64,000 nt of DNA from Gaiellaceae bacterium (lineage in GTDB: Bacteria; Actinomycetota; Thermoleophilia; Gaiellales; Gaiellaceae), in the NCBI GenBank assembly GCA_035556515.1, contig DATMEO010000087.1, positions 902-64,901 of the forward strand, in the 5' to 3' direction. Position numbers and translations under genes: made by a program. Shown piece after piece: positions 1-64,000 of the stretch. The notes beneath the pieces were generated by a model. The model worked only from the letters and a program-made list of their open reading frames with translations. It did no database searches and was not told the DNA's origin. Position 1 is the stretch's first letter, and every line of letters starts with the position of its first letter.

Positions 1-190
1 CAACGTGCGCTGGCGAACCGCGCTCGCGCTCGGGGTCGTCTCGATCGCCGGTGCCGCGGCCGGCGTCCAGATCGCCACCGCGCTCCCGGAGGACGTGCTC
101 CGGCGGCTCTTCGCCGTGCTCCTCCTCGGCGTCGCCGCACAACTCGCATGGCGGTCGCGTCGTGCGGCCCCGTATCCTTCGCAGCCATGA
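1..190 (+). CDS. 3' end of a membrane protein gene (TauE/SafE-TSUP-like permease C-terminus); 5' end lies outside the window
   Basis: The frame is open from the window edge. It encodes hydrophobic C-terminal helices (ALALGVVSIAGAAAGVQIATALP...LLLGVAAQLAW). Stop TGA 188-190 overlaps the next ATG at 187. The family call is by resemblance only. Confidence 0.45.
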   Translation, partial: NVRWRTALALGVVSIAGAAAGVQIATALPEDVLRRLFAVLLLGVAAQLAWRSRRAAPYPSQP

Positions 191-576
191 ACGAGCACGA
201 GGAGATCTGGCTTCCGCTCGTCGACGAGCCGATCGGCAGCATCGTCGCGCAGATCCAGGCGGACGACCCGGAGATCGGGCGCCTCGTCGGCTCGCCGCGG
301 CGCATCCTCGCGTTCCGGACGTTCGCCTACATCCGCGTCGGCGTGAAGCTCGGCGAGCTGCTGGTCGACAACGACGTCCCGCCCTACGACGGTACCGAGA
401 ACTGGATCGAGCTCTTGCTCCGCGCGCCGGAGAACCGTCAGGCGATCGCGGCGGAGGTCCGTGCCGTCGCCGAGGAGATCGCCGCCGACCCGCGCTACGG
501 AGAGGACGAGCAGCTCGGGCCAGACCAGGCTGCGCGCGACCGTTTCCGCGAGTTCGCCCGCAAGCTCGACGCCTAG
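187..576 (+). CDS. hypothetical protein (129 aa, acidic, no recognised motif)
   Basis: ATG 187 forms an ATGA overlap with the upstream gene. GC3-rich codons run through to TAG 574-576. Confidence 0.55.
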   Translation: MNEHEEIWLPLVDEPIGSIVAQIQADDPEIGRLVGSPRRILAFRTFAYIRVGVKLGELLVDNDVPPYDGTENWIELLLRAPENRQAIAAEVRAVAEEIAADPRYGEDEQLGPDQAARDRFREFARKLDA

Positions 577-581
577 CGTCG

Positions 582-1298
582 CTAGTGCCCGATCAGGCTG
601 ACGAGGAAGATCGCGCCGAAGCCCGCCACCGTCAGGGCGACGCGCTTCAGAGACGGATGCTCGTGGGCGTGGGGGAGCAGGTCGGTCGCACCCATGAAGA
701 GGAAGAAGCCGGCGTAGACCGCCAGCAGCGCGCCCAGGCCCGCTTCTGAGATCGAGAGCGCCGAGCCGACGATCGCACCGGCCAGCGGCGCAGCCGCGTC
801 GATCGCGAGCCAGCGAATCGCGCGGGCGCGGTCACCCGACTGGCGCAGGACGAAGCCGACCGTGTTGAGCCCGTCGGCGAAGTCGTGCGCGACCACTGCG
901 ACGAAGACGAGCAGCCCCGTCTCGGTCGAGAGCCCGAATGCGAGCCCGATCCCGAGGCCGTCGATGAAGCTGTGCACCGAGAGGCCGGCTGCGCCGAGCA
1001 CGCCGACCCTCGCGTGCGCGTGGACATGGACGTCGTCGTCGCGGTGGTGGAGGACGAGCGCGCGCTCGGCGAGGAAGAAGAAGACGAAGCCGGCCCCCAC
1101 GAGCAGCCCCACCAGCTGCGGGTCGTCGACCGCCTCGATCGCCTCCGGCAGAACGTCGAAGAGCGCGACGGCGACGACGATGCCGCCCGTGAGCGCGATC
1201 GCGGTTGTGAGTTCGCGCGCCATCCGCAATGCGACCGCGCCTCCCGCGAGAGTCGACAGCACGGTCACCCCCGCGAGCGGAATTGCGATCCAGTTCAC
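582..1298 (-). CDS. ZIP family divalent metal (zinc) transporter
   Basis: Multi-TM protein with a His-rich loop (HHRDDDVHVHAH) and ZIP signatures (HSFIDGLGIG, VVAHDFADGL). I chose GTG 1298 (VNWIAIPLAG). The longer upstream extension is Arg/Pro-rich and looks non-coding. Confidence 0.9.
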   Translation of the reverse strand: MNWIAIPLAGVTVLSTLAGGAVALRMARELTTAIALTGGIVVAVALFDVLPEAIEAVDDPQLVGLLVGAGFVFFFLAERALVLHHRDDDVHVHAHARVGVLGAAGLSVHSFIDGLGIGLAFGLSTETGLLVFVAVVAHDFADGLNTVGFVLRQSGDRARAIRWLAIDAAAPLAGAIVGSALSISEAGLGALLAVYAGFFLFMGATDLLPHAHEHPSLKRVALTVAGFGAIFLVSLIGH

Positions 1299-1308
1299 GC
1301 CCTCGGCC

Positions 1309-1350
1309 GCCTTTCGCTCCCGCCCGGCGGAGCCGGGCTCCGCGAAAGGC
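1309..1350 (-). promoter_or_regulatory. long GC hairpin in the zur-ZIP intergenic region, immediately 5' of the ZIP start
   Basis: Outer stem GCCTTTCGC(1309-1317)/GCGAAAGGC(1342-1350), 9 bp. Inner stem GCCCGGC(1322-1328)/GCCGGGC(1332-1338), 7 bp. On the mRNA strand the stem includes GAAAGG, 11 nt upstream of GTG 1298. No U-tract follows. Confidence 0.3.
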
Positions 1351-1446
1351 TGACGCGGCTCGCGCGGCTCCAGCCGGCGGTCCGTACCTCCGTACTGTTC
1401 CACCGGCCTACGCCACGCGAGCCGCGTCCCGAGAACGTGAACGGGT

Positions 1447-1845
1447 TCATGCGCAGCGTCTGCAGGTGCCGTAGATGTCGAGCTCGTGCGCCGCGGGGCG
1501 GAAGCCGTGCCGGCGCTCCAGCTCCGCCTCCGACGGCGCGGCGCAGAGCTCGGTCTCCTCGACGCCGCCACAGCTCGTGCAGACGAGATGGTGATGGTGC
1601 TCGGGATGGCAGCGGACGTACGTCGGCCTGCCCTCTCCGAGCAGGGGATGGACGCCGCCGTTCGCGCGCAGCAGCTCGACCGTTCGGTAGGTCGTCGCGA
1701 GCCCGAGCCCGGGCTCGAACCTGCGTGCGCGATCGTGCAGCTCCGCCACCGTAAAGCTGCCCGAGGACTCCGCCACGGCTCGGACGACGGCGAGCCGCTG
1801 GGCCGTCGGGCGGACGCCGTCGGGGAGTGAGAGGTCAGCTGCCAC
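1447..1845 (-). CDS. Fur-family metalloregulator, probably Zur (zinc uptake regulator)
   Basis: Fur-like sequence: winged-helix region TAQRLAVVRAV..FTVAELH, then HPEHHHHLVCTSCGGVEE and a C-terminal CRRC. I prefer start GTG 1845. The alternative ATG 1875 lies inside the Zur-box-like palindrome. The Zur assignment rests on context (ZIP gene downstream). Confidence 0.85.
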   Translation of the reverse strand: MAADLSLPDGVRPTAQRLAVVRAVAESSGSFTVAELHDRARRFEPGLGLATTYRTVELLRANGGVHPLLGEGRPTYVRCHPEHHHHLVCTSCGGVEETELCAAPSEAELERRHGFRPAAHELDIYGTCRRCA

Positions 1846-1859
1846 GCGGCGAGCGTAGC

Positions 1860-1874
1860 TGAAAACGATTCTCA
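1860..1874. promoter_or_regulatory. Zur-box-like palindrome TGAAAACGATTCTCA in the divergent zur / M23 peptidase region
   Basis: An AT-rich 15-mer in an otherwise GC-rich region. It resembles the actinobacterial Zur box consensus TGAAAATGATTTTCA as I remember it (13/15). It is followed by a repeated TTCTCA. Confidence 0.45.
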
Positions 1875-1926
1875 TTCTCAACACTAACCGCGCATCGTCT
1901 CGCCAGATCCGGATAATGGAGGTGCG

Positions 1927-3369
1927 TTGTACCCGAGGCTGATCGCACTGCTCCTGATCGCCGGGTCGCTTGCTGCTGCAGCGACCGGCGCCGGCGCGCC
2001 TTCGGAGCCGGCGATCGTCTCGGCCGGCGCGCACGGCCTCTCGATTCTCGTTCCCGGCCAACCCGCCTCGATCGCGGCCGAGGCGTCCTCGCCCGGGCCC
2101 GGCGAGACCGGCGTCGCCGACGCGTTCGTCTTTCCCGCCGACGGCTCGCTCGTGCGCACGGGCGCGCTCTCCTCGAGCGTCTCCTCGCGCGCGACCGGCG
2201 CGGTGAGCGGCCAGGCGGTCAGCGACGTTCTCGGCGTGACGCTCTTCAACGGCGAGTTGACGGCGGAGAGCGTTGCCGGGAGGGCGAAGGCCTCTGCGGC
2301 GGGCGCCGACGCAGCGGGGTCCAACGTGACCAACCTCGTCGTCTTCGGGACGCAGGTGCCGGCGACGCCGAACCTGCGTGTGCAGTTGGGCGATTGGGGC
2401 TACCTGATCGTGCTCGAGCAGGTCGTGGAGGCACCTGTCGCCGACGGAACGAGGGACGCCCGCGGCGCCGTCAACGCCCTCCACGTCGTCCTCACCGCCG
2501 ACCACGCCGGCCTGCCTGCAGGAACCGAGATCCTCGTCGCGCACGCCGAGGCGGCAGCGTCGACGCCGGCCGAGGCACCAGCCGCGACGACGTTGACGAC
2601 GGAGGCGCCCACTCCGCCTGGTCGCCCGCCGGGCGCACCGGCGAAGGCGCGCAAGCCGCTGCCGAAGCCGCCGGAGCCGGGCGTGCTCCCGCACAAGCCG
2701 GGCTCGGTCTTCCGGCTGCCGCCGACCGACGTCTCGGCACCGCTCTCACCCGCGGGTTACGTCTTCCCCGTCTACGGGCCCTCCTCGTTCACCGACACGT
2801 TCCGGGCCGCCCGCGCGGGCGTCGGCTGGCACCACGGCGAGGACATCTTCGCCCCGCTAGGCGCGCCGCTCTTGGCCGTGGCGGACGGGACCGTCTTCTC
2901 CGTCGGCTGGAACGACCGCGGCGGCTACCGCCTCTGGCTCCGCGACCGGCAGGGCAACCAGTTCTACTACGCGCACCTCTCGGCGTTCTCGCCGCTCGCG
3001 ATCGACGGCAACGAGGTGAAGGCGGGCGACGTGATCGCCTTCGTCGGCAACACCGGCGACGCGCAGACGACCCCGTACCATCTCCACTTCGAGATCCACC
3101 CGGTCGGCCTGCTGCCGCTCGGCTACGACGGTGTCGTGAACGCGTTTCCGTACCTGAGCGCGTGGCGGCGGTTGGAGGACGTCACCTTCGCGGCCGGCCG
3201 CGGCTGGGCGCCGCCGGTGCCGTCGAATGCGACTGCGCCGAAGCCGGCGGCGATTCTGCTCGGTTCGACCGATATCTCGAGCGCGAGCGGGCTCGACCCC
3301 GGCTCGCTGGACCGTGCGCTGACCGCCCCGGTTTCCCAGGGCGACAGCACGGTTCTCGGCGCCGGCTAG
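1927..3369 (+). CDS. secreted M23 family (LytM-like) zinc metallopeptidase
   Basis: TTG start with signal-like N-terminus (LIALLLIAGSLAAAATGAGA), then a Pro/Ala-rich linker. The C-terminal M23 domain has WHHGEDIFAPLGAP and GNTGDAQTTPYHLHFEIHP. Confidence 0.9.
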   Translation: MYPRLIALLLIAGSLAAAATGAGAPSEPAIVSAGAHGLSILVPGQPASIAAEASSPGPGETGVADAFVFPADGSLVRTGALSSSVSSRATGAVSGQAVSDVLGVTLFNGELTAESVAGRAKASAAGADAAGSNVTNLVVFGTQVPATPNLRVQLGDWGYLIVLEQVVEAPVADGTRDARGAVNALHVVLTADHAGLPAGTEILVAHAEAAASTPAEAPAATTLTTEAPTPPGRPPGAPAKARKPLPKPPEPGVLPHKPGSVFRLPPTDVSAPLSPAGYVFPVYGPSSFTDTFRAARAGVGWHHGEDIFAPLGAPLLAVADGTVFSVGWNDRGGYRLWLRDRQGNQFYYAHLSAFSPLAIDGNEVKAGDVIAFVGNTGDAQTTPYHLHFEIHPVGLLPLGYDGVVNAFPYLSAWRRLEDVTFAAGRGWAPPVPSNATAPKPAAILLGSTDISSASGLDPGSLDRALTAPVSQGDSTVLGAG

Positions 3370-3806
3370 GCGTCGTCGCTCGACGAGCTCGTGCTCGGCG
3401 GCGGCGTATAGGTGTAGTCGTCGGAGCCCTCGCCGGTGACCTTCTCCATCAGCCAGGCGCGGGTCTGCGGGCCTGTCATCGGGTTGAAGAGAATGCCGGC
3501 TGTGATGCCCGCCAGCAGCAGCATCGTGTTGCGGGCGCCGTGGTCCTCTTTGCCCTGGATCCGGTTCGCCGCAGTGCGGAGCTCGTCGACCGCTTTCTTC
3601 AGGTTGTCCTGGATCTCCTTGTCCGTCGCCGCGCGCACGGCGGTCGACGTCAGGTTGCGATTGCCGAGCAGCTCGGCGTAGACGTCCCGCGCAGCCTTGA
3701 AGGCTTCCTTCAGATTGTCGTGCAGGTCGTCGTCGTGCAGAGCCCGGTCGACGTAGGGCTTCATCGTGTCGGCGGTGTCGTAGAGCTTTTCCTTGGTCTT
3801 GGCCAT
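3366..3806 (-). CDS. hypothetical protein with helical N-terminal region and one C-terminal TM helix
   Basis: ATG 3806 with upstream GGAAAGGA. The coding-like composition is unusually Lys/Asp-rich for this genome. TM segment MLLLAGITAGILF. Converges on the M23 gene with a 4-nt overlap. Confidence 0.6.
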   Translation of the reverse strand: MAKTKEKLYDTADTMKPYVDRALHDDDLHDNLKEAFKAARDVYAELLGNRNLTSTAVRAATDKEIQDNLKKAVDELRTAANRIQGKEDHGARNTMLLLAGITAGILFNPMTGPQTRAWLMEKVTGEGSDDYTYTPPPSTSSSSDDA

Positions 3807-3894
3807 CCGGCCCGTCCTTTCAGTCTCGTGGTCGCTCCGACAGTCTTGCCGTAGGGCGATCCTCGCAAACAGGAGCTACTTGCGCCAAGGGTGC

Positions 3895-3912
3895 GATCCG
3901 CAGGAGCGGATC
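3895..3912 (-). terminator. hairpin GATCCGC-AGGA-GCGGATC downstream of lon
   Basis: A 7-bp perfect stem 16 nt after the lon stop (3928). It shares the ATCCGC/GCGGAT core with hairpin 2 of the dispersed repeat family. No U-tract. Confidence 0.35.
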
Positions 3913-3927
3913 CCGCCCGCGCGACAA

Positions 3928-6312
3928 TCAGCTGCGCGAGGCCGCCGCCTGGCGGTGCAGCGTCGCATGTCTGGGCCGCCGCTTGCCGGTGGTGCCGCGG
4001 AAGGCGTCCTCGAACACCTCCTCGACATGGTCGACGAGCACGAACTCGAGCTCCGCACGGGTCTCGGGTGGGAGGTCGTCGAGGTCGTGCGCGTTCTCGA
4101 GCGGCAGGATCACGCGCTTGAGCCCGGCACGCTCGGCTGCGAGCACCTTCTCGCGCACGCCGCCGATCGGCAGCACCTGGCCCGTAAGCGTGATCTCGCC
4201 GGTCATGCCGACGTCGTCGTCGACCGGAATGCCGCGCACGAGCGAGACGATCGTGGTCGCCATCGTCACGCCGGCCGAGGGGCCGTCCTTCGGGACGGCG
4301 CCCGCGGGCACGTGAATGTGCACGTCGTTGGCGGCGAACCACTCCGCGGCCAGCCCGAGCTCGGCCGCGTGGGAGCGCACCCAGGAGAGCGCCGCCTGCG
4401 CCGACTCCTGCATCACCTCGCCCAGCTGTCCGGTAATCGTCAGCTTGCCCTTGCCCGGGTACGCAGTCGCCTCGATGAAGAGGACGTCGCCGCCGACGGC
4501 CGTGTAGGCCAGTCCGGTCGCCACGCCCGGATCGGCCGTCCGTCTGCGGGCGTCGATCGAGAACTTGCGTGCGCCGAGCCACTCGCGCACGCGCTCTTCG
4601 TCGACCCTGAGCTTCTCGGTGTGCCCGGTCGCGACGAGGGTCGCCGCCTTGCGGCAGAGCGTCGCGATCTGCCGGTCGAGATTCCGGACCCCTGCTTCGC
4701 GTGTGTACTCGGCAATCACGAGTCGCAGTGTCTTGTCCGTGATCGTGAGCCGGCTCTTCTTGAGCCCGTGCGCGGCGATCTGCTTCGGGACGAGGTAGCG
4801 CTTGGCGATCCCGAGCTTCTCCTCGTGCGTGTAACCGGAGAGCTGGATCACGTCCATCCGGTCGAGCAGCGGCCCGGGGATCGTGTCGAGCGTGTTCGCG
4901 GTGCAGATGAAGAGCACCTTCGAGAGGTCGTACGGAAGGTCGAGGTAGTGGTCGCGGAAGCTCGAGTGCTGCTCGGGGTCGAGCACCTCGAGCATCGCCG
5001 AGGCCGGGTCGCCGCGGAAGTCTGCGCCCATCTTGTCGATCTCGTCGATCAGGAAGACGGGGTTGGACGACTCGGCGTCCCGAATCGCGCGCACGATCGT
5101 GCCGGGCATGGCCCCGATGTAGGTGCGCCGGTGTCCGCGGATCTCCGATTCGTCGCGGACGCCGCCGACCGAGATCCGGGCGAAGGTGCGGCCGAGCGCG
5201 CGCGCGACCGACTGCCCAAGAGACGTCTTGCCGACGCCGGGCGGGCCGACGAAGCAGAGGATCGGGCCGGAGAGGTCGTTCTTCAGCTTCGAGACGGCGA
5301 GGTGCTCGATGATCCGCTCCTTCACCTTCTCGAGGTCGAAGTGGTCCTCGTCGAGGATCTGCTGTGCGTGGTCGAGGTCGAGGTTGTCCTCGGTGACTGT
5401 TCCCCACGGGAGCGAGAGGATCCAGTCCAGGTAGGTGCGGATGACCCCGTACTCGGCGGCCGCGGGCGGGAGGCGCTCGAGCCGGTGCACCTCGCGCAGA
5501 GCCGCCTTGGTGACGTGCTCGGGCAAGTCCTTGGCTTCCAGCTGCTCGAGCAGCTCGTTGATCTCGGCCTGGTGGTCGTCGCCCTCACCGAGCTCCTCCT
5601 GGATCGCTTTCAGCTGCTGCCTGAGGAAGAACTCGCGCTGGCCCTTGTCGATCTCGCTCGCGACCTGCGACTGGATCTTCGAGCCGAGCTCCGACATCTC
5701 GACCTCGCGGCCGAGGATCCCCGCGATCCGGCGCAACCGCTCCTCGACGTCGGCGGTCTCGAGCAGCTCCTGGCGCTCGTCGGTCTTCAGACGCAGCGTC
5801 GAGGCGATCAAGTGGGTGAGCGCAGTCGGGTCGTCGACGTTCGCGGCGGCGAGCTGTAGCTCCTCCGGCAGATACGGCGTCATCCCGATGATCTGCCCGA
5901 ACTGCTGCTGGACGGTCCGGGTCAGCGCCTCGACCTCGGGCGAGTCCGGCACGATCTCCGGCAGGTCCTCGAGCTCGGCGACGAGGTACGGATCGTCCTC
6001 GACGGGCTTCACGAGGCGGACGCGCTGAACGCCCTGCACGAGGATCCGAAGCGTCCCGTCAGGCACCTTGATCATCTTGTGCACGACCGCGACGGTGCCG
6101 ACGCGATAGATGTCGTCCCAGCCCGGCTGCTCGGCGTCCTCGTTCTCGACGGTGAAGAGCGCGAGCATCCGCTCTCCCGAGACGACGTCGTCGATCAGCT
6201 TGACCGACCGCTCCTGGCCGACCGCGAGCGGTGTCATCGACTCGGGGAAGACGACGGTCTCCTTCAGCGGCAGCACCGGCAGCCGCAGGCGGTCGGAGGC
6301 GGTCTCGCTCAT
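3928..6312 (-). CDS. lon: ATP-dependent Lon protease
   Basis: 794 aa with a LON N-domain ([13 protein letters not shown]), Walker [12 protein letters not shown], and a protease domain with catalytic Ser context [13 protein letters not shown]. Confidence 0.97.
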
Positions 6313-6746
6313 GCGGTCCTGCGCACGACGATGACCACGGCCGAACCGACCCGTTTCCGACGGGCGACGGGGAGGGTGATCTGGAGCATGCCGGCTTCGT
6401 AGGTGGCGCGGGACGCGGCCGCGTCGATGTCCCGCTCGAGCGGGATCTGGCGCCGGAAGCGCCCGTACTCGATCTCGGCCTGCTGGTAGACCTGCCCCGG
6501 CACGCGCGGGCGGGCGCGGCTGCCGGAGATCGTCAGTGCGCGCTCCTCGACCGAGAGCTCGATCGAGTCGGGATCGACGCCTGCCAGCTCGACGATGACG
6601 ACGAGCTGGGGCGGATCGTCGGTGAAGAAGCAGTCGACCGCGGGGCGGAAGCCGTCCCTGATCCCGGAGAATCGCGGCACCTGCCAGAGGTCGGCGAAGA
6701 GCTCGTCGATCTCTCCCTGCAGGCGGTCGATGTCGCGCCGCGCCAT
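6309..6746 (-). CDS. Hsp20/alpha-crystallin family small heat shock protein
   Basis: Alpha-crystallin domain pattern (PAVDCFFTDDPPQLVVIVELAGVDPDSIELSVEERALTISG...GRFRRQIPL...ATYEAGMLQITLP). Its stop overlaps the lon ATG (ATGA at 6309-6312). I chose ATG 6746; ATG 6785 is also possible. Confidence 0.9.
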   Translation of the reverse strand: MARRDIDRLQGEIDELFADLWQVPRFSGIRDGFRPAVDCFFTDDPPQLVVIVELAGVDPDSIELSVEERALTISGSRARPRVPGQVYQQAEIEYGRFRRQIPLERDIDAAASRATYEAGMLQITLPVARRKRVGSAVVIVVRRTA

Positions 6747-6783
6747 TGAGGGAGACGTTACCCCGCGCGGTACGATCGAACGC

Positions 6784-6912
6784 ATGACCCGGGTGCGGCG
6801 GATCCTGAAGCTGCTCGGCGCCGCGTTGGCCTTCGCCGTCTACGTCTGGTTCGCAGCGGTGCGCTACGCACCGGGCGTGAAGGCGCGGAAAGCCCGGCGC
6901 CGCGCCCGTTAA
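6784..6912 (+). CDS. possible small membrane protein (42 aa)
   Basis: ATG 6784, GC3-rich codons, one TM helix (ILKLLGAALAFAVYVWFAAV) followed by a basic tail. No homology recognised. Confidence 0.35.
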   Translation: MTRVRRILKLLGAALAFAVYVWFAAVRYAPGVKARKARRRAR

Positions 6913-6938
6913 CAGGATCCTTATGTGTCGAAACGGGT

Positions 6939-8192
6939 ATGTCCGGGAACGCGTCTGGAATGCGATTTCCGCTCGCCGTGGTCTTCTCGTGCGCGCTGCT
7001 CGGCGTCTGCGCGCCGGCGGCTGACGCGTCGCCCAACGTCCGCTTCGGGATCCAGGACGACGCCTGGCTGATCCACGGTGCCGGCGCGCTCGACGAGCGG
7101 CTCGACCGGCTCGAGCGGCTCGGCGTCGATGTCGTCCGCTTCAACCTGCACTGGGACAAGATCGAGCCGTCGCGCGGCGAGTACGACTGGGAGGACAGCG
7201 ACGCCGTGCTCAACGGTCTCCGCGGCCGCGGGATCCCGGCCGTGGTCGGAATCGTCGGCTCGCCCCGGTGGGCGAACGGCGGCAGGACCCAGAACTTCGC
7301 TCCCGGCGCGTCGTCGTTCGCCGGCTTCGCCCGCGCCGCGGCCACGCGCTACCGCTGGGTGAGGCAGTGGTTGATGTGGAACGAGCCGAACCAGGCGCGC
7401 TGGCTGCGCCCGACCTCGCCGAGCGTCTACGTCCGCCAGATCCTCAATCCCGGCTATGCGGCGATCCACTCCGTGATCCCGCGCGCGAAGGTCGCCGGCG
7501 GCGTCACCGCACCGCGGGGCTCGAGCGGCGGCGTCTCTCCGGTCAGGTGGATCCGCGGGATGCGCGCCGCGCGCGCCCGCCTCGACGCGTACGCCCACCA
7601 CCCGTATCCGTCGAGCAGCCGTGAAACGCCGTTCACCGGCGGCTGCAGCCACTGCGAGACGATCACGATGGCGACGCTCGAGAAGTTGATCGCCCACGTG
7701 GGCCGCGCTTTCGGCCCGAAGCGGATCTGGCTGACCGAGTACGGCTACCAGACCGGCGCGTACGGCGTCACCCAGCAGCGGCAGGCCGAGCTGCTCGGCC
7801 AGTCGGGCCTCCGCGCCCACAAGGCCGCCCGGGTCGACATGCTGATCCACTACCTCGTCAAGGACGAGCCCGAGGCGAGCCGGTTCCAGAGCGGCCTCTT
7901 CAACATCGCCGGCCGCCCGAAGCTCGCCGCCCTCGCGTTCCCGCTCCCGATCGCCCAGGCCGGGCGCAGCGCCGGCAAGCTCGTCCTCTGGGGCCAGGTA
8001 CGCCCGCGCTCCGGCGTCCAGACGTATCGGGTGCAGGTGCGCATCGGCGGCGGCTGGCGCTTCAGCGGCGGCACTCGCCGCACGAGCGCACGTGGCTTCT
8101 TCAGCACGGCCGTGGCCGCGCCGCCCCGCGCGAGCGTCCGCATCTACTCGTCGCGGGACCGCGCCTACAGCGCAACCATCCGCTCCCGCTAG
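6939..8192 (+). CDS. secreted clan GH-A TIM-barrel glycoside hydrolase-like protein (GH5/GH39/PslG-like)
   Basis: Signal peptide MRFPLAVVFSCALLGVCAPAADA (the start may be ATG 6960). Acid/base-type motif WLMWNEPN and nucleophile-type motif IWLTEYGY. Also RFNLHWDKIEPSRGEYDW. Confidence 0.75.
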   Translation: MSGNASGMRFPLAVVFSCALLGVCAPAADASPNVRFGIQDDAWLIHGAGALDERLDRLERLGVDVVRFNLHWDKIEPSRGEYDWEDSDAVLNGLRGRGIPAVVGIVGSPRWANGGRTQNFAPGASSFAGFARAAATRYRWVRQWLMWNEPNQARWLRPTSPSVYVRQILNPGYAAIHSVIPRAKVAGGVTAPRGSSGGVSPVRWIRGMRAARARLDAYAHHPYPSSSRETPFTGGCSHCETITMATLEKLIAHVGRAFGPKRIWLTEYGYQTGAYGVTQQRQAELLGQSGLRAHKAARVDMLIHYLVKDEPEASRFQSGLFNIAGRPKLAALAFPLPIAQAGRSAGKLVLWGQVRPRSGVQTYRVQVRIGGGWRFSGGTRRTSARGFFSTAVAAPPRASVRIYSSRDRAYSATIRSR

Positions 8193-8203
8193 AGACGCGC
8201 GCG

Positions 8204-8270
8204 CGGGCCGCGAAGCGGCCCCCTTCAGGGGTCTTCGCGCGATGAGCGTCCGCGTCAGCGGATGCTCATC
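8204..8270. repeat. bipartite hairpin repeat, copy 1
   Basis: Sequence CGGGCCGCGAAGCGGCCCCCTTCAGGGGTCTTCGCGCGATGAGCGTCCGCGTCAGCGGATGCTCATC. Hairpin 1 is GGGCCGC/GCGGCCC. Hairpin 2 is GATGAGCGTCCGC/GCGGATGCTCATC (13 bp, 1 mismatch). It lies between convergent genes. See the copies at 25821 and 54756. Confidence 0.6.
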
Positions 8271-8275
8271 CTGCG

Positions 8276-8479
8276 CTAACGAAGCAGCGCGATCAGGACG
8301 ATCGCGACGGAGATCGCGAGCACGATCCACGCGAGCCGCATGACGCGAAACGCACGGCGCTCGCCCTGCCCGGGCCCCGGCTCGGGCGTGTAGGGGTCGA
8401 GCGGGGGCGACGGCTGGCGCGGGAGCTCGTCGTCGCCCTCGAGCACCTGTGGGTCGTGCTGGACCTCTCGCTCGGTCAT
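8276..8479 (-). CDS. possible small membrane protein (67 aa)
   Basis: GC3-rich ORF with a C-terminal TM helix (MRLAWIVLAISVAIVLIALL). No homology recognised. Confidence 0.45.
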   Translation of the reverse strand: MTEREVQHDPQVLEGDDELPRQPSPPLDPYTPEPGPGQGERRAFRVMRLAWIVLAISVAIVLIALLR

Positions 8480-8514
8480 GCGGGTGTTATGGCCAGGTCG
8501 CTACGTTCCGAACC

Positions 8515-9165
8515 ATGCGCGCGCCACCTGCTCTCTACGGCGGCTTCGGCGCGCGCGTCGCGTGGCTCGTGGCCGGGCTCTTCCTGTGCTCGTGCGGGAT
8601 CGTCTGCTTCCTCGAGTCCGAGCTGGGCCTGCCGCCGTGGGACGTGCTCCACCAGGGGCTCGCCGAGCAACTCGGGGTCTCGTTCGGCGTCGCCAACCTG
8701 CTCGTCTCCGTCGCCGTGCTCGTGCTCGTCTGGCGGCTCCGAGCACGCATCGGGCTGGGCACGCTCCTGAACGCGATCCTCATCGGCTCGTTCGTGATCG
8801 CGCTGACCGCGATCGACGCCGTCGACGCGCTCTCGGAGCAGCCGCTCGGCGTCCGGATCGCGCTGATCGCGCTCGCGCTCGCCTGTTTCGGCGTCGGCTC
8901 CGCCTTCTACATTTGCGCGTCGCTCGGCGCCGGCCCGCGCGACTCGCTGATGCTGGTCACCGCGCGCCGGCTCGGTGTCAGGCTCGGCGCCGCCCGGACA
9001 GGGATCGAGCTCGCCGCGCTCGTCGTCGGCTTCCTGCTCGGCGGCACCGTCGGTATCGGCACGCTCGTCTTCGCGGTCGGGATCGGGCCCGTCGTCGAGC
9101 TCTGCTTCTGGTTGCTGGGGAGAACGCCCCTCGCGGCTCCCGCAGTAGCATCGTCCGCGGCATGA
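8515..9165 (+). CDS. integral membrane protein, YczE/COG2364-like
   Basis: ATG 8515. About 6 TM helices with GLPPWDVLHQGL and GAGPRDSLM motifs, which I recall as typical of this family. Confidence 0.65.
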   Translation: MRAPPALYGGFGARVAWLVAGLFLCSCGIVCFLESELGLPPWDVLHQGLAEQLGVSFGVANLLVSVAVLVLVWRLRARIGLGTLLNAILIGSFVIALTAIDAVDALSEQPLGVRIALIALALACFGVGSAFYICASLGAGPRDSLMLVTARRLGVRLGAARTGIELAALVVGFLLGGTVGIGTLVFAVGIGPVVELCFWLLGRTPLAAPAVASSAA

Positions 9166-9172
9166 GGGCGAC

Positions 9173-9958
9173 ATGAGGGCAAAGGGACTGATCGCGGCCG
9201 GCGGCGAGGCGACTCGGCTCGGCGAGTTGACGCGCGTCGTCAACAAGCACCTGCTCCCGGTGGGCGACTGGCCGATGATCTTCTACCCGCTGCAGCTGCT
9301 CCAGCTGGCGGGGGTGGAGGAGGTGATGATCGTCACCGGCCAGGGCCATGCGGGGCAGGTGATCGACCTGCTCGGGAACGGCCGGATGAGCCAACGCGGC
9401 AACAGCGAACCGCTCTTCGATCTCGATCTGACCTACAAGGTCCAGGTCGAGGCGGGCGGGATCGCACAGGTGGTCGGCATGGCCGAGAGCTTCGCCGGCG
9501 ACGACGATCTCGTCGTCTGCCTGGGCGACAACATCTTCGAGTACGCGGAGGCGGCGGCGATCCGCAGCTTCGTCGAAGGTGACGACGGGGCGGCGGTGTT
9601 CGTCAAGGAGGTGCCCGATCCTGAGCGCTTCGGCGTCGTCGTGTACGGCGAGGGCGACCGCGTCGTCGACGTGGTCGAAAAGGCTGGTGTCGTCGACATG
9701 CGCTACGAGGCGCCCCCCTCGAGCGACGCGGTCGTCGGTCTCTACTGCTACTCGCCTGACGTGTTCGAGCTGATCCGCGGGCTCGAGCCCTCCTCGAGGG
9801 GCGAGCTCGAGATCACGGACGTCAACCGCCACTACGCGGAGAGCGGAACGCTCGCCTGCAACCGCGTCACCGGCTGGTGGGAGGACGCCGGCACGCAGGA
9901 GTCGCTGGCCGAGATCGGCGCCCTGATCCAGCGCACCGGCGTCAACAAGCTCCCATGA
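9173..9958 (+). CDS. sugar-phosphate nucleotidyltransferase (glucose-1-phosphate thymidylyltransferase-like)
   Basis: N-terminal G-loop LIAAGGEATRLGELT..NKHLLPV and a pyrophosphorylase fold pattern. It is the first gene of the rml cluster. Confidence 0.85.
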   Translation: MRAKGLIAAGGEATRLGELTRVVNKHLLPVGDWPMIFYPLQLLQLAGVEEVMIVTGQGHAGQVIDLLGNGRMSQRGNSEPLFDLDLTYKVQVEAGGIAQVVGMAESFAGDDDLVVCLGDNIFEYAEAAAIRSFVEGDDGAAVFVKEVPDPERFGVVVYGEGDRVVDVVEKAGVVDMRYEAPPSSDAVVGLYCYSPDVFELIRGLEPSSRGELEITDVNRHYAESGTLACNRVTGWWEDAGTQESLAEIGALIQRTGVNKLP

Positions 9959-9971
9959 TCGCCAGTTTCTG

Positions 9972-10442
9972 ATGATCGAAGGCCTTCTTCGGATTCCGCT
10001 CCAGCGGTTCGAGGACGAGCGCGGCTGGTTCGCGGAGATCCGGCGCGAGACACTGCTGCCGAGGCAGACGCGGCAGACGAACCTCTCCTTCTCGCGCAAG
10101 GGCGTGCTCCGCGGCCTTCATTACCACGAGCGCGGCCAGGACGACCTCTTCGTGTGCTTGCAGGGAATGGCTCGCGTCGTCGTCCTCGACCGCGAGAGCG
10201 GCGAGACCTTCACGGAGGACATCGGCGATGACAACCCGGTTGCGATCTACATCCCGGGCCGGCACGCCCACGGTTTCGAGGCTCTCACCGATCTCTTCTT
10301 CTGTTACCACGTGACCGAGGAATACGACGCGGCGAGTCCCGACGAGCACGGCATCTGCTGGGCCGACCCGCGCGTCAAGCATCTCTGGAGCACGGACACG
10401 CCGCTCCTCTCCGAGCGGGATCTGCAGGCGTGTGACTCGTGA
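9972..10442 (+). CDS. rmlC: dTDP-4-dehydrorhamnose 3,5-epimerase
   Basis: Cupin RmlC motifs FEDERGWF, GVLRGLHYH, YIPGRHAHGF. Confidence 0.9.
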   Translation: MIEGLLRIPLQRFEDERGWFAEIRRETLLPRQTRQTNLSFSRKGVLRGLHYHERGQDDLFVCLQGMARVVVLDRESGETFTEDIGDDNPVAIYIPGRHAHGFEALTDLFFCYHVTEEYDAASPDEHGICWADPRVKHLWSTDTPLLSERDLQACDS

Positions 10443-10464
10443 GAGTCGCACGCGGGGAGGGGGT

Positions 10465-10539
10465 GTGGGGGAACCTGGAGGTTCCCCCACATCGGACGAG
10501 AAGAAGGGGGCTCGCGGGGGAAACATGGTTTCCCCTGCG
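10465..10539. repeat. two related GGGGAA-N-C palindromes between rmlC and rmlD
   Basis: Hairpin A, 10465-10490: GTGGGGGAACC-TGGA-GGTTCCCCCAC (11-bp perfect stem). Hairpin B, 10513-10539: CGCGGGGGAAAC-ATG-GTTTCCCCTGCG (12 bp with one G-T pair). The loop ATG of hairpin B is the in-frame ATG at 10525. Confidence 0.5.
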
Positions 10540-10554
10540 GGAGCGGAGCGACGC

Positions 10555-11358
10555 GTGTACGTAGTCACCGGTGCGGGCGGACAGCTGGGCCGGGCGCTGC
10601 GCGAGGAGTTCGCCGAAGACGGCGTCGTCGCGCTGACCCGAGCCGACTGGGACGTCGAGCTGCCGCTCCCCGCCGGGCTCGAGCCGGTCGACGTCATCCT
10701 CCACGCCGCCGCCTGGACGGACGTCGACGGCGCCGAGGACGATCCCCAGGGCGCCGCTGCCGTCAACGTCGGCGGGACGGCCAACGTCGCCGCGGTCGCC
10801 AGGCCGGTTGTCTACTACTCGACCGACTACGTCTTCGACGGCCGCAAGGCCGATCCGTACCTGGAATCGGACGGCCCCAACCCGCAGTCCGCGTACGGGC
10901 GGACGAAGCTCCACGGCGAGGCGGCCGCCGGTGAGCGTGCGTGGATCGTCCGCTCCTCCTGGCTCTACGGGCCGACCGGCACCAACTTCGTCCGCACGAT
11001 GCTGCGGCTCGGCGAGGAGCGGGACGAGGTCGCGGTCGTCGACGACCAGCGCGGCTCGCCGACCTACGTCGGCCACCTCGCCGCGGCGACGCGGCAGGTC
11101 CTGCTCCTGCCGTACGGCGTCTACCACGTCTCCGCCGACGGCGACGCGACCTGGGCCGACTTCGCCGAGGCCATCTTCGACGAGGCCGGCCTCGACACGC
11201 AGGTGCGGCGGATCACAACCGCGGAGCTCGGCAGGCCGGCGCCGCGGCCCGCCTACTCGGTGCTCCGGAGCGAGAAGGGCGCGCCGACGCTGCCGCACTG
11301 GCGCGAGGGCCTGCGCGAGACGATCGCCGCCATCCGCGCGGGCGCGGCGGCCGAATAG
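10555..11358 (+). CDS. rmlD: dTDP-4-dehydrorhamnose reductase
   Basis: VYVVTGAGGQLG Rossmann start typical of RmlD, then STDYVFDG and YGRTK. I prefer GTG 10555 (preceded by GGAGCGGAG). The alternative ATG 10525 sits in a hairpin loop. Confidence 0.9.
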   Translation: MYVVTGAGGQLGRALREEFAEDGVVALTRADWDVELPLPAGLEPVDVILHAAAWTDVDGAEDDPQGAAAVNVGGTANVAAVARPVVYYSTDYVFDGRKADPYLESDGPNPQSAYGRTKLHGEAAAGERAWIVRSSWLYGPTGTNFVRTMLRLGEERDEVAVVDDQRGSPTYVGHLAAATRQVLLLPYGVYHVSADGDATWADFAEAIFDEAGLDTQVRRITTAELGRPAPRPAYSVLRSEKGAPTLPHWREGLRETIAAIRAGAAAE

Positions 11359-11364
11359 AGCAGC

Positions 11365-11835
11365 ATGGCGAGCTACTCGTTCCTGACCACCTGGATCCTG
11401 GAAGCTCCCCGCGAGGAGGTCTGGGCCGCCGTCTACGCGATCGAGCGTTGGCCCGCGTGGTGGCGTGGCGTCAGGCGCGTCGACAAGCTCGAGCATGGCA
11501 ACGGCGACGGGATCGGAGCGCTCTACCGGCACGAGTGGCGGAGCGTCATCCCCTATCCCGTCCGCTTCGAGACGCGGATCACGAACATCGAGCGGCCGTT
11601 CCTGATCGAGGCGGAGGCCGACGGCGAGCTCGCCGGAACCGGCCGCTGGCGCTTCTTCGACGGCCGCGACACCGCCGTCACCTACGAGTGGAACGTGCAC
11701 ACGACCCGGCCCTGGATGAATCTGCTCGCGCCGATCGCGCGGCCGGTCTTCCGCTGGAACCACAACGTCGTCATGCACCAGGGCGGCCAGGGACTGGCCG
11801 ATCTGCTGGGGACGCGGCTCCTGGCGGTCACGTAG
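11365..11835 (+). CDS. SRPBCC (START/Bet v1/polyketide cyclase-like) superfamily protein
   Basis: 156 aa. The N-terminus has the SRPBCC pattern I recall (ILEAPREEVWAAVYAIERWPAWW). It sits between rmlD and rmlB with 6-nt and 3-nt gaps. Confidence 0.7.
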   Translation: MASYSFLTTWILEAPREEVWAAVYAIERWPAWWRGVRRVDKLEHGNGDGIGALYRHEWRSVIPYPVRFETRITNIERPFLIEAEADGELAGTGRWRFFDGRDTAVTYEWNVHTTRPWMNLLAPIARPVFRWNHNVVMHQGGQGLADLLGTRLLAVT

Positions 11836-11838
11836 CCT

Positions 11839-12839
11839 TTGGGCGTGCGCGTGCTCGTCACCGGCGGCGCCGGGTTCATCGGCTCCCACTTCGCGAAACG
11901 GCTTCAGGCCGCGGGCGACGACGTGCGCGTGCTCGACAAGCTGACCTACTCCGGTAACCCGGCGAACCTCGACGGCACGGGGATCGAGCTCGTCGTGGGC
12001 GACATCTGCGACGCGAGCGCGGTGGCCGATGCCGCGGCCGGTTGCGACGCGATCGTCAACTTCGCCGCCGAGACGCACGTCGACCGTTCCATCCTCGGTC
12101 CGGCTGAGTTCATCCAGACGAACGTCGCCGGCACGCAGGTGCTGCTCGACCACGCGCGCGCCCAAGGGATCCGGCTCGTGCACGTCTCCACGGACGAGGT
12201 CTACGGGGACGTCGCCGAGGGTGTGTCCTCGGTCGAGGACGACCCGCTCCGCCCGTCGAGCCCGTACTCCGCCGCGAAGGCCGGGGGCGACCTGCAGGTG
12301 CTCGGTTCCGTCCGGACGTACGGGGTCGACGCGCTGATCACCCGCGGCTCCAACACGTACGGCCCGTTCCAGTACCCCGAGAAGCTGCTGCCGCTCTTCG
12401 TCACGAACGCGCTCGAGGGCGAGCCGCTGCCGATGTACGGCGACGGCAACCAGGTGCGCGACTGGCTCTTCGTCGAGGACCATTGCGCCGGAGTCGAGGC
12501 CGCGCTCCGGCAGGGCCGCGCGGGTGAGGCGTACAACATCGGCGGCGGCGAGGAGGCGGCGAACCGCGAGATCACGGATCTCGTGCTCGAGCACACGGGC
12601 GCGGATGCGTCGCTCGTCCGTCGGGTCGAGGACCGCGCCGGCCACGACCGGCGCTACTCGCTCGACACGACGAAGGCGCGCACCGAGCTCGGCTGGGCAC
12701 CCGAGACCCCGCTTGCGCAGGGCTTCCCGCTCACGGCCGCCTGGTACGCCGCCAACCGTGATTGGTGGGAGCCGATCAAGCGCTCGGGCGGTTACCGGGA
12801 GTACTACGACAAGCAGTACGCAGCCAGGCTCGCCGGCTC

Positions 12840-12843
<4 letters not shown>
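11839..12843 (+). CDS. rmlB: dTDP-glucose 4,6-dehydratase
   Basis: VLVTGGAGFIGSHF, HVSTDEVYG, YSAAKAGGD (YxxxK). The start is TTG 11839 or GTG 11845. Confidence 0.95.
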
Positions 12844-14234
<1,391 letters not shown>

Positions 14235-14352
14235 GGCCTGCCCGAGGTGGCGCGGCCGAAAACGCGCGCGGGCGGCGGCGGCCGAGTTGAAGGTTCGGTA
14301 AGGAAGCCCTGGGTGCAGGGGTTCTTCCGCTAGCCTCGGCGGCAGGTCGACC

Positions 14353-15942
14353 ATGCGGCGCCTGCTCTTCGCTCTCACCGGTCTCGGTCTCGCGCTCGCG
14401 GTTTCCGCGCCCGCAGGCGTCCGCGCACCCTCTCCGACCACGCCGGCGGCGGTGACCGCGACGACGTTCCTCGTCAGTGGCCGCGGCTGGGGACACGGCG
14501 TCGGCATGAGCCAGTACGGTGCGCTCGGCTACGCGCAGGAGGGCTGGACGCACGACCAGATCCTCGGTCACTTCTACACCGGTGCCGAGCTCGGGCCTTC
14601 GGCGGTCGCCCGCGTCCGTGTTCTCGTCGCAGAGAGCAAGGCGAGCGTGACGATCCGCTCCGCGGCGCCATTCCGCGTTCGCGACGTCTTCGGGAAGACG
14701 TATCCGTTGCCGGCGGGTGCGGTCCCACTCGGTCCCAAGCTCCGGGTGATCGTCAACGGTGCGCCGACCGAGCTCGCGGGCCCGATTCTCTTCCTGCCCG
14801 GCGCGGCTCCGCTCGAGGTCGACCGGCCCTACCGTGGCCAGGTCGCGGTCTCGGTGACGGGACAGAAGCTCGACGCGATCAACGTCGTCGGCCTCGAGCA
14901 GTACCTCCAGGGCGTCGTCGCGCAGGAGATGCCGAGCGCCTGGCCCGAAGAGGCGCTGAAGGCGCAGGCGGTCGCGGCCCGCTCCTACGCGCTCGCGCAC
15001 CGGCTGAGCGGAAAAGCGTTCGACCTCTACGCCGACGTGCGCAGCCAGGTGTACGGCGGGATCGCCGGCGAGCACGTTCGCACCACGGCCGCGGTCCAGG
15101 CCACAAAGGGGCAAGTGCTCCTCTGGGAGGGTAAGCCGATCGACGCGCTCTTCCATTCGACCTCCGGCGGAGCGACGCTCGACGCGGTCGAGGTCTTCGG
15201 CAAGCCCGTGCCGTACCTCGTCGGTGTCGCCGACCCGCACAGCGCGCTCTCGCCGGTCCATCGCTGGGGGCCGACCCCCGTGGCGGAGACGTTGCTGCGG
15301 AAGGGGCTGAAGCTGCGGCTGCCGGTGACGTCGCTTCAACTCGCGCGGGCCCGGTCGGGCCGTGTCGCCACCGTCCAGGTTGGGACGTCGGCAGGGACGA
15401 CCAGGATCAGCGGCGCCGCACTGCGCCTCGCGGGCGGCCTGCGCTCGACCTGGGTCACACAGCTCGTGTCCCTGTCGCTGACCCGTCCCGGCGGCGCGGT
15501 TCGGTACGGCAAGACGGTGGCGCTCACCGGCCGGGCGAAAGGGGTCAAGGGCGCGGTGCTGCAGCAGCGGGTGGACGGTGTCTGGACGAAGGTCGCAGGG
15601 CCGGCGTTGAAGGCGAAGGTGAAGCTGCTCGCACCGGCCAGCTTCCGGATCTCGGCGGGCAAGCTGGCGGGATCGGCCCTGAAGGTGCCGGTTGCGCCGC
15701 TCCTGACCGTGCGTCCATCCGGGCCCCTGGCCGTCGCGGGGACGGTCAAGCCGCTCGCGCCCGGATCGCCGGTCGAGCTCCAGCTGGAGAGCGAAGGGAC
15801 GTGGTCGACGGTCGGGGCGACGACCACGGGCGTCGAGGGCGAGTACACATTGGCGGTCGCCCAGCCGGGGCGCTACCGCGCACGGGTCGCCCCCCTGCAG
15901 GGGTTCGCCGAGGGCCTCTCGGGCCAGATCGAGCTGCGATGA
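14353..15942 (+). CDS. SpoIID/LytB domain protein (secreted)
   Basis: Signal peptide LLFALTGLGLALAVSAPAGV. SpoIID signature GRGWGHGVGMSQYGALGYA plus EMPSAWPEEALKAQAVAARSYAL. Confidence 0.85.
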   Translation: MRRLLFALTGLGLALAVSAPAGVRAPSPTTPAAVTATTFLVSGRGWGHGVGMSQYGALGYAQEGWTHDQILGHFYTGAELGPSAVARVRVLVAESKASVTIRSAAPFRVRDVFGKTYPLPAGAVPLGPKLRVIVNGAPTELAGPILFLPGAAPLEVDRPYRGQVAVSVTGQKLDAINVVGLEQYLQGVVAQEMPSAWPEEALKAQAVAARSYALAHRLSGKAFDLYADVRSQVYGGIAGEHVRTTAAVQATKGQVLLWEGKPIDALFHSTSGGATLDAVEVFGKPVPYLVGVADPHSALSPVHRWGPTPVAETLLRKGLKLRLPVTSLQLARARSGRVATVQVGTSAGTTRISGAALRLAGGLRSTWVTQLVSLSLTRPGGAVRYGKTVALTGRAKGVKGAVLQQRVDGVWTKVAGPALKAKVKLLAPASFRISAGKLAGSALKVPVAPLLTVRPSGPLAVAGTVKPLAPGSPVELQLESEGTWSTVGATTTGVEGEYTLAVAQPGRYRARVAPLQGFAEGLSGQIELR

Positions 15943-17555
15943 CGCGCGTCGTGCTCGTGCTCGCCGCTGCGGCGCTGCTGGCGCCGCAGGCCGAGGCCGC
16001 CCGTTACGCCGTCGGAGCAGCGTCCGCGGCGGACCTGCCCCGTCTTCGCGCCGCGCTCCCCGATGCCGAGAGCCTGGCGCCGATCCCGGCGCTCGTCGTC
16101 GAGCGCGCGACGGCCCCTCGATTGCGCGATCTCCCCGGCGCCGTCTACGTCGAGCGGCTCGGCACGCGTCGTGCCGCGTACGTTCCGAACGACTCGCTCG
16201 CGCCGAAGCAATGGCACCTCGAGTTCAACCGCACCTTCGACTTCTGGGAAGCGCCGACGCCGCTGCCGGCCGTCCGGGTCGCCGTGATCGACTCCGGGAT
16301 CGACGGCGACCACCCCGATCTCGCGGGTAGGATCGCCGACGCGAAGTCGTTCGTCGGCGGCTCCGCTCGTGTCGACGAGGAGGGTCACGGCACCTTCGTC
16401 GCCGGCCTGATCGCGGCCGGGGTCAACAACACGATCGGGATCGCGGGCTCTGCCTCGTCGGCCGAGCTCCTCGTCGCGAAGGTCGTCGACGGCAACGACC
16501 TGATCGACGTCGAGGCGGAGGTGAAGGCGATCAAGTGGGCGGTCGAGCGTGACGCTCGCGTGATCAACATGAGCCTCGGCGGCTTTCGCGACCCGCGCGA
16601 CCCCGACCGGGACGCCTTCTCGCCGCTCGAGGCGCAGGCGATCGGCTGGGCGCACGGAAGGGGTGTCGTCATCGTCGCCGCGGTCGGCAACAACACCGAC
16701 ACGCCGCCACGGCCGTGGCCGTTCGCGAGCTACCCGGCGGCGCTGCCGCACGTGCTCGGTGTCAGCGCGCTGGCGCGGGACGGGTCGGTGCCCGTCTTCT
16801 CGCACCGGGACAAGATCTACAACGACATCGCTGCGCCGGGCGTCGGCATCCTCTCGACCTTTCCGCGCGCTCTGACCGCCGAGACGAAGGAGTGCGCGGA
16901 GCAGGGCTACTCGAGCTGCGCCCCCGACGACTTCCGCAAGGGGCAGGGCACGTCCTTCGCGGCGCCGCAGGTGAGCGCCGCCGCCGCCGTCCTGCTCGCG
17001 ATCAGGCCCAACCTGCGGCCGGAGCAGGTGACGGAGCTCCTGACGCGGACATCGCACGACGTCAACGGCGCCACCGGCTGCCCCGGCTGCGGCACCCAGC
17101 GGGACGCGCTGACGGGCTGGGGCAGGCTCGACGTCAATGCCGCGCTGAAGCAGCTCCTGAGCGCCGGACCGCCGCCGCGCGACCGGCTCGAGCCCAACGA
17201 CGACGCCGGCACGGACGCGGCCGCGATCTGGGGCCGAAGGAACCGGATCGAGGCCACCGTCGACTTCTGGGACGACCAGAACGACGTCTACGCGATCAAG
17301 CTCAAGCGGCGGCAGCGGGTCTTCATCAGCGTGCGCGGGCCGGCCGGTACCGACACGAACCTGATCCTTTGGCGGCCGCGAACGAAGCACGTCGACGACC
17401 TCGCCTCGCTCAACCTCGTCGCCCGCCAGTCGGCCCGACCAGGCCCGAGCGAATATCTCGGGTTCCGCGCGCCGAGGACTGGGACGTACTACGTCCAGGT
17501 GAAGCTCGGCTCCCGCGGCGCCGGCAAGTACCGGCTCGCGCTGGTCAAGAAGTGA
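15939..17555 (+). CDS. secreted S8 (subtilisin-like) serine protease with C-terminal pre-peptidase (PPC)-like domain
   Basis: ATG 15939 overlaps the SpoIID stop (ATGA). Catalytic triad contexts VAVIDSGID, HGTFVAGLIAAG, GTSFAAPQVSAAAAV. The C-terminus has EPNDD...DVYAI...GTYYVQV. Confidence 0.9.
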   Translation: MTRVVLVLAAAALLAPQAEAARYAVGAASAADLPRLRAALPDAESLAPIPALVVERATAPRLRDLPGAVYVERLGTRRAAYVPNDSLAPKQWHLEFNRTFDFWEAPTPLPAVRVAVIDSGIDGDHPDLAGRIADAKSFVGGSARVDEEGHGTFVAGLIAAGVNNTIGIAGSASSAELLVAKVVDGNDLIDVEAEVKAIKWAVERDARVINMSLGGFRDPRDPDRDAFSPLEAQAIGWAHGRGVVIVAAVGNNTDTPPRPWPFASYPAALPHVLGVSALARDGSVPVFSHRDKIYNDIAAPGVGILSTFPRALTAETKECAEQGYSSCAPDDFRKGQGTSFAAPQVSAAAAVLLAIRPNLRPEQVTELLTRTSHDVNGATGCPGCGTQRDALTGWGRLDVNAALKQLLSAGPPPRDRLEPNDDAGTDAAAIWGRRNRIEATVDFWDDQNDVYAIKLKRRQRVFISVRGPAGTDTNLILWRPRTKHVDDLASLNLVARQSARPGPSEYLGFRAPRTGTYYVQVKLGSRGAGKYRLALVKK

Positions 17556-17558
17556 CGT

Positions 17559-17978
17559 CTACTCCACGAATGGGTTCTCGACCGCGACCCCCGCGATTGT
17601 CGAGCCGGCGGCGAGATCCTCGGTCAGGAGCACTCCGCAACCTCCGGCTCGGGCTGCCGCGACGATCAGGCCGTCCCAGAACGAAAGCTGCGCCTGTCGG
17701 CTGATCCTGATGCCGTCGAGCACGAGCTCTGCGTCGATTGCGACGATGGGTAGTCCGCTCAGCTCCTCGACGTAGCCGGCGCCATCGTCCTCCGACAGCG
17801 GCACGGCGAGCTTTCGCGTCGTCACGACATAGAGCTCCGCCAGCACCTGTGCGCTGAGCACGAGCAGATCGGCCCGCTCTGCGAGCACCGTACGCGCGAT
17901 GCCTCGCTTGGCGGGTTCGCCCGTGTCGACGGCGTAGACGAGAACGTTGGTGTCGACGAACGCGCGGTCAGCGCTCAT
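17559..17978 (-). CDS. vapC: PIN-domain toxin (VapC-like ribonuclease)
   Basis: N-terminal FVDTNVLVYAVD with later acidic positions (LAE..., WDGLIVAAA, LLTEDL), the usual PIN layout. It overlaps the upstream antitoxin gene by 11 nt. Confidence 0.85.
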   Translation of the reverse strand: MSADRAFVDTNVLVYAVDTGEPAKRGIARTVLAERADLLVLSAQVLAELYVVTTRKLAVPLSEDDGAGYVEELSGLPIVAIDAELVLDGIRISRQAQLSFWDGLIVAAARAGGCGVLLTEDLAAGSTIAGVAVENPFVE

Positions 17979-18198
17979 GCAGCTCGTCGCGCGTCCACGA
18001 CCTGCCGTCCCGACCACTGGAGGCGGCCGACTCCGCCGATCGTTCGAGGAACGCGGTGACAGCCTCGCGCGCTCGCTCGCCTGCGAAGTGCTCCAGGTAC
18101 GAGCGCACGAGGGCGTTCACCGATGTGCCCTGCTCGAGAGCCCGGACGCGAGCGGCCTTGAGCAGCCTGTCGTCGATTGTCAGGGTCAGATTTGCCAC
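17968..18198 (-). CDS. ribbon-helix-helix antitoxin (VapB-like)
   Basis: GTG 18198. The N-terminus NLTLTIDDRLLKAARVRALEQGTSVNALVRSYLEHF fits an RHH (CopG/Arc) fold. 76 aa, located immediately upstream of the PIN gene. Confidence 0.7.
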   Translation of the reverse strand: MANLTLTIDDRLLKAARVRALEQGTSVNALVRSYLEHFAGERAREAVTAFLERSAESAASSGRDGRSWTRDELHER

Positions 18199-18233
18199 GG
18201 GATCAGTGTAGCACGGATTACGTGTACGGCGCC

Positions 18234-18262
18234 GTGAGCGCCGCGTGAGCGGCGTGTGAGCG
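18234..18262. promoter_or_regulatory. three direct GTGAGCG repeats at 11-nt phasing upstream of vapB (candidate operator)
   Basis: GTGAGCG occurs at 18234, 18245 and 18256 with exact 11-nt spacing. It is followed by GCGTTCAC (imperfect inverted copy). The array starts 36 nt (18234) upstream of the vapB start, in the divergent region shared with the TolB-like gene. Confidence 0.4.
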
Positions 18263-18319
18263 TGCTCGCGTTCACTCGTGCAAAGGCGCACGATGTGCCT
18301 TGACAAGAGGGAGGTCCGC

Positions 18320-19837
18320 ATGAAGAAGCGCACGCACGTTGCGCTCGGCCTGGCCGCAGCCGTCCTGATGGTCGCGGCGCCGACGGCGTGGGCGAGTTTC
18401 CCCGGCGAGAACGGCCGGATCGTGTTCCAGAGCAGCCGCACCGGCCCGCTTCCGCCCGAGCTCTACTCCATGAACGAGGACGCAACGGACATCCGGCGCC
18501 TGACGTGGAACGGTGTTTCCGACCAGGTTCCGCGCTTCTCGCCGGACGGCAGCCGGATCGTGTTCGCACGGACGGTGGCTGGGATCGACCAGGACATCTG
18601 GATCATGAACGCCGACGGCTCTGCGGAGCGGCAACTGACGTCGGGGTCGGCCCGGGACGACCAGCCCGTGTTCACGGCGGATGGCGAGCAGATCGTGTTC
18701 CAGCGCGTGGCCAACGCGAGTGCAGGTCCTTGTCCCTGCGAGCTCCGCATCGTCAGCGTCGACGGGCGGGTCGACCGTGTCCTCGACACTGGACCGGGGA
18801 ACGCCGCAAATCCGGATGTCTCGAAGAACGGGAAGGTGGTGTTCGTCGGCGACCGAGACGGCACGCGCAGCATCTACGTGACGAATCTCAAGGGCGGTCC
18901 CGTCAAGCGCGTGACCAAAGGACCGGCCGCATTCGGCGACTTCCGGCCGCGCTGGTCTCCACGCGGTAACGACCTCGTCTTCATGCGCAACGAGCTCGGG
19001 TCGCTCGCGAGCATCGACATCTGGACTGTGCACCAGGACGGCTCCGACCTCCGTCGCCTGACGACGACCGCTCGCGTCGAGGAGTTCCCGCAGTGGTCGC
19101 CGGATGGGACTCGGATCGTGTTCGCGGTGCTGGAACCGGTGGCGCCGTTCGGTGGTCGGCTCCACACAATCGACGCCGGCGACGGAAGCGACGATCAGGT
19201 CCTGCCCCAGGCCGGCGAGATCGTGGACTCGTTCGAGCATGACGGGCTCGATTCCTCAAAGTGGTGGCAGTTCGTGAACGGCACCGGCGCGGGGGTGAGC
19301 GTTACCGGTGGTCGCGCTGAGATCTCGATTGCAGCAGACGCGATGGAGGATCACGCCACCCTGTCCATGGGAGCGACGTTCGGTAGCCAGTGCCGTGCGC
19401 TCGGCGACTTCGAGGCCAGCATTCGTTTCCAGTTGCTCGATTGGCCGTTCTCGAACGGCGTTCATGCGATCTTCGGTGACGCCGGCCTCACGGGCGGGAT
19501 CGCCCGCCGAAGCGAGTCAGGGCTCGAGGACTACCTCGCGTTCTTCAATCCGGTGCCGGCATCCGCGCCGACGAGCGACGCGAGCGGACAACTCCGACTC
19601 GCCCGGGCGGGGTCGATTCTCACAGCCTCATATCGAAGTGGCAATGCATGGATCCCGCTGCTGAGCGGTCCCACGCTCACCGTCCCGGCCTCGGTGAACG
19701 TCAATCTCTACAGCCGAGACGAGATCTTCGGCGACCAGTTCGTGCGCGTGGCGTTCGATGACATCCGGATCGACGCCGGTGCGTTCGAGTGCCCGAACTG
19801 GTGGCGTGACAGTGCGCCAGACTGGGCTGCCGGCTAG
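18320..19837 (+). CDS. secreted TolB-like beta-propeller (PD40/WD40-like repeat) protein with unassigned C-terminal domain
   Basis: RBS GAGGGAGG, ATG 18320, signal peptide ALGLAAAVLMVAAPTAWA. Repeats FSPDGSRIVF, FTADGEQIVF, WSPRGNDLVF, WSPDGTRIVF. The roughly 200-aa C-terminus looks like a jelly-roll/ConA-like domain (guess). Confidence 0.8.
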   Translation: MKKRTHVALGLAAAVLMVAAPTAWASFPGENGRIVFQSSRTGPLPPELYSMNEDATDIRRLTWNGVSDQVPRFSPDGSRIVFARTVAGIDQDIWIMNADGSAERQLTSGSARDDQPVFTADGEQIVFQRVANASAGPCPCELRIVSVDGRVDRVLDTGPGNAANPDVSKNGKVVFVGDRDGTRSIYVTNLKGGPVKRVTKGPAAFGDFRPRWSPRGNDLVFMRNELGSLASIDIWTVHQDGSDLRRLTTTARVEEFPQWSPDGTRIVFAVLEPVAPFGGRLHTIDAGDGSDDQVLPQAGEIVDSFEHDGLDSSKWWQFVNGTGAGVSVTGGRAEISIAADAMEDHATLSMGATFGSQCRALGDFEASIRFQLLDWPFSNGVHAIFGDAGLTGGIARRSESGLEDYLAFFNPVPASAPTSDASGQLRLARAGSILTASYRSGNAWIPLLSGPTLTVPASVNVNLYSRDEIFGDQFVRVAFDDIRIDAGAFECPNWWRDSAPDWAAG

Positions 19838-20481
19838 GAGCTTTCGAGCAGTTCGTCGTCGGGGACCTCGCGCAGCACCCGCGCGGGGTTCCCGACGACG
19901 ATCTTTCGCGGCGGCACGTCCTTCGTCACGACGGCGCCCGCGCCGACGAACGCTTCCTCGCCGATCTCGACGCCAGGGCAGAGGATCGCGCCGCCGCCGA
20001 CGCGGGCGCCGCGCCGGATCGTCGGCCCTTTCAGCAGCGCGAGCCGCTTCTCGGTCCGGCCCATGTAGTTGTCGTTCGTCGTCACGACGCAGGGCGCGAT
20101 GAAGACGTTGTCCTCGAGCGTCGAGTAGGCGGTGATGTATGCCTCGGCCTGGATCTTCGTCAGCGCGCCGACCGTGCTGTCGTTCTCGATGTAGGAGCCG
20201 CGTCCGAGGACGACGTCGTCGCCGACCTCGACGCGCTCACGCACGCACGACTGGTCGCCGAGGATGACGCGCGCGCCGATCGTGGAGCCGGCGAAGACGA
20301 TCGCGCCGGTCGAGACGATCGTGCCGTCGCCGATCGTCGTCGGCGGCAGCGGCTCGCGCTTCGCGGTCGAGCGCGGCGACAGTGTCGGCTGCTTGCCGAC
20401 GACCGCGCCCTCCAGCACCTGCACGCCCTCGCCGAGGACGGTTCCCTCGTACACCGTGGCAGTCGGGTGGATCTCAGCCAC
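19834..20481 (-). CDS. left-handed beta-helix (hexapeptide repeat) N-acetyltransferase, WbpD-like
   Basis: Imperfect hexapeptide repeats throughout (IGDGTIVSTGAIVFAGSTIGARVILG...). GTG 20481 overlaps the upstream gene by 8 nt. Confidence 0.85.
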   Translation of the reverse strand: MAEIHPTATVYEGTVLGEGVQVLEGAVVGKQPTLSPRSTAKREPLPPTTIGDGTIVSTGAIVFAGSTIGARVILGDQSCVRERVEVGDDVVLGRGSYIENDSTVGALTKIQAEAYITAYSTLEDNVFIAPCVVTTNDNYMGRTEKRLALLKGPTIRRGARVGGGAILCPGVEIGEEAFVGAGAVVTKDVPPRKIVVGNPARVLREVPDDELLESS

Positions 20482-21463
20482 GCAGCGACCCAGATTTGAG
20501 AGATGCAGTGAGGCGGTCGAGCGCGCGGACGACGCGTGCCCCGTCCTCGGCGACCGCGCGCCGGTCACCGTCGCCGGCGATCAGGTCGAGGAACGCCTGG
20601 CATTCGAGCCGCAGCGGCTCGGACGTGTCGATCTTGGGGATGTGGATGTCGCCGGTGCGCGTCTGCCACTCGCCGTACCCCGCCGACTGCTTCCACGGTC
20701 CCTTCTCGTAGACCGTCACCTTGCGCTCCAGCTCCATGTCGTCGAAGACGGCCATCTTCTCGTTCCCGACGACCGTCATCTTCCGCATCTTGTGCGGGTC
20801 GAGCCAGGACAGGTGCATGTGGGCGATCTTGCCCGAGGGGAAGCGGAGGTAGCAGAAGACGACGTCCTCGACTCCCTCGTTGAGGAAGTCGCGGCCGCGC
20901 GCCGAGACCTCGGCCGGGTCCTCGCCGATCAGCCAGAGGATCACCGAGAGGTCGTGGACGCCGAGCGACCAGAGCGCGTTCTCGTTCGCGCGCACGATCC
21001 CGAGGTTCTGCCTGTTCGTGTAGACGCAGAGCACGTCGCCCAGCTCGCCCGAGTCGACGAGCTCCTTCAGCTTGCGCACGCCCGGGTGGTAGAGGAGCAG
21101 GTGGCCGGGCATCAGCACGAGATCGCGCTCCGAGGCCAGCGCGACGAGCTCGTCCATCTCCGCGCCCTTCATCGCCGGCGGCTTCTCGACGAGCACGTGC
21201 TTGCCGGCCTCGAGCGCTTGCTTCGCGAGCGCGTAGTGGGTCGGCACGGGTGTCGCGATCACGACCGCGTCGAGCTCCGGGTCGGCGAGCATCTCCTCGA
21301 AATCGGCCGTCACCCGGGCGCGCGGATAGCGCGCGTCGAAGGAGGCTCGAAGCTCTTCGTCGAAGTCGCAGAGCCAGGCGAGGTCGGCGAGGTGATCGAA
21401 GTTGCGAGCCAGGTTCGGCCCCCAGTAGCCGAGGCCCACGAGACCGACGGTGACGCGGCTCAC
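20474..21463 (-). CDS. Gfo/Idh/MocA family oxidoreductase, WbpB-like
   Basis: N-terminal Rossmann VGLVGLGYWGPNLARNF and the EKP motif (VLVEKPPA). GTG 21463 overlaps the upstream stop (GTGA). Confidence 0.85.
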   Translation of the reverse strand: MSRVTVGLVGLGYWGPNLARNFDHLADLAWLCDFDEELRASFDARYPRARVTADFEEMLADPELDAVVIATPVPTHYALAKQALEAGKHVLVEKPPAMKGAEMDELVALASERDLVLMPGHLLLYHPGVRKLKELVDSGELGDVLCVYTNRQNLGIVRANENALWSLGVHDLSVILWLIGEDPAEVSARGRDFLNEGVEDVVFCYLRFPSGKIAHMHLSWLDPHKMRKMTVVGNEKMAVFDDMELERKVTVYEKGPWKQSAGYGEWQTRTGDIHIPKIDTSEPLRLECQAFLDLIAGDGDRRAVAEDGARVVRALDRLTASLKSGSLRG

Positions 21464-22719
21464 AGCTTCCAGACGTTCTCGCTCGTGCGGCCCCGCTCGC
21501 CGGTCGCGTTCCGGAAGTCCACGATCACCGGACCGCTGTCGACGAGCGCCTCGTAGTCGATGCCGCGGTGGTCGGTCACGATCGCGATCGCGTCGAAGTT
21601 GCCCGGCTCGAGCGGCACCGAGCTCAGTCCGTACTCCGGCAGCTCGGCGACGTGCAGGTCGTGGTAGGAGACGTTGGCGCCGCCGGTCTCCAGGAGCTCG
21701 ATCAGCTTCAGCGCCGGGCTCTCGCGCATGTCGCCGATGTTCGGCTTGTACGCGACGCCGAGCACGAGCACCTCCGAGCCCTTCAGCGACTTCTGCTTGC
21801 CGTGGTTCAGCGCCTGCGAGATCAGCGAGCGGCAGTGCCAGGGCATGTTCTCGTTCACCTTGCCCGCCAGCTCGATGAACTCGGTGTAGAAGTCGAACTC
21901 GCGCGCCTTCCAGGTCAGGTAGAACGGGTCGATCGGAATGCAGTGGCCGCCCAGACCGGGGCCGGGCTTGAAGCTCATGAACCCGAATGGCTTCGTGGCG
22001 GCGGCGTCGACGACCTCCCAGAAGTCGATCTTCATCCGCTCGCAGAGCTGCGCCATCTCGTTCACGAGCGCGATGTTGACCGACCGAAAGATGTTCTCGA
22101 GCAGCTTCGTCAGCTCCGCCGACTCGGGCGAGGTGACCCGGTGGACGGTGTCGACGGCGGAGCCGTACAGCTCGGCAGCGCGCTCGGTGCATGCGTCGGT
22201 GATCCCGCCGACGACCTTCGGCACGTTCTTCGTCGTCCAGTCCTCCCGTCCCGGGTCGACCCGCTCGGGTGAGAACGCGAGGTGGAAGTCCTCACCGACC
22301 TTCAGGCCGGTGGCCTCGAGCCGCGGCAGGATCTCCTCGCGCGTCGTGCCCGGGTACGTGGTCGACTCGAGCACGACGAGGTGGCCCTTGCGCAGCCGCT
22401 TCGCGATCTCCTCGGTCGCGCTGTTGACGATCGAGAGGTCCGGCTCGCGCTGCTTCGAGAGCGGGGTCGGCAGCGCGATCAGGATCGCGTCCGCCTCGCG
22501 CAGCTCGTCGTAGTCGGTCGTGGCACGGAGGTCGTGGTCGTCGACGAGGCGCTTGAGCACCTCCGAGGGCACGTCCTCGATGTAGCTTTCGCCGCGGTTC
22601 AGCTGCGCGACGCGGCCGGCGTCGCGGTCGACGAGGAGCACGCTGCGGCCTGCCTCGGCGAACACCTGGGCAAGCGGGACGCCGACGTAGCCGGCTCCGA
22701 CGATGGCGACGTCGGTCAT
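21460..22719 (-). CDS. nucleotide-sugar (UDP-N-acetyl-hexosamine) 6-dehydrogenase, WbpA/WecC-like
   Basis: VAIVGAGYVGVPLA Rossmann fold, catalytic Cys context GLGGHCIPIDP, UDPG/MGDP dehydrogenase layout. ATG 22719. Confidence 0.9.
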   Translation of the reverse strand: MTDVAIVGAGYVGVPLAQVFAEAGRSVLLVDRDAGRVAQLNRGESYIEDVPSEVLKRLVDDHDLRATTDYDELREADAILIALPTPLSKQREPDLSIVNSATEEIAKRLRKGHLVVLESTTYPGTTREEILPRLEATGLKVGEDFHLAFSPERVDPGREDWTTKNVPKVVGGITDACTERAAELYGSAVDTVHRVTSPESAELTKLLENIFRSVNIALVNEMAQLCERMKIDFWEVVDAAATKPFGFMSFKPGPGLGGHCIPIDPFYLTWKAREFDFYTEFIELAGKVNENMPWHCRSLISQALNHGKQKSLKGSEVLVLGVAYKPNIGDMRESPALKLIELLETGGANVSYHDLHVAELPEYGLSSVPLEPGNFDAIAIVTDHRGIDYEALVDSGPVIVDFRNATGERGRTSENVWKL

Positions 22720-22791
22720 CGGCGCGGAATCGTACAGAGGCGGCCCGATCACGCGCCCACCCGTCCTGGGAGGATTGTCGCGAAGCCTGGC

Positions 22792-22797
22792 TACAAT
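22792..22797 (+). promoter_or_regulatory. possible -10 element (TACAAT) for tRNA-Lys
   Basis: TACAAT ends 10 nt upstream of the tRNA 5' end. No convincing -35 element. Confidence 0.25.
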
Positions 22798-22807
22798 CCT
22801 TCGCCGC

Positions 22808-22880
22808 GGGCCGTTAGCTCAGCTGGTAGAGCAGGGGACTCTTAATCCCAAGGTCGTAGGTTCGATCCCTACACGGCCCA
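22808..22880 (+). tRNA. tRNA-Lys (anticodon CTT)
   Basis: Manual cloverleaf, 73 nt. Acceptor GGGCCGT/ACGGCCC, D-arm GCTC-AGCTGGTA-GAGC, anticodon loop CT-CTT-AA, variable loop AGGTC, T-arm GTAGG-TTCGATC-CCTAC, discriminator A. CCA is not encoded. Confidence 0.93.
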
Positions 22881-22894
22881 TCGCGCAACGCTGC

Positions 22895-25774
22895 GTGACC
22901 ATCGCCTTGGCACTCGGAGAGAACCAGGAGCAGGACTCGGGCGGCGACGGCGCCGCGTTCCCGGCGCGGGGCGTGGGGCTCGACGCCGTGCTCGGCAGCA
23001 TCGGGGACGGGATCACGGCCCAGCGCGCAGACGGGTCGCTCGCGTACGCGAACGATGCCGCGGCGCGGCTGCTCGGGCTCGAGTCGGGTGACGAGCTGCT
23101 CGGGCTCTCCGGCGTCGAGCTGATGCAGCGCTTCCTCGTCATCGGCGAGGATCGCGAGTTGCTCCCCGCCGACAAGCTTCCGAACCGACGCGCGATCGCG
23201 TCGGGACGGCCGGAGGAGGGGCTCGTCGGCTACCGGCTGCTCCCGGACGGCGAGGAGCGCTGGTCGTTCGTCCGCTCGACGCCGATCGTCTCCACCGAAG
23301 GCGCCGTCGAGCACGTGATCAACGTCATCCAGGACGTCACGTCCGAGCGGGCGGCCCACGAGCGGGCGCGGCTCGTCGACGAGACCGGCGCCGTCTTCGC
23401 TGCCTCGATCGACATTGAGGCGACCTTCGACGCACTGGCTGAGCTGCTCGTGCCGCGCTTCGCCGACTACTGCATCGTCGACATGGTCGACGACGGTCGG
23501 CTGCGCCAGGTCGCGATCTCGCACCGCACGCCGGAGCGGGAGCAGTTGCTGCGGGAGCTGCGGGAGCGGTACCCGCCGGGCGCGAACCCTGCGCATCCGG
23601 TCTCCGAAGTACTGAGCACCGGCGAGCCGTACCTCGTCGAGGACGCGCGCGTTGAGGCGCTCTCCCACGCCGCCGTCGACGAGGAGCACCTCGCGCTCTA
23701 TCGCCGGCTGGAGGCGATGTCGTACATCGTCGTGCCGCTCGAGGCACGGGGCCGGATGCTCGGCACGATCTCGCTCGGGACCGGTGAGTCCGGACGCCGC
23801 TTCGGCGAGCTCGACCTCGCGCTCGCGATCGAGCTCGCGCGGCGCGCGGCGCTCGCGATCGACAACGCGCTTCTCTTCGGCGCCGCGCAGCAGTCGTACG
23901 CGCAGCTGGACACGTTGCTCGTCTCGGCGCCGGTCGGGATCGGCTTCTGGGACCGCGACCTTCGTTTCGTCCGGGTCAACGACGCGCTCGCCACGATCAA
24001 CGGGATCCCGCCCGAGGAGCACGTCGGCCGCGACCTCGCCGACGTGGTCGGTGAGCTCGGGCCTGTGCTCGTCCCGCTCTACCGGCGCGTGCTCGAGACG
24101 GGCGAACCGGTCGTGCACACCGAGTCGACCGACGACGCGGCCCTGCAGATGGGCGAGCGGCGCCACTGGCTCTCGAGCTACTACCCGGTGCGCACGCCCG
24201 ACGGCGAGGTGATCGGGATCGGCGCGGTGATCATGGAGATCACGGACCGGAAGCGGGCCGACGATCGCCTGCGCCTGCTGGCGGAGGCCGGCGAGCTCTT
24301 CTCGACGTCGCTCGACCAGGACGAGATCGCATCGCGGATCGCGCATGTGGGCGTGCCACGGCTGGCCGACACGTGCAACATCTTCCTCCTCCGCGACGGC
24401 GTGCTCGCCCGGGTCGCGTGCGTCAGTGCCGACCCCGAGGTCCAGCCGCTGCTCGAGTCGCTGCCGACGACGTTCGCGCTCGCAGGCGACTCGGGGCGGA
24501 TCGCCCGCGTCTTCCAGGCGTCCGAGCCGCTCCTGCTGCGCTCCCTTCCCGAGGAGTACCTCGACGAGCTCGAGCGGTTCGGCGCCGACAGGCCCACGTT
24601 CGAGCGGATCGGGACGCGCTCGCTGATGCTGGTTCCGATCGTCGCCCGCGGCCAGACCCTCGGCATCCTCACGCTCGGATCGCGGCTGCCCGAGCGCTTC
24701 GACGAGCACGATCTCGACCTCGCGCAGGAGCTCGCCGGCCGCGCCGGCGTCGCGATGGACAACGCGCGGTTGGTCGAGGAGCTCCGGCGGCGCGCCCAGT
24801 CCGCGCAGGCGCTCGAGTTCGTCGGCGACGGCGTCTTCCTCGTCGGGCGTGACGGCGTCGTCCTGCTCTGGAACCCGGCCGCCGCGCGCATCACCGGCCT
24901 GCCCGAGGAGCGGATCGTCGGTTCGCCCGCGTCTGACGCGCTGCTCGGCTGGCCGCTCGGCCAGGGCGAGCGGCCGCAGACGTTCCCGGTCGACGCGCCT
25001 CACGGGGAGCTGTGGCTGTCGCTGACCGCGGCCGAGTTCCCGCACGGCACCGTCTATGCGTTCCGTGACCTCACCGAGGAGCGTGCGGTCGAGCAGCTGA
25101 AGAGCGACTTCGTCTCGACTGTGTCGCACGAGCTGCGGACGCCGCTCGCCGCGATCTACGGCGCCGCGATGACGCTCCAGCGCAGCGACGTCGAGCTCAA
25201 CGACGTCCAGGAGGCCGGGATGCTCGGGGTGATCTCGGGCGAGTCGGAGCGGCTCGCGCGGATCGTCAACGACATCCTGCTCGCGAGCCGGCTCGACTCC
25301 GGCGCCGCGACCGTCGAGATCAGCCGCACCGACGCGGGAGAGCTTGCCCGCGGCGTCCTCGCGGCCGCCGAGGCGCACCTGCCGGCGGACGTCGAGCTCG
25401 TGCTGAGTGTGCCCGAGCGGGGGCCGCAGGTCGCCGCCGACCCGGACGGGCTGCGGCAGGTGCTCGTCAACCTGGTCGAGAACGCGGTCAAGTACTCGCC
25501 GAACGGTGGGCGTGTCGAGGTCGAGCTGGAGCCGACCGACGGCCGCGTCCGCTTCGCCGTACGCGACCGCGGCCTCGGCATCCCCGCCTCCGAGCACGAG
25601 CGGATCTTCGAGAAGTTCTTCCGGCTCGACCCGAACCTGTCGCGCGGCGTCGGCGGCACCGGGCTCGGGCTCTACATCTCGCGCGAGATCGTGCGCCGGA
25701 TGGGCGGCCGGATCCGTGTCGAATCGGAGCCGGGCCGCGGCTCGACGTTCTCGTTCGAGCTGCCGCTCGCCTAG
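22895..25774 (+). CDS. cytoplasmic multi-sensor histidine kinase (PAS-GAF-PAS-GAF-PAS-HisKA-HATPase)
   Basis: H-box FVSTVSHELRTPLAAIYG; N box LVNLVENAVKYS; G boxes DRGLGIP and GTGLGLYISREIV. No TM helices, and no response regulator in the window. The start is uncertain (GTG 22895, TTG 22907 or later). Confidence 0.9.
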   Translation: MTIALALGENQEQDSGGDGAAFPARGVGLDAVLGSIGDGITAQRADGSLAYANDAAARLLGLESGDELLGLSGVELMQRFLVIGEDRELLPADKLPNRRAIASGRPEEGLVGYRLLPDGEERWSFVRSTPIVSTEGAVEHVINVIQDVTSERAAHERARLVDETGAVFAASIDIEATFDALAELLVPRFADYCIVDMVDDGRLRQVAISHRTPEREQLLRELRERYPPGANPAHPVSEVLSTGEPYLVEDARVEALSHAAVDEEHLALYRRLEAMSYIVVPLEARGRMLGTISLGTGESGRRFGELDLALAIELARRAALAIDNALLFGAAQQSYAQLDTLLVSAPVGIGFWDRDLRFVRVNDALATINGIPPEEHVGRDLADVVGELGPVLVPLYRRVLETGEPVVHTESTDDAALQMGERRHWLSSYYPVRTPDGEVIGIGAVIMEITDRKRADDRLRLLAEAGELFSTSLDQDEIASRIAHVGVPRLADTCNIFLLRDGVLARVACVSADPEVQPLLESLPTTFALAGDSGRIARVFQASEPLLLRSLPEEYLDELERFGADRPTFERIGTRSLMLVPIVARGQTLGILTLGSRLPERFDEHDLDLAQELAGRAGVAMDNARLVEELRRRAQSAQALEFVGDGVFLVGRDGVVLLWNPAAARITGLPEERIVGSPASDALLGWPLGQGERPQTFPVDAPHGELWLSLTAAEFPHGTVYAFRDLTEERAVEQLKSDFVSTVSHELRTPLAAIYGAAMTLQRSDVELNDVQEAGMLGVISGESERLARIVNDILLASRLDSGAATVEISRTDAGELARGVLAAAEAHLPADVELVLSVPERGPQVAADPDGLRQVLVNLVENAVKYSPNGGRVEVELEPTDGRVRFAVRDRGLGIPASEHERIFEKFFRLDPNLSRGVGGTGLGLYISREIVRRMGGRIRVESEPGRGSTFSFELPLA

Positions 25775-25788
25775 CTGCAGAACGAGAA

Positions 25789-25811
25789 GAGGCGGCCTCG
25801 CCGACCGCCTC
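25789..25811 (+). terminator. hairpin GAGGCGG-N9-CCGCCTC after the histidine kinase gene
   Basis: A 7-bp GC stem 15 nt after TAG 25774. No U-tract. Confidence 0.35.
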
Positions 25812-25820
25812 TCAGACTCG

Positions 25821-25888
25821 CCGGGCCGCGAAGCGGCCCCTTCAAGGGGCTGCGCGACCTGGGATCCGCTTTTCGCGGATCCCAGGTC
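25821..25888. repeat. bipartite hairpin repeat, copy 2
   Basis: Sequence CGGGCCGCGAAGCGGCCCCTTCAAGGGGCTGCGCGACCTGGGATCCGCTTTTCGCGGATCCCAGGTC. It has the same 5' module as the copies at 8204 and 54756. Hairpin 2 is a perfect 14-bp stem whose sequence differs outside the ATCCGC/GCGGAT core. Confidence 0.6.
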
Positions 25889-25897
25889 ATGCGACGG

Positions 25898-26119
25898 CTA
25901 ATACCGCGGACCGTCCTCGACGTATGTCGTCCGGCGCCGCTCGCCGGCGAATCCGCCCCACGACGACCAGAAGATCATCGAGAGCACGAGGCCGAGAGCG
26001 CCGACGACCATGAGGATGACGCCGATCGTCTGCAGCTCGAGACCGGAGACCGAGGCGTTCACGGCCCAGGTCAGCATCGCTCCGACTGCGATGAGAAAGA
26101 TGCTGACTCCGAGACCCAT
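25898..26119 (-). CDS. small two-TM membrane protein (DUF6458-like)
   Basis: Strong RBS AGGAGGACAAGA then ATG 26119. Sequence MGLGVSIFLIAVGAMLTWAV...IGVILMVVGALGLVLSMIFW. Confidence 0.6.
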   Translation of the reverse strand: MGLGVSIFLIAVGAMLTWAVNASVSGLELQTIGVILMVVGALGLVLSMIFWSSWGGFAGERRRTTYVEDGPRY

Positions 26120-26231
26120 TCTTGTCCTCCTGTTGGCGGGGGATTGGCGCGATTCGTGTGCCCGGATGTCCGGGTCACCTATCGAACGTTCGAGGCGCCG
26201 GATCGGGTACGGGTTATGTAGGCTCGCCGCG

Positions 26232-27220
26232 GTGCGCAGGGGCTCGATTGTCCGCATCACGATCTACGGCGTCCTCGCGGGAATCCTCGCGTCGCTGGTC
26301 GCCGTCCTCGTCCCCTGGCTGCCCACCTCGGCCTCCGAGGAGATGGACCGGATCGAGTTCACATTCTGGTTCACGACCATCATCTGCATCGCCGTCTTCG
26401 CGGTCGTCGCGGCCGCGATCATGTACTCCGTCCTCAAGTTCCGCGTCCACCCCGAGGACGAGTCGGACGGGCCGCCGATCCACGGGCACACCGGCCTCGA
26501 GATCGTCTGGACGGCGATCCCGGCAGTGCTCGTGACCGCGATCTCGATCGTCAGCGCCGTCGTGCTGGCGCAGAACGACAACGCCGGGCCGAACCCGATC
26601 CGGATCGCGGTGACCGCACAGCAGTTTGCGTGGAAATTCGAATACCCGGGCGAGCCGAGGCTGACCGCCGGCGAGCTCGTCCTGCCAGTGGACAGGCCGG
26701 TCAAGTTGACGCTGCGCTCGCTCGACGTGATCCACTCGTTCTGGGTGCCCGAGTTCGGGCAGAAGTCGGATGCCGTGCCCGGGATCGAGACGACGCTCGT
26801 GATCACCCCGAACCGGACGGGCGAGTTCTCGATCATCTGCACCGAGCTCTGTGGGCTCGGCCACCCGACGATGCGCGCGCCGGTGCGTGTGGTCGATCAG
26901 GCCGCGTACGACGAGTTCCTGGCCGGCTCGGCCGGCTCGGGGGGACAGGACGACTCCGGCGAGGCGGTCTTCGAGACGGCCGGCTGCGGCGGCTGCCATG
27001 CCTTCGCGCCTGCGGGCACCGACGCGCAGGTTGGCCCCGGTCTGGATGCGATCGACCCCGGCGGACAGCCGCTCGAGGACTTCTTGCGCGAGTCGATCGT
27101 CGATCCGAACGCGGTGCTCGCGACCGGCTTCCAGCCTGACGTGATGCCGGCGACCTACGAGAGCTCGCTTAGTGACGAGCAACTCGACGCGCTCGTGCAG
27201 TATCTGGTTGAGGGGCAGCA

Positions 27221-27224
<4 letters not shown>
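26232..27224 (+). CDS. ctaC: cytochrome c oxidase subunit II with fused C-terminal cytochrome c domain (caa3-type)
   Basis: Two N-terminal TM helices. CuA site HSFWVPEFG...CTELCGLGHPTM. C-terminal heme c motif CGGCH. GTG 26232 chosen; the exact start is uncertain. Confidence 0.9.
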
Positions 27225-29175
<1,951 letters not shown>

Positions 29176-29179
<4 letters not shown>

Positions 29180-30024
29180 GCGGCCCGCGCAAGATCCTCG
29201 TCGTCGCGAACGAGACGCTCACCGGCGACGAGCTGCTCGACGCGGTGCAGGCGAAGGTTCGGGACTCCGAGACGCTCGTGGTCGTGATCGCGCCGGTGAA
29301 CGCACCGCGCGAGGGGTACGTCGTCTACGACAACACCCGTCGCGCAGCGGCCGGCCGGCGGCTCGACCGGACGCTCACGCGCTTTCGCGAGGCCGGCATC
29401 GCGGCCACCGGCCACGTCGTCGACAACGACCCGCTCGCCGCCGTGAAGGACGCGATCGCGATCGAGGAGCCCGACGAGCTGATCGTCTCGACGCACCCGG
29501 AGGCGACGTCCGGCTGGCGGCGGCGCAACCTGCTCGAGGAGATCCGCAAGGCGGCCGGCGCGCTCCCGGTCGAGCACGTCGTCTCCGACGTCGCCGCGCG
29601 GGTCGGCGCGCAGAACATCCTCGTCGTCGCGAACGAGACGGTGCTCGGCGAGCCGCTGCTCGAGCGCATCCGCGAGAAGGCGCGTGCCGGGCGCACGAGT
29701 TTCCTGATCATCTCGCCGCAGAGCGACCCGGAGCAGGGCTCGCACCCCGAGGCGGAGCGGCGGCTGCGCAAGGTGCTGACGCAGCTGCGTGCGGAAGGGA
29801 TCGAGGTGCACGGCCAGGTCGCTCACCCCGATCCGTACACCGCCGCGATGCACGCCGTTCGCGACGAGCGGGTCGATGCGATCCTCGTCTCCACCTTCCC
29901 GGAGCAACGCGGCTCGTCGTGGCTTCGTCGCGATCTCGTCGGCAGGCTCACGAGCGAGGCGAAGGTGCCGGTCGAGCACGTCGTCGTCGAGCCCAGCAAC
30001 GCCGAAGACGAGGTTCACGCATGA
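29176..30024 (+). CDS. soluble protein made of two tandem copies of an uncharacterised ILVVANET-type domain (Rossmann/USP-like by pattern)
   Basis: ATG 29176 overlaps the ctaD stop (ATGA), and its own stop overlaps the ctaE ATG (ATGA). Internal duplication: KILVVANETLTGDELL...DELIVSTHPEATSGWRRRNL...PVEHVV, then NILVVANETVLGEPLL...DAILVSTFPEQRGSSWLRRDL...PVEHVVV. Confidence 0.8.
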
Positions 30025-30620
30025 GCGCGCACGCCGAGCATCACCACGGCCCCCCGGTCGCGAACCAGAGCTCGCGCGTCAGCTCGACCGTGCTCGGGAT
30101 GTTCCTCTTCATCGCGTCGGAGGCGATGCTCTTCGGCTCGTTCTTCACGGCCTACTTCTTCGCCCGCGTCGTCAATCCGGACGCGCAGCCGTGGCCGCTG
30201 CCGCCGTTCCATCTCCCCGTCTTCGTCGCCGGCGTCAACACGGCGGTGCTGCTGGCGTCGAGCTTCACGATGCACTGGGCGCTGCAGTCGATCAAGCGCG
30301 GCAATCGCGCCGGCATGAAGGCGGGTCTCGTGCTGACCCTGCTGATGGGGCTCGCGTTCCTGCTGACCCAGATGCTCGAGTACGCGCGAATCGGCTTCAA
30401 CCCGAGCGATGGCGCGTTCGGATCGATCTTCTTCGGGCTCACCGGATTGCACGGGGCGCACGTCTTCGTCGGGCTGACGCTGCTCACGGTCGCGACCGTG
30501 CGCGCCTTCCGCGGCCACTTCACGCCGGAGCACCATCACGGCGTCGAGCTTCCGGGAATCTACTGGCACTTCGTCGACGTAATGTGGATCGTGGTGTACG
30601 CGACGATCTACCTTCTCTGA
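30021..30620 (+). CDS. ctaE: cytochrome c oxidase subunit III
   Basis: FIASEAMLFGSFFTAYF, GLHGAHVFVG, YWHFVDVMWIVVY. Confidence 0.93.
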   Translation: MSAHAEHHHGPPVANQSSRVSSTVLGMFLFIASEAMLFGSFFTAYFFARVVNPDAQPWPLPPFHLPVFVAGVNTAVLLASSFTMHWALQSIKRGNRAGMKAGLVLTLLMGLAFLLTQMLEYARIGFNPSDGAFGSIFFGLTGLHGAHVFVGLTLLTVATVRAFRGHFTPEHHHGVELPGIYWHFVDVMWIVVYATIYLL

Positions 30621-30627
30621 GGTACTG

Positions 30628-31275
30628 ATGGCACGGAACCCGTTTCGCAGCGAGGCCGAGGCATACCGCTTCCTGCTGCTGACAGTCGGGTACTTCGCGC
30701 TGATCGTCGTCGGCGCCTCGATCGCGACGTGGCTCGGCGTCGTCGTCTTCGCCGTGCTGACCACGGCGGCGGTCGTGCTCTGGCTCCGCTCGCGCTCGAA
30801 CGAGCCGGTGCTGCGGCCGGCGGTTCCGACACGGTCGGCGGCGGCAGACGAGCGGCGGATCCTCGTGATCGCAAACGAGACCGTCGGCGGGTCCGAGCTG
30901 CTGGCGATCCTACGCCGGAAGGCGGAAGGGGTGAACGAGCAGGTGCTCGTCGTCTGCCCGGCGCTCAATTCGCAGGTGCGGACGTGGGCGTCGGACGAGG
31001 ACGGTGCGCGCGCGGCCGCTCAGCAGCGGCTGGACAAGAGCCTGGCGCGGTTGCGCCGGGACGGAGTACAGGCGCAGGGTGAGGTCGGCGACGGCGATCC
31101 GCTGCAGGCGATCGAGGACGCGCTGCGCACGTTCGGCGCGGACGAGATCGTGATCTCGACCCATCCCGAAGGCCGTTCCAACTGGCTCGAGCGAAACGTC
31201 GTCGGCTCCGCCCGTGACCGTTTCGACGTCCCGATCACGCACGTGGTCGTCGATCTCGAGGCGAGCGTCTCCTAG
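30628..31275 (+). CDS. membrane protein: two N-terminal TM helices fused to a third copy of the ILV(V/I)ANET-type domain
   Basis: Starts 7 nt after ctaE. TM helices YRFLLLTVGYFALIVVGASIATW and GVVVFAVLTTAAVVLWL. Then RILVIANETVGGSELL...DEIVISTHPEGRSNWLERNV...PITHVVV. Confidence 0.8.
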   Translation: MARNPFRSEAEAYRFLLLTVGYFALIVVGASIATWLGVVVFAVLTTAAVVLWLRSRSNEPVLRPAVPTRSAAADERRILVIANETVGGSELLAILRRKAEGVNEQVLVVCPALNSQVRTWASDEDGARAAAQQRLDKSLARLRRDGVQAQGEVGDGDPLQAIEDALRTFGADEIVISTHPEGRSNWLERNVVGSARDRFDVPITHVVVDLEASVS

Positions 31276-31325
31276 CCCGCCATCGTCTCTGCGGAGCCCC
31301 GGGTCTCACCCGGACCGTCTGTGAG

Positions 31326-31412
31326 TCCGGGGGTCAGGTCTTGAACCGCTGCGTTCGGCCACGGCTGGATCGGCCATGTCGTTCTGCTGGGAATCAAGAC
31401 CTGACCCCCGGA
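31326..31412. repeat. 19-bp inverted repeat with a 49-nt spacer, between the convergent oxidase operon and the cytochrome c gene
   Basis: Left arm TCCGGGGGTCAGGTCTTGA (31326-31344). Right arm TCAAGACCTGACCCCCGGA (31394-31412). The complement is perfect. It is flanked by hairpin CCGGGT-CTC-ACCCGG (31299-31313) and by tandem units ACCCCCGGATCCGTTCG / ACCCCCGATCTGTTCG (31404-31436). Confidence 0.7.
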
Positions 31413-31438
31413 TCCGTTCGACCCCCGATCTGTTCGCG

Positions 31439-32140
31439 CTAGCCGCTGGTGCTGGCGACGACGTAGTCGGCCACCGCGTCGATCTGCTCCGGCGTGTACG
31501 AGTCCTTGAAAGCAGGCATCGCGCCCTGGCCGTTCGTGACGCGGTCGACCACGAGCTCCTTGGACGGCTTCGAGTCGTCGAGACTTGGCCCGACGCTGCC
31601 GCTCGCGTTCGCGGCCTCGAGCGCGTGGCAGCCGCCACAGCCCGCCTCGGCGAAGATCGCCTCGCCGTCCGCGGTCTCGCCGCCCTGCTCTTCCGGGCCG
31701 CCGCCGGTGGTCGTGCCGCCGCCGGTCTCGGTACCGCTGCCGCCGCTGGCTCGGACGGGCAACCCGGCGACCGAAGCGACGTACGCCGCGACAGCGTCCG
31801 CGTCGTCACCGGTGACGAGATCTGCCGGCATGCCGGGCGAACCCGTATTCGGCGTCTCGATCGGATAGGCGATCTGATCGCGGACGACCGCCCGGATCGT
31901 CCCCTCGCCGAGCCCGTCCTCGCGCGACTGCAGGAACGCGTTGTCGAGGTTCGGCCCGATCACGCCCTTCGTGCCCGCGTCGGCGAGCACGTGGCACGTG
32001 CCGCACCGCCCTTCGCCGGCGAAGAGCTCCTTGCCGCGGGCGGCGTCGCCGGCGTCGGTGAGCCCGCCCGAGCCGCAGCCCGTCGCGGCTAGGGCCGCGA
32101 GCAGGACCGCGCAGGCGCCGAGGAGCCCGCGCAGCCTCAC
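31439..32140 (-). CDS. diheme class I cytochrome c lipoprotein
   Basis: GTG 32140. Lipobox LAALAATGC. Two heme-binding motifs, CGTCH and CGGCH, each followed by a candidate Met ligand region. Confidence 0.85.
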   Translation of the reverse strand: MRLRGLLGACAVLLAALAATGCGSGGLTDAGDAARGKELFAGEGRCGTCHVLADAGTKGVIGPNLDNAFLQSREDGLGEGTIRAVVRDQIAYPIETPNTGSPGMPADLVTGDDADAVAAYVASVAGLPVRASGGSGTETGGGTTTGGGPEEQGGETADGEAIFAEAGCGGCHALEAANASGSVGPSLDDSKPSKELVVDRVTNGQGAMPAFKDSYTPEQIDAVADYVVASTSG

Positions 32141-32506
32141 CTAGCCGGTGGACCCCGTCGCGGCCGATCCCGCCCCGAGCGCCGCCTCACGCGTCGGATG
32201 GATCGTGAAGACACGGTCGAGGCCGGTGATCTCGAAGATCTTCGTGATGTTGCGGTCGCTGCAGACGAGCGACAACTGGCCCTCGTTCGTGCGAAGCCGC
32301 TTCACGCCGCCGACGAGCACGCCGAGCGTGGTCGAGTCGATGAAGGTCGTGTCGCTGAGGTCGACGACGACGTCGCGACCGCCCTGGTCGATCACCTCGA
32401 GCAGCTGCTGCTTGAACTCCGGCGCGGTGTACAGGTCGACCTCGCCCGCAAGGGAGATCACGTACTGGCCGTCGCCCAGTTTCTCGGTCTTGACGTCGAA
32501 ATTCAT
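32141..32506 (-). CDS. STAS-domain anti-sigma factor antagonist (SpoIIAA/RsbV-like)
   Basis: 121 aa. VISLAGEVDLYTAPEFKQQL...VVVDLSDTTFIDSTTLGVLVGG contains the conserved phosphorylatable Ser/Thr context (DST). Confidence 0.9.
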   Translation of the reverse strand: MNFDVKTEKLGDGQYVISLAGEVDLYTAPEFKQQLLEVIDQGGRDVVVDLSDTTFIDSTTLGVLVGGVKRLRTNEGQLSLVCSDRNITKIFEITGLDRVFTIHPTREAALGAGSAATGSTG

Positions 32507-32567
32507 GTGTTCGTGGCCCCCGGTCTCGCCGACAGAATGAGTGCGGTCTTCCCGGACGGAGAGGAGT

Positions 32568-33329
32568 CTAACCGGACGTCGCCGGCGCCTGCGCGGCCTT
32601 CAGTTGCGCGATCTGCTGCTTCACGATCGAGGCGCTGGGGTCGTCCGGCGCGAGCACGAGGAAGCGCTCGTAGGCCGTGATCGCCTTGGCGACGTTCCCA
32701 CTTTGCTGGGCAGCCTGCGCCAGCTCCAGCTGGACGTTCGGATCGCGAGGCGCGACGGCCGCCAGCTTCTCGTAGGTCGCTTCCGCGCTCTGGTACGAGG
32801 CCTGAGCCCTCCCGTACGCGGCGCTGACCTCCTGTGAGGCCTGGGTCGAAATCGCCTCGTCGATCGGGTCGGTGCCGAGCGTGGCGCCGTCGCCGAGGTC
32901 GAGCGGGACGGAAAACGTCGAGCCGAAGGTGAGATAGCTGGCCCGGAGCTGCACGATCTGCGCGTCCTGGGCGAGCGCGTTCGCGCGGGCGAGATGGAGG
33001 CCCGCAAGCTCGCGGAGCGCATCCTCGTCCTTGGGGCTCTGCTCCACGTACTGGCTCAGCACCGTGATCGCCTCGTTCGTCTGGCCGTCTTCCTGCAGCG
33101 CGGTCGCGAGGTCGCGCTTTGCCTCCGCGCTCTTCGGATTCTCCTGCAGCTTGTCGCGCGCGTCGCCGACCGAGAGGTTGCCGCTCGTGCCGGCGTCGCC
33201 GCGGAACAGGTCGCCGAGCGAAGCGTTCTGGTTCGCGCCGATGCCGAAGCCGACGAAGCCGACCGCGAAGACGAGCGCGAGGAAGACGAACATCCACTTC
33301 GCGTGCTTGCGAAGCCGCGTGAAGAACAT
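32568..33329 (-). CDS. membrane-anchored TPR-repeat protein
   Basis: RBS GGAGGACAC, ATG 33329. N-terminal TM helix WMFVFLALVFAVGFVGFGI. The remainder is helical TPR-like repeats (AITVLSQYVEQSPKDEDALRELAGLH; AKAITAYERFLVLAPDD). Confidence 0.7.
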   Translation of the reverse strand: MFFTRLRKHAKWMFVFLALVFAVGFVGFGIGANQNASLGDLFRGDAGTSGNLSVGDARDKLQENPKSAEAKRDLATALQEDGQTNEAITVLSQYVEQSPKDEDALRELAGLHLARANALAQDAQIVQLRASYLTFGSTFSVPLDLGDGATLGTDPIDEAISTQASQEVSAAYGRAQASYQSAEATYEKLAAVAPRDPNVQLELAQAAQQSGNVAKAITAYERFLVLAPDDPSASIVKQQIAQLKAAQAPATSG

Positions 33330-33343
33330 CGTGTCCTCCAGCG

Positions 33344-34648
33344 CTACGAGCTCGCTGTCGCGCTTGCGCGTGCCGGCAGCATGCGTCCGCGAGCTGCGGA
33401 CGCCGCGTCGATCAGCTCGTGCCATTCGCTTCCTCCTCTCTCGTACCTCGTCTGGCCGTCGACCAGGGTAGCCGTGATCCGCTCGGGGGACCCCCCGTAG
33501 ACCACTGCGGCCGCCGGATCCTCCCATGGTAGATACGGCGAGCCGGAAAGCGAGACGATCGTGATATCGGCGCGCTTGCCGGCGACGAGCGAGCCGGTTT
33601 CAGCGGCGAGCCCGAGCGCGGCGGCGCCACCGAGGGTGGCGAGCTCGAGCGCCGTCGTCGCGGAGAGCGCGTCGGCCCGCTCGGACCGCGCCCGCGCAAG
33701 CGCGATCACCGTACGCAGCTCCTCGAAGAAGTCGTGCGACGGGACGGAGGAGACGCCGTCAGTGCCGACGCCGACCCGGATGCCCGCCCCACGCAGCTCC
33801 TCGAGCGGCGCGATCCCGCAGCCGAGCAGCGCGTTCGAGCGCGGGCAGTGGGTGACGGCGACGCCGTGCCGGGCGAGCAGGCCGATCTCGTCCGGCTCGA
33901 CCTTGACGCAGTGCGCCGCGGCGACGCGCTCGTCCAGTAGCCCTGCGGCGGCCAGGCTGCGGATCCCGCTCATGCCCACCGGTTCGACCAGCATCTCCGC
34001 GAGCGGCTGCCACGGGCCCTCGCCGCGCAGCAGCCAGTCGAGCTCGTCCTGGCTCTCGTTCAGGTGCGTGGCCACGGGCAGGTCGAGCCCCATGCACGCC
34101 GCGTAGACCTCGAGCGAGCACGTGTAGGGCGCATGTGGCGACACGCCGACACGGACCCGCTCCGAGAGCGACGAGGCGACGTAGGCCCGCTTCTCCTCGA
34201 AGCGGCGCAGCGCGTCCGCGCCGTCCTCGCCGAAGACCTCGAGGTAGACGATCGCGCGCAGCCCCCGTTCGGCACAGGCGTGCGCGCTCGCTCCGGTGAA
34301 CGCGAGATCGCCGACCGTCGTGATTCCCGAGCGCAGGCACTCGGCGGCGCCGAGGCGGGCGATCGCCTCCATATCCACCCGTTGGAGCCGTTGCTTGCGC
34401 TCGACGTGCGTCGAGATCCAGGGGCCGAACGAGAGGCCGTCGCCGAAGCCCGCGTAGACGGCGTACTCGAGATGCGTGTGCGCGTTGACGAACCCCGGAA
34501 CGATCGCCGAGTCGCTAAAGCGCTCGCCTTCGCCCAGCTCGCCTGCCGGACCGACCGCCGCGATGACGCCGTCCTCGATCGCAACGGCGCCGTTCTCGAT
34601 CGGCTCGCCCTCCACCGGCAGCACCCAGTCGGCGGAGAGGACCCTCAC
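33344..34648 (-). CDS. amidohydrolase superfamily protein (nucleoside/nucleobase deaminase-like, e.g. MTA/SAH or aminofutalosine deaminase type)
   Basis: PGFVNAHTHLEY metal-binding HxH, HLNES, HCPRSN, VGVGTDG. GTG 34648 overlaps the tatC stop (GTGA). Substrate not assignable. Confidence 0.85.
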   Translation of the reverse strand: MRVLSADWVLPVEGEPIENGAVAIEDGVIAAVGPAGELGEGERFSDSAIVPGFVNAHTHLEYAVYAGFGDGLSFGPWISTHVERKQRLQRVDMEAIARLGAAECLRSGITTVGDLAFTGASAHACAERGLRAIVYLEVFGEDGADALRRFEEKRAYVASSLSERVRVGVSPHAPYTCSLEVYAACMGLDLPVATHLNESQDELDWLLRGEGPWQPLAEMLVEPVGMSGIRSLAAAGLLDERVAAAHCVKVEPDEIGLLARHGVAVTHCPRSNALLGCGIAPLEELRGAGIRVGVGTDGVSSVPSHDFFEELRTVIALARARSERADALSATTALELATLGGAAALGLAAETGSLVAGKRADITIVSLSGSPYLPWEDPAAAVVYGGSPERITATLVDGQTRYERGGSEWHELIDAASAARGRMLPARASATASS

Positions 34649-35418
34649 TCGACCGCCCAGCGGGACTTCTGGTCGGCGATGTCCCAGCGTTTCTCCATCA
34701 CGCCGGCGAGCTGGACCGAGAGCTCGAACAGGATGATCAGCGGGATCACCTCGAGCGCCAGCGACACGGGATCCACCGTCGGCAGCAGCACCGCGAAGAC
34801 GAGCATCGACGCGAAGCCGATGCGCCGGTTTCGGCGCAGCCGCTCGGCGCTCAGGATGCGCAGACGCACGAGCGCGAGGATGAAGATCGGCATCTGGAAG
34901 GCGAGCCCGCTCGCGAGCAGGGTCAGCGTCACGAACGAGAAGTAGTAACTGGCACGGATCTCGACCTGGAAGAACTCCTCGCCGAAGGTGGTCAGAAATC
35001 CGAGCGCGCGTGGCAGGACGATGAAGTACGAGAACAGGACGCCGCCCGCGAACAGGATCGACGCCAGGGCGGTGAACACCGCCACGGTCCGCTGCTTCCC
35101 CTCCTCGATCGCCGGCGCGAGGAACGACCAGAGCTGGTAGAGCAGGATCGGCAGCGTCACTGCGACCGCAGCCGCGAGGCAGACCTTCACGGCAGTCGTG
35201 AACGGCTCGGTGACCCCGAGCGTGACGAGCTTCTTGTCGTCGGGAAGCGGCCGCGTCAGTACGTCGATCAGCGTCTCGTGGAAGACGAACGCGACGATGA
35301 AGGCGGGGACGATCGCGAGCAGCGCGATCATGATCCGGCTGCGCAGCTCGCCGAGGTGCTCGACGAGCGTCGCCTCCTCGCCGTGTTGCAGGCGTCGCGG
35401 CAGACGCTTCAGAGCCAT
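34645..35418 (-). CDS. tatC: twin-arginine translocase subunit TatC
   Basis: N-terminus ATLVEHLGELRSRI, six TM helices, and the TatC layout I recall. Confidence 0.93.
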   Translation of the reverse strand: MALKRLPRRLQHGEEATLVEHLGELRSRIMIALLAIVPAFIVAFVFHETLIDVLTRPLPDDKKLVTLGVTEPFTTAVKVCLAAAVAVTLPILLYQLWSFLAPAIEEGKQRTVAVFTALASILFAGGVLFSYFIVLPRALGFLTTFGEEFFQVEIRASYYFSFVTLTLLASGLAFQMPIFILALVRLRILSAERLRRNRRIGFASMLVFAVLLPTVDPVSLALEVIPLIILFELSVQLAGVMEKRWDIADQKSRWAVE

Positions 35419-35430
35419 GCGTCGCCGGGG

Positions 35431-35685
35431 CTAGGAGACTTCGCGCTCGCGCGCCTGCGCCTGTGCCTGCTGCTGCTCGACGGGATGCTCGTCGGCGGGC
35501 GGGAGCTCCTCCGCGAGCCGGTGGTGCACCGGCTCGTCGTCGTCCTTGCCCGAGATCGAGTCCTTGAACTCGCGCATGCCCTTGCCGAGCGAGCGGCCCA
35601 TTTCGGGCAGGCGCTTGGGGCCGAAGATGACGAGCAGGGCGACAAGGAGGATGACGAGCTCAGTGACGCCGATTCCAAAGGGCAT
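35431..35685 (-). CDS. tatA: twin-arginine translocase subunit TatA/E
   Basis: MPFGIGVTELVILLVALLVIFGPKRLPEMGRSLGKGMREFK, the canonical TatA N-terminus. Confidence 0.9.
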   Translation of the reverse strand: MPFGIGVTELVILLVALLVIFGPKRLPEMGRSLGKGMREFKDSISGKDDDEPVHHRLAEELPPADEHPVEQQQAQAQAREREVS

Positions 35686-35738
35686 GGGCGGCACTGTACC
35701 ACCGTTTGTGTGAGCCCAACCCCGGGGACGAGGGAGGG

Positions 35739-36752
35739 GTGAAGACGCCTCTTCGGGACCAGGTGCTCGTGATCTCGGGCGCGTCGAGCGGGATCGGCCG
35801 CGCGACCGCGCGGGCGGCCGGCGAGCGCGGAGCGAGAGTGGTCGTCTCCGCACGCAACGCGGAAGCCCTGGCCAACGCCGTCGTCGAGATCGAGGCGCGC
35901 GGCGGCGAGGCGCTGGCCGTTCAGGCGGACGCGACGAGCGAGGCCGACGCCGAGAATCTGTGCGCGCGGGCGGTCGAGCGCTTCGGCCGGATCGACACCT
36001 TCATCGCGACGGTGATGGTGACCGTGTACGCCGAGGTCGTCGAGCTCGAGGCCGACGAGCTGCGGCGCGTCCTCGACGTCAACTTCCTCGGCCGCGTCCA
36101 CGCCTACCGGGCCGCGCTGCCGCACCTGCAGGCGAGCCGCGGCACCTTCGTCGACGTCAATTCCGGCCTCGCCTATCGCGGTATTCCGCTACAGGCCGCG
36201 TACTGCGCCTCGAAGGCCGCCGGCCGCGCCTACTTCGAGTCGGCGCGAGTCGAGCAGGAGAAGCACCGGACCGGCGTCGACATCAGCCTCGTCCTGCCGG
36301 GCGCCGTCAACACGCCCCAGTTCGACCGCGGCCGCCAGAAGCTCGGCCTGCAGCCGCAGCCGGTGCCGCCGATCTACCAGCCCGAGCTCGTTGCGGCAGC
36401 CGTCCTCCACTGCGCCGAGCGTCCCGAGCGCGAGCTGCCCGTCACCTGGGCCGCGCAGCGGCTCCTGTGGGGCCAGAAGCTCTCACCCCGCGCCGGCGAC
36501 CTCCTCCTGCGCCGGAACGGCTGGAAGAGCCAGACCACCGGGGAGCCGAAGCCGGTCGACTCGCCCGACAACCTCTGGGCGCCGCTGCCCGGCGATCCGG
36601 GTGCGCACGGCCGCTTCGACGACGACGCGCGCACCGACAGCGCCTGGACCGCAGCCCGGCTTCGCCTCGGTAAGATCGGAGGAATCGCTCTGCTCGCGGC
36701 GCCTCTGGCGGCGGCGGCGATCGGCTACCATGGAGTCACGAAGCGGCGCTGA
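35739..36752 (+). CDS. SDR family oxidoreductase with a C-terminal hydrophobic anchor
   Basis: [12 protein letters not shown] (TGxxxGxG-type), YCASKAA (YxxxK), C-terminal [21 protein letters not shown]. The start is uncertain (GTG 35739 or TTG 35706). Confidence 0.85.
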
Positions 36753-36788
36753 AAGCCGCACGAATCCTGGAAAAGAGGGATCACAAGC

Positions 36789-37568
36789 TTGGCGTTTCTG
36801 GAAATCAAGAATCTGCACGTCGCGCTCGAGGACGGCACCGAGATCGTCAAGGGCGTCGACCTCTCCGTCGACCTGAACGAGAAGCGCGCGATCATGGGCC
36901 CGAACGGCTCCGGCAAGTCGACGCTGGCTTACGCGCTGATGGGCCACCCGTCCTACGAGATCACCGAAGGGCAGATCCTCGTCGAAGGCGTCGACGTCTC
37001 CGAGCTCGGCGCCGACGTGCGCGCGCAGAAGGGCCTCTTCCTCGCCTTCCAGTACCCGCACGCGATCCCCGGCGTCACCGTGACCAACTTCCTCCGGAGC
37101 GCGATCAACGCGATCCGGAAGGCGAAGGCGGGCGGCAAGGACGATCCGATTCCGGTGAAGGAGTTCCGCACCCAGATCCTCGCCGCGATGGAGCGGCTGA
37201 AGGTGCCGCGCGAGCTCGCGTCGCGTTACCTGAACGACGGCTTCTCCGGCGGCGAGAAGAAGCGCGTCGAGATCCTCCAGATGGCGCTGCTGCAGCCGAA
37301 GATTGCGATCCTGGACGAGACCGACTCCGGCCTCGACATCGACGCGCTCCGGATCGTCGCGAACGGCGTCAACGAGCTCGTGACGGCCGAGATGGGCGCG
37401 CTCGTGATCACCCACTACCAGCGCATCCTCAACTACGTCACCCCCGACCACGTGCACGTCTTCGTCGGCGGCAAGATCGTCGAGAGCGGCGGGCCCGAGC
37501 TGGCCGAGCGCCTCGAGGCCGAGGGCTACGACGCCTGGCTCCCGAAGGCAGAGGAGGTGGCGGCGTGA
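36789..37568 (+). CDS. sufC: Fe-S cluster assembly ATPase SufC
   Basis: LEIKNLHV start, Walker [23 protein letters not shown], Walker [15 protein letters not shown] start. Confidence 0.95.
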
Positions 37569-39055
37569 CCCGCGACGTAGGCTTGACGGAGTCGCGCGAG
37601 AGCGCAGGTACCGGCTTTGCCGGTGCCGGAGCGGAAACTGCGTCTGAGACCGACGTCGTCAAGGGGATCCGCTCCGAGTACCAGTACGGCTTCTCCAATT
37701 CGGACGAGGCCGAGAACTACTTCTTCAAGTCCGGCCGCGGCCTCTCGCACGAGCTCGTCGAGGCAATCTCCGAGCACAAGAACGAGCCCGACTGGATGCG
37801 CAAGTTCCGGCACAAGAGCCTGGACTACTTCCTCGCCCGGCCGCTGCCCACCTGGGGCGGCAACGTCGCCGAGATCGACTTCGACAACATCTACTACTAC
37901 ATCAAGCCGACCGAGAAGCAGGCCTCGAAGTGGGAGGACCTGCCGGCGGACATCCTCGACACCTGGGACAAGCTCGGGATCCCGGAGGCGGAGAAGAAGT
38001 ACCTCGCCGGTGTCGGGGCGCAGTACGAGTCGGAGGTCGTCTACCACAAGCTCCAGGCCGACCTCGAGGCGCAGGGCGTGCTCTTCCTCGACATGGACTC
38101 GGGCCTGCGCGAGCACGAGGAGATCGTCAAGCAGTACTTCGGCACGATCATCCCGCAGAACGACAACAAGTTCGCGGCGCTCAACTCCGCGGTCTGGTCG
38201 GGCGGCTCGTTCATCTACGTCCCGCCCGGCGTCCGGATCGAGCTGCCGCTGCAGGCCTACTTCCGGATCAACGCCGAGAACATGGGCCAGTTCGAGCGGA
38301 CGCTGATCATCGTCGACGAGGACGCCTACGTGCATTACGTCGAGGGCTGCACGGCGCCGATCTACTCCTCCGACTCGCTGCACAGCGCGGTCGTCGAGAT
38401 CGTCGTCAAGCCGCGGGGCCGCTGCCGCTACACGACGATCCAGAACTGGTCGAACAACGTCTTCAACCTCGTCACCAAGCGCGCCGTCGCCTACGAGGAC
38501 GCGACGATGGAGTGGGTCGACGGGAACCTCGGCTCGAAGCTGACGATGAAGTACCCGGCGATCTGGCTGATGGGCCCCCGCGCCCACGGCGAGGTGCTCT
38601 CGATCGCGTTCGCCGGCAAGGGCCAGCACCAGGACGCGGGCGGCAAGGTCGTCCACGTCGCGCCCAAGACGACGTCCGTGATCACCTCCAAGTCGATCTC
38701 GAAGAACGGCGGCCGCGCCGGCTACCGCGGCCTGCTCGAGGTCGCCAAGGGCGCCGTCGGCGCCAAGTCGAAGGTCGTCTGCGACGCGTTGATCCTCGAC
38801 GACGAGTCTCGCTCCGACACGTACCCGTACATCCAGGTCGACGAGAACGACGTCGACCTCGGCCACGAGGCGACCGTCTCCAAGATCGGCGAGGAGCAGC
38901 TCTTCTACCTGATGAGCCGCGGCCTGACCGAGGCGGAGGCGAGCGCGATGATCGTGTCCGGCTTCGTCGAGCCGATCACGAAGGAGCTCCCGCTCGAGTA
39001 CGCAGTCGAGATGAACCGGCTGATCCAGCTGCAGATGGAGGGAAGCGTTGGCTAA
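37565..39055 (+). CDS. sufB: Fe-S cluster assembly scaffold SufB
   Basis: GTGA overlap with suf[41 protein letters not shown]. Confidence 0.95.
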
Positions 39056-39060
39056 GGGCA

Positions 39061-39450
39061 GTGTTGGCTAGCCCGGTGACGGGCGTCGACTTCGTCGCCG
39101 TCCCGTCGACCGACTGGAAGCGAGCGCGGGCCTTCTACGTCGACACGCTGGGTCTCCGGCCCGACGACACCGGCGACTCCGAGTTCTGGGTCGGCGAGAC
39201 GTGCTTCGGGATCTACGAGCCGACCACGTTCGGGCTGGAGTTCGCACCGCAGAAGACCGCGCACCTTGCGCTGCACGTCGAGGACGTGCCCGCTGCGCGG
39301 GCCGAGCTCGAGGCGAAGGGCGTCGAGTTCGCCGGTGAGACGTTCGACACCGGCGTCTGCTACATGGCCTTCTTCGAGGATCCCGACGGCAACGCCCTGA
39401 TGCTGCACCACCGCTACTCCCCGCGCGAGCCGGGGAGCAGCGACTCATGA
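39061..39450 (+). CDS. VOC (glyoxalase/bleomycin resistance/dioxygenase) family protein, paralog 1 of 3
   Basis: GVDFVAVPSTDWKRARAFYVDTLGL...DTGVCYMAFFEDPDGNALMLHHR. The start is GTG 39061 or 39076. Confidence 0.8.
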   Translation: MLASPVTGVDFVAVPSTDWKRARAFYVDTLGLRPDDTGDSEFWVGETCFGIYEPTTFGLEFAPQKTAHLALHVEDVPAARAELEAKGVEFAGETFDTGVCYMAFFEDPDGNALMLHHRYSPREPGSSDS

Positions 39451-39836
39451 TCGGCGTCGAGCGCACCGACTTCGTCGGCGTGCCCGTGACTGATCGCGAG
39501 CGGGCCGTGCGGTTCTACGGCGAGACGCTCGGCCTCAAGCGCAACCCGCTCGCGCACGACGAGTGGCCGGAGTTCGAGACCGGCAACGTCACGATCCTCC
39601 TGAACACGCCGGAGCAGACAGGTGTCCCGTTCAGCCCGAGCAACACGGCGATCGCGCTGCGCGTCCCCGACGTCGGCGCTGCGATGGAGCGCCTGAGCGC
39701 AGAAGGCATCGAGTTCTTCAACGAGGAGCCGTACGACTCGGGCGTCTGCCACATGGCGTTCTTCAAGGATCCGGACGGCAACTCGCTGATCCTGCACCAC
39801 CGGCACGCGCCGTACACCGACGGCTCGACCCCGTAG
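39447..39836 (+). CDS. VOC family protein, paralog 2 of 3
   Basis: ATGA overlap with paralog 1. TDFVGVPVTDRERAVRFYGETLGL...DSGVCHMAFFKDPDGNSLILHHR. Confidence 0.85.
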   Translation: MIGVERTDFVGVPVTDRERAVRFYGETLGLKRNPLAHDEWPEFETGNVTILLNTPEQTGVPFSPSNTAIALRVPDVGAAMERLSAEGIEFFNEEPYDSGVCHMAFFKDPDGNSLILHHRHAPYTDGSTP

Positions 39837-39838
39837 CC

Positions 39839-40198
39839 GTGCACGTCGAGCACGTCGACTTCGTGTCGGTCCTGACGCAGGACCTCCAGCGGGCGAAGCA
39901 GTTCTACGTCGAGACGCTCGGGCTCGAGGTCGAGACCGAGGGCGAGAGCGACATGGAGCTCCGCTGCGGCCAAGTCACGCTCGACGTCTTCGACCCATCC
40001 AGCATCGGCCAGCCCTTCGCGCCCTCGCCGGCCGGGCTCGCGCTGCGCGTCGCCGACGTCGATGCCGCGCGGTCCGAGCTGGAAGCCCAGGGCGTCGCTT
40101 TCGACGGCGACACGATCGTCACGGGCGTCTGCAAGCAGGCCTGGTTCAAGGATCCGGACGGGAACGCGCTGATGCTCCATCGGCGGTTCGACGCATGA
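39839..40198 (+). CDS. VOC family protein, paralog 3 of 3
   Basis: GTG 39839, 2 nt after the paralog 2 stop. VDFVSVLTQDLQRAKQFYVETLGL...VTGVCKQAWFKDPDGNALMLHRR. Its stop overlaps the sufD ATG (ATGA). Confidence 0.8.
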   Translation: MHVEHVDFVSVLTQDLQRAKQFYVETLGLEVETEGESDMELRCGQVTLDVFDPSSIGQPFAPSPAGLALRVADVDAARSELEAQGVAFDGDTIVTGVCKQAWFKDPDGNALMLHRRFDA

Positions 40199-41361
40199 CG
40201 AGGCCCGACCAGCTCGAGCGGTACCGGGCGCTGGCGCTGCCGACGACGAAGGACGAGTCGTGGCGCTTCACCGACCTGAAGGACTTCGATCCCGAGACGT
40301 TCGCGGCGAACGGCGCCACCGAGGTCGTTGCGGCCCCGGCGATGCTCGAGCTCGAGGCCGCCGGCGTCGTGCGGGTCTCCGAGGCGGGCCTCGAGATCGA
40401 CCGAACGCCGGACGGGATCCGTTTCGAGCGCCTGGACGAGCACCCGCACCTCGGCGAGCTCGTCGGCTCGGACGAGAAGTTCGCCGCGCACAACGCGGCC
40501 GAGTGGCAGCACGGGCTGCTCGTCCACGTGCCCAAGGGGGTCGTGCTGGAGCAGCCGCTGCTCGTGCGGATCACGAACTCGGTCGAGGGGGGCTCGCTCT
40601 TCTGGCGGCTGCTGATCGTGGCCGAGCCGGGCAGCCGCGTCTCCGTGATCGAGGAGTATGCATCGACGACGTCGGAGCTCTCCGGCTACCTGAACGCCGC
40701 GGTCGAGATCTTCGTCGAGGACGGCGCCAAGGTCGAGTACGTCTCCGTGCAGAACGTCAGCCGCGAGACCTGGCACTTCGGCAGCCACCACGCTCGGATC
40801 GATCGCGACGCGGAGCTCGACTGGGTCGCCGGCGGCTTTGGCTCGAAGAAGGGCAAGATCCGGATCCAGAACGACCTCGCCGGTCCGGGCGCCACCTCGC
40901 GCGTCACCGGCGCTTACTTCGCCGACGGCGTCCAGCACCTCGACTACGACACCTTCCAGGAGCACATCGCGCCGAACACGACCTCGGACTTCGCCTTCAA
41001 GGGCGTGCTCAACGACGAGGCGAGCGCGGTCTGGCGCGGAATGATCCGCGTCGAGGAGCAGGCGCAGAAGACGAACGCCTACCAGGAGAACCGCAACCTG
41101 CTGCTCTCGAAGTCGGCCCACGCCGACTCGATTCCCGGGCTCGAGATCATGGCGAACGACGTTCGCTGCACCCACGGCGCAACGCTCGGCCAGGTCGATC
41201 GCGAGCAGCTCTTCTACCTGATGGCGCGCGGGCTCTCGCGCGCCGAGGCCGAGCGCCTGATCGTGCGCGGCTTCTTCCAGGACGTGCTCGACCGGATCGA
41301 GCTCGAGCCGGTGCGCGAGGCGCTGGGCGCCGCACTCGAAGCCCGGATCCCGCAGGCCTAG
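40195..41361 (+). CDS. sufD: Fe-S cluster assembly protein SufD
   Basis: ESWRFTDL near the N-terminus, beta-helix repeats, C-terminal CTHGATLGQVDREQLFYLMARGL. Confidence 0.9.
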   Translation: MTRPDQLERYRALALPTTKDESWRFTDLKDFDPETFAANGATEVVAAPAMLELEAAGVVRVSEAGLEIDRTPDGIRFERLDEHPHLGELVGSDEKFAAHNAAEWQHGLLVHVPKGVVLEQPLLVRITNSVEGGSLFWRLLIVAEPGSRVSVIEEYASTTSELSGYLNAAVEIFVEDGAKVEYVSVQNVSRETWHFGSHHARIDRDAELDWVAGGFGSKKGKIRIQNDLAGPGATSRVTGAYFADGVQHLDYDTFQEHIAPNTTSDFAFKGVLNDEASAVWRGMIRVEEQAQKTNAYQENRNLLLSKSAHADSIPGLEIMANDVRCTHGATLGQVDREQLFYLMARGLSRAEAERLIVRGFFQDVLDRIELEPVREALGAALEARIPQA

Positions 41362-41382
41362 CGCGGCCGCTCGCCGCCCGGT

Positions 41383-44300
41383 ATGACTGCGCCTGTGCGG
41401 GCGGCGGTACGGGGTATCGGTGTGATCGCGGCTCTCGCCGTCGTCGCCGCGGTGGCTCAACCGGAGCGGGCCGCGACGAAGACACCCTCCTGCTCGGCGC
41501 CGCGCGCGACGGCCGGTCACACGAGCCGGGTCGAGCGAGCGCTGCGCACGCGGCACGACGTCTGGGGAAATGCGCTCCTGAACGCGCCCGACGGCCCGAG
41601 CTATACGGCCGCGCGGCGCCTGCTGCCGCCGCTCCTCTATGCGCGTGCACCCGGCAAGCGTCCTCTGACCGAGTCCGGCGTCTACTACCTGCCCTTCGGC
41701 CAGCCGAACGGCGCACGCGGTGCAGGCGCGGTGGCGCTGCACGTCGCCGACGGCAGCCAGGTGATCGCCGAACGCGTCGGCGGCCGGCGACTGACCGTCC
41801 TTGTCGGCGCCAAGGGTGGGGAACGCTACGGCTCCTGTCTCGCGCGCCTCGGGCACGCCCGCCTCGCCTCCGGCTGGCAGCCGATCATGGCCACCACCTA
41901 CACGGACGCGTCACGTGTGCGCTACCGGCAGGAGTCATTCGCGGCGCAAGCGTCCGAGACGGGCTCGCTGGTCAGCTTCATCCGGCTCGATGTCGACGCG
42001 AGGCGTTCCTCGGCGAAGTTCGTCCAGGTGAAGCTGAAGCCGTCGGTGCGGAAGCTTCGGCAGGTGCTCGCCTTCAGCCGCGGCGGCGCAGTCAAGCGGT
42101 CGGTGCTGACCTACCGCATCAGGCGCGGGACGACGCGGACGATCTATCTCGCCTGGATCAACTACCCGGGGCGGCGCACGCTCACCGTCGACGCAGCCCG
42201 CTACGACCGCGCCCGCCGCGCCGTCGCCGCGTACTGGAACGGGCGCCTGAAGGAGGGCACGGAGATCGTCGTCCCGGAGCGCCGGGTCAACGACGCCTAT
42301 CGCAGTCTCCTCGTCCAGAACCTGCTCCTGACATGGCGTTACAGCATCGGGAACCCGTATGAGCAGTTTTCGTTCCCCGAGGGCGTCGACGTCGCCGAGG
42401 TGATGGGCGAGCTCGGGTACGCCGGCGTCGCGCGGTCGATCATGCGCACCTCGCTGACGCGGAAGGACGTGCCCTATCCGAACTGGAAGATGGGCAAGCG
42501 GCTCGTCGGCTCGGCGCTCCACTACCGGCTGACGCGCGACCAGGCCTATATCCAGGGTGCGAACCCGACACTGCGGCGCTACCTCGACGAGCTCGGTCGC
42601 CAGATCGCCGACGGCGGTGGCGGGTTGCTCGGCCGCGAGCGCTACTCCTCGGACATCGACGAGCCGGTGCTCGGGCTGCACTCGCAGGCGACGGTCTGGC
42701 AGGGGCTGCGGGCGATGAGCCGCGTGTGGGTGGAGACAGGCAACGCTGAGCTCGCTCGGCGCGCGGAAAATCTCGCCGACCTGCTGGAGCCTGCGCTGCG
42801 CCGCGCCGTCGCCTCCTCGCAGCGGCTGCTCGGCGACGGCTCGCTGTTCGTACCCGTGCGGCTGCTCGACCGCGAGCCCGCCTACGGGTCACTGACCGAG
42901 GCGCGGCTCGGCAGCTACTGGAACCTCGTCATGCCGTACGCGCTCGCGTCGGGGATCTTCGTCCCGGGCAGCCCCGAGGCGACCGGGATCCTCAAGTACA
43001 TGCTCCGCCACGGCTCGCGCCTGCTCGGGGTCGTCCGCGCCGGCGCCTACGCGCTGTACGAGCGACCGGTCTATCCCGTCTCGGGCACCGACCAGGTTTA
43101 CGGGATCAACGTCGCCCGCTTCCTCGCGGACGGCGACGCGGCCGATCAGCTGGTGCTCAGCCTCTACGGCTCGCTGGCGGTGGCGATGACGCCGAACACG
43201 TTCGTCTCCGGCGAGGCGGCGAGCGTCGCACCCCTCGCCGGCAGGCACTTCCGCTCGATGTACCTGCCGCCGAACGGGGCGAGCAACGCGGCGTTCCTGC
43301 AGACGCTCAGGTCCCTGCTCGTGCACGAGAGACGCGATGCCGAGGGAACGCCCACAGGCCTCGAGCTCGCGTTCGCGACGCCGCGGCCCTGGTTGCGCTC
43401 GGGCCGCCGGATCTCGGTTCGGCGCGCGCCGACGAGCTTCGGCCCGGTTACGTACTCGCTCGTCGCACGCAGCGACACGATTCAGGCGACCGTGGACGTG
43501 CCGAGCCGACCGGCTCCGAAGACGCTGAAGCTCCGCGTCCGGCTGCCGCGCGGCCAACGTGTCGAGGCCGTGACGGTGAACGGGAAGCCGCTCGAGCTTC
43601 CGGCCGGCGAGCGGCCGGGCGAGACCATCGACCTCAGCGGTCTGGCCGGCCGCCTCGAGGTGATCGTCCGCTACGGCAGCCGCCGCCCGGCGTCTGCGGC
43701 AGGCGTTACGGCGGTCAAGCGGTTGCGGATCCGCTATGTCGCGCACGACGGCCGCCCGAGCACGGCGCACGTGGTGCTGCCGGCCTGGTACGGCCCGGCA
43801 GCCAATCCACCGCTGCCGTTGATCATCTCGCCGCACGGCCGCGGCCTGAACGGGCGCGCGAACTCGATCCTTTGGGGCAATCTGCCCGGCCGCGGCTCCT
43901 TCGCCGTGATCAACCCCGACGCGCGCGGCAGGCGTGTCGCCGGCCACTCGTGGGGCTACGCCGGCCACGTCGAGGATCTCGCCCGGATGCCCGAGATCCT
44001 GCGGACGACGCTGCCCTGGGTGCGAATTGACCGGCGGAAGGTCTACGCGTTCGGCGGCAGCATGGGCGGCCAGGAGACGCTGCTGCTCCTCGCACGGCAT
44101 CCGGGCCTGCTCGCCGGTGTTGCGGCCTTCTCCTCCGTCACCGACCTCGCGCTCCAGTACCGGAACTTCGACCGACTGCACTGCAAGAACAAATGCCGGA
44201 CGCTGCTCGGGAAGGCGCGGCTGGGCTCGAGCCTGCGCAAGCTCGCACGCATCGAGATCGGCGGCGGCCCGGGCCGCTATCCGCGCGCCTACGCGTCGCG

Positions 44301-44613
44301 CAGCCCGATGACCCACGCGCGCGCGATCGCGAGCTCCTGCGTGCCGCTGCAGCTCTGGTGGAGCGTCGCCGACCAGATCGTCGTCGACCAGCAATCGCAG
44401 TCCGGCAGGCTCTTCTGGCACCTCCGCCGGCTCAACCCGAGGGCGAACGCCGAGGCGTTCGTCGGCTTCTGGATCCACTCTGCCGAGATGCGCGCGCGCA
44501 CGGGGCTCCCGCTCGCACTCTCCCGCTTCGGGTTGCTCCACGGCGGGCGCGCATGGGAGAACGTCCGTCATGTCCGGACGCCCGCCGAAGGGGCGTGCAC
44601 GCGCGGAGGCTAG
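41383..44613 (+). CDS. large secreted fusion protein: roughly 750-aa N-terminal region (helical, glycosidase-like by guess) plus C-terminal alpha/beta-hydrolase (S9/esterase-like) domain
   Basis: Signal-like IGVIAALAVVAAVAQPERA. The C-terminal domain has LIISPHGRG and the nucleophile elbow FGGSMGGQETLLLL. The N-terminal family is not recognised with confidence. Confidence 0.8.
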   Translation: MTAPVRAAVRGIGVIAALAVVAAVAQPERAATKTPSCSAPRATAGHTSRVERALRTRHDVWGNALLNAPDGPSYTAARRLLPPLLYARAPGKRPLTESGVYYLPFGQPNGARGAGAVALHVADGSQVIAERVGGRRLTVLVGAKGGERYGSCLARLGHARLASGWQPIMATTYTDASRVRYRQESFAAQASETGSLVSFIRLDVDARRSSAKFVQVKLKPSVRKLRQVLAFSRGGAVKRSVLTYRIRRGTTRTIYLAWINYPGRRTLTVDAARYDRARRAVAAYWNGRLKEGTEIVVPERRVNDAYRSLLVQNLLLTWRYSIGNPYEQFSFPEGVDVAEVMGELGYAGVARSIMRTSLTRKDVPYPNWKMGKRLVGSALHYRLTRDQAYIQGANPTLRRYLDELGRQIADGGGGLLGRERYSSDIDEPVLGLHSQATVWQGLRAMSRVWVETGNAELARRAENLADLLEPALRRAVASSQRLLGDGSLFVPVRLLDREPAYGSLTEARLGSYWNLVMPYALASGIFVPGSPEATGILKYMLRHGSRLLGVVRAGAYALYERPVYPVSGTDQVYGINVARFLADGDAADQLVLSLYGSLAVAMTPNTFVSGEAASVAPLAGRHFRSMYLPPNGASNAAFLQTLRSLLVHERRDAEGTPTGLELAFATPRPWLRSGRRISVRRAPTSFGPVTYSLVARSDTIQATVDVPSRPAPKTLKLRVRLPRGQRVEAVTVNGKPLELPAGERPGETIDLSGLAGRLEVIVRYGSRRPASAAGVTAVKRLRIRYVAHDGRPSTAHVVLPAWYGPAANPPLPLIISPHGRGLNGRANSILWGNLPGRGSFAVINPDARGRRVAGHSWGYAGHVEDLARMPEILRTTLPWVRIDRRKVYAFGGSMGGQETLLLLARHPGLLAGVAAFSSVTDLALQYRNFDRLHCKNKCRTLLGKARLGSSLRKLARIEIGGGPGRYPRAYASRSPMTHARAIASSCVPLQLWWSVADQIVVDQQSQSGRLFWHLRRLNPRANAEAFVGFWIHSAEMRARTGLPLALSRFGLLHGGRAWENVRHVRTPAEGACTRGG

Positions 44614-45026
44614 GCCTCGATCGCGCCCCAGGCCTCCGGCGGCACGTCGCGCACGTGCGTCGAGAACATCCAGAGGTGGCCCTCGGCGTCGTAGGCGTCG
44701 TAGCGGCGGTCGCCGTAGGGCGTGTCCTCCGGCCCGCGCCGGATCTCCGCACCCGCCGCGCGGGCACGCTCGTAGTGCGCATCGACGTCGTCGACGTACA
44801 CCTGGACCTGCGCCGGCCAGCCGCCTGAGCTCTTCGGGCTGCGGTAGTCGTCGCCCGGATCGCCCATCATGATCGAGCCGCCGCCGATCGCCATCTCGGC
44901 GTGTGTGACCGTTCCGTCCTCGTCCGCGAAGCGGAGCACCTCCTCGAACCCGAACGCCCGCGTGAGCCAGGCGAGCATCGACGCGCAGTCCTCGTAGAGG
45001 AGGTACGGGATCACCGTCTGCGCCAC
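44610..45026 (-). CDS. VOC family protein (PhnB-like)
   Basis: VIPYLLYEDCASMLAWLTRAFGFEE...HAEMAIGGGSIMMGD...YGDRRYDAYDAEGHLWMF. It converges on the upstream gene with a 4-nt overlap. Confidence 0.8.
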   Translation of the reverse strand: MAQTVIPYLLYEDCASMLAWLTRAFGFEEVLRFADEDGTVTHAEMAIGGGSIMMGDPGDDYRSPKSSGGWPAQVQVYVDDVDAHYERARAAGAEIRRGPEDTPYGDRRYDAYDAEGHLWMFSTHVRDVPPEAWGAIEA

Positions 45027-45140
45027 GACTCGATGGTACGCCTGAAGAGGTCGCTGGAGCTACCTTCGCCTTGACATGTCACGGGTCCAAGGTCGACACT
45101 CATGGCCGTGCTCCGCGCCCCGACCCGAGGAGGACAGGTC

Positions 45141-46163
45141 ATGCGCCGACTGGCCCTGACGCTACTCGCCGCCGCGCTCTGTGCCGCGCTGGCGACCGTG
45201 CCCGCAAGCGCACGGTCCGACGTCCGCACCGTCGACTCGATCGACTATGCAACGTCGTTCGGGAACTTCGGCCGCGACGCCTATGTGTACGTCGCGATCG
45301 AGAAGGGCTACTTCCGGCAGGCCGACCTCGAGGTCAACGTCACCAGCGGCCCCGGCTCGGTCGACAACATGAAGTTCGTCGCGGCCGGGCGGCTCGACTA
45401 CGCTCCGGTCGACATCGGCGCCCTCGTCGTCACGCGCGCGAACGAAAACGTGCCGGTGAAGGTGGTGAGCGTCGTCCACCAGAACACGATGTCGGCGATC
45501 CTGTCGCTGCAGGAGTCGGGCCTGCGGCGCCCGCAGGATCTCGTCGGCAAGACACTGGCGGACTCCCCGGCGTCGACCGTCCGTGTGCTCTTCCCGCTCT
45601 ATGCGAAGAAGGCCGGGATCGATCCTGCGCGTGTGAGCTGGCGCGACGCGGCACCGCCCGCGCTGCCGGCGCTGCTGGCGTCGAAGCAGGTCGACGGGAT
45701 CGGGCAGTTCGTCGTCGGCCGGCCTCTGATCGCCGCCGCCGCCGGCAAGCCCGTCGTCGCGCTCCGTTACTCGGATCACCTGCCGGGCCTGCTCGGAATC
45801 GGGATCATCGCCTCGGACACGAAGATCCGCTCGCGCCCGGGTGAGGTGCGGCGCTTCGTCCGGGCGATCAACCGCGGCCTCAAGTACGCACTCGACAACC
45901 CTGTCGAGGCCGGTCGGATCCTGAAGAAGCACCAGCCGCTCGTGAACGAGGAGGTCGCGGTGCGCGAGCTGAAGACGATGAAGTTCTTCGTCGAGACCCA
46001 GGGAGCGCGCCGGCACGGCATCGGCTACATCGACATCCAGAAGATGAAGTCGACCACCAGTGTCGTCGCGAGTGGCTTCCGGCTGCAGGCCAAGATCGGC
46101 TACCGAGACATCTACGCTCCGAACTTCGTCAAGACGGCGACGTACGTGCCGCCGAAGAAGTGA
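45141..46163 (+). CDS. ABC transporter substrate-binding protein (NMT1/THI5-like, NitT/TauT family)
   Basis: RBS GAGGAGGA, ATG 45141, signal peptide LALTLLAAALCAALATVPASA. Periplasmic binding fold pattern (GYFRQADLEVNV...GRLDYAPVD). Confidence 0.85.
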   Translation: MRRLALTLLAAALCAALATVPASARSDVRTVDSIDYATSFGNFGRDAYVYVAIEKGYFRQADLEVNVTSGPGSVDNMKFVAAGRLDYAPVDIGALVVTRANENVPVKVVSVVHQNTMSAILSLQESGLRRPQDLVGKTLADSPASTVRVLFPLYAKKAGIDPARVSWRDAAPPALPALLASKQVDGIGQFVVGRPLIAAAAGKPVVALRYSDHLPGLLGIGIIASDTKIRSRPGEVRRFVRAINRGLKYALDNPVEAGRILKKHQPLVNEEVAVRELKTMKFFVETQGARRHGIGYIDIQKMKSTTSVVASGFRLQAKIGYRDIYAPNFVKTATYVPPKK

Positions 46164-46182
46164 GGAGGGCGGCGGCCGCGCC

Positions 46183-46956
46183 GTGATCTCGATCGCAGGC
46201 GTCTCGAAGTCGTTCCCGGCCCGCGGGCGCGGTCAGTCGGCGTTGCGCGCGCTCGAGCGAATCGATCTCGAGGTCGATGAAGGTGAGCTCGTCACGCTGG
46301 TCGGCCGCTCGGGCTGCGGCAAGTCGACGCTGCTGCGGATCCTCGCGGGGCTGATCCCGCCGAGCGAGGGCCGGGTGACCATCGCCGGCAAGGAGGTGCG
46401 CGGGCCGAGCAGTGCCGTCGCCCTCGCCTTCCAACGGCCGGCGCTCCTGCCGTGGCGAAACGTGCTCCAGAACGTGCTCCTGCCGGTGGAGATCCTCGGC
46501 CTCGGTCGGCAGGCGCACCGGCGGAAGGCGGAGGAGCTGCTCGCGCTCGTCGGGCTCGCGGGCTTCGAGAGCAGCGCACCCTACGAGCTCTCCGGTGGCA
46601 TGCAGCAGCGCGTCGCACTCTGCCGGTCGCTCATCTACGAGCCGCGCGTGCTGCTGATGGACGAGCCGTTCGCCGCCCTCGACGCGCTCACGCGCGAGGA
46701 GCTGTCCCTCGAGCTCCAGCGGATCCTGGCGGAGCGGGGAAAGACGATCGTCTTCGTCACGCACTCGATCTCGGAGGCCGTCCTGCTCGCCGACCGGGTC
46801 GTCGTGATGACGCCGCGGCCGGGGCGGATCGCCGAGATCGTCCCCGTCGAGGCGGAGCGGCCGCGCTCGCTCGGGATGGCGGGCTCCGAGCAGCTCGCGC
46901 ACGCGAGCGCCCGCGTGCACGACCTGTTGTTCGCGCCGGACGCCGCGGCGGCATGA
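46183..46956 (+). CDS. ABC transporter ATP-binding protein (NitT/TauT family)
   Basis: Walker A GRSGCGKSTLL, signature LSGGMQQRVAL, Walker B LLMDEPFAALD. GTG 46183. Confidence 0.92.
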   Translation: MISIAGVSKSFPARGRGQSALRALERIDLEVDEGELVTLVGRSGCGKSTLLRILAGLIPPSEGRVTIAGKEVRGPSSAVALAFQRPALLPWRNVLQNVLLPVEILGLGRQAHRRKAEELLALVGLAGFESSAPYELSGGMQQRVALCRSLIYEPRVLLMDEPFAALDALTREELSLELQRILAERGKTIVFVTHSISEAVLLADRVVVMTPRPGRIAEIVPVEAERPRSLGMAGSEQLAHASARVHDLLFAPDAAAA

Positions 46957-47765
46957 GCACGGTCGTGCAACCCACACCCCAGTCGCAGCGCCGGCGTCGG
47001 CTTCATCTGCGCGCCGTGGCCGGCGTCGTGCTGCCGCTGGCGACGCTTGCGCTGCTCGTCGTCGCGTGGGAGCTCGCGACGAGGATCTTCGACTGGCCGA
47101 TCTGGCTCGTCCCAGGTCCGGGTGACGTCTGGAGCGCGCTCGTCGAGAATCGCTCGCTCCTGCCTCGGCACTTCCGCGTCACCCTCGTGGAGACGCTCGG
47201 GGGCTTCGCGCTCGCGATCTGCGTCGGCATCCCGCTCGCCGTCGCGATCGCCTCGTCGAGACTGCTGGAGCGCACGATCTACCCCGTCCTGCTCGGGCTG
47301 AACGCCGTCCCGAAGATCGCGATTGCGCCGATCCTCGTCCTCTGGATGGGCTTCGGCTACGGCCCGAAGATCGTCGTCACATTCCTGCTCTGCATCTTTC
47401 CGATCGTGATCTCGACCGCGACCGGTCTCAAATCGACGCCGCCGGAGCTCGTGGAGCTCGTGCGCTCGCTCGACGCCTCGCGTTTCGCACTCTTTCGGCG
47501 CGTGCGCTTCCCATCGGCGTTGCCGCACATCTTCGTCGGGCTGAAGGTCGCGATCTCGCTCGCGGTCATCGGCGCCGTGATCGGAGAGTTCGTCGGTGCC
47601 GAGGCCGGGCTCGGCCACGTGATCATCGCCTCGGGCAGCAACGTCGACACCTCGCTCGCGTTCGGCGCGATGGTGCTGCTCGGCGTCCTCAGCGTCGCGC
47701 TCTTCTATGCGCTCGTGGGGATCGAGCGCCTGCTCGTCCCCTGGGCCCGCCACGAGGAGCACTAG
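46953..47765 (+). CDS. ABC transporter permease (NitT/TauT family)
   Basis: ATGA overlap with the ATPase gene. Six TM helices and an EAA-like loop (ELVRSLDASRFALFRRVRFPSALPH). Confidence 0.9.
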   Translation: MSTVVQPTPQSQRRRRLHLRAVAGVVLPLATLALLVVAWELATRIFDWPIWLVPGPGDVWSALVENRSLLPRHFRVTLVETLGGFALAICVGIPLAVAIASSRLLERTIYPVLLGLNAVPKIAIAPILVLWMGFGYGPKIVVTFLLCIFPIVISTATGLKSTPPELVELVRSLDASRFALFRRVRFPSALPHIFVGLKVAISLAVIGAVIGEFVGAEAGLGHVIIASGSNVDTSLAFGAMVLLGVLSVALFYALVGIERLLVPWARHEEH

Positions 47766-47822
47766 ATCACCGGCGTCGCGTTCGATCCGCTCGACCCGGC
47801 GCAGCGCGAGGACCCGTTCCCG

Positions 47823-48977
47823 GTGCTCGACCGCGCGCGCGAGGAGCAACCGGTGTTCTACGCGCCCGAGTTCGACCTCTGGGTTGTGACCCGCTACGAC
47901 GACGTCCTCGCAGTCGTCAAGGACCACGACACGTTCTCCTCCGCCGGCGCGCTGAAGTCGTCCCCAGAGCCGTTTCCGCCCGAGGTCGAGGCGGTGCTCG
48001 CGGAGGGCTGGCCGGCGATGCCGTACATCATCGAGATCGACCCGCCGCTGCACGACCGGATCCGCGGTCTCGTCACACGGGCGTTCACACCGAAGCGGAT
48101 CGCCGAGCTGGAGCCGCGGATTCAGGCGATCGCGACCGAGTTCGTCGACGAGCTGGCCCCCCTTGGGCGGGCCGACGTGATCGAGAAGGTCGCCTGGCCG
48201 CTGCCGCTACGGGTGCTCGGCGAGCTGCTCGGGTTCCCGCGCGAAGACCTCGCGCAGCTGCACGAGTGGGGAACGGACTGGCTGCTCCTGCAGCAGCCCG
48301 GAACCGTCGAGGAGCGGGTGCGGCACGCGCACGGGCTCGTCGCGCTCCAGCGCTACATGTTCGCCGCGCTCGAGGAGCGCGAGCGGGAGCCGCGCGACGA
48401 CCTCCTCGGCGCGCTGATGGCCGCACGCGCGGAGTCCGACGATCCGCTGCCGCTGGACGCCGTGGCCGGGCTGCCGCTCGACCTCGTCGTCGCCGGCCAC
48501 GTCACCGTGACACGGGCGATCGGGAGTGCGCTCGCGCTCGTCTTCCGCCATCCGGCGCTGGGCGAGCACCTGCTCGACCCCGAGCTCGCGCCGCTTGCGA
48601 TCGAGGAGATCCTTCGACTCGAGTCGCCCGCGCAGGGCCTCTTCCGCGTCACGACCCGAGCGACGGAGCTCGGCGGCGTCGAGCTGCCCGAGGGAGCCCG
48701 CGTGATGGCCCACTTCGGCTCGGCGAACCGCGACGAGTGTGTCTTCGCCGACGCCGGCCGCGTCGATCCGGAACGCGACGGCCTCGCCCGGCACCTCGCC
48801 TTCGGCAAGGGGATCCATTTCTGCATCGGCGCGCCGCTCGCGCGGCTCGAGCTGAGGATCGTGCTCCCGCTCCTCCTCCGGCGTCTCCCCGGACTGCGGC
48901 CGGTCGGCGACATGGCGCGCGAGCCCGTCTTCTTCGCGCGCGGCTTCCAGCGGCTGGTGATCGAATGGGACGTCTAG
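47823..48977 (+). CDS. cytochrome P450
   Basis: ExxR EEILRLESP. Heme loop FGKGIHFCIGAPLA. The first canonical start is GTG 47823, but P450-like N-terminal sequence continues upstream to the permease stop (see finding). Confidence 0.9.
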   Translation: MLDRAREEQPVFYAPEFDLWVVTRYDDVLAVVKDHDTFSSAGALKSSPEPFPPEVEAVLAEGWPAMPYIIEIDPPLHDRIRGLVTRAFTPKRIAELEPRIQAIATEFVDELAPLGRADVIEKVAWPLPLRVLGELLGFPREDLAQLHEWGTDWLLLQQPGTVEERVRHAHGLVALQRYMFAALEEREREPRDDLLGALMAARAESDDPLPLDAVAGLPLDLVVAGHVTVTRAIGSALALVFRHPALGEHLLDPELAPLAIEEILRLESPAQGLFRVTTRATELGGVELPEGARVMAHFGSANRDECVFADAGRVDPERDGLARHLAFGKGIHFCIGAPLARLELRIVLPLLLRRLPGLRPVGDMAREPVFFARGFQRLVIEWDV

Positions 48978-49651
48978 AGGCGGTCGACGACGCTCGCCCA
49001 CTCGGGCGTGCGCGGGTCGATCAGCTCGAAGTGGCCCGCGCCCGGCAACTCCAGCAACTCGACGTCAGCGGCCTGTGCGAAGGCCCGGCTGTAGTCGAAC
49101 GGGACGCGGTCGTCCTCGGTGCCGTGGGCGAGCAGCACGGGCACGGTCACGGGCAGCCGGCGCATTGGATCGGCGTGCGCCGGGGGCTCCGGACCCGCGA
49201 ACTCGACCGCGGCGTTCGCGCCGATGCCCTCGCGGGCGGCGCGCGCGAGATCGGTCACGCCGGCGAGCGCAACCGCCTTCTCGACCTTCCCCGTGCCGGC
49301 TGCCCAGAGCACGAGGTGGCCTCCCGCGGAGTGGCCGATCGCAACGCCGGAACCGGTCACGTCGAGCGCCGCCGCGGTGTCGGCGAGCGTGTTCTCGAGG
49401 CCGGTGCGCCGGTACTCGACGTTCCACGTCGTCCAGCCGCGCAGCGTGAGGTCGACCGCGAGGGCGCGTGTGTTCGAACGGGTGAAAGCGGGACGCCAGA
49501 AGCCGCCGTGGACGAGGATTGCGCTGCGGTCCCCGCCGCGCCTGACGTCGACCACCTGGTCGGGGTCCTCGCCGTAGGCGACCGTCTCGAAGCCGGGCTC
49601 GCGCTCTTCCGCCCAGGCGGCGAGCTCGGCGAGGAGAGCGTCGAGATCCAC
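48974..49651 (-). CDS. alpha/beta hydrolase (esterase/arylformamidase-like)
   Basis: HGGFW oxyanion-type motif, nucleophile elbow GHSAGGH, C-terminal HGTEDDRVP and GAGHF. GTG 49651. Confidence 0.8.
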   Translation of the reverse strand: MDLDALLAELAAWAEEREPGFETVAYGEDPDQVVDVRRGGDRSAILVHGGFWRPAFTRSNTRALAVDLTLRGWTTWNVEYRRTGLENTLADTAAALDVTGSGVAIGHSAGGHLVLWAAGTGKVEKAVALAGVTDLARAAREGIGANAAVEFAGPEPPAHADPMRRLPVTVPVLLAHGTEDDRVPFDYSRAFAQAADVELLELPGAGHFELIDPRTPEWASVVDRL

Positions 49652-49662
49652 CGGGCGAGTCT

Positions 49663-50376
49663 ATGAGCCGCGAGGTCGCGATCGTCACCGGGGGGTCGCG
49701 CGGGCTCGGTCTCGCCTACGTCGGCGGGTTGAGGGAAGCGGGCTTCGACGTCGTCGTCGCCGACCTGAGTGAGAGCGACGCAGCCGATCTGTACGTGCAC
49801 GTCGACGTCGCCGATCCAGAGTCGACGGAGGCGATGGCAAGCGCGGTCCTCGAGCGCTTCGGTCGCATCGACGTGCTGATCAACAACGCCGGCTATTTCA
49901 CGCAGATCGTCAAGAAGCCCTTCGAGGACCTGACCGTCGAGGAGTGGGATCTCGCTTTCTCGGTCAACGTCCGCGGAACCTGGCTCTGCTGCCGCGCGGT
50001 CGCACCGACGATGAAGGCGCAGCGCTCGGGGAAGATCGTCAACACCTCGTCGATGACAGTGCCGAGCGGGATTCCCGGCTTTCTCCACTACGTCGCGTCG
50101 AAGTCCGCGATCGTCGGGCTCACCCGGGCACTCGCGCGCGAGCTCGGCGAGTGGGGGATCTGCGTCAACACGATCAGCCCTGACTACGTGCCGCACGACC
50201 CCGACTACGCCGGGCGCCAGCCCGAGATGGCCGCGGCTATCGCGAGCCAGCGCGCGTTCAAGCGCGACCAGGTGCCCGAGGACCTCGTCGGCACTGTCCT
50301 CTTCCTCGCGGGACACGGCTCCGACTTCGTCACCGGCCAGGATCTCTGGGTGAACGGCGGCCGGCTCTTCAACTAG
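49663..50376 (+). CDS. SDR family oxidoreductase (3-oxoacyl-ACP reductase-like)
   Basis: VTGGSRGLGLA, NNAG, YVASKSA. Confidence 0.9.
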   Translation: MSREVAIVTGGSRGLGLAYVGGLREAGFDVVVADLSESDAADLYVHVDVADPESTEAMASAVLERFGRIDVLINNAGYFTQIVKKPFEDLTVEEWDLAFSVNVRGTWLCCRAVAPTMKAQRSGKIVNTSSMTVPSGIPGFLHYVASKSAIVGLTRALARELGEWGICVNTISPDYVPHDPDYAGRQPEMAAAIASQRAFKRDQVPEDLVGTVLFLAGHGSDFVTGQDLWVNGGRLFN

Positions 50377-51068
50377 CTAGCCAGGCTGTGGACCCGGTCG
50401 GCCGCGTCGGCTGTGATCGGGTCGCCGTGGCCGACGCCGACGATCGCTGCGTCGAGCCCGGCCATGCGGCGGATCGACTCGGCGTGCTGCTCTGGGTTGA
50501 GCGTGAACGCCGGCCAGCCCGCCTCGAAGCGCGGCCACGTCGCGATCGCGTCGCCCGAGAGCAGCAGCTTGTGCTCGGGCCAGGAGAAGGCGAGGTGACC
50601 GGGCGAGTGACCGGGCACGTGGAGCACGCGCAAAGGGCCGACCGCGTCGCCGTCGCCGACGCTCTCGTCGATCGGGACCGGCCGGTGCTTCGGCCGGTTG
50701 AGGAAGATCCCGACCTGGAACGGGTACGTGCGCAGCGGCGCCGTCGGCTTCAGCCCGACCGGCTGCGCCGGCCGGTCGCCGGAGATGATGTCGGCCTCCG
50801 ACTCGTGTGCGAGCACGGTGGCGCCCGTCTCCCGCTTCAGCGCGGCCAGCCCGCCGAGGTGGGAGCGGTGTGCGTGCGTGAGCACGATCCGCCTCAGATC
50901 GCCGGGTTTGCGGCCGAGCCGCCTGATCGCGTCGAGGACGCCGCGGGCGTCGTTCTCGAAGAGCGTGTCGACGAGCGAGAGCTCGCCGTTCATGTCGACC
51001 AGATACGCACGGACGCGGCCGCCCTTCTTGGCGCCGAGCATGTGCACGCCGGGCGCGAGCTCCCTCAC
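50373..51068 (-). CDS. MBL-fold metallo-hydrolase
   Basis: LTHAHRSHLGG (HxHxxH variant), VPGHSPGH, GHGDP. GTG 51068 overlaps the peroxidase stop (GTGA). ATG 51086 is an alternative start. Confidence 0.85.
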   Translation of the reverse strand: MRELAPGVHMLGAKKGGRVRAYLVDMNGELSLVDTLFENDARGVLDAIRRLGRKPGDLRRIVLTHAHRSHLGGLAALKRETGATVLAHESEADIISGDRPAQPVGLKPTAPLRTYPFQVGIFLNRPKHRPVPIDESVGDGDAVGPLRVLHVPGHSPGHLAFSWPEHKLLLSGDAIATWPRFEAGWPAFTLNPEQHAESIRRMAGLDAAIVGVGHGDPITADAADRVHSLAS

Positions 51069-52864
51069 GCGGAGACCCTCTTCCACGGGGCGAAGGCATT
51101 GTCGACGCCGCGCAGCGCCGGCTCGAGCGCCGGATAGTGGCGCAGCAGCACGTCGCCCATGCTCGTCTCGTCGATCCAGTCGAGCCCTGTCTGCGTGTAT
51201 GTCTCCGCGTTGTAGTCGCGGGTGAAGAAGCGGTCGCTCTTTAGCCGCCGCGACGCCATCAGGATGAAGACGCGAAAGGCGGTGTCGCTGAAGCCGAAGC
51301 CCTTCGGCAGCGGCTCCGCGTAGAGCCCGACCATCAGGTCGACCTTCTCGACGTCGCCGTAGACCTCACGCAGCTCCCGCGCCCACTCGGGATTGTCGGT
51401 CAGCTCCTCGAACGTCTCCGCGGGCTTGAGGTGGAAGAGGCGCCGGAACTCGTTGTAGCGGGGAACGCCGCGCTCGCGGATCCGGAGCACGTCGATCGCG
51501 GCGAGGTCGACGAGGGTGCCGTCCGGCTTGTGCAGCTCCTGCAGGAAGCGCGGATAGTTGTGCAGTGTGATCGCGCCCGGGTGTGCGATCCCGAACGAGT
51601 AGAGCGAGTCGACGAAGCCGACCTCGTCGAGGCGGGCGCGGACGTCGTTGACGCCGAGCTCACGGAACGTCCGCTCCTGCAGCACCTCGTCCGTCTCGAT
51701 CGACCTGAAGGTGAAGTCATCGGGGAGGAGCGGGTGCATCCGGTAGACGGCGACGAACTCCTCGGTGAGCGAGTAGGGGACGCCATGGTGGTCGGTCGCC
51801 GAGCCGGGAATGCCGCCGAGCACCTCGTTCGAGCTTCGCTTCCCCAGCCGCTTGCCGAGGATGCCGTACCAGTTGGCGCGCATCGCGTACGTGGTCGTCG
51901 GGTGGGCGATGATCGCTGGTGTCCACTCGACGGTGTGGATCTTCGCCATCAGCGCCGCCGTGATCAGCCGCGCCGTTGCGAAGAGCCGGTCGTCCGTCCA
52001 CTCGGGGTGCTCGGCCGCGAGCCGGCCGGCGATCGCGTTGTGCTCGTGGCTGAAGAGCGTGTGCAGGAGCGCGAGCCCGAGCCAGAAGTTGCCGGCGACG
52101 CCGGTCAGGTCGACCTTGGCGTCGAGGTCGCGCGGCAGCTGGCCGTCGGCGTCGAGCCGGAGGCGGCCGCCCGTTCCTTCGCGGAGCGCGCTCGTGATCG
52201 CCGGCTCGCTGCCGTAGATCTGCGAGCCGTCCCACCAGTGCGAGTCGGTCGTCACCCACGTCGCGGCGCCGCCGTTCGCGTCCGGGAACGGGTCGGTGCG
52301 CGTGCGCTCGATCCGCATCGGCCGCTCGCGCCACGGATCGTCGCCGTCGAGCTCGAGCTCGAACGGTTGCTCGGGCAGGTTCTTGCCGTGGCTGAACCAG
52401 TCGTGCACCTCGAACTGAAGCCACGCGCCGGCGAGCACGTTCACGATCGTGGCCGGCTTGAACTCGTCGCGCGTCAGCAGCCGCCGGCTGACGAGGCGCG
52501 GACTCGGGTCGAGCAGGCCCGGCAGCGTCTCGGGATGGGTGCTGCCGAGTGGGACGTTGCGCCCAAAGCGGGCGCCGATCATGCCCATCGCCGGGCTGTC
52601 GAGGTCGTTGAAGCTCCCGTCGACCGTGCGTGCGTTGGGGGGACCGCCGTTCGGAGCGGCCTTCGCACCGCCGGCGCCGGTGTCGTGCAGATTCTCCTCG
52701 CGCAGGCGCGTCCGCAGGCCGACGAGCGTCAGCACGCCGAGCGGCCGCGGCAGGCGATCCCAGCCGAAGCGCCGGTCGAGCGCGCCGGCGGTCGCGGTCA
52801 GCAGCTTCGAGAGAGGACGGAACACGGCCCGACCGATGAAAACATTGCCTGTTGGCGGCGTCAA
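51065..52864 (-). CDS. heme peroxidase-cyclooxygenase superfamily protein, fatty-acid alpha-dioxygenase/COX-like
   Basis: Distal His motif WLQFEVHDWFSHG (His codon 52403-52405). LFSHEHNAI. HGVPYSLTEEFVAVYRMHPLLPDDF, with Tyr (51743-51745) and proximal His (51734-51736) spaced as in the COX motif Y-H-W-H. TTG 52864 overlaps the AAA+ stop (TTGA). Confidence 0.88.
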   Translation of the reverse strand: MTPPTGNVFIGRAVFRPLSKLLTATAGALDRRFGWDRLPRPLGVLTLVGLRTRLREENLHDTGAGGAKAAPNGGPPNARTVDGSFNDLDSPAMGMIGARFGRNVPLGSTHPETLPGLLDPSPRLVSRRLLTRDEFKPATIVNVLAGAWLQFEVHDWFSHGKNLPEQPFELELDGDDPWRERPMRIERTRTDPFPDANGGAATWVTTDSHWWDGSQIYGSEPAITSALREGTGGRLRLDADGQLPRDLDAKVDLTGVAGNFWLGLALLHTLFSHEHNAIAGRLAAEHPEWTDDRLFATARLITAALMAKIHTVEWTPAIIAHPTTTYAMRANWYGILGKRLGKRSSNEVLGGIPGSATDHHGVPYSLTEEFVAVYRMHPLLPDDFTFRSIETDEVLQERTFRELGVNDVRARLDEVGFVDSLYSFGIAHPGAITLHNYPRFLQELHKPDGTLVDLAAIDVLRIRERGVPRYNEFRRLFHLKPAETFEELTDNPEWARELREVYGDVEKVDLMVGLYAEPLPKGFGFSDTAFRVFILMASRRLKSDRFFTRDYNAETYTQTGLDWIDETSMGDVLLRHYPALEPALRGVDNAFAPWKRVSA

Positions 52865-53868
52865 CCGAGCCAGCGGCGGCGCTTCGGGCGTGCGTCGGTG
52901 CTCTCGCCGAGCACGCGCGCCGCCTCGAGCAGGTCGTCGGCCTCGAGCGTCGTCACCTCGTCGAGGCGGAGCTCCTCCAGCGCCCGGCCTTCGACCTGGG
53001 CAAGCCGCAGCGCCTGGCGGTTGAGCGCCTGCTCGAAGATCGTGCGCGCGTAGCGGGCGTTGCCGAAGCCCTCGCCGCGGGCGGCGCCGGCGAAGATGCG
53101 CTCGAGGGCGTCGTCGGCACCCGGCCCGAGCTCGTACTCGTGCTCGGCCGCCAGCCGGCGCGTAATCTCGAGCAGGTCGCCGGTCGAGTAGTCCGGGAAC
53201 GAGATCTCGCGGGCGAAGCGCGAGCGCAGGCCCGGATTGGAGTCGAGCAAGGCGCGCATCAGCCGCGGATAGCCGGCGACGATGACGACGAGGCGATGGC
53301 GGTGGTCCTCCATTCGCTTCAGCAGCGTCTCGACCGCCTCGGCGCCGAAGTCGAGCCGCCCGTCGCCTCCGCCCGGTGTCAGCGCGTAGGCCTCGTCGAT
53401 GAAGAGGACACCGTCGAGCGCGCGGCGGATCGCCCGGTCGGTCTTGATCGCCGTCTGGCCGACGTACTGGCCGACCAGTGACGCGCGATCGACCTCGACG
53501 AGATGGCCCTTCTCGAGTAGCCCCATCGCGCCGTACATCTCGGCGAGCAGGCGCGCCACCGTCGTCTTGCCGGTGCCGGGGTTGCCGAGGAAGACGAGGT
53601 GCTGGCTCGTCGCCACTTCGGGCAGGTCGTGCTCCTTGCGGCGGGCCTGTACCTGCAGGAACGCGAGCAGAGCGTGTACCTGCTCCTTGACCGTCTCGAG
53701 CCCGACGAGACCGTCGAGCTCCGCCTGCAGCTCCGTCAGCGGCCGCGGCGGCGTCGCCCTCGGCCCGAGGCCGAGCAGGTCCTCGAGCTCGGGACCGGCG
53801 GTTCGGCGCAGCTGGTCGCCGATCTGGCGCGCGGCGCCGCGGAGATTCTCGATCGGATTCGGAGGCAT
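52861..53868 (-). CDS. AAA+ ATPase, CbbX/SpoVK/EccA-like
   Basis: Walker A GNPGTGKTTVA, Walker B VLFIDEAYAL, sensor/arginine region SNPGLRSRF. Confidence 0.9.
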   Translation of the reverse strand: MPPNPIENLRGAARQIGDQLRRTAGPELEDLLGLGPRATPPRPLTELQAELDGLVGLETVKEQVHALLAFLQVQARRKEHDLPEVATSQHLVFLGNPGTGKTTVARLLAEMYGAMGLLEKGHLVEVDRASLVGQYVGQTAIKTDRAIRRALDGVLFIDEAYALTPGGGDGRLDFGAEAVETLLKRMEDHRHRLVVIVAGYPRLMRALLDSNPGLRSRFAREISFPDYSTGDLLEITRRLAAEHEYELGPGADDALERIFAGAARGEGFGNARYARTIFEQALNRQALRLAQVEGRALEELRLDEVTTLEADDLLEAARVLGESTDARPKRRRWLG

Positions 53869-53887
53869 GAGCCGGGTGTACCCGCGG

Positions 53888-54514
53888 TCAGCGTTCCTCT
53901 AGCGCCCGCCGCAGCTCGGACACCTGTTGCTCGAGCCGGGCGACTCGCTGCTCGAGGGACGGGGAAGCTTGTGTCTGATAGACACTTTCGACGTTTGACG
54001 AACGTTCCGGCTCGGGCGGCACCGGCGCGTCCTCGCCGCCGAGGAGCTGGCGCCACCGGTCCTGGCTCTGGCCGGCGCGGCGCGGGAGCTTCTCGGCGAG
54101 CTCGGCCGCAGCCAGCGCGTCGAGCGCCTGCTCGACGTCCTCGATCGATCCGTACGGATAGAGCCGCTCGACGCGCTGCTTCAGCTCGCCGGGCGTCTGC
54201 GCGCCACGGAGCATCAGCACGGCGAGCAGTGCGATCTGGGAGGGGACACGGCCGAGCGCGTCGTCGAGCAGATGGCGGTACTTGGCCACGCGGCTCCCCG
54301 GCCCGCTCGCGAGCCGCACCCAGCCGCGCCGCGAGAGGCGGTCGAGTGCCGCGCGGATCTCCGTTTCGTCGTAGTCGGCGACCGGATCGCGGTTGGTCGC
54401 CTGATTGCAGGCGAGCCGAAGCGCGTTCAGCGAGAGCGGGTACTGATCGGGCGTCGTCCGCTGCTTCTCGACCAGGCAGCCGAGTACCCGAATCTCAACG
54501 GCGTCCGCGTCCAC
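53888..54514 (-). CDS. YceH/DUF480 family protein
   Basis: Collinear with E. coli YceH as I remember it: RVLGCLVEKQRTTPDQYPLSLNAL..ACNQATNRDPV and LLAVLMLRGAQTPGELKQR, with a C-terminal coiled coil. GTG 54514. Confidence 0.85.
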   Translation of the reverse strand: MDADAVEIRVLGCLVEKQRTTPDQYPLSLNALRLACNQATNRDPVADYDETEIRAALDRLSRRGWVRLASGPGSRVAKYRHLLDDALGRVPSQIALLAVLMLRGAQTPGELKQRVERLYPYGSIEDVEQALDALAAAELAEKLPRRAGQSQDRWRQLLGGEDAPVPPEPERSSNVESVYQTQASPSLEQRVARLEQQVSELRRALEER

Positions 54515-54541
54515 GGGCGAAACCGTAGCGCCGCAGCGCGG

Positions 54542-54694
54542 TCAGCTGAGCGGGCTGTGCCGCGGTCCCCGCGGCGTCGTGCTGCGCCGGCCCCACTCCT
54601 CGATCGACCTGCCGGCGGCGCGGATGCCGCCGCACCAGGCGAAGCCGAAGAGCACGAGGAGATAGAGGACGAGGATGACGATCCAGTCGCGCAT
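54542..54694 (-). CDS. possible small membrane protein (50 aa), absent from the supplied ORF track (below its size cutoff)
   Basis: AAGGAGG lies 4 nt upstream of ATG 54694. Product MRDWIVILVLYLLVLFGFAWCGGIRAAGRSIEEWGRRSTTPRGPRHSPLS. GC3-rich. TGA 54542-54544. It sits 27 nt upstream of the DUF480 gene. Confidence 0.45.
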   Translation of the reverse strand: MRDWIVILVLYLLVLFGFAWCGGIRAAGRSIEEWGRRSTTPRGPRHSPLS

Positions 54695-54755
54695 CGAACC
54701 TCCTTCGGCCTCATTGTCGCACGGGAGCCTCTGGTCCGCATTCGCGAAACCCCCG

Positions 54756-54823
54756 CGGGGGCCGCTGAGCGGCCCCCTTCAGGGATCTTCGCGCTGAGCG
54801 TCCGCCTGAGGCGGATGCTCAGC
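54756..54823. repeat. bipartite hairpin repeat, copy 3
   Basis: Sequence CGGGGGCCGCTGAGCGGCCCCCTTCAGGGATCTTCGCGCTGAGCGTCCGCCTGAGGCGGATGCTCAGC. Hairpin 2 is GCTGAGCGTCCGCC/GGCGGATGCTCAGC (14 bp, with the same G/A mismatch as copy 1). It contains the TGA stop (54819-54821) of the FAD oxidase gene. Confidence 0.6.
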
Positions 54824-56204
54824 TTGCGGGCGGAACAGGATGGTTCGAGCGGATTAGATCCGTCGGGTCGACGATCGCCTTGATCCGGCGCAGGCGGTGG
54901 TAGCTCGCGCTCGAGAAGAGCGAGGCCGCCTTCCGCCGGGACTCGGCGAAGTTGAGGTAGGTGTGGTCTGCCTCCCACGGCTCGAGCGTTCCGCGCAGCC
55001 GCGCGACGGCGCCGTTGACGGCCTCACGGGCCTCGGGCGTCGGGGCGATCCCGATCGCGAACATCACGTACGGAGCCTCCCAGGCGTCGACGGCGCCGTG
55101 GCGGGAATCGCGCCGTGCGACCGCGCCGCCGAGGTGCCGGAGCTCTGCCGAGAGAATCGGCGAGCCGACGACCTGTTCGACGAAGAGGTCGATCAGGTGG
55201 CCGTCTACGTCGTCCAGCATGCCACCGTCACCGGTGCCGGGTGCGGGCCCCTCGGGATCCATGTGCAGCCGGCTCAGCTCCTCGACCGGGATCGTCATCA
55301 CCGTGTCCATCACCGGCCCGAGCGCGCGAAGCGGCTCCAGCCACGCTGCGCCCTCGGCCGGCTCGCCCGACCAGATCGCCTGGACGACCACGAACGACTG
55401 GCCGCGGACGGGCTCCGGGATCTCCGGGATCGGTGGGAACTGGAGGATCCGGCCGACCGACGTCATCTCGTCCGGCAGGTCGTCGGTCCACGCGCGCCAC
55501 GCCTTCAGGATCTCGGCCGCGCGGTCGACGGGATACCAGAGGATGCCCGCGTAGACCTGCGAGATCGGGAAGAGGTTGAACTCGATCGCGGTCACGATCC
55601 CGAAGGAACCGCCGCCGCCGCGAAGTGCCCAGAACAGGTCGGGCTCGTTGGCCCAGTCGGTGCGGACGACGTCGCCGGAGGCCGTGACGACCTCGATCGC
55701 GGTCACCTGGTTGGCGCCGATGCCATGGTTGCGCGCGAGCCAGGACAGGCCGCCGCCGAGCGTGTAGCCGACGACACCGACATCGGGCGAGGAGCCCGCG
55801 AGGGCGGCGAGACCGTGCTCGGCCGCAGCCTCGACAACCTCGATCCAGATCACGCCCGCCTCGGCGCGTGCGATCCGGTTCTCCGGGTCGACCGTGACGC
55901 CGCGCATCCGCTCGGTCTTGAGCAGGATCGTGTCGGACATGTCGCCCATCGCCGCGGCGCCGTGGCCGGTGCCCTGGGGGGCGATCCGGAGGCCGTGGGC
56001 CTTGGCGAACGCGACCGTGGCGGCGACGTCGGCAGCCGACTCGGGCAGCACGACGGCCGCCGGGTTCTGGTCGACGGTCAGGTTCCAGGCGAGGCGGGCC
56101 TCGTCCCACTCGACGTCGCCGGGTGCGACCGCGTCGCCGTCCAGCAGGTTCCGCAGCGGGCCGACGTCGAGCCCGGTCTCACGCCTTGTCAGGATTTCGG
56201 TCAT
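54819..56204 (-). CDS. FAD-binding (PCMH/FAD_binding_4, BBE-like) oxidoreductase
   Basis: VVLPESAADVAATVAFAKAHGLRIAPQGTGHG, VGVVGYTLGGGLSW, and a C-terminal BBE-like region. Confidence 0.9.
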   Translation of the reverse strand: MTEILTRRETGLDVGPLRNLLDGDAVAPGDVEWDEARLAWNLTVDQNPAAVVLPESAADVAATVAFAKAHGLRIAPQGTGHGAAAMGDMSDTILLKTERMRGVTVDPENRIARAEAGVIWIEVVEAAAEHGLAALAGSSPDVGVVGYTLGGGLSWLARNHGIGANQVTAIEVVTASGDVVRTDWANEPDLFWALRGGGGSFGIVTAIEFNLFPISQVYAGILWYPVDRAAEILKAWRAWTDDLPDEMTSVGRILQFPPIPEIPEPVRGQSFVVVQAIWSGEPAEGAAWLEPLRALGPVMDTVMTIPVEELSRLHMDPEGPAPGTGDGGMLDDVDGHLIDLFVEQVVGSPILSAELRHLGGAVARRDSRHGAVDAWEAPYVMFAIGIAPTPEAREAVNGAVARLRGTLEPWEADHTYLNFAESRRKAASLFSSASYHRLRRIKAIVDPTDLIRSNHPVPPAS

Positions 56205-56284
56205 ACGTGGTCACCTCCGTAGCAGTGATCACATGCTGCGGTCCGGCAGGGGTCGGGCGCATCGGCCCGCGGACGGAACTCGCG

Positions 56285-57736
56285 TCAGCCCTGAGGACGA
56301 ACCGGGCTCGTCCGGGCGGACGACGCCGGCGCCTGCGGCACGGCGGCTTCCAGCCGCCGCAGCGGCCGCGAGCCGATCGAGACGGCGATCGCGGCGGCGA
56401 CGAGCGCGGTGACGGCGCTGAGCGCGAAGGTGATCGTGAACGCCGACTCGGCCGGTACCGAGGAGTCGCCGATCGTGCGTGCCGTCAGCAGGGCGGCGCC
56501 GACCTGGCCGCCGACGACGCCGCCGATCATCCGGACGACGGTGTTCATTCCGCCCGCCACGCCCATCTCGCGTGGGTCGACGTTGTCGGCGATCAGCCCG
56601 GCCATCGCCGCGAACGCGGCCCCGACACCGAGGCCGAGCAGGGCGCTCGCAAGCAGGACCGGGCCAGGCTCGTCGTGCATGGCGGCGAACAGCAGTGCGG
56701 CGACGCTGACGACCAGCATCCCGATCGCCAGCGGCCACTTCGAGCCGTAGCGCCGCCCGAGCGCTCCCGCGAGCGGGCCGGCGACGAGCATCGCCAGCGA
56801 GCTCGGGAGCAGGTAGAGCCCCGCTTTCGTGGCGCTCGCGCTGAAGCCGTAGCCGTTGCTCGCGTCGGTTTCGACGAACGCCGGGACGAGGACGAAGCAG
56901 CTGAAGAGCGCGAACCCGGAGATCAGCGTGGCGATGTTGGTGAGCAGGATCGGGCGGTGCGCGAGCATGCGCAGGTCGACCATCGGCGAGCTCGAGCGCG
57001 ACTCGACGACACCCCAGAGGACGAACGAACCTGCCGCGAGCGCGAGCACGCCGAGCAGAAGCGGCGAGCCCCAGCCCCAGTGCTCGCCCTCGGTCAGCGC
57101 GAGCATCAGCGAGATCAGCCCGCTGGAGAGGAGCAGCGCGCCCGGCACGTCGACCCGGGACGGGGAGCGGATCGGCGACTCGGGCACGTAGCGGGCGACG
57201 AGCACGAGCGAGAGGGCGACAGGAATCGAGCCGAGCAGGAAGAGCAGCCGCCAGGAGAAGTTGTCGACGATCAGCCCCGAGAGCACGATCCCGAAGCCGC
57301 CGCCGACACCCCAGACGGCCGAGAGCAGGCCGATCCCGACCTTGACCTTGTCGGCCGGGAACTCGTCGCGGATGATCGCGAAGCTGAGCGGGAAGAGGGC
57401 GCCGCCCGCGCCGGAGACGATGCGGAAGGCGATCAGCGACCAGAGGTTCCAGGCGAAGGCGGCTCCGAGGCAGCCGGCGAGGAAGAGCCCGAGGCTGATC
57501 AGCAGCAGCCGCTCCTTGCCGAACTGGTCGCCGAGGCGGCCGAGGATCGGCGTCAGCACCGCGCCCGAGACGAGGAAGCCGGTCAGCACCCACGTCGTCC
57601 AGGCGGTGCTCGAGCCGAACTCCTCCTGAAACGTCCGCAGGGCGGGGAAGACCATCGTCTGCTGGAGCGAAAACGCGGCGCCCGCCAGCGTCAGGATCGC
57701 GAGCGTGACGTTGTGGTGCTGGCGCTCGTGATCCAT
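56285..57736 (-). CDS. MFS transporter, DHA2 (EmrB/QacA, 14-TM) type
   Basis: About 14 hydrophobic segments. Motif A-like GRLGDQFGKERLLL. Confidence 0.92.
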   Translation of the reverse strand: MDHERQHHNVTLAILTLAGAAFSLQQTMVFPALRTFQEEFGSSTAWTTWVLTGFLVSGAVLTPILGRLGDQFGKERLLLISLGLFLAGCLGAAFAWNLWSLIAFRIVSGAGGALFPLSFAIIRDEFPADKVKVGIGLLSAVWGVGGGFGIVLSGLIVDNFSWRLLFLLGSIPVALSLVLVARYVPESPIRSPSRVDVPGALLLSSGLISLMLALTEGEHWGWGSPLLLGVLALAAGSFVLWGVVESRSSSPMVDLRMLAHRPILLTNIATLISGFALFSCFVLVPAFVETDASNGYGFSASATKAGLYLLPSSLAMLVAGPLAGALGRRYGSKWPLAIGMLVVSVAALLFAAMHDEPGPVLLASALLGLGVGAAFAAMAGLIADNVDPREMGVAGGMNTVVRMIGGVVGGQVGAALLTARTIGDSSVPAESAFTITFALSAVTALVAAAIAVSIGSRPLRRLEAAVPQAPASSARTSPVRPQG

Positions 57737-57892
57737 CGCCCCACGCTAGCCGCTGCGTCCCGACCTCCGCGTGAGTGGACGGATTTCCACCCCTGAGGTG
57801 TGGTACGGTCGCGCCGGCTCCTGTCCGCCGGGGGGTGGCAGGGGACATTCGACCCCGGCGGCGCCGCGCGTCCGGGGAAAGGGAGGGGCCAG

Positions 57893-59992
57893 ATGAGAGA
57901 GAAGTCTCGACACCGGGGAGCCCGTCGCTTCGCCGTGCTCGTGCTCTTCGCCGTGACCGCCTCGATCGCCTCGTCGGCGAGCGCGGAGATCCCGCCGGAC
58001 GCCGCGAACCACCCGCTGCTCCAGCCGATCGACGCGCAGAACTGGGTCGATCAGGGGGAGCTGACATGGGACGCCTACACGCAGGCCCGGCCGGACTCCT
58101 GGAACGACACGACGGGCTCGGATGGCTCCGTCAGCCAGTACCGGACGGCCGTCATCCTGCTCGAGTTTCAGGACCAGCCGATGCTGATCACGCAGCCGGC
58201 CGGCGCGCATCCGTTCGGCAATCCGCAGTCGGGTTGGGAGCCGGTTCCGCGTGAGGACGTCGCGGATTGGTACTACGACTACTACGCCGTGCCGAACCAG
58301 TACAACGGCGGCCAGACGCTGCACGGGTACTGGATGGAGGACAGCCACGGCCAGATCGGCGTCGACGTCGAGGTGTTCGGGCCGTACACGCTGCCCGGCA
58401 AGCTGCACGAGTACGGCATCCCCGACGGAGGCTTCAACGCCCCACGCGAGGCGTACTGCCCGCAGGGAGACAGCTGCACCAAGAACTTGCGCACCGACGG
58501 AGGCGCGCTCTGGCGGGCCGACATCGGCTGCCCGTCGGGCCTCTGCGGTTTCGACAACGGCTTCTACGTCAGCGCCGGCCACGACGAGTCGTCGACGTGG
58601 CAGGAGTTCGGCGAGATGATGTTCCAGACGCGCGACGACATTCCGGACGCTTTCGGGCCGCCGCGCAATCCCGACGGGAGCGCGCCGCTGAACCAGCTCG
58701 GGCAGCCGATGCCGAACTGGGCGGACACCCGCTACGTCGACTGGACGTCGTGGAGGGCGGCCGCCAACCACTGGCCGAACGCCGGCGGCGGCACGTCGAC
58801 GCAGGCCGAGAGCTCGGGGCTCAGCGTCTTCGCCCACGAGTTCAGTCACCTCCGCGGCCTGCCTGACAACTACAACAACCCGTTCGCCGACAACGAGCGC
58901 AACTTCACCGGCTACTGGGAGATGATGAGCCGAGGCACGTTCAACGGCCCGGGCGGGACGCACAACCGCTGGCAGGTCCCGAACCAGGGCGGCTCCGGGC
59001 TCGGTCCGCACCACCTGCTCCATTTCAAGAACCAGCTCGGCGTACTCACGCCCGCCGACCAGGTCACGCTGCAGCGGGACACGCTGGCGGGCCAGGGAAT
59101 CGCGGTCGTCGACCTGAAAGCGCGCGAGTCCGTGCCCGACGGCGACCTCGTCGGCCTGACGGTCGGCCTCGGATCGGGTGATCTCGCCGGGACGTGCGCG
59201 AACCAGGGCTACACGGGCGCGGACGTCTTCTATTGCCCGAACCGCACGGGGCCGAACTACCTCCACTACCGGCTGGAGGTCGTCGACCGGGTCGGGAACG
59301 ACTCGTTCATCCCCGGGCACGGGGTGCTGCTCACGAAGAGCCGCAACAGCGGCACGCCGCGCGTCTGGATGATCGACCCGAATCCGCAGGACATCGGGAT
59401 GATCGACTTCTACCGGCCGGACGGAACGCCGGTTGCGGTCGTCCGCGGTGACCCGCGGCAGCTGAACGACGCCACGTTCCACGCGGGCACCCGCTCCGGG
59501 AGCGCCTACGAGTACGTGGACACGTTCAACAACCTGCACTTCTACGTGCTCGCAGCGCGCAGGAGCGCCGACGGCGTCCTCAACTACGACGTCGGCGTCC
59601 GCCGCGTCGGCCAGGGCGATCCGTTCGCACGGGGAACGGCGGTCGGGAACCCGGCGAAGAAGGGGCAGCGGCCGGGCTTCCTCGCGACCTGCACGTTCCC
59701 ACTCACGAACACCGGGACGGCCGGGACCGGCGTGTTCGACTCCGACATCTACCGGCTGTCGGCGAGCTCGAGCAGCCCCGACTGGAAGGTGACGCTGCCG
59801 AACGCGCTCGCGGCGGCGAAGGCCGGTGAGACCGTGAGTGTCCCCGTGCACGTGCTCCGGGACCCGCTCACGGACGATGGGGACGCGCGCACAACGGTGA
59901 CGCTCAGCGCGGCCTCCGAATCGGACGCGTCCAAGACCGCGACGCGGACGTGCAACGTGCACGTGCGCGACACGACGCCGGGCGCGAAGTAG
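57893..59992 (+). CDS. secreted M6 (immune inhibitor A-like) zinc metalloprotease
   Basis: RBS GGGAGGGG, ATG 57893, signal peptide FAVLVLFAVTASIASSASA. HExxH in VFAHEFSHLRGLPDNYN. The layout resembles InhA/M6 peptidases. Confidence 0.85.
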   Translation: MREKSRHRGARRFAVLVLFAVTASIASSASAEIPPDAANHPLLQPIDAQNWVDQGELTWDAYTQARPDSWNDTTGSDGSVSQYRTAVILLEFQDQPMLITQPAGAHPFGNPQSGWEPVPREDVADWYYDYYAVPNQYNGGQTLHGYWMEDSHGQIGVDVEVFGPYTLPGKLHEYGIPDGGFNAPREAYCPQGDSCTKNLRTDGGALWRADIGCPSGLCGFDNGFYVSAGHDESSTWQEFGEMMFQTRDDIPDAFGPPRNPDGSAPLNQLGQPMPNWADTRYVDWTSWRAAANHWPNAGGGTSTQAESSGLSVFAHEFSHLRGLPDNYNNPFADNERNFTGYWEMMSRGTFNGPGGTHNRWQVPNQGGSGLGPHHLLHFKNQLGVLTPADQVTLQRDTLAGQGIAVVDLKARESVPDGDLVGLTVGLGSGDLAGTCANQGYTGADVFYCPNRTGPNYLHYRLEVVDRVGNDSFIPGHGVLLTKSRNSGTPRVWMIDPNPQDIGMIDFYRPDGTPVAVVRGDPRQLNDATFHAGTRSGSAYEYVDTFNNLHFYVLAARRSADGVLNYDVGVRRVGQGDPFARGTAVGNPAKKGQRPGFLATCTFPLTNTGTAGTGVFDSDIYRLSASSSSPDWKVTLPNALAAAKAGETVSVPVHVLRDPLTDDGDARTTVTLSAASESDASKTATRTCNVHVRDTTPGAK

Positions 59993-60002
59993 ACCCATGG
60001 TG

Positions 60003-60037
60003 GGCGGGTGCGGGGCGCAAGCCTCGCCCCGCCCGCC
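60003..60037 (+). terminator. GC-rich hairpin after the M6 protease gene
   Basis: Stems GGCGGG..CGGGGCG, loop CAAGCCT, then CGCCCCG CCCGCC (13 bp with a 2-nt bulge). It starts 11 nt after TAG 59992 and is followed by a T-containing tail TCTACTCT. Confidence 0.5.
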
Positions 60038-60052
60038 TCTACTCTGCGGACG

Positions 60053-60598
60053 ATGAGACGCCTCGCATCGCTCGCCGCGCTGTTCGTGCTCGCCTCGTGC
60101 GGCGGCGGCGAGGAGACTGCCGGCGGCGCCGCCGACCTTCCGGGGCCCGTTCCCGACGGCGTCGAGTTCGTGACGCCTCCCGCTTCCGCGCTCGCGGCGC
60201 CGGATTTCTCGGCGGAGCTGATCGATGGGACGCCGGTGACCGCGAGCGACCTCTGGCGCGATAGGCCGGTCGTGCTCGTCTTCACGGCCAGCTACTGCGA
60301 CCGCTGCAAGGAGATCCACCGCACCGCGGCCGAGGCGGTGGACGCACACGACGGGGCGATCGGCCTGCTCGGCGTCGTCGGGGAGGACGATGTCGACGGC
60401 GGGCGCGACTACGCGGACGAGCTCGACCTCGGCCATCCGCTCGCCGTGGCCGGCGAGCGGGTCTGGCTCGACTATGCCGCGCGCGAGCCGGGCCTGGTGG
60501 TGCTCGTGGCCCGCCGGGGAAAGGTGCTGCGCGGCTGGCCCGGCGGCGCCTCGGCAGTGCAGCTCAGGGCGCGGCTCGACGAGCTCATCGCGCGGTGA
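60053..60598 (+). CDS. TlpA/redoxin-like thiol-disulfide oxidoreductase lipoprotein
   Basis: Lipobox LFVLASCGG. Thioredoxin-fold active site FTASYCDRC (CxxC). Confidence 0.8.
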   Translation: MRRLASLAALFVLASCGGGEETAGGAADLPGPVPDGVEFVTPPASALAAPDFSAELIDGTPVTASDLWRDRPVVLVFTASYCDRCKEIHRTAAEAVDAHDGAIGLLGVVGEDDVDGGRDYADELDLGHPLAVAGERVWLDYAAREPGLVVLVARRGKVLRGWPGGASAVQLRARLDELIAR

Positions 60599-61013
60599 AG
60601 CTCGGCGCGTGCTGTCTGCTCGCGCTCCTGCTCGCGGGCTGCTCGGCCGGCGGCGAGGACACGTCGACCGCACAGGTCCGGGTCGTGATCCCCGACAACA
60701 ACATCCGCGAGGAAGGCGTCGAGTGCGCCGGCGCGAGGCCGTTCCGTCAGATCCGTCGTGGGACCACGTTCACGGTCGAAGCGGCGGAGGGCGAGGTCGT
60801 CGCCGAGGGCGAGCTCCCGGCCGGGCGGGCGGAGAACGCCGACCCGAACATCGACTGGGGCGTCGAGCGGATCCCTACCGTCTGCGTGATGGAGCTCGAG
60901 CTCGACCTACCGGAGCGCCCGCGTTACCGCTTCGTCCTGCCCGACGCGGTTCCGCTCGAGTTCGACCGGGCACTGCTGGACGGGGACGAGCCCCTTGAGC
61001 TGGTGCTGAGCGG

Positions 61014-61017
<4 letters not shown>
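60595..61017 (+). CDS. hypothetical lipoprotein
   Basis: GTGA overlap with the redoxin gene. Lipobox LLLAGCSAG. No family recognised. Confidence 0.65.
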
Positions 61018-62684
<1,667 letters not shown>

Positions 62685-62715
62685 CGTCCGGGCACGATAG
62701 CCATAGGCTCCGCCC

Positions 62716-63165
62716 ATGCCCGGACACACCTTCGAGGACTTCCATCCCGGTCAGCTGCTCGAGCTCGGCAGCCGCACGATCACCGAGGAGGAGATCGTCG
62801 CGTTTGCGCGCCAGTTCGACCCGCAGCCGTTCCACGTCGACCCGGAGGCGGCTGCGGAATCGGTTTTCGGCGGCCTGATCGCGAGCGGCTGGCACACGGG
62901 CGCTCTGTGGATGCGCCTGTACGTCGACTCGATGCTCGGGAACGCGGACGCGCGCGGCTCCCCGGGGATCGAGGAGCTGCGATGGCTCGCGCCGGTCCGG
63001 CCAGGGGACACGCTCTCCGGCCGCCTGACCGTGCTCGAGACGACGCCCTCGGCGACCCGGCCCGACCGGGGCACTGTTCGCATCCGCGGCGAGATGGTGA
63101 ACCAGGACGGCGTCGCGGTGATGGTGCTGACGTCGCGGGGTCACTTCGGCCGGCGGCCGGCGTGA
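62716..63165 (+). CDS. MaoC-like (hotdog fold) dehydratase
   Basis: [17 protein letters not shown]...[10 protein letters not shown], typical of the MaoC dehydratase domain. Confidence 0.85.
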
Positions 63166-63806
63166 CGGGCTGCTGCGCCCGCCATGGGCAGGAGGAGTTC
63201 TTCGGCGAGAAGACGGCGGCCCACGACGCGCGCAAGTACCGGCGCAAAGGCGCTGATCCGATGGCGCGATCGCTGGCGCGCCGGGCGGCGGCGAGCGGCG
63301 TGGAGGGCGCCAGCGTGCTCGAGATCGGCGGCGGGATCGGCCAGGTCGCGCTCGAACTGCTGAAGGCCGGAGCCGCGTCGGCCGAGGTGGTGGAGCTCCT
63401 GCCCGCCTACGAGCCGTTCGTGCGCGAGCTGGCGTCCGAGGCGGGCGTCGCCGAGCGGATGTCGTTCAGGACGGATGATCTCGTCGCCGATCCCGCGTCG
63501 GCGGCTCCGGTCGATCTCGTCGTCATGAACAAGGTTGTCTGCTGCACGCCCGACGGGATCGCCCTCGCCGGGATCGGAGCGTCCCTGGCCCGCAAGGCGC
63601 TCGTGCTCAGCTTCCCGCGCCAGGTCTGGTGGGCTCGGGCCGGCCTCGGGACGGTGAACCTCTACCTGCGGCTGCGCGGGCGCCGTTTCCGTGTCTTCGT
63701 CCATCCGCAGTCCGCGATCGAGGGTGCCGTCGAGGCCCACGGCTTCAGTCGCGCCTCGGAGCGGAACGGCCCGCTCTTCCGGATCGCCGCGTTCGAACGC
63801 ATCTAG
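63162..63806 (+). CDS. class I SAM-dependent methyltransferase
   Basis: GTGA overlap with the MaoC gene. Motif [16 protein letters not shown], post-I acidic [14 protein letters not shown]. Confidence 0.8.
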
Positions 63807-63815
63807 GCTTCGGCG

Positions 63816-64000
63816 ATGAGCGAGCTCGGCCTCTTCCCACTCGGGATCGTGCTGCTGCCCACCGAGCAGATCCCGCTGCACATCTTCGAGGACCGCTACC
63901 AGGAGCTGATCGGCGAGTGCATGGAGGAGGAGCGCGAGTTCGGGCTCGTCTACGCCGACGAGGACGGGCTGCGCGAGATCGGCACGCGCGCTGGGGTCAC
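63816..64000 (+). CDS. LON N-terminal (substrate-binding) domain protein; 3' end lies outside the window
   Basis: ATG 63816. LGLFPLGIVLLPTEQIPLHIFEDRYQELIGECM matches the LON N-domain start pattern (compare the lon gene in this window: [19 protein letters not shown]). The frame is open to the window end. Confidence 0.7.
   Translation, partial: MSELGLFPLGIVLLPTEQIPLHIFEDRYQELIGECMEEEREFGLVYADEDGLREIGTRAGV

Follow-up and report, generated by a model that had tools for sequence, protein, structure and literature searches.

Two genes, here called X and Y, are interleaved with the structural genes of a caa3 cytochrome oxidase in the 64-kb window (64,000 nt, the whole stretch of DNA that was analyzed) of a Gaiellaceae bacterium, and their products probably serve the A-family (caa3) cytochrome c oxidase of Thermoleophilia as dedicated accessory subunits on its cytoplasmic side. 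This reading draws on synteny in two orders, conserved overlap of stop and start codons, a fusion to CtaD, conservation of signature residues, precedents among universal stress protein (USP) modules, and topology.

The oxidase operon

The gene order ctaC-ctaD-X-ctaE-Y given in the original prediction was upheld by direct reading of the sequence and by Pfam searches with the oxidase genes; all five genes lie on the + strand of the window. The ctaC gene (26166..27224, with an ambiguous start at ATG 26166 or GTG 26232) encodes oxidase subunit II, and its Pfam matches to COX2_TM, COX2 and a C-terminal cytochrome c domain (Cytochrom_C) mark the oxidase as caa3 type. Subunit I, 652 aa long, is encoded by ctaD (27221..29179; Pfam COX1, 515 bits, residues 124-565); it is extended by ~120 aa at its N-terminus, and the final part of its C-terminal tail reads ...GVPGARHAV.... 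The short, 199-aa form of subunit III encoded by ctaE (30021..30620) matched Pfam COX3 over profile positions 77-255 with 151 bits. The product of X (29176..30024) is a 282-aa tandem of two USP-fold domains resembling TT0030 of Thermus thermophilus (domain 1, X_N, about 29182-29604; domain 2, X_C, about 29608-30015), as found by BLASTP, a family HMM, AlphaFold and Foldseek. That of Y (30628..31275) is 215 aa long: a MARNPFRSE motif is followed by a hydrophobic hairpin, a linker and a single USP-fold domain of the TT0030 type (30844-31266). At the junctions, the ATGA at 27221-27224 was read as the stop of ctaC and the start of ctaD, and the two 4-nt ATGA overlaps reported for X were confirmed, its start with the ctaD stop at 29176-29179 and its stop with the ctaE start at 30021-30024; X is translationally coupled to both ctaD and ctaE. 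The start of Y at 30628, 7 nt past the ctaE stop, was also found as described. A promoter and terminator scan within the operon gave signal at chance level.

The X/Y domain

The claim that X and Y hold three copies of one domain of ~140 aa, two in X and one in Y, proved real by BLASTP, at 38-41% identity: X_N and X_C are 38% identical (E 5e-22), and Y shares 41% with X_N (E 2e-31) and 39% with X_C (E 2e-26). The family HMM, run over the 64-kb window, found exactly these three copies and none besides, and every shared motif listed earlier was located in the sequence. The Rossmann/USP-like (HUP) fold that had been suggested was borne out by Foldseek searches with AlphaFold models of X (pLDDT 83.5) and Y, in which each domain is a strand-helix repeat of the HUP type; UspE, Rv2623, TTHA0350, TeaD, MJ0577 and YnaF were matched with probability 1.0. 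The tandem USPs among these (UspE of E. coli and Salmonella, Rv2623 of M. tuberculosis and TTHA0350 of T. thermophilus) have two USP-fold domains per chain, as X does, and were its top matches (E 1e-7 to 1e-5), but they are only 12-19% identical to X, their two domains are oriented differently towards each other (global rmsd about 19-20 Å), and they are free-standing stress proteins not encoded in a respiratory operon. Rv2623 and TTHA0350 bind ATP through the motif G-2x-G-9x-G(S/T). This motif is not in X, in keeping with the earlier remark that the classic UspA ATP-binding motif was not evident: the segment after strand 4 lacks the glycine motif and in all three copies reads V-S-T-H-P-E-x-x-S-x-W-(L/R)-x-R, of which S-T-x-P ... 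S-x-W is conserved in three orders.

Against Pfam Usp (PF00582), which has a gathering score of 24 bits, Y scored 23.9 bits, X 19.8 bits and a Solirubrobacterales X 23.0 bits, X_N alone and TT0030 gave no match, and 7 of 26 family members matched at E < 0.01; no Pfam model scored above threshold for the X/Y domain. A search of NCBIfam with X and Y gave nothing relevant, and a single-sequence phmmer search of the PDB with X gave chance matches alone (homeobox proteins, E > 0.3). The family profile, not single-sequence phmmer, detected PDB 2IEL, which is TT0030, a structural-genomics 'hypothetical protein' (hmmsearch E = 6e-17, profile 8-140 vs chain residues 3-136). By this full-length match TT0030 belongs to the same sequence family as the X/Y domain. 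It was also a leading Foldseek match for single X/Y domains (target-normalized TM of 0.73-0.76 with X and 0.65-0.67 with Y, at 25-31% identity) and has similar motifs (VVAHRT and STLP...S-R-W), but unlike X and Y it is a free-standing single domain of 138 aa, with H-R in the first motif where the X/Y family has N-E. A literature search found no paper on TT0030/2IEL. The domain, described earlier as an uncharacterized family, is not entirely new: an uncharacterized homologue has been solved (2IEL), and NCBI labels Y 'universal stress protein'. The wider family comprises 5138 clusters at 50% identity and, given this size and its many other architectures (single domains, C-terminal membrane modules, a cupredoxin fusion), the domain itself is not oxidase-specific. 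Plasmids gave no match by tblastn with X or TT0030, and viral contigs gave none with a single-domain alignment.

In place of the USP glycine motif the family has a motif set of its own (ANxT, P, R, DP, STxP, SxW, H). The strictly conserved polar residues are, in X numbering, N12, T14, R62, D85, S105, T106, S112, W114 and H134. Signature residues are at least about 95% conserved in six domain classes from three orders, and among these classes decay is confined to the second domain of a form fused to CtaD (see below). In the AlphaFold secondary structure, N12, T14 and S105-T106-(H)-P108 belong to the loops that beta-strands 1 and 4 lead into, with S112 and W114 just beyond. In canonical USPs such as MJ0577, the loops after beta-strands 1 to 4 hold the nucleotide. 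Because several of the conserved polar residues lie in these loops, we think that they may form a small-molecule pocket or a docking surface.

The membrane anchor of Y

Y has a hydrophobic stretch of 39 residues (residues 15-53), which had been read as two TM helices. Two helices are likely, since homologues carry polar, charged, Gly or Pro residues in the middle of the stretch, as a two-helix hairpin would, but the AlphaFold model of Y draws one continuous helix (residues 9-57). The MARNPFRSE motif is conserved at the N-terminus. With its place directly downstream of ctaE and its conserved membrane hairpin, Y does sit where a small subunit IV would be expected, i.e., in the slot held by CtaF in Bacillus-type ctaCDEF operons, and it shares a small membrane anchor with CtaF, COX4_pro, Cyt_c_ox_IV and the Thermus caa3 subunit IV. 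None of these subunit IV families, nor mitochondrial COX4, has the 140-aa USP-fold domain of Y or sequence similarity to its hairpin, which resembled no PDB chain either. Mitochondrial COX4 is membrane-anchored, and its matrix-side domain is implicated in ATP/ADP control. That the Y hairpin is a known subunit IV was ruled out at the sequence level: neither Y nor 16 Y-type hairpins matched COX4_pro (PF03626) or Cyt_c_ox_IV (PF12270) in Pfam, and a hairpin profile matched no oxidase chain in the PDB. These searches, along with those of Pfam and NCBIfam for matching families, bear out the earlier failure to recognize X and Y as any named oxidase subunit or assembly factor.

USP domains usually dimerize, and the module might be purely structural, with X and Y dimerizing the oxidase or tying it into a supercomplex without sensing a ligand, and with Y serving as the subunit IV of the lineage. 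Such a role would suit the loss of the ATP motif, the possible pairing of X_N with X_C and of Y with Y, the conserved hairpin in the ctaF slot, and the decay of the second domain once X is fused to CtaD. We nevertheless consider it rather unlikely, since the invariant polar residues (N12, T14, S105-T106-(H)-P108, S112, W114) resemble a binding site more than a generic dimer interface and the Y hairpin resembles no known subunit IV.

Conservation of the operon and fusion to CtaD

Genome and metagenome scans were seeded with the two-domain X, so the loci obtained are X-bearing operons; those of the metagenome set were sampled without reference to oxidase genes. At species-level loci of the Gaiellales type, X lay between ctaD and ctaE in 80 of 80 wherever the contig extended that far, Y followed ctaE in nearly all of the 80, and X_N identity went down to 54%; the loci of sufficient length showed the full order ctaC-ctaD-X-ctaE-Y. 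A second, divergent subfamily with two domains shares no more than 48% identity with Gaiellales X, and exact-sequence look-up placed members of it in Solirubrobacteraceae and Conexibacter; at all 80 of its metagenome loci X adjoined ctaD and/or ctaE, never another gene, wherever flanking sequence was present. The 4-nt overlap of ctaD and X recurred at 61/80 Gaiellales-type and 38/63 Solirubrobacterales-type loci, and an overlap of X and ctaE by 4 or 1 nt at 60/80 and 48/63, respectively. Co-occurrence with the core subunit genes is conserved over 160 loci from two orders, with stop/start overlaps in most. Linkage to oxidase genes in other genomes, on which the original prediction had been staked, is therefore clear: Gaiellales and Solirubrobacterales keep ctaD-X-ctaE, and Miltoncostaeales has a CtaD fusion. 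The evidence for co-occurrence, which was to be profiled over Actinomycetota, covers one class of that phylum, Thermoleophilia. Y is not a universal component, since just one of the 80 Solirubrobacterales-type loci has it after ctaE and it is missing from the Miltoncostaeaceae locus. In a Solirubrobacterales locus (L124) the gene after ctaE encodes the assembly factor Caa3_CtaG, and a paralogous subunit-I gene lies upstream without an X behind it, indicating that X is tied to one specific oxidase.

In Miltoncostaeaceae both domains are fused in frame to the C-terminus of CtaD. At least 23 distinct CtaD-X fusion sequences have one common junction; a full-length example (P0499) is 921 aa long, and the fusion ORF was verified on the DNA of an NCBI MAG (L083). 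Subunit I of A-type oxidases is known from structures to end in the cytoplasm, which agrees with the attachment of a soluble USP-fold domain there. Apparent fusions of X to CtaE (P0421, 480 aa; representatives P0260, P0275, P0313, P0330, P0380) were considered as a second Rosetta stone and set aside, because the one locus examined (L082) belongs to an assembly that breaks up ctaD as well, and one indel where stop and start overlap would be enough to fuse the two genes; the same caution applies to L081, P0269 and P0250, which may be assembly or indel artefacts.

Instead of being stable subunits, X and Y might also take part in the assembly or maturation of subunits I and III and then leave, e.g., holding CtaD or CtaE during haem a/copper insertion. 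Operon membership alone would fit this explanation too: X and Y are encoded within the structural operon, the next gene after ctaE in the Solirubrobacterales locus is Caa3_CtaG, and tight translational coupling suits a co-translational chaperone too. A permanent in-frame fusion to CtaD is, however, hard to square with a factor that departs, neither Pfam nor NCBIfam gave an assembly-factor match, and we know of no oxidase assembly factor with a USP fold, all of which make the explanation unlikely. It is most improbable that X and Y are conventional universal stress proteins that only share a transcript with the oxidase, with other targets or a general stress/nucleotide-binding role: the USP fold, the NCBI name of Y and the many family architectures outside oxidase operons would suit this, but three orders have kept the insertion at one place between ctaD and ctaE, where stop and start codons overlap, X is covalently joined to subunit I in one order and goes with one oxidase and not its paralogue in L124, and the canonical ATP motif is absent.

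Proposed role of X and Y

As accessory subunits in species without the fusion, the two divergent USP-fold domains of X would form a tandem pseudo-dimer on the cytoplasmic face of the oxidase, beside the C-terminus of subunit I, and Y, encoded in the ctaF slot, would be held to the membrane-embedded portion of the oxidase by the two-helix hairpin at its N-terminus and contribute the third domain copy. Having lost the USP ATP-binding glycine motif and kept the conserved polar set, the module may tune or stabilize the oxidase from the cytoplasmic side. Foldseek matches included TeaD, the USP domain of KdpD and the C-terminal domains of NKCC/KCC transporters. TeaD (from Halomonas teaABCD, with the TRAP transporter TeaABC), the KdpD USP domain and the C-terminal tandem USP-like domain of NKCC/KCC are, like X and Y, cytoplasmic USP-fold modules co-encoded with or attached to a membrane machine, and these modules are regulatory or scaffolding; their partners are other membrane machines, whereas that of X and Y is a proton-pumping haem-copper oxidase. 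TeaD binds ATP or c-di-AMP. KdpD-USP likewise binds ATP or c-di-AMP, according to PDB entry titles (7ji4). USP-like modules attached to membrane machines are a known theme, of which X and Y would be a new case on an oxidase. A literature search found no paper on a USP-like module of an oxidase operon, ctaD or ctaE, including in Thermoleophilia, and to our knowledge none has been recognized for any proton-pumping haem-copper oxidase. A bolder and rather doubtful reading is that the tandem module covers the region of subunits I and III where protons enter from the cytoplasm and gates the oxidase under the control of a ligand, reading a nucleotide, second messenger or redox metabolite. The re-tooled pocket would then match respiration to the energy state of the cell; evolved independently in bacteria, it would parallel the allosteric control by ATP/ADP that has been attributed to the matrix-side supernumerary subunits of mitochondrial oxidase.

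Bacterial haem-copper oxidases are usually described as having three to four membrane subunits without a sizeable cytoplasmic part, and direct allosteric control of the oxidase has been discussed mainly for mitochondria. Gaiellales and Solirubrobacterales are dominant in many soil surveys. Here, about 400-500 residues of conserved cytoplasmic protein are hard-wired into the oxidase operon of abundant soil bacteria, and fused to the catalytic subunit in one order. If X and Y are real subunits, they would extend the known architecture of A-type oxidases, give a first functional anchor to the uncharacterized TT0030-like branch of the USP superfamily, and offer a tractable system for crosstalk between a USP-fold module and a respiratory enzyme, as cultured strains of Conexibacter, Solirubrobacter and Gaiella exist. 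The genome paper of Gaiella occulta gives the oxidase as Gocc_0001, _0002 and _0004, passing over the X gene. Current annotations of these genes read 'hypothetical protein' or, spuriously, 'GABA permease' or 'phosphopantetheine adenylyltransferase', and are corrected by the present finding.

Organization of the oxidase operon

In the window, which is part of a Gaiellaceae metagenome-assembled genome (Thermoleophilia, Actinomycetota), the oxidase operon runs on the + strand and consists of ctaC (about 26166/26232-27224; COX2_TM, COX2 and a C-terminal cytochrome c domain), ctaD (27221-29179; COX1), X (29176-30024; two domain copies), ctaE (30021-30620; COX3) and Y (30628-31275; an N-terminal hydrophobic region plus one domain copy). 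The C-terminal cytochrome c domain of ctaC marks the oxidase as caa3-type. Direct reading of the sequence gave an ATGA overlap at each of three junctions, ctaC/ctaD, ctaD/X and X/ctaE, and a 7-nt gap between ctaE and Y. With junctions and gene identities re-read, the coordinates and gene order of the original prediction, a three-copy domain family woven into the caa3 operon, were correct. A consensus scan within the operon found promoter- and terminator-like sites in no excess over chance.

CtaD is long, with 652 aa: an N-terminal extension with hydrophobic stretches precedes its COX1 domain, which does not begin before residue 124. Of the COX3 profile, CtaE, a short form, matches only positions 77-255. 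The extra N-terminal CtaD segments might stand in for the absent first helices of subunit III.

Fold and distribution of the repeated domain

The ~140-aa domain occurs twice in X and once in Y, with pairwise identities of 38-41% (E 5e-22 to 2e-31), and by family HMM these are the only copies in the window. Against the Pfam Usp (universal stress protein, USP) profile, Y scored 23.9 bits (cut-off 24) and X 19.8 bits; the first domain copy of X alone gave no match, and only 7 of 26 diverse family members touched the profile. Neither X nor Y matched anything relevant in NCBIfam. The family profile matched PDB 2IEL, the 'hypothetical protein TT0030' of Thermus thermophilus, over its full length (E = 6e-17); TT0030 itself has no Pfam match, and no literature on it was found.

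The AlphaFold model of X (pLDDT 83.5) has two strand-helix repeat units, and its best Foldseek matches were the tandem USPs UspE, Rv2623 and TTHA0350, plus 2IEL (target-normalised TM 0.73-0.76); NKCC/KCC transporters also matched, through their C-terminal tandem of USP-like domains. The Y model (pLDDT 73.6) best matched 2IEL, then TeaD, MJ0577, YnaF and other USPs. As far as structure prediction goes, the fold is settled as USP/HUP, and the Rossmann/USP-like (HUP) guess made at first sight is borne out. The classic USP ATP-binding motif had been described as not evident, and G-2x-G-9x-G(S/T) is indeed absent; in its place after strand 4 is S-T-H-P ... S-x-W.

Among 1.84 billion representatives at 50% identity, the family profile matched 5138 clusters at E <= 1e-3, and 2386 when the threshold was tightened to E <= 1e-10. 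Besides single domains of about 150 aa, Y-type proteins (hairpin plus domain) and X-type two-domain proteins, the architectures include, among the 50% representatives P0339, P0321/P0333/P0353/P0371 and the P0334/P0360/P0363/P0383/P0388 group, fusions of the domain to a membrane segment plus cupredoxin (blue-copper) domain, to membrane modules of several helices at the C-terminus, and to a soluble stretch of about 100 aa that matches no recognised domain and conserves the motif RLYHA...YEEA. Given these many architectures, the domain as such is not confined to oxidase operons. The cupredoxin fusion is a second link of the domain to respiratory electron transfer.

Linkage of X to the oxidase genes

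A genome-collection scan yielded 80 species-level loci, all from Gaiellales-type MAGs, onto which CtaC, CtaD, X, CtaE and Y were mapped. Wherever a locus extended far enough to show it, the order was ctaC-ctaD-X-ctaE-Y, with identity of the first X domain down to 54%. Two MAGs labelled 'Acidimicrobiia bacterium' (L007 and L015) carry X proteins 84% and 75% identical to X of the window, with operon order unchanged, which suggests mislabelled bins, not occurrence in another class.

The second sample was a metagenome scan with the most divergent two-domain subfamily, whose gene context was not known beforehand. This subfamily carries the motif P-Q-N-x-P-K/R-x-G-Y-V-I-Y-D and has at most 48% identity to any Gaiellales X; members identified by exact sequence look-up belong to Solirubrobacteraceae and Conexibacter. 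At 80/80 metagenome loci, X had ctaD upstream and/or ctaE downstream where the flank was present, and never other genes. Y was present in only one of the 80. At one such locus, L124, the gene after ctaE encodes the assembly factor Caa3_CtaG; upstream are a paralogous subunit-I gene (30-731) and then a UbiA-like gene (751-1662), probably CtaB-type by our own reading of its sequence, with no X-like gene there. Solirubrobacterales loci have this second, paralogous subunit-I gene roughly 3 kb ahead of the operon that contains X, and CtaD-like upstream matches akin to that of L124 were seen at L121, L125, L126, L131, L132, L140, L143 and L145.

The 4-nt ctaD/X overlap was present at 61/80 Gaiellales-type and 38/63 Solirubrobacterales-type loci, and an X/ctaE overlap of 4 or 1 nt at 60/80 and 48/63, respectively. 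Translational coupling of X to ctaD and ctaE is conserved.

Fusion of X to subunit I

Some family representatives start with CtaD sequence. A search with one of these, P0292, returned many proteins that combine Pfam COX1 with the two domains, which NCBI names as Miltoncostaeaceae/Thermoleophilia oxidase subunit I. On the NCBI MAG contig L083, an unbroken frame leads from the CtaD TM helices through ...GVPGARHAVVFAPDEIGGGELTEHEKRTIVVVANET... and closes with the second domain; the next genes after the fused CtaD-X are ctaE and one for a cytochrome c. The CtaD-X junction is common to 23 distinct sequences, including the full-length P0499 (921 aa). Within the fusion, the family's signature residues survive in the first domain, and nearly all of them have been lost from the second.

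Apparent X-CtaE fusions such as P0421 were discounted because the locus examined, L082, is from an assembly with fragmented ctaD; in the ENA assemblies L081 and L082 ctaD is broken into two or three called genes, which indicates indel errors, so P0421-like fusions may be artefacts.

Conserved residues and the N-terminus of Y

Conservation was compared over seven classes: Gaiellales first and second tandem domains and Y, and the first and second domains of Solirubrobacterales and Miltoncostaeaceae. The signature, in X numbering, is A11, N12, T14, P40, R62, G74, G79, D85, P86, S105, T106, P108, S112, W114, P131 and H134. These residues are about 95-100% conserved in all Gaiellales and Solirubrobacterales classes, largely kept in the Miltoncostaeaceae first domain, and largely lost in its second, where P40, R62, G74, G79, D85 and P131 remain. 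In the X model, N12 and T14 follow strand 1, P40 is at the end of strand 2, D85-P86 follows strand 3, S105-T106-x-P108 is at the end of strand 4 with S112 and W114 soon after, and H134 is in strand 5. We take these loops to be topologically equivalent to the ATP-binding loops of canonical USPs, as in the MJ0577-ATP structure. This equivalence serves as a lead and not as a test; the invariant polar residues would be as compatible with a docking surface as with a re-tooled ligand pocket.

Y begins with a conserved M-R-N-P-x-R-S-E-x-x-A-F and continues with about 39 hydrophobic residues whose centre, in 19 divergent Y-type proteins, is Gly, Pro or charged residues. We read the stretch as a probable two-helix hairpin with both ends cytoplasmic. 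The two TM helices originally assigned to Y are thus favoured by the polar, Gly or Pro centre in homologues, but AlphaFold renders the stretch as one long helix. Neither Pfam nor a hairpin profile detected similarity of Y to known oxidase subunit IV, and Y looks like a lineage-specific, hairpin-tethered addition in the gene slot of that subunit.

Role of the X/Y module

The conserved insertion point in three orders of one class, the overlapping stop and start codons and the natural fusion to subunit I make oxidase association the best-supported reading, and the X/Y module is probably in physical association with the enzyme. In established oxidase structures the subunit I C-terminus is cytoplasmic, which fits the site of a soluble USP-fold tandem. 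Among modules with the USP fold, TeaD, the KdpD-USP domain and the cation-chloride cotransporter C-terminal domains serve membrane machines as regulators or scaffolds, and this analogy suggests that the module may regulate or stabilise the oxidase from the cytoplasmic side. Less likely rival roles are that of an oxidase assembly factor and a purely structural or dimerising one. That X/Y is an unrelated stress protein, merely co-transcribed, is disfavoured by the same insertion point, codon overlaps and fusion, even with the USP fold. In the databases these genes are called 'hypothetical protein' or 'universal stress protein', or bear names that are plainly spurious.

USP-like modules on membrane proteins are already known as a theme. 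The literature search yielded no paper that treats this module, and the Gaiella occulta genome paper gives the oxidase as Gocc_0001, Gocc_0002 and Gocc_0004, silently passing over the gene in the X position. Relative to the literature found, the TT0030-like subfamily is itself new, as is the joining of such a module to a haem-copper oxidase.

Neighbours of the operon

Just upstream of the operon, the mechanical ORF 22703-25774 encodes a large PAS/GAF/PAS histidine kinase, which could regulate the oxidase operon. ARAGORN placed a tRNA-Lys (CTT) at 22808-22880 (+), inside the 5' end of this ORF, so the true kinase start must be downstream of the tRNA. Directly upstream of ctaC, and divergent from it, a DUF6458 small membrane protein gene (25898-26260, -) overlaps the most upstream ctaC start candidate. 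Just downstream of Y and convergent to the operon is a gene for a di-haem cytochrome c with two cytochrome c domains (31439-32140, -), whose product may donate electrons to this oxidase; an opposite-strand cytochrome-c-like match downstream of the operon recurs in many related loci. Adjoining the cytochrome c gene is one for a STAS-domain protein of the anti-sigma-factor-antagonist type (32141-32506, -).

Follow-up and report, generated by a model that had tools for sequence, protein, structure and literature searches.

The window analyzed here (a stretch of 64,000 nucleotides from a Gaiellaceae bacterium) contains a group of five minus-strand genes, encoding a heme enzyme previously suggested to be related to fatty-acid dioxygenases, an MBL-fold protein, an AAA+ ATPase, a DUF480 protein and a small ORF. 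This raises the question of which of these genes belong together: whether the AAA+ ATPase serves the heme enzyme within one operon, as originally predicted, or whether the heme enzyme has a different partner, and which step such a partner might catalyze.

Organization of the locus

All five ORFs were present at the positions that had been given for them (Table 1). Their domain assignments agreed with Pfam, which assigned no family to the small ORF.

Table 1. Features of the gene group, with positions counted from the first nucleotide of the window
Feature	Position	Strand	Evidence
MBL-fold partner protein	50373..51068	-	231 aa; PF00753, E 5e-27
GTGA, DOX stop codon overlapping MBL start codon (translational coupling)	51065..51068	-	seen in sequence
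Alpha-dioxygenase-family heme enzyme (DOX)	51065..52825	-	586 aa from probable GTG start; PF03098, 4kvj/4hhr matches
AAA+ ATPase, SpoVK/EccA/CbbX-like group	52861..53868	-	335 aa; Pfam AAA (PF00004) + AAA_lid_6
DUF480 (YceH-like) protein	53888..54514	-	208 aa; PF04337, E 1e-54
50-aa ORF, hydrophobic N-terminus	54542..54694	-	no Pfam/NCBIfam match

With regard to the gene junctions, the 27-nt gap between the small ORF and DUF480, the 19-nt gap between DUF480 and AAA+, and the GTGA overlap between DOX and MBL could be read in the sequence as described before, whereas the proposed TTGA overlap between AAA+ and DOX is present only if the TTG at 52864, from which the longest DOX ORF (599 aa) begins, is taken as the start. 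Eight of 12 loci, including the window, had a start codon where residue 14 lies (GTG 52825 here), a longer N-terminus is ruled out by an in-frame stop in three relatives, and the database gene calls for DOX were mostly 586 aa. It is most likely that the GTG at 52825 is the true start of DOX, which would leave a spacer of 35 nt between AAA+ and DOX. Among relatives this spacer ranged from 35 to 798 nt, and in some of them a YjbR gene or a 63-aa ORF was inserted between the two genes. A scan of the region for promoters and terminators gave no match; co-transcription in the Gaiellaceae genome is plausible. Other genes at 45-60 kb of the window encode an ABC transporter, a P450, a hydrolase, an SDR, an FAD/BBE oxidase, an MFS protein and an M6 peptidase.

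The heme enzyme and its relatives

DOX matched the Pfam model PF03098 over residues 79-581 (E 1e-108) and aligned over its full length with rice alpha-DOX (PDB 4KVJ, E 7e-116, query 26-595) and Arabidopsis alpha-DOX1 (PDB 4HHR, E 1e-108). COX-1 and COX-2 matched partial stretches only (E about 1e-17), and a cyclooxygenase (prostaglandin H synthase) identity was rejected on the basis of this difference. The three motifs that had been highlighted in the original prediction (FEVHDWFSHG, LFSHEHNAI and YRMHPLLPD) were found in the translation, and the suggested kinship with fatty-acid dioxygenases rather than simple peroxidases was reinforced, since the closest structures are these two plant alpha-DOXs and the active-site and carboxylate-binding residues are all kept.

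In the alignment with 4KVJ (chain index equal to residue number plus 3), the distal His154, catalytic Tyr374 and proximal His377 of DOX (599-aa numbering) correspond to rice H157, Y379 and H382, and His310, Thr315, Phe370, Phe533 and Arg540 correspond to H311, T316, F375, F552 and R559, respectively. Among these alpha-DOX residues, His311 and Arg559 are carboxylate-binding, Thr316 positions the alpha-carbon, and Phe375 and Phe552 are stacking residues (PMC8720084). Every catalytic or carboxylate-binding residue reported there was identical in DOX, and the Tyr, the proximal His, the carboxylate-binding His and Arg, the Thr and the stacking Phe residues were invariant in 82 bacterial homologues. 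Regiospecificity for C2 would be predicted from these residues.

The Pfam family is named just 'animal haem peroxidase', no NCBIfam model names DOX, and the distal His and heme-binding residues fit peroxidase activity, all of which would be compatible with a generic peroxidase involved in H2O2-dependent oxidation or detoxification, with MBL as a co-expressed detoxifying hydrolase. However, the match to alpha-DOX was 100 orders of magnitude better than that to lactoperoxidase or myeloperoxidase, there is no variation in the catalytic Tyr, in the Arg and His that bind the carboxylate or in the channel residues, and the domains fused to DOX homologues are lipoxygenase and catalase-related ones. 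Moreover, the distal His is essential in true peroxidases, yet 19 of the 82 homologues, unlike the window DOX, have Arg or Lys in its place. A generic peroxidase is thus very unlikely.

Alpha-DOX activity has been demonstrated for cyanobacterial members of the family, and the sequences of Actinobacteria and Cyanobacteria cluster together (PMC8720084). Here, cyanobacterial loci of the same bacterial clade showed 53-56% identity to the window DOX, and this clade was located on a long branch away from the plant enzymes in a rough neighbor-joining tree. Judged from its sequence, the window DOX belongs to the bacteria-derived part of the alpha-dioxygenase branch within the peroxidase-cyclooxygenase superfamily; its predicted activity on a fatty-acid substrate would be the O2-dependent formation of 2(R)-hydroperoxy fatty acids and Cn-1 aldehydes, and no biochemically characterized actinobacterial member was found in the alpha-DOX literature searched. 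Full-length homology and an identical His/Tyr/Phe/Thr/Arg set are shared with the plant and cyanobacterial alpha-DOXs (OsaDOX 4KVJ/4HHS, 4HHR, CalDOX, LepDOX and Crocosphaera alpha-DOX), but the window enzyme differs from them in being actinobacterial (Gaiellaceae/Thermoleophilia-like) and in being locked to the gene of an MBL-fold partner. Its ASRRL motif, which is that of alpha-DOX, also differs from the terminal motif of 10S-DOX, GRxxSxIPAxxARxIGxDAFxQA (PMC13049297).

A two-gene DOX-MBL cassette

The earlier expectation that gene linkage would extend beyond this genome held for DOX and MBL. DOX was close by in all 73 informative metagenome loci found via MBL, and was directly adjacent in all but one of them (L161). 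When 80 species genomes were examined, MBL was located at most 100 nt from DOX in 17, irrespective of strand and including convergent and divergent pairs. The translational coupling proposed for the two genes was confirmed by the GTGA overlap in the window, and a 4-nt (A/G)TGA overlap of the DOX stop and MBL start was observed in 79 of 83 same-strand loci. Sequence identities of the two proteins correlated strongly across loci (r = 0.93, n = 43), indicating co-divergence. The MBL-linked DOXs were non-monophyletic in the rough tree.

No third neighbor was conserved around DOX and MBL. It is quite probable that the functional unit is a two-gene cassette composed of DOX (about 52825-51065) and MBL (51068-50373), with DUF480-AAA+ being separate. 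The DOX-MBL unit is widespread and apparently undescribed; an MBL partner for plant or cyanobacterial alpha-DOXs was not found in the alpha-DOX literature searched.

Features of the MBL-fold partner

The metal motif of the MBL-fold partner is T-H65-x-H67-x-S69-H70 (H65-A-H67-R-S69-H70 in the window), with Ser at the position where the superfamily has Asp. This Ser was invariant in all 28 aligned family members, and the HxHxSH motif aligned to HHHPDH of TTHA1429. Six of the seven canonical metal ligands are kept (the equivalents of His116, His118, His121, His196, Asp221 and His263), and further motifs are GH154(S/T)PG, GD173, VGH214G, H88xxEAD and GWxxFxLN. The AF2 model (pLDDT 79) has a generic MBL fold, in which residues 104-121 form a low-confidence insertion.

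Structural overlap with solved MBL hydrolases reached a TMq of about 0.6-0.69, PqsE being among the best (0.66-0.69). The nearest solved relatives were all hydrolases, namely B3 lactamases, glyoxalase II, the PqsE thioesterase and lactonase/paraoxonase-like proteins. Among NCBIfam models, B3 lactamase was the best with 73.6 bits (cut-off 240), in addition to GloB with 48 (cut-off 201) and AiiA with 39 (cut-off 375). A canonical dinuclear-zinc hydrolase was rejected as an identity for this protein, which lacks HxHxDH and scores far below the cut-off of every named family. The fold and the six ligands are shared with B3 beta-lactamases, glyoxalase II, PqsE, TTHA1429 and lactonase/paraoxonase-like MBLs, whereas the Ser in place of Asp120, the protein's own motifs (EADI, AQxV and GWxxFxLN), the 104-121 insertion and the strict linkage to a heme dioxygenase gene set it apart from MBL-fold hydrolases. 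Having an invariant Ser instead of Asp in its metal motif, the family would depart from ordinary MBL hydrolase chemistry.

Possible role of the partner protein

Because MBL always accompanies DOX and co-evolves with it, both proteins can be placed in the same lipid pathway. In this pathway, DOX would bind a free fatty acid, whose carboxylate would be held by Arg540 and His310 as expected by homology; a heme-generated Tyr374 radical would abstract the C2 hydrogen, and addition of O2 would give a 2-hydroperoxy fatty acid, which could yield a one-carbon-shorter aldehyde and CO2. MBL would be made in fixed coupling with DOX via the 4-nt start/stop overlap.

The position of MBL relative to DOX in such a pathway may be deduced from other lineages. 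In Mycobacteriales, the same DOX clade is paired with a catalase-related protein instead of MBL (confirmed by profile search, 3e4w, E 7e-24), and the two types of neighbor were mutually exclusive among the 80 species genomes. Fusions of DOX homologues with catalase-related or lipoxygenase domains are frequent and link this clade to the chemistry of fatty-acid hydroperoxides. The catalase-related protein in the partner slot favors MBL as acting on the lipid of DOX, most likely a hydroperoxide. Coupling of a COX-superfamily dioxygenase to a second pathway enzyme is also known from Nostoc punctiforme 10S-DOX, where a separate gene encodes a catalase-related hydroperoxide lyase, and from the fungal DOX-CYP fusions, i.e. 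linoleate diol synthases and allene oxide synthases (PMC13049297). The sister actinobacterial DOXs with their catalase-related neighbor and the many fused homologues resemble these systems, but the window partner is MBL-fold and non-heme, and its hydroperoxide role is suggested by position.

Processing of the DOX hydroperoxide product by MBL is our tentative reading of this step. It is nearly as likely that MBL acts upstream of DOX, as a thioesterase, esterase or lactonase that frees the fatty acid from an acyl-CoA, acyl-ACP, ester or N-acyl lactone, a role that we regard as possible but doubtful. The close solved relatives all hydrolyze esters, thioesters, lactams or lactones, with glyoxalase II and the acyl-CoA thioesterase PqsE among them, and most of the canonical metal ligands are retained; in addition, a free carboxylate, held by Arg559 and His311, is needed by alpha-DOX (PMC8720084). 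On the other hand, the Asp-to-Ser change at HxHxDH speaks against a standard dinuclear hydrolase site, the partners in sister lineages and fusions are of the catalase-related, hydroperoxide type with a downstream role, and no acyl-carrier, lipase or CoA-ligase gene was conserved near DOX-MBL.

Following the hydroperoxide reading further, it is conceivable, albeit rather speculative, that the HxHxSH MBL is a new hydroperoxide-transforming enzyme, such as a metal-dependent 2-hydroperoxy-acid decarboxylase/lyase or reductase, forming a two-enzyme pathway with alpha-DOX; a limited literature search revealed no MBL-fold enzyme that processes hydroperoxides. In that case, MBL would do what catalase-related proteins, P450s or fused domains do for other fatty-acid dioxygenases, taking the place of the catalase-related proteins and P450s of cyanobacteria, Mycobacteriales, corals and fungi, and alpha-DOX plus MBL would represent a self-contained bacterial alpha-oxidation or oxylipin pathway that soil Thermoleophilia and Rubrobacteria commonly possess.

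The adjacent DUF480-AAA+ module

The closest solved structures of the AAA+ protein were CbbX (E 2.5e-56) and EccA1 (range 1e-53 to 1e-56), and a single AAA module with AAA_lid_6 is shared with CbbX, SpoVK and EccA. It differs from them in scoring far below all three curated NCBIfam cut-offs (230.8 bits for CbbX TIGR02880, cut-off 459.25; 281.8 for SpoVK, cut-off 422.95; 268 for EccA, cut-off 466.65) and in having DUF480, not DOX, as its conserved partner. With these scores, the protein is placed in a SpoVK/EccA/CbbX-like group but in none of the three curated families. CbbX is the red-type Rubisco activase. No Rubisco genes were present near the AAA+ gene (45-60 kb of the window), and this identity was rejected since the score was far below the TIGR02880 cut-off and Rubisco neighbors were missing. 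Type VII secretion genes were also absent among the AAA+ neighbors.

In the original prediction, DUF480, AAA+, DOX and MBL formed one functional operon of four or five genes, in which the CbbX-like AAA+ would be a dedicated activase or remodeller of DOX; one way for it to act would be to rescue the self-inactivated enzyme. This proposal is consistent with the common strand and tight spacing in the window, where AAA+ and DOX are 35 nt apart or overlapping and are probably co-transcribed, with CbbX and EccA being the nearest solved structures, and with the order DUF480-AAA+-DOX-MBL, which is kept in relatives with at least 77% identical DOX; a lineage-specific functional link would be compatible with the comparative data. 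However, neither AAA+ nor DUF480 was found within 10 kb of DOX in any of the 80 other species, even in the 17 in which DOX and MBL are paired, and this linkage, unlike that of MBL, essentially failed beyond the genome. At metagenome loci, where the presence of AAA+ was judged if the upstream flank sufficed, the two genes were next to DOX only when the latter was at least 77% identical to that of the window. In the same syntenic block, AAA+ orthologues with about 80% identity occur together with DUF480 in loci of equally related genomes where DOX-MBL is lacking (L086 and L087). The intervening genes or sequence between AAA+ and DOX in relatives, the absence of AAA+ fusions among 150 diverse DOX homologues and the sub-threshold CbbX score likewise argue against a dedicated activase. 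As a general system the one-operon model is largely refuted, and we consider such a role of AAA+ highly improbable.

Judged by its gene order, the DUF480-AAA+ pair, syntenic in L002, L005, L086 and L087, is together with the small ORF an independent syntenic module of a Gaiellales-like lineage. The DOX-MBL cassette may have landed in a variable slot downstream of this module. The 50-aa ORF was conserved in close relatives only: it showed 72-73% identity in L090 and L097 by tblastn, and different genes took its place in L001 and L002.

Conservation of the dioxygenase-MBL gene pair

The linkage between the gene for the alpha-dioxygenase-family heme protein (DOX) and that for the adjacent metallo-beta-lactamase-fold protein (MBL) was examined from both sides. 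In 80 loci from one-genome-per-species contigs (flanks of up to 10 kb, DOX 53-83% identical), searched by tblastn with the window proteins, MBL was located within 100 nt of DOX in 17, including 13 downstream on the same strand, two convergent and two divergent. Reciprocally, 80 metagenome loci (62-99% identical) were recovered with an MBL alignment, and DOX was present near MBL in all 73 that had usable flanks; the other seven, in which the upstream sequence is shorter than 135 nt, were left out. The DOX and MBL reading frames have a 4-nt stop/start overlap, (A/G)TGA, in 79 of 83 same-strand loci, and the identities of the two proteins to their window counterparts are correlated (r = 0.93, n = 43). 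No third conserved gene, such as one for an aldehyde dehydrogenase, lipase or CoA ligase, was found around the pair. Based on this reciprocal adjacency, overlap and correlation, with no additional conserved gene, DOX-MBL is a self-contained, co-evolving and translationally coupled cassette, and the coupling of peroxidase and MBL genes that had been noticed in the window is conserved past this genome.

At least 462 relatives of the cassette were identified in soil metagenomes. In the literature searched, we found no report of an MBL partner for an alpha-dioxygenase, and the pairing of DOX with an HxHxSH-type MBL is best described as a new version of the known "dioxygenase plus partner" theme. 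A large group of soil actinobacterial alpha-dioxygenase genes is tied to an atypical MBL-fold gene by conserved translational coupling, and this common soil cassette poses a clean biochemical question.

DOX as a probable alpha-dioxygenase

Alpha-dioxygenases occur in plants and a few cyanobacteria and serve as biocatalysts for fatty aldehydes. Among solved structures, the top matches of DOX were the rice (E 7e-116) and Arabidopsis (E 1e-108) fatty-acid alpha-dioxygenases over almost the whole length, whereas cyclooxygenases matched partially (~1e-17) and true peroxidases more weakly still. In the rice enzyme, H157 and H382 are the distal and proximal heme histidines, Y379 is the catalytic tyrosine on which F375 and F552 stack, H311 and R559 hold the fatty-acid carboxylate, and T316 positions the alpha-carbon (PMC8720084). 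In the alignment, all of them are identical in DOX (H154, H377, Y374, F370, F533, H310, R540 and T315, respectively, in the numbering of the 599-aa longest ORF; the chain index of the structure alignment is the residue number + 3). They are also invariant in 82 bacterial homologues from 80 species, with the exception of the distal His: 19 of the 82 have Arg or Lys there, with no change in the catalytic Tyr, proximal His or carboxylate-binding residues. Such replacement, also noted for the family (PMC8720084), suggests that those enzymes either do not need peroxidase-type activation or carry it out differently.

An exhaustive search of representative sequences yielded 959 clusters of DOX homologues (E < 1e-30), many of which have extra domains; those tested were catalase-related or lipoxygenase. 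Among 150 diverse homologues analyzed by phmmer, only fusions with catalase-related, lipoxygenase and TPR domains were observed, and none with AAA+, MBL, DUF480 or P450. Catalase-related and lipoxygenase domains are classical fatty-acid-hydroperoxide enzymes. Taken together, the structure matches, identical active-site residues and fusion partners give good support to the view that DOX belongs to the fatty-acid dioxygenase branch, as originally predicted, and specifically that it is alpha-dioxygenase-like. Actinobacterial members appear in the literature searched as leaves in a phylogeny only (PMC8720084), and DOX adds a new, uncharacterised member to this known family.

A catalase-related partner in Mycobacteriales

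A different arrangement was observed in 18 species of Mycobacteriales (Nocardia, Mycolicibacterium, Mycobacteroides, Mycobacterium and others), in which DOX is followed by genes for a 374-aa protein and an 892-aa LuxR-type regulator with AAA_16, TPR and GerE domains. The 374-aa gene begins within 100 nt after DOX, except in one species in which it is divergent at 296 nt. No catalase-related match of this protein was obtained by Pfam or single-sequence PDB searches, but a profile of the protein and its relatives matched the catalase-related structure 3E4W (E 7e-24) and catalases (1e-14). The MBL and the catalase-related partner were never seen together beside DOX in the 80 species loci. This conserved three-gene cluster was not found in the literature searched either. 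The two groups, one tied to MBL and its sister to a catalase-related gene and a LuxR-type regulator, represent two concrete and testable bacterial oxylipin or alpha-oxidation modules.

Fold and possible role of MBL

The MBL family has an invariant T-H-x-H-x-S-H-L-x-G motif, in which Ser replaces the metal-binding Asp of the superfamily HxHxDH motif and aligns to HHHPDH of TTHA1429. The remaining ligand positions (GH(S/T)PG, GD and VGHG) are retained, and there are additional family-specific motifs. An AF2 model, built from a shallower alignment that left out the locus-derived MBL sequences, predicts a generic MBL fold (pLDDT 79, pTM 0.83) in which an insertion, residues 104-121, is poorly defined. 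Attempts to assign a specific function from structure by Foldseek and profile searches recovered generic hydrolases only, including B3 lactamases, TTHA1429, TTHA1623, glyoxalase II, PqsE thioesterase and lactonase/paraoxonase-like enzymes (TM ~0.6-0.69), and the NCBIfam scores were far under the cut-off of every named family; therefore, neither sequence nor fold names the reaction.

In the chemistry of the alpha-dioxygenase family, a heme-generated Tyr radical abstracts hydrogen from C2, and O2 addition gives a 2-hydroperoxy acid, which decays to the Cn-1 aldehyde and CO2. We tentatively favour a downstream role, in which MBL would handle the hydroperoxide made by DOX, because lipoxygenases and the dioxygenases of this superfamily usually have a coupled or fused partner that transforms hydroperoxides (PMC13049297), as in the DOX-homologue fusions, because the sister clade has a catalase-related protein in this position, mutually exclusive with MBL, and because the Asp-to-Ser change signals non-standard chemistry. 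On the other hand, all solved relatives of MBL are hydrolases, one of them an acyl-CoA thioesterase, so that MBL might instead act upstream as a thioesterase or esterase freeing the fatty acid for DOX, which we regard as nearly as probable as the downstream role; other roles share the remaining weight. MBL is also a candidate for new chemistry in its superfamily.

Gene boundaries in the window

The window has a G+C content of ~70%, and a promoter and terminator scan of the region gave no matches. Database relatives of the window proteins are labelled as Gaiellaceae, Thermoleophilia or Actinomycetota MAGs, a near-identical 7.3-kb contig (L088, 99-100% identity) comes from a soil metagenome, and the runs containing the window sequence are soil, root or winery metagenome DNA only. 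The five minus-strand ORFs described originally were confirmed at their coordinates, as were the three peroxidase motifs in the translation, the 27- and 19-nt gaps, and the GTGA overlap between the peroxidase stop and the MBL start. The TTGA overlap reported between AAA+ and the peroxidase exists with the longest ORF, which begins at TTG 52864, but vanishes with the probable start. The residue-14 position, GTG at 52825 in the window, is ATG, GTG or TTG in 8 of 12 loci (the window counted), an in-frame stop lies 5' of it in three relatives, and 586 aa is the length of most gene calls in databases; hence DOX most likely starts there, 35 nt past the AAA+ stop.

Features of the window and of related loci (window positions unless a locus is named)
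Feature	Location	Strand	Remarks
MBL	50373-51068	-	PF00753 (Pfam)
DOX	51065-52825	-	Animal-haem-peroxidase PF03098, E 1e-108 (Pfam)
AAA+	52861-53868	-	AAA plus AAA_lid_6 (Pfam)
DUF480	53888-54514	-	PF04337 (Pfam)
50-aa ORF	54542-54694	-	No family match in Pfam or NCBIfam
P450	47823-48977
SDR	49663-50376	+
FAD/BBE-type oxidase	54819-56204	-	In syntenic block common to relatives
MFS transporter	56285-57736	-	In syntenic block common to relatives
Secreted M6 metallopeptidase (immune inhibitor A-like)	57800-59992	+	Flanks region
DUF480-AAA+ pair	52861-54514; L086:5369-7011; L087:6001-7638		Gap 17-22 nt
Variable slot, window	about 45100-50376		DOX-MBL, then SDR, alpha/beta hydrolase, P450, ABC transporter
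Variable slot, L002	L002:12453-14391		YjbR-DOX-MBL-P450-QueF-NDT
Variable slot, L005			DOX-MBL only
Variable slot, L086			Empty
Variable slot, L087			Unrelated small genes
DOX-MBL-P450, L001-L003 lineage	e.g. L002:12453-13640		P450 begins at MBL stop codon
DOX, catalase-related, LuxR-type clusters	L032:10001-12915; L044:12849-15527		Examples; all loci: L023, L028, L031-L033, L035, L037, L041, L043-L045, L048, L053-L056, L066, L070

AAA+ and DUF480 as a separate pair

The original prediction joined DUF480, AAA+, DOX and MBL in one operon, with the CbbX-like AAA+ as a possible dedicated activase or chaperone of the dioxygenase. The refuting condition given with it, linkage that stops at this genome, essentially holds for AAA+ but not for MBL: neither AAA+ nor DUF480 was detected by tblastn in the 10-kb flanks of DOX in any of the 80 other-species loci. 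Close relatives (DOX 77-88% identical) retain DUF480-AAA+ upstream of DOX-MBL, although the AAA+/DOX junction is unstable, with a YjbR gene, a 63-aa ORF or spacers of 35-798 nt in between, and AAA+ is located downstream of MBL in one locus. Moreover, two related loci, L086 and L087, have the syntenic block of ABC-F, FAD/BBE oxidase, MFS, DUF480, AAA+, a variable slot, a ~1060-aa protein (present in L086, unmatched in L087), QueF and SufD, and lack DOX-MBL in the slot; their AAA+ proteins are 80-83% similar to that of the window, equal to those of DOX-carrying relatives. The short DUF480-AAA+ gap is kept with or without DOX-MBL. Given the block without the cassette and the unstable junction, the simplest reading of these gene orders is that DUF480-AAA+ would be a conserved pair of its own in this Gaiellales-like lineage, with DOX-MBL filling a variable slot just downstream. 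AAA+ also scored under the curated NCBIfam cut-offs of CbbX, SpoVK and EccA, and no Rubisco genes were present among the window neighbours examined. The idea that a heme dioxygenase has a Rubisco-activase-like chaperone is tempting but unsupported, and its removal should spare experimental effort.

No paper on the DUF480-AAA+ pair was found in the literature searched. One database gene call, P0383 (545 aa, from L087), was considered as a fusion of the two and rejected, as its Arg/Ser-rich low-complexity junction suggests a frameshift or an error in assembly, not a true fusion.

Cargo of the variable slot

The slot, which extends from AAA+ to the ~1060-aa protein, carries different cargo in each relative compared. 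The DOX-MBL-P450 gene order of the L001-L003 lineage recalls the fungal DOX-CYP fusion enzymes; its P450 is not orthologous to that of the window, the two having no tblastn match. In the window, the SDR and MBL genes are convergent, with a 4-nt overlap at their stop codons. The SDR, alpha/beta-hydrolase and P450 trio after DOX-MBL occurs only in the closest relatives of the window (L088 and L097).
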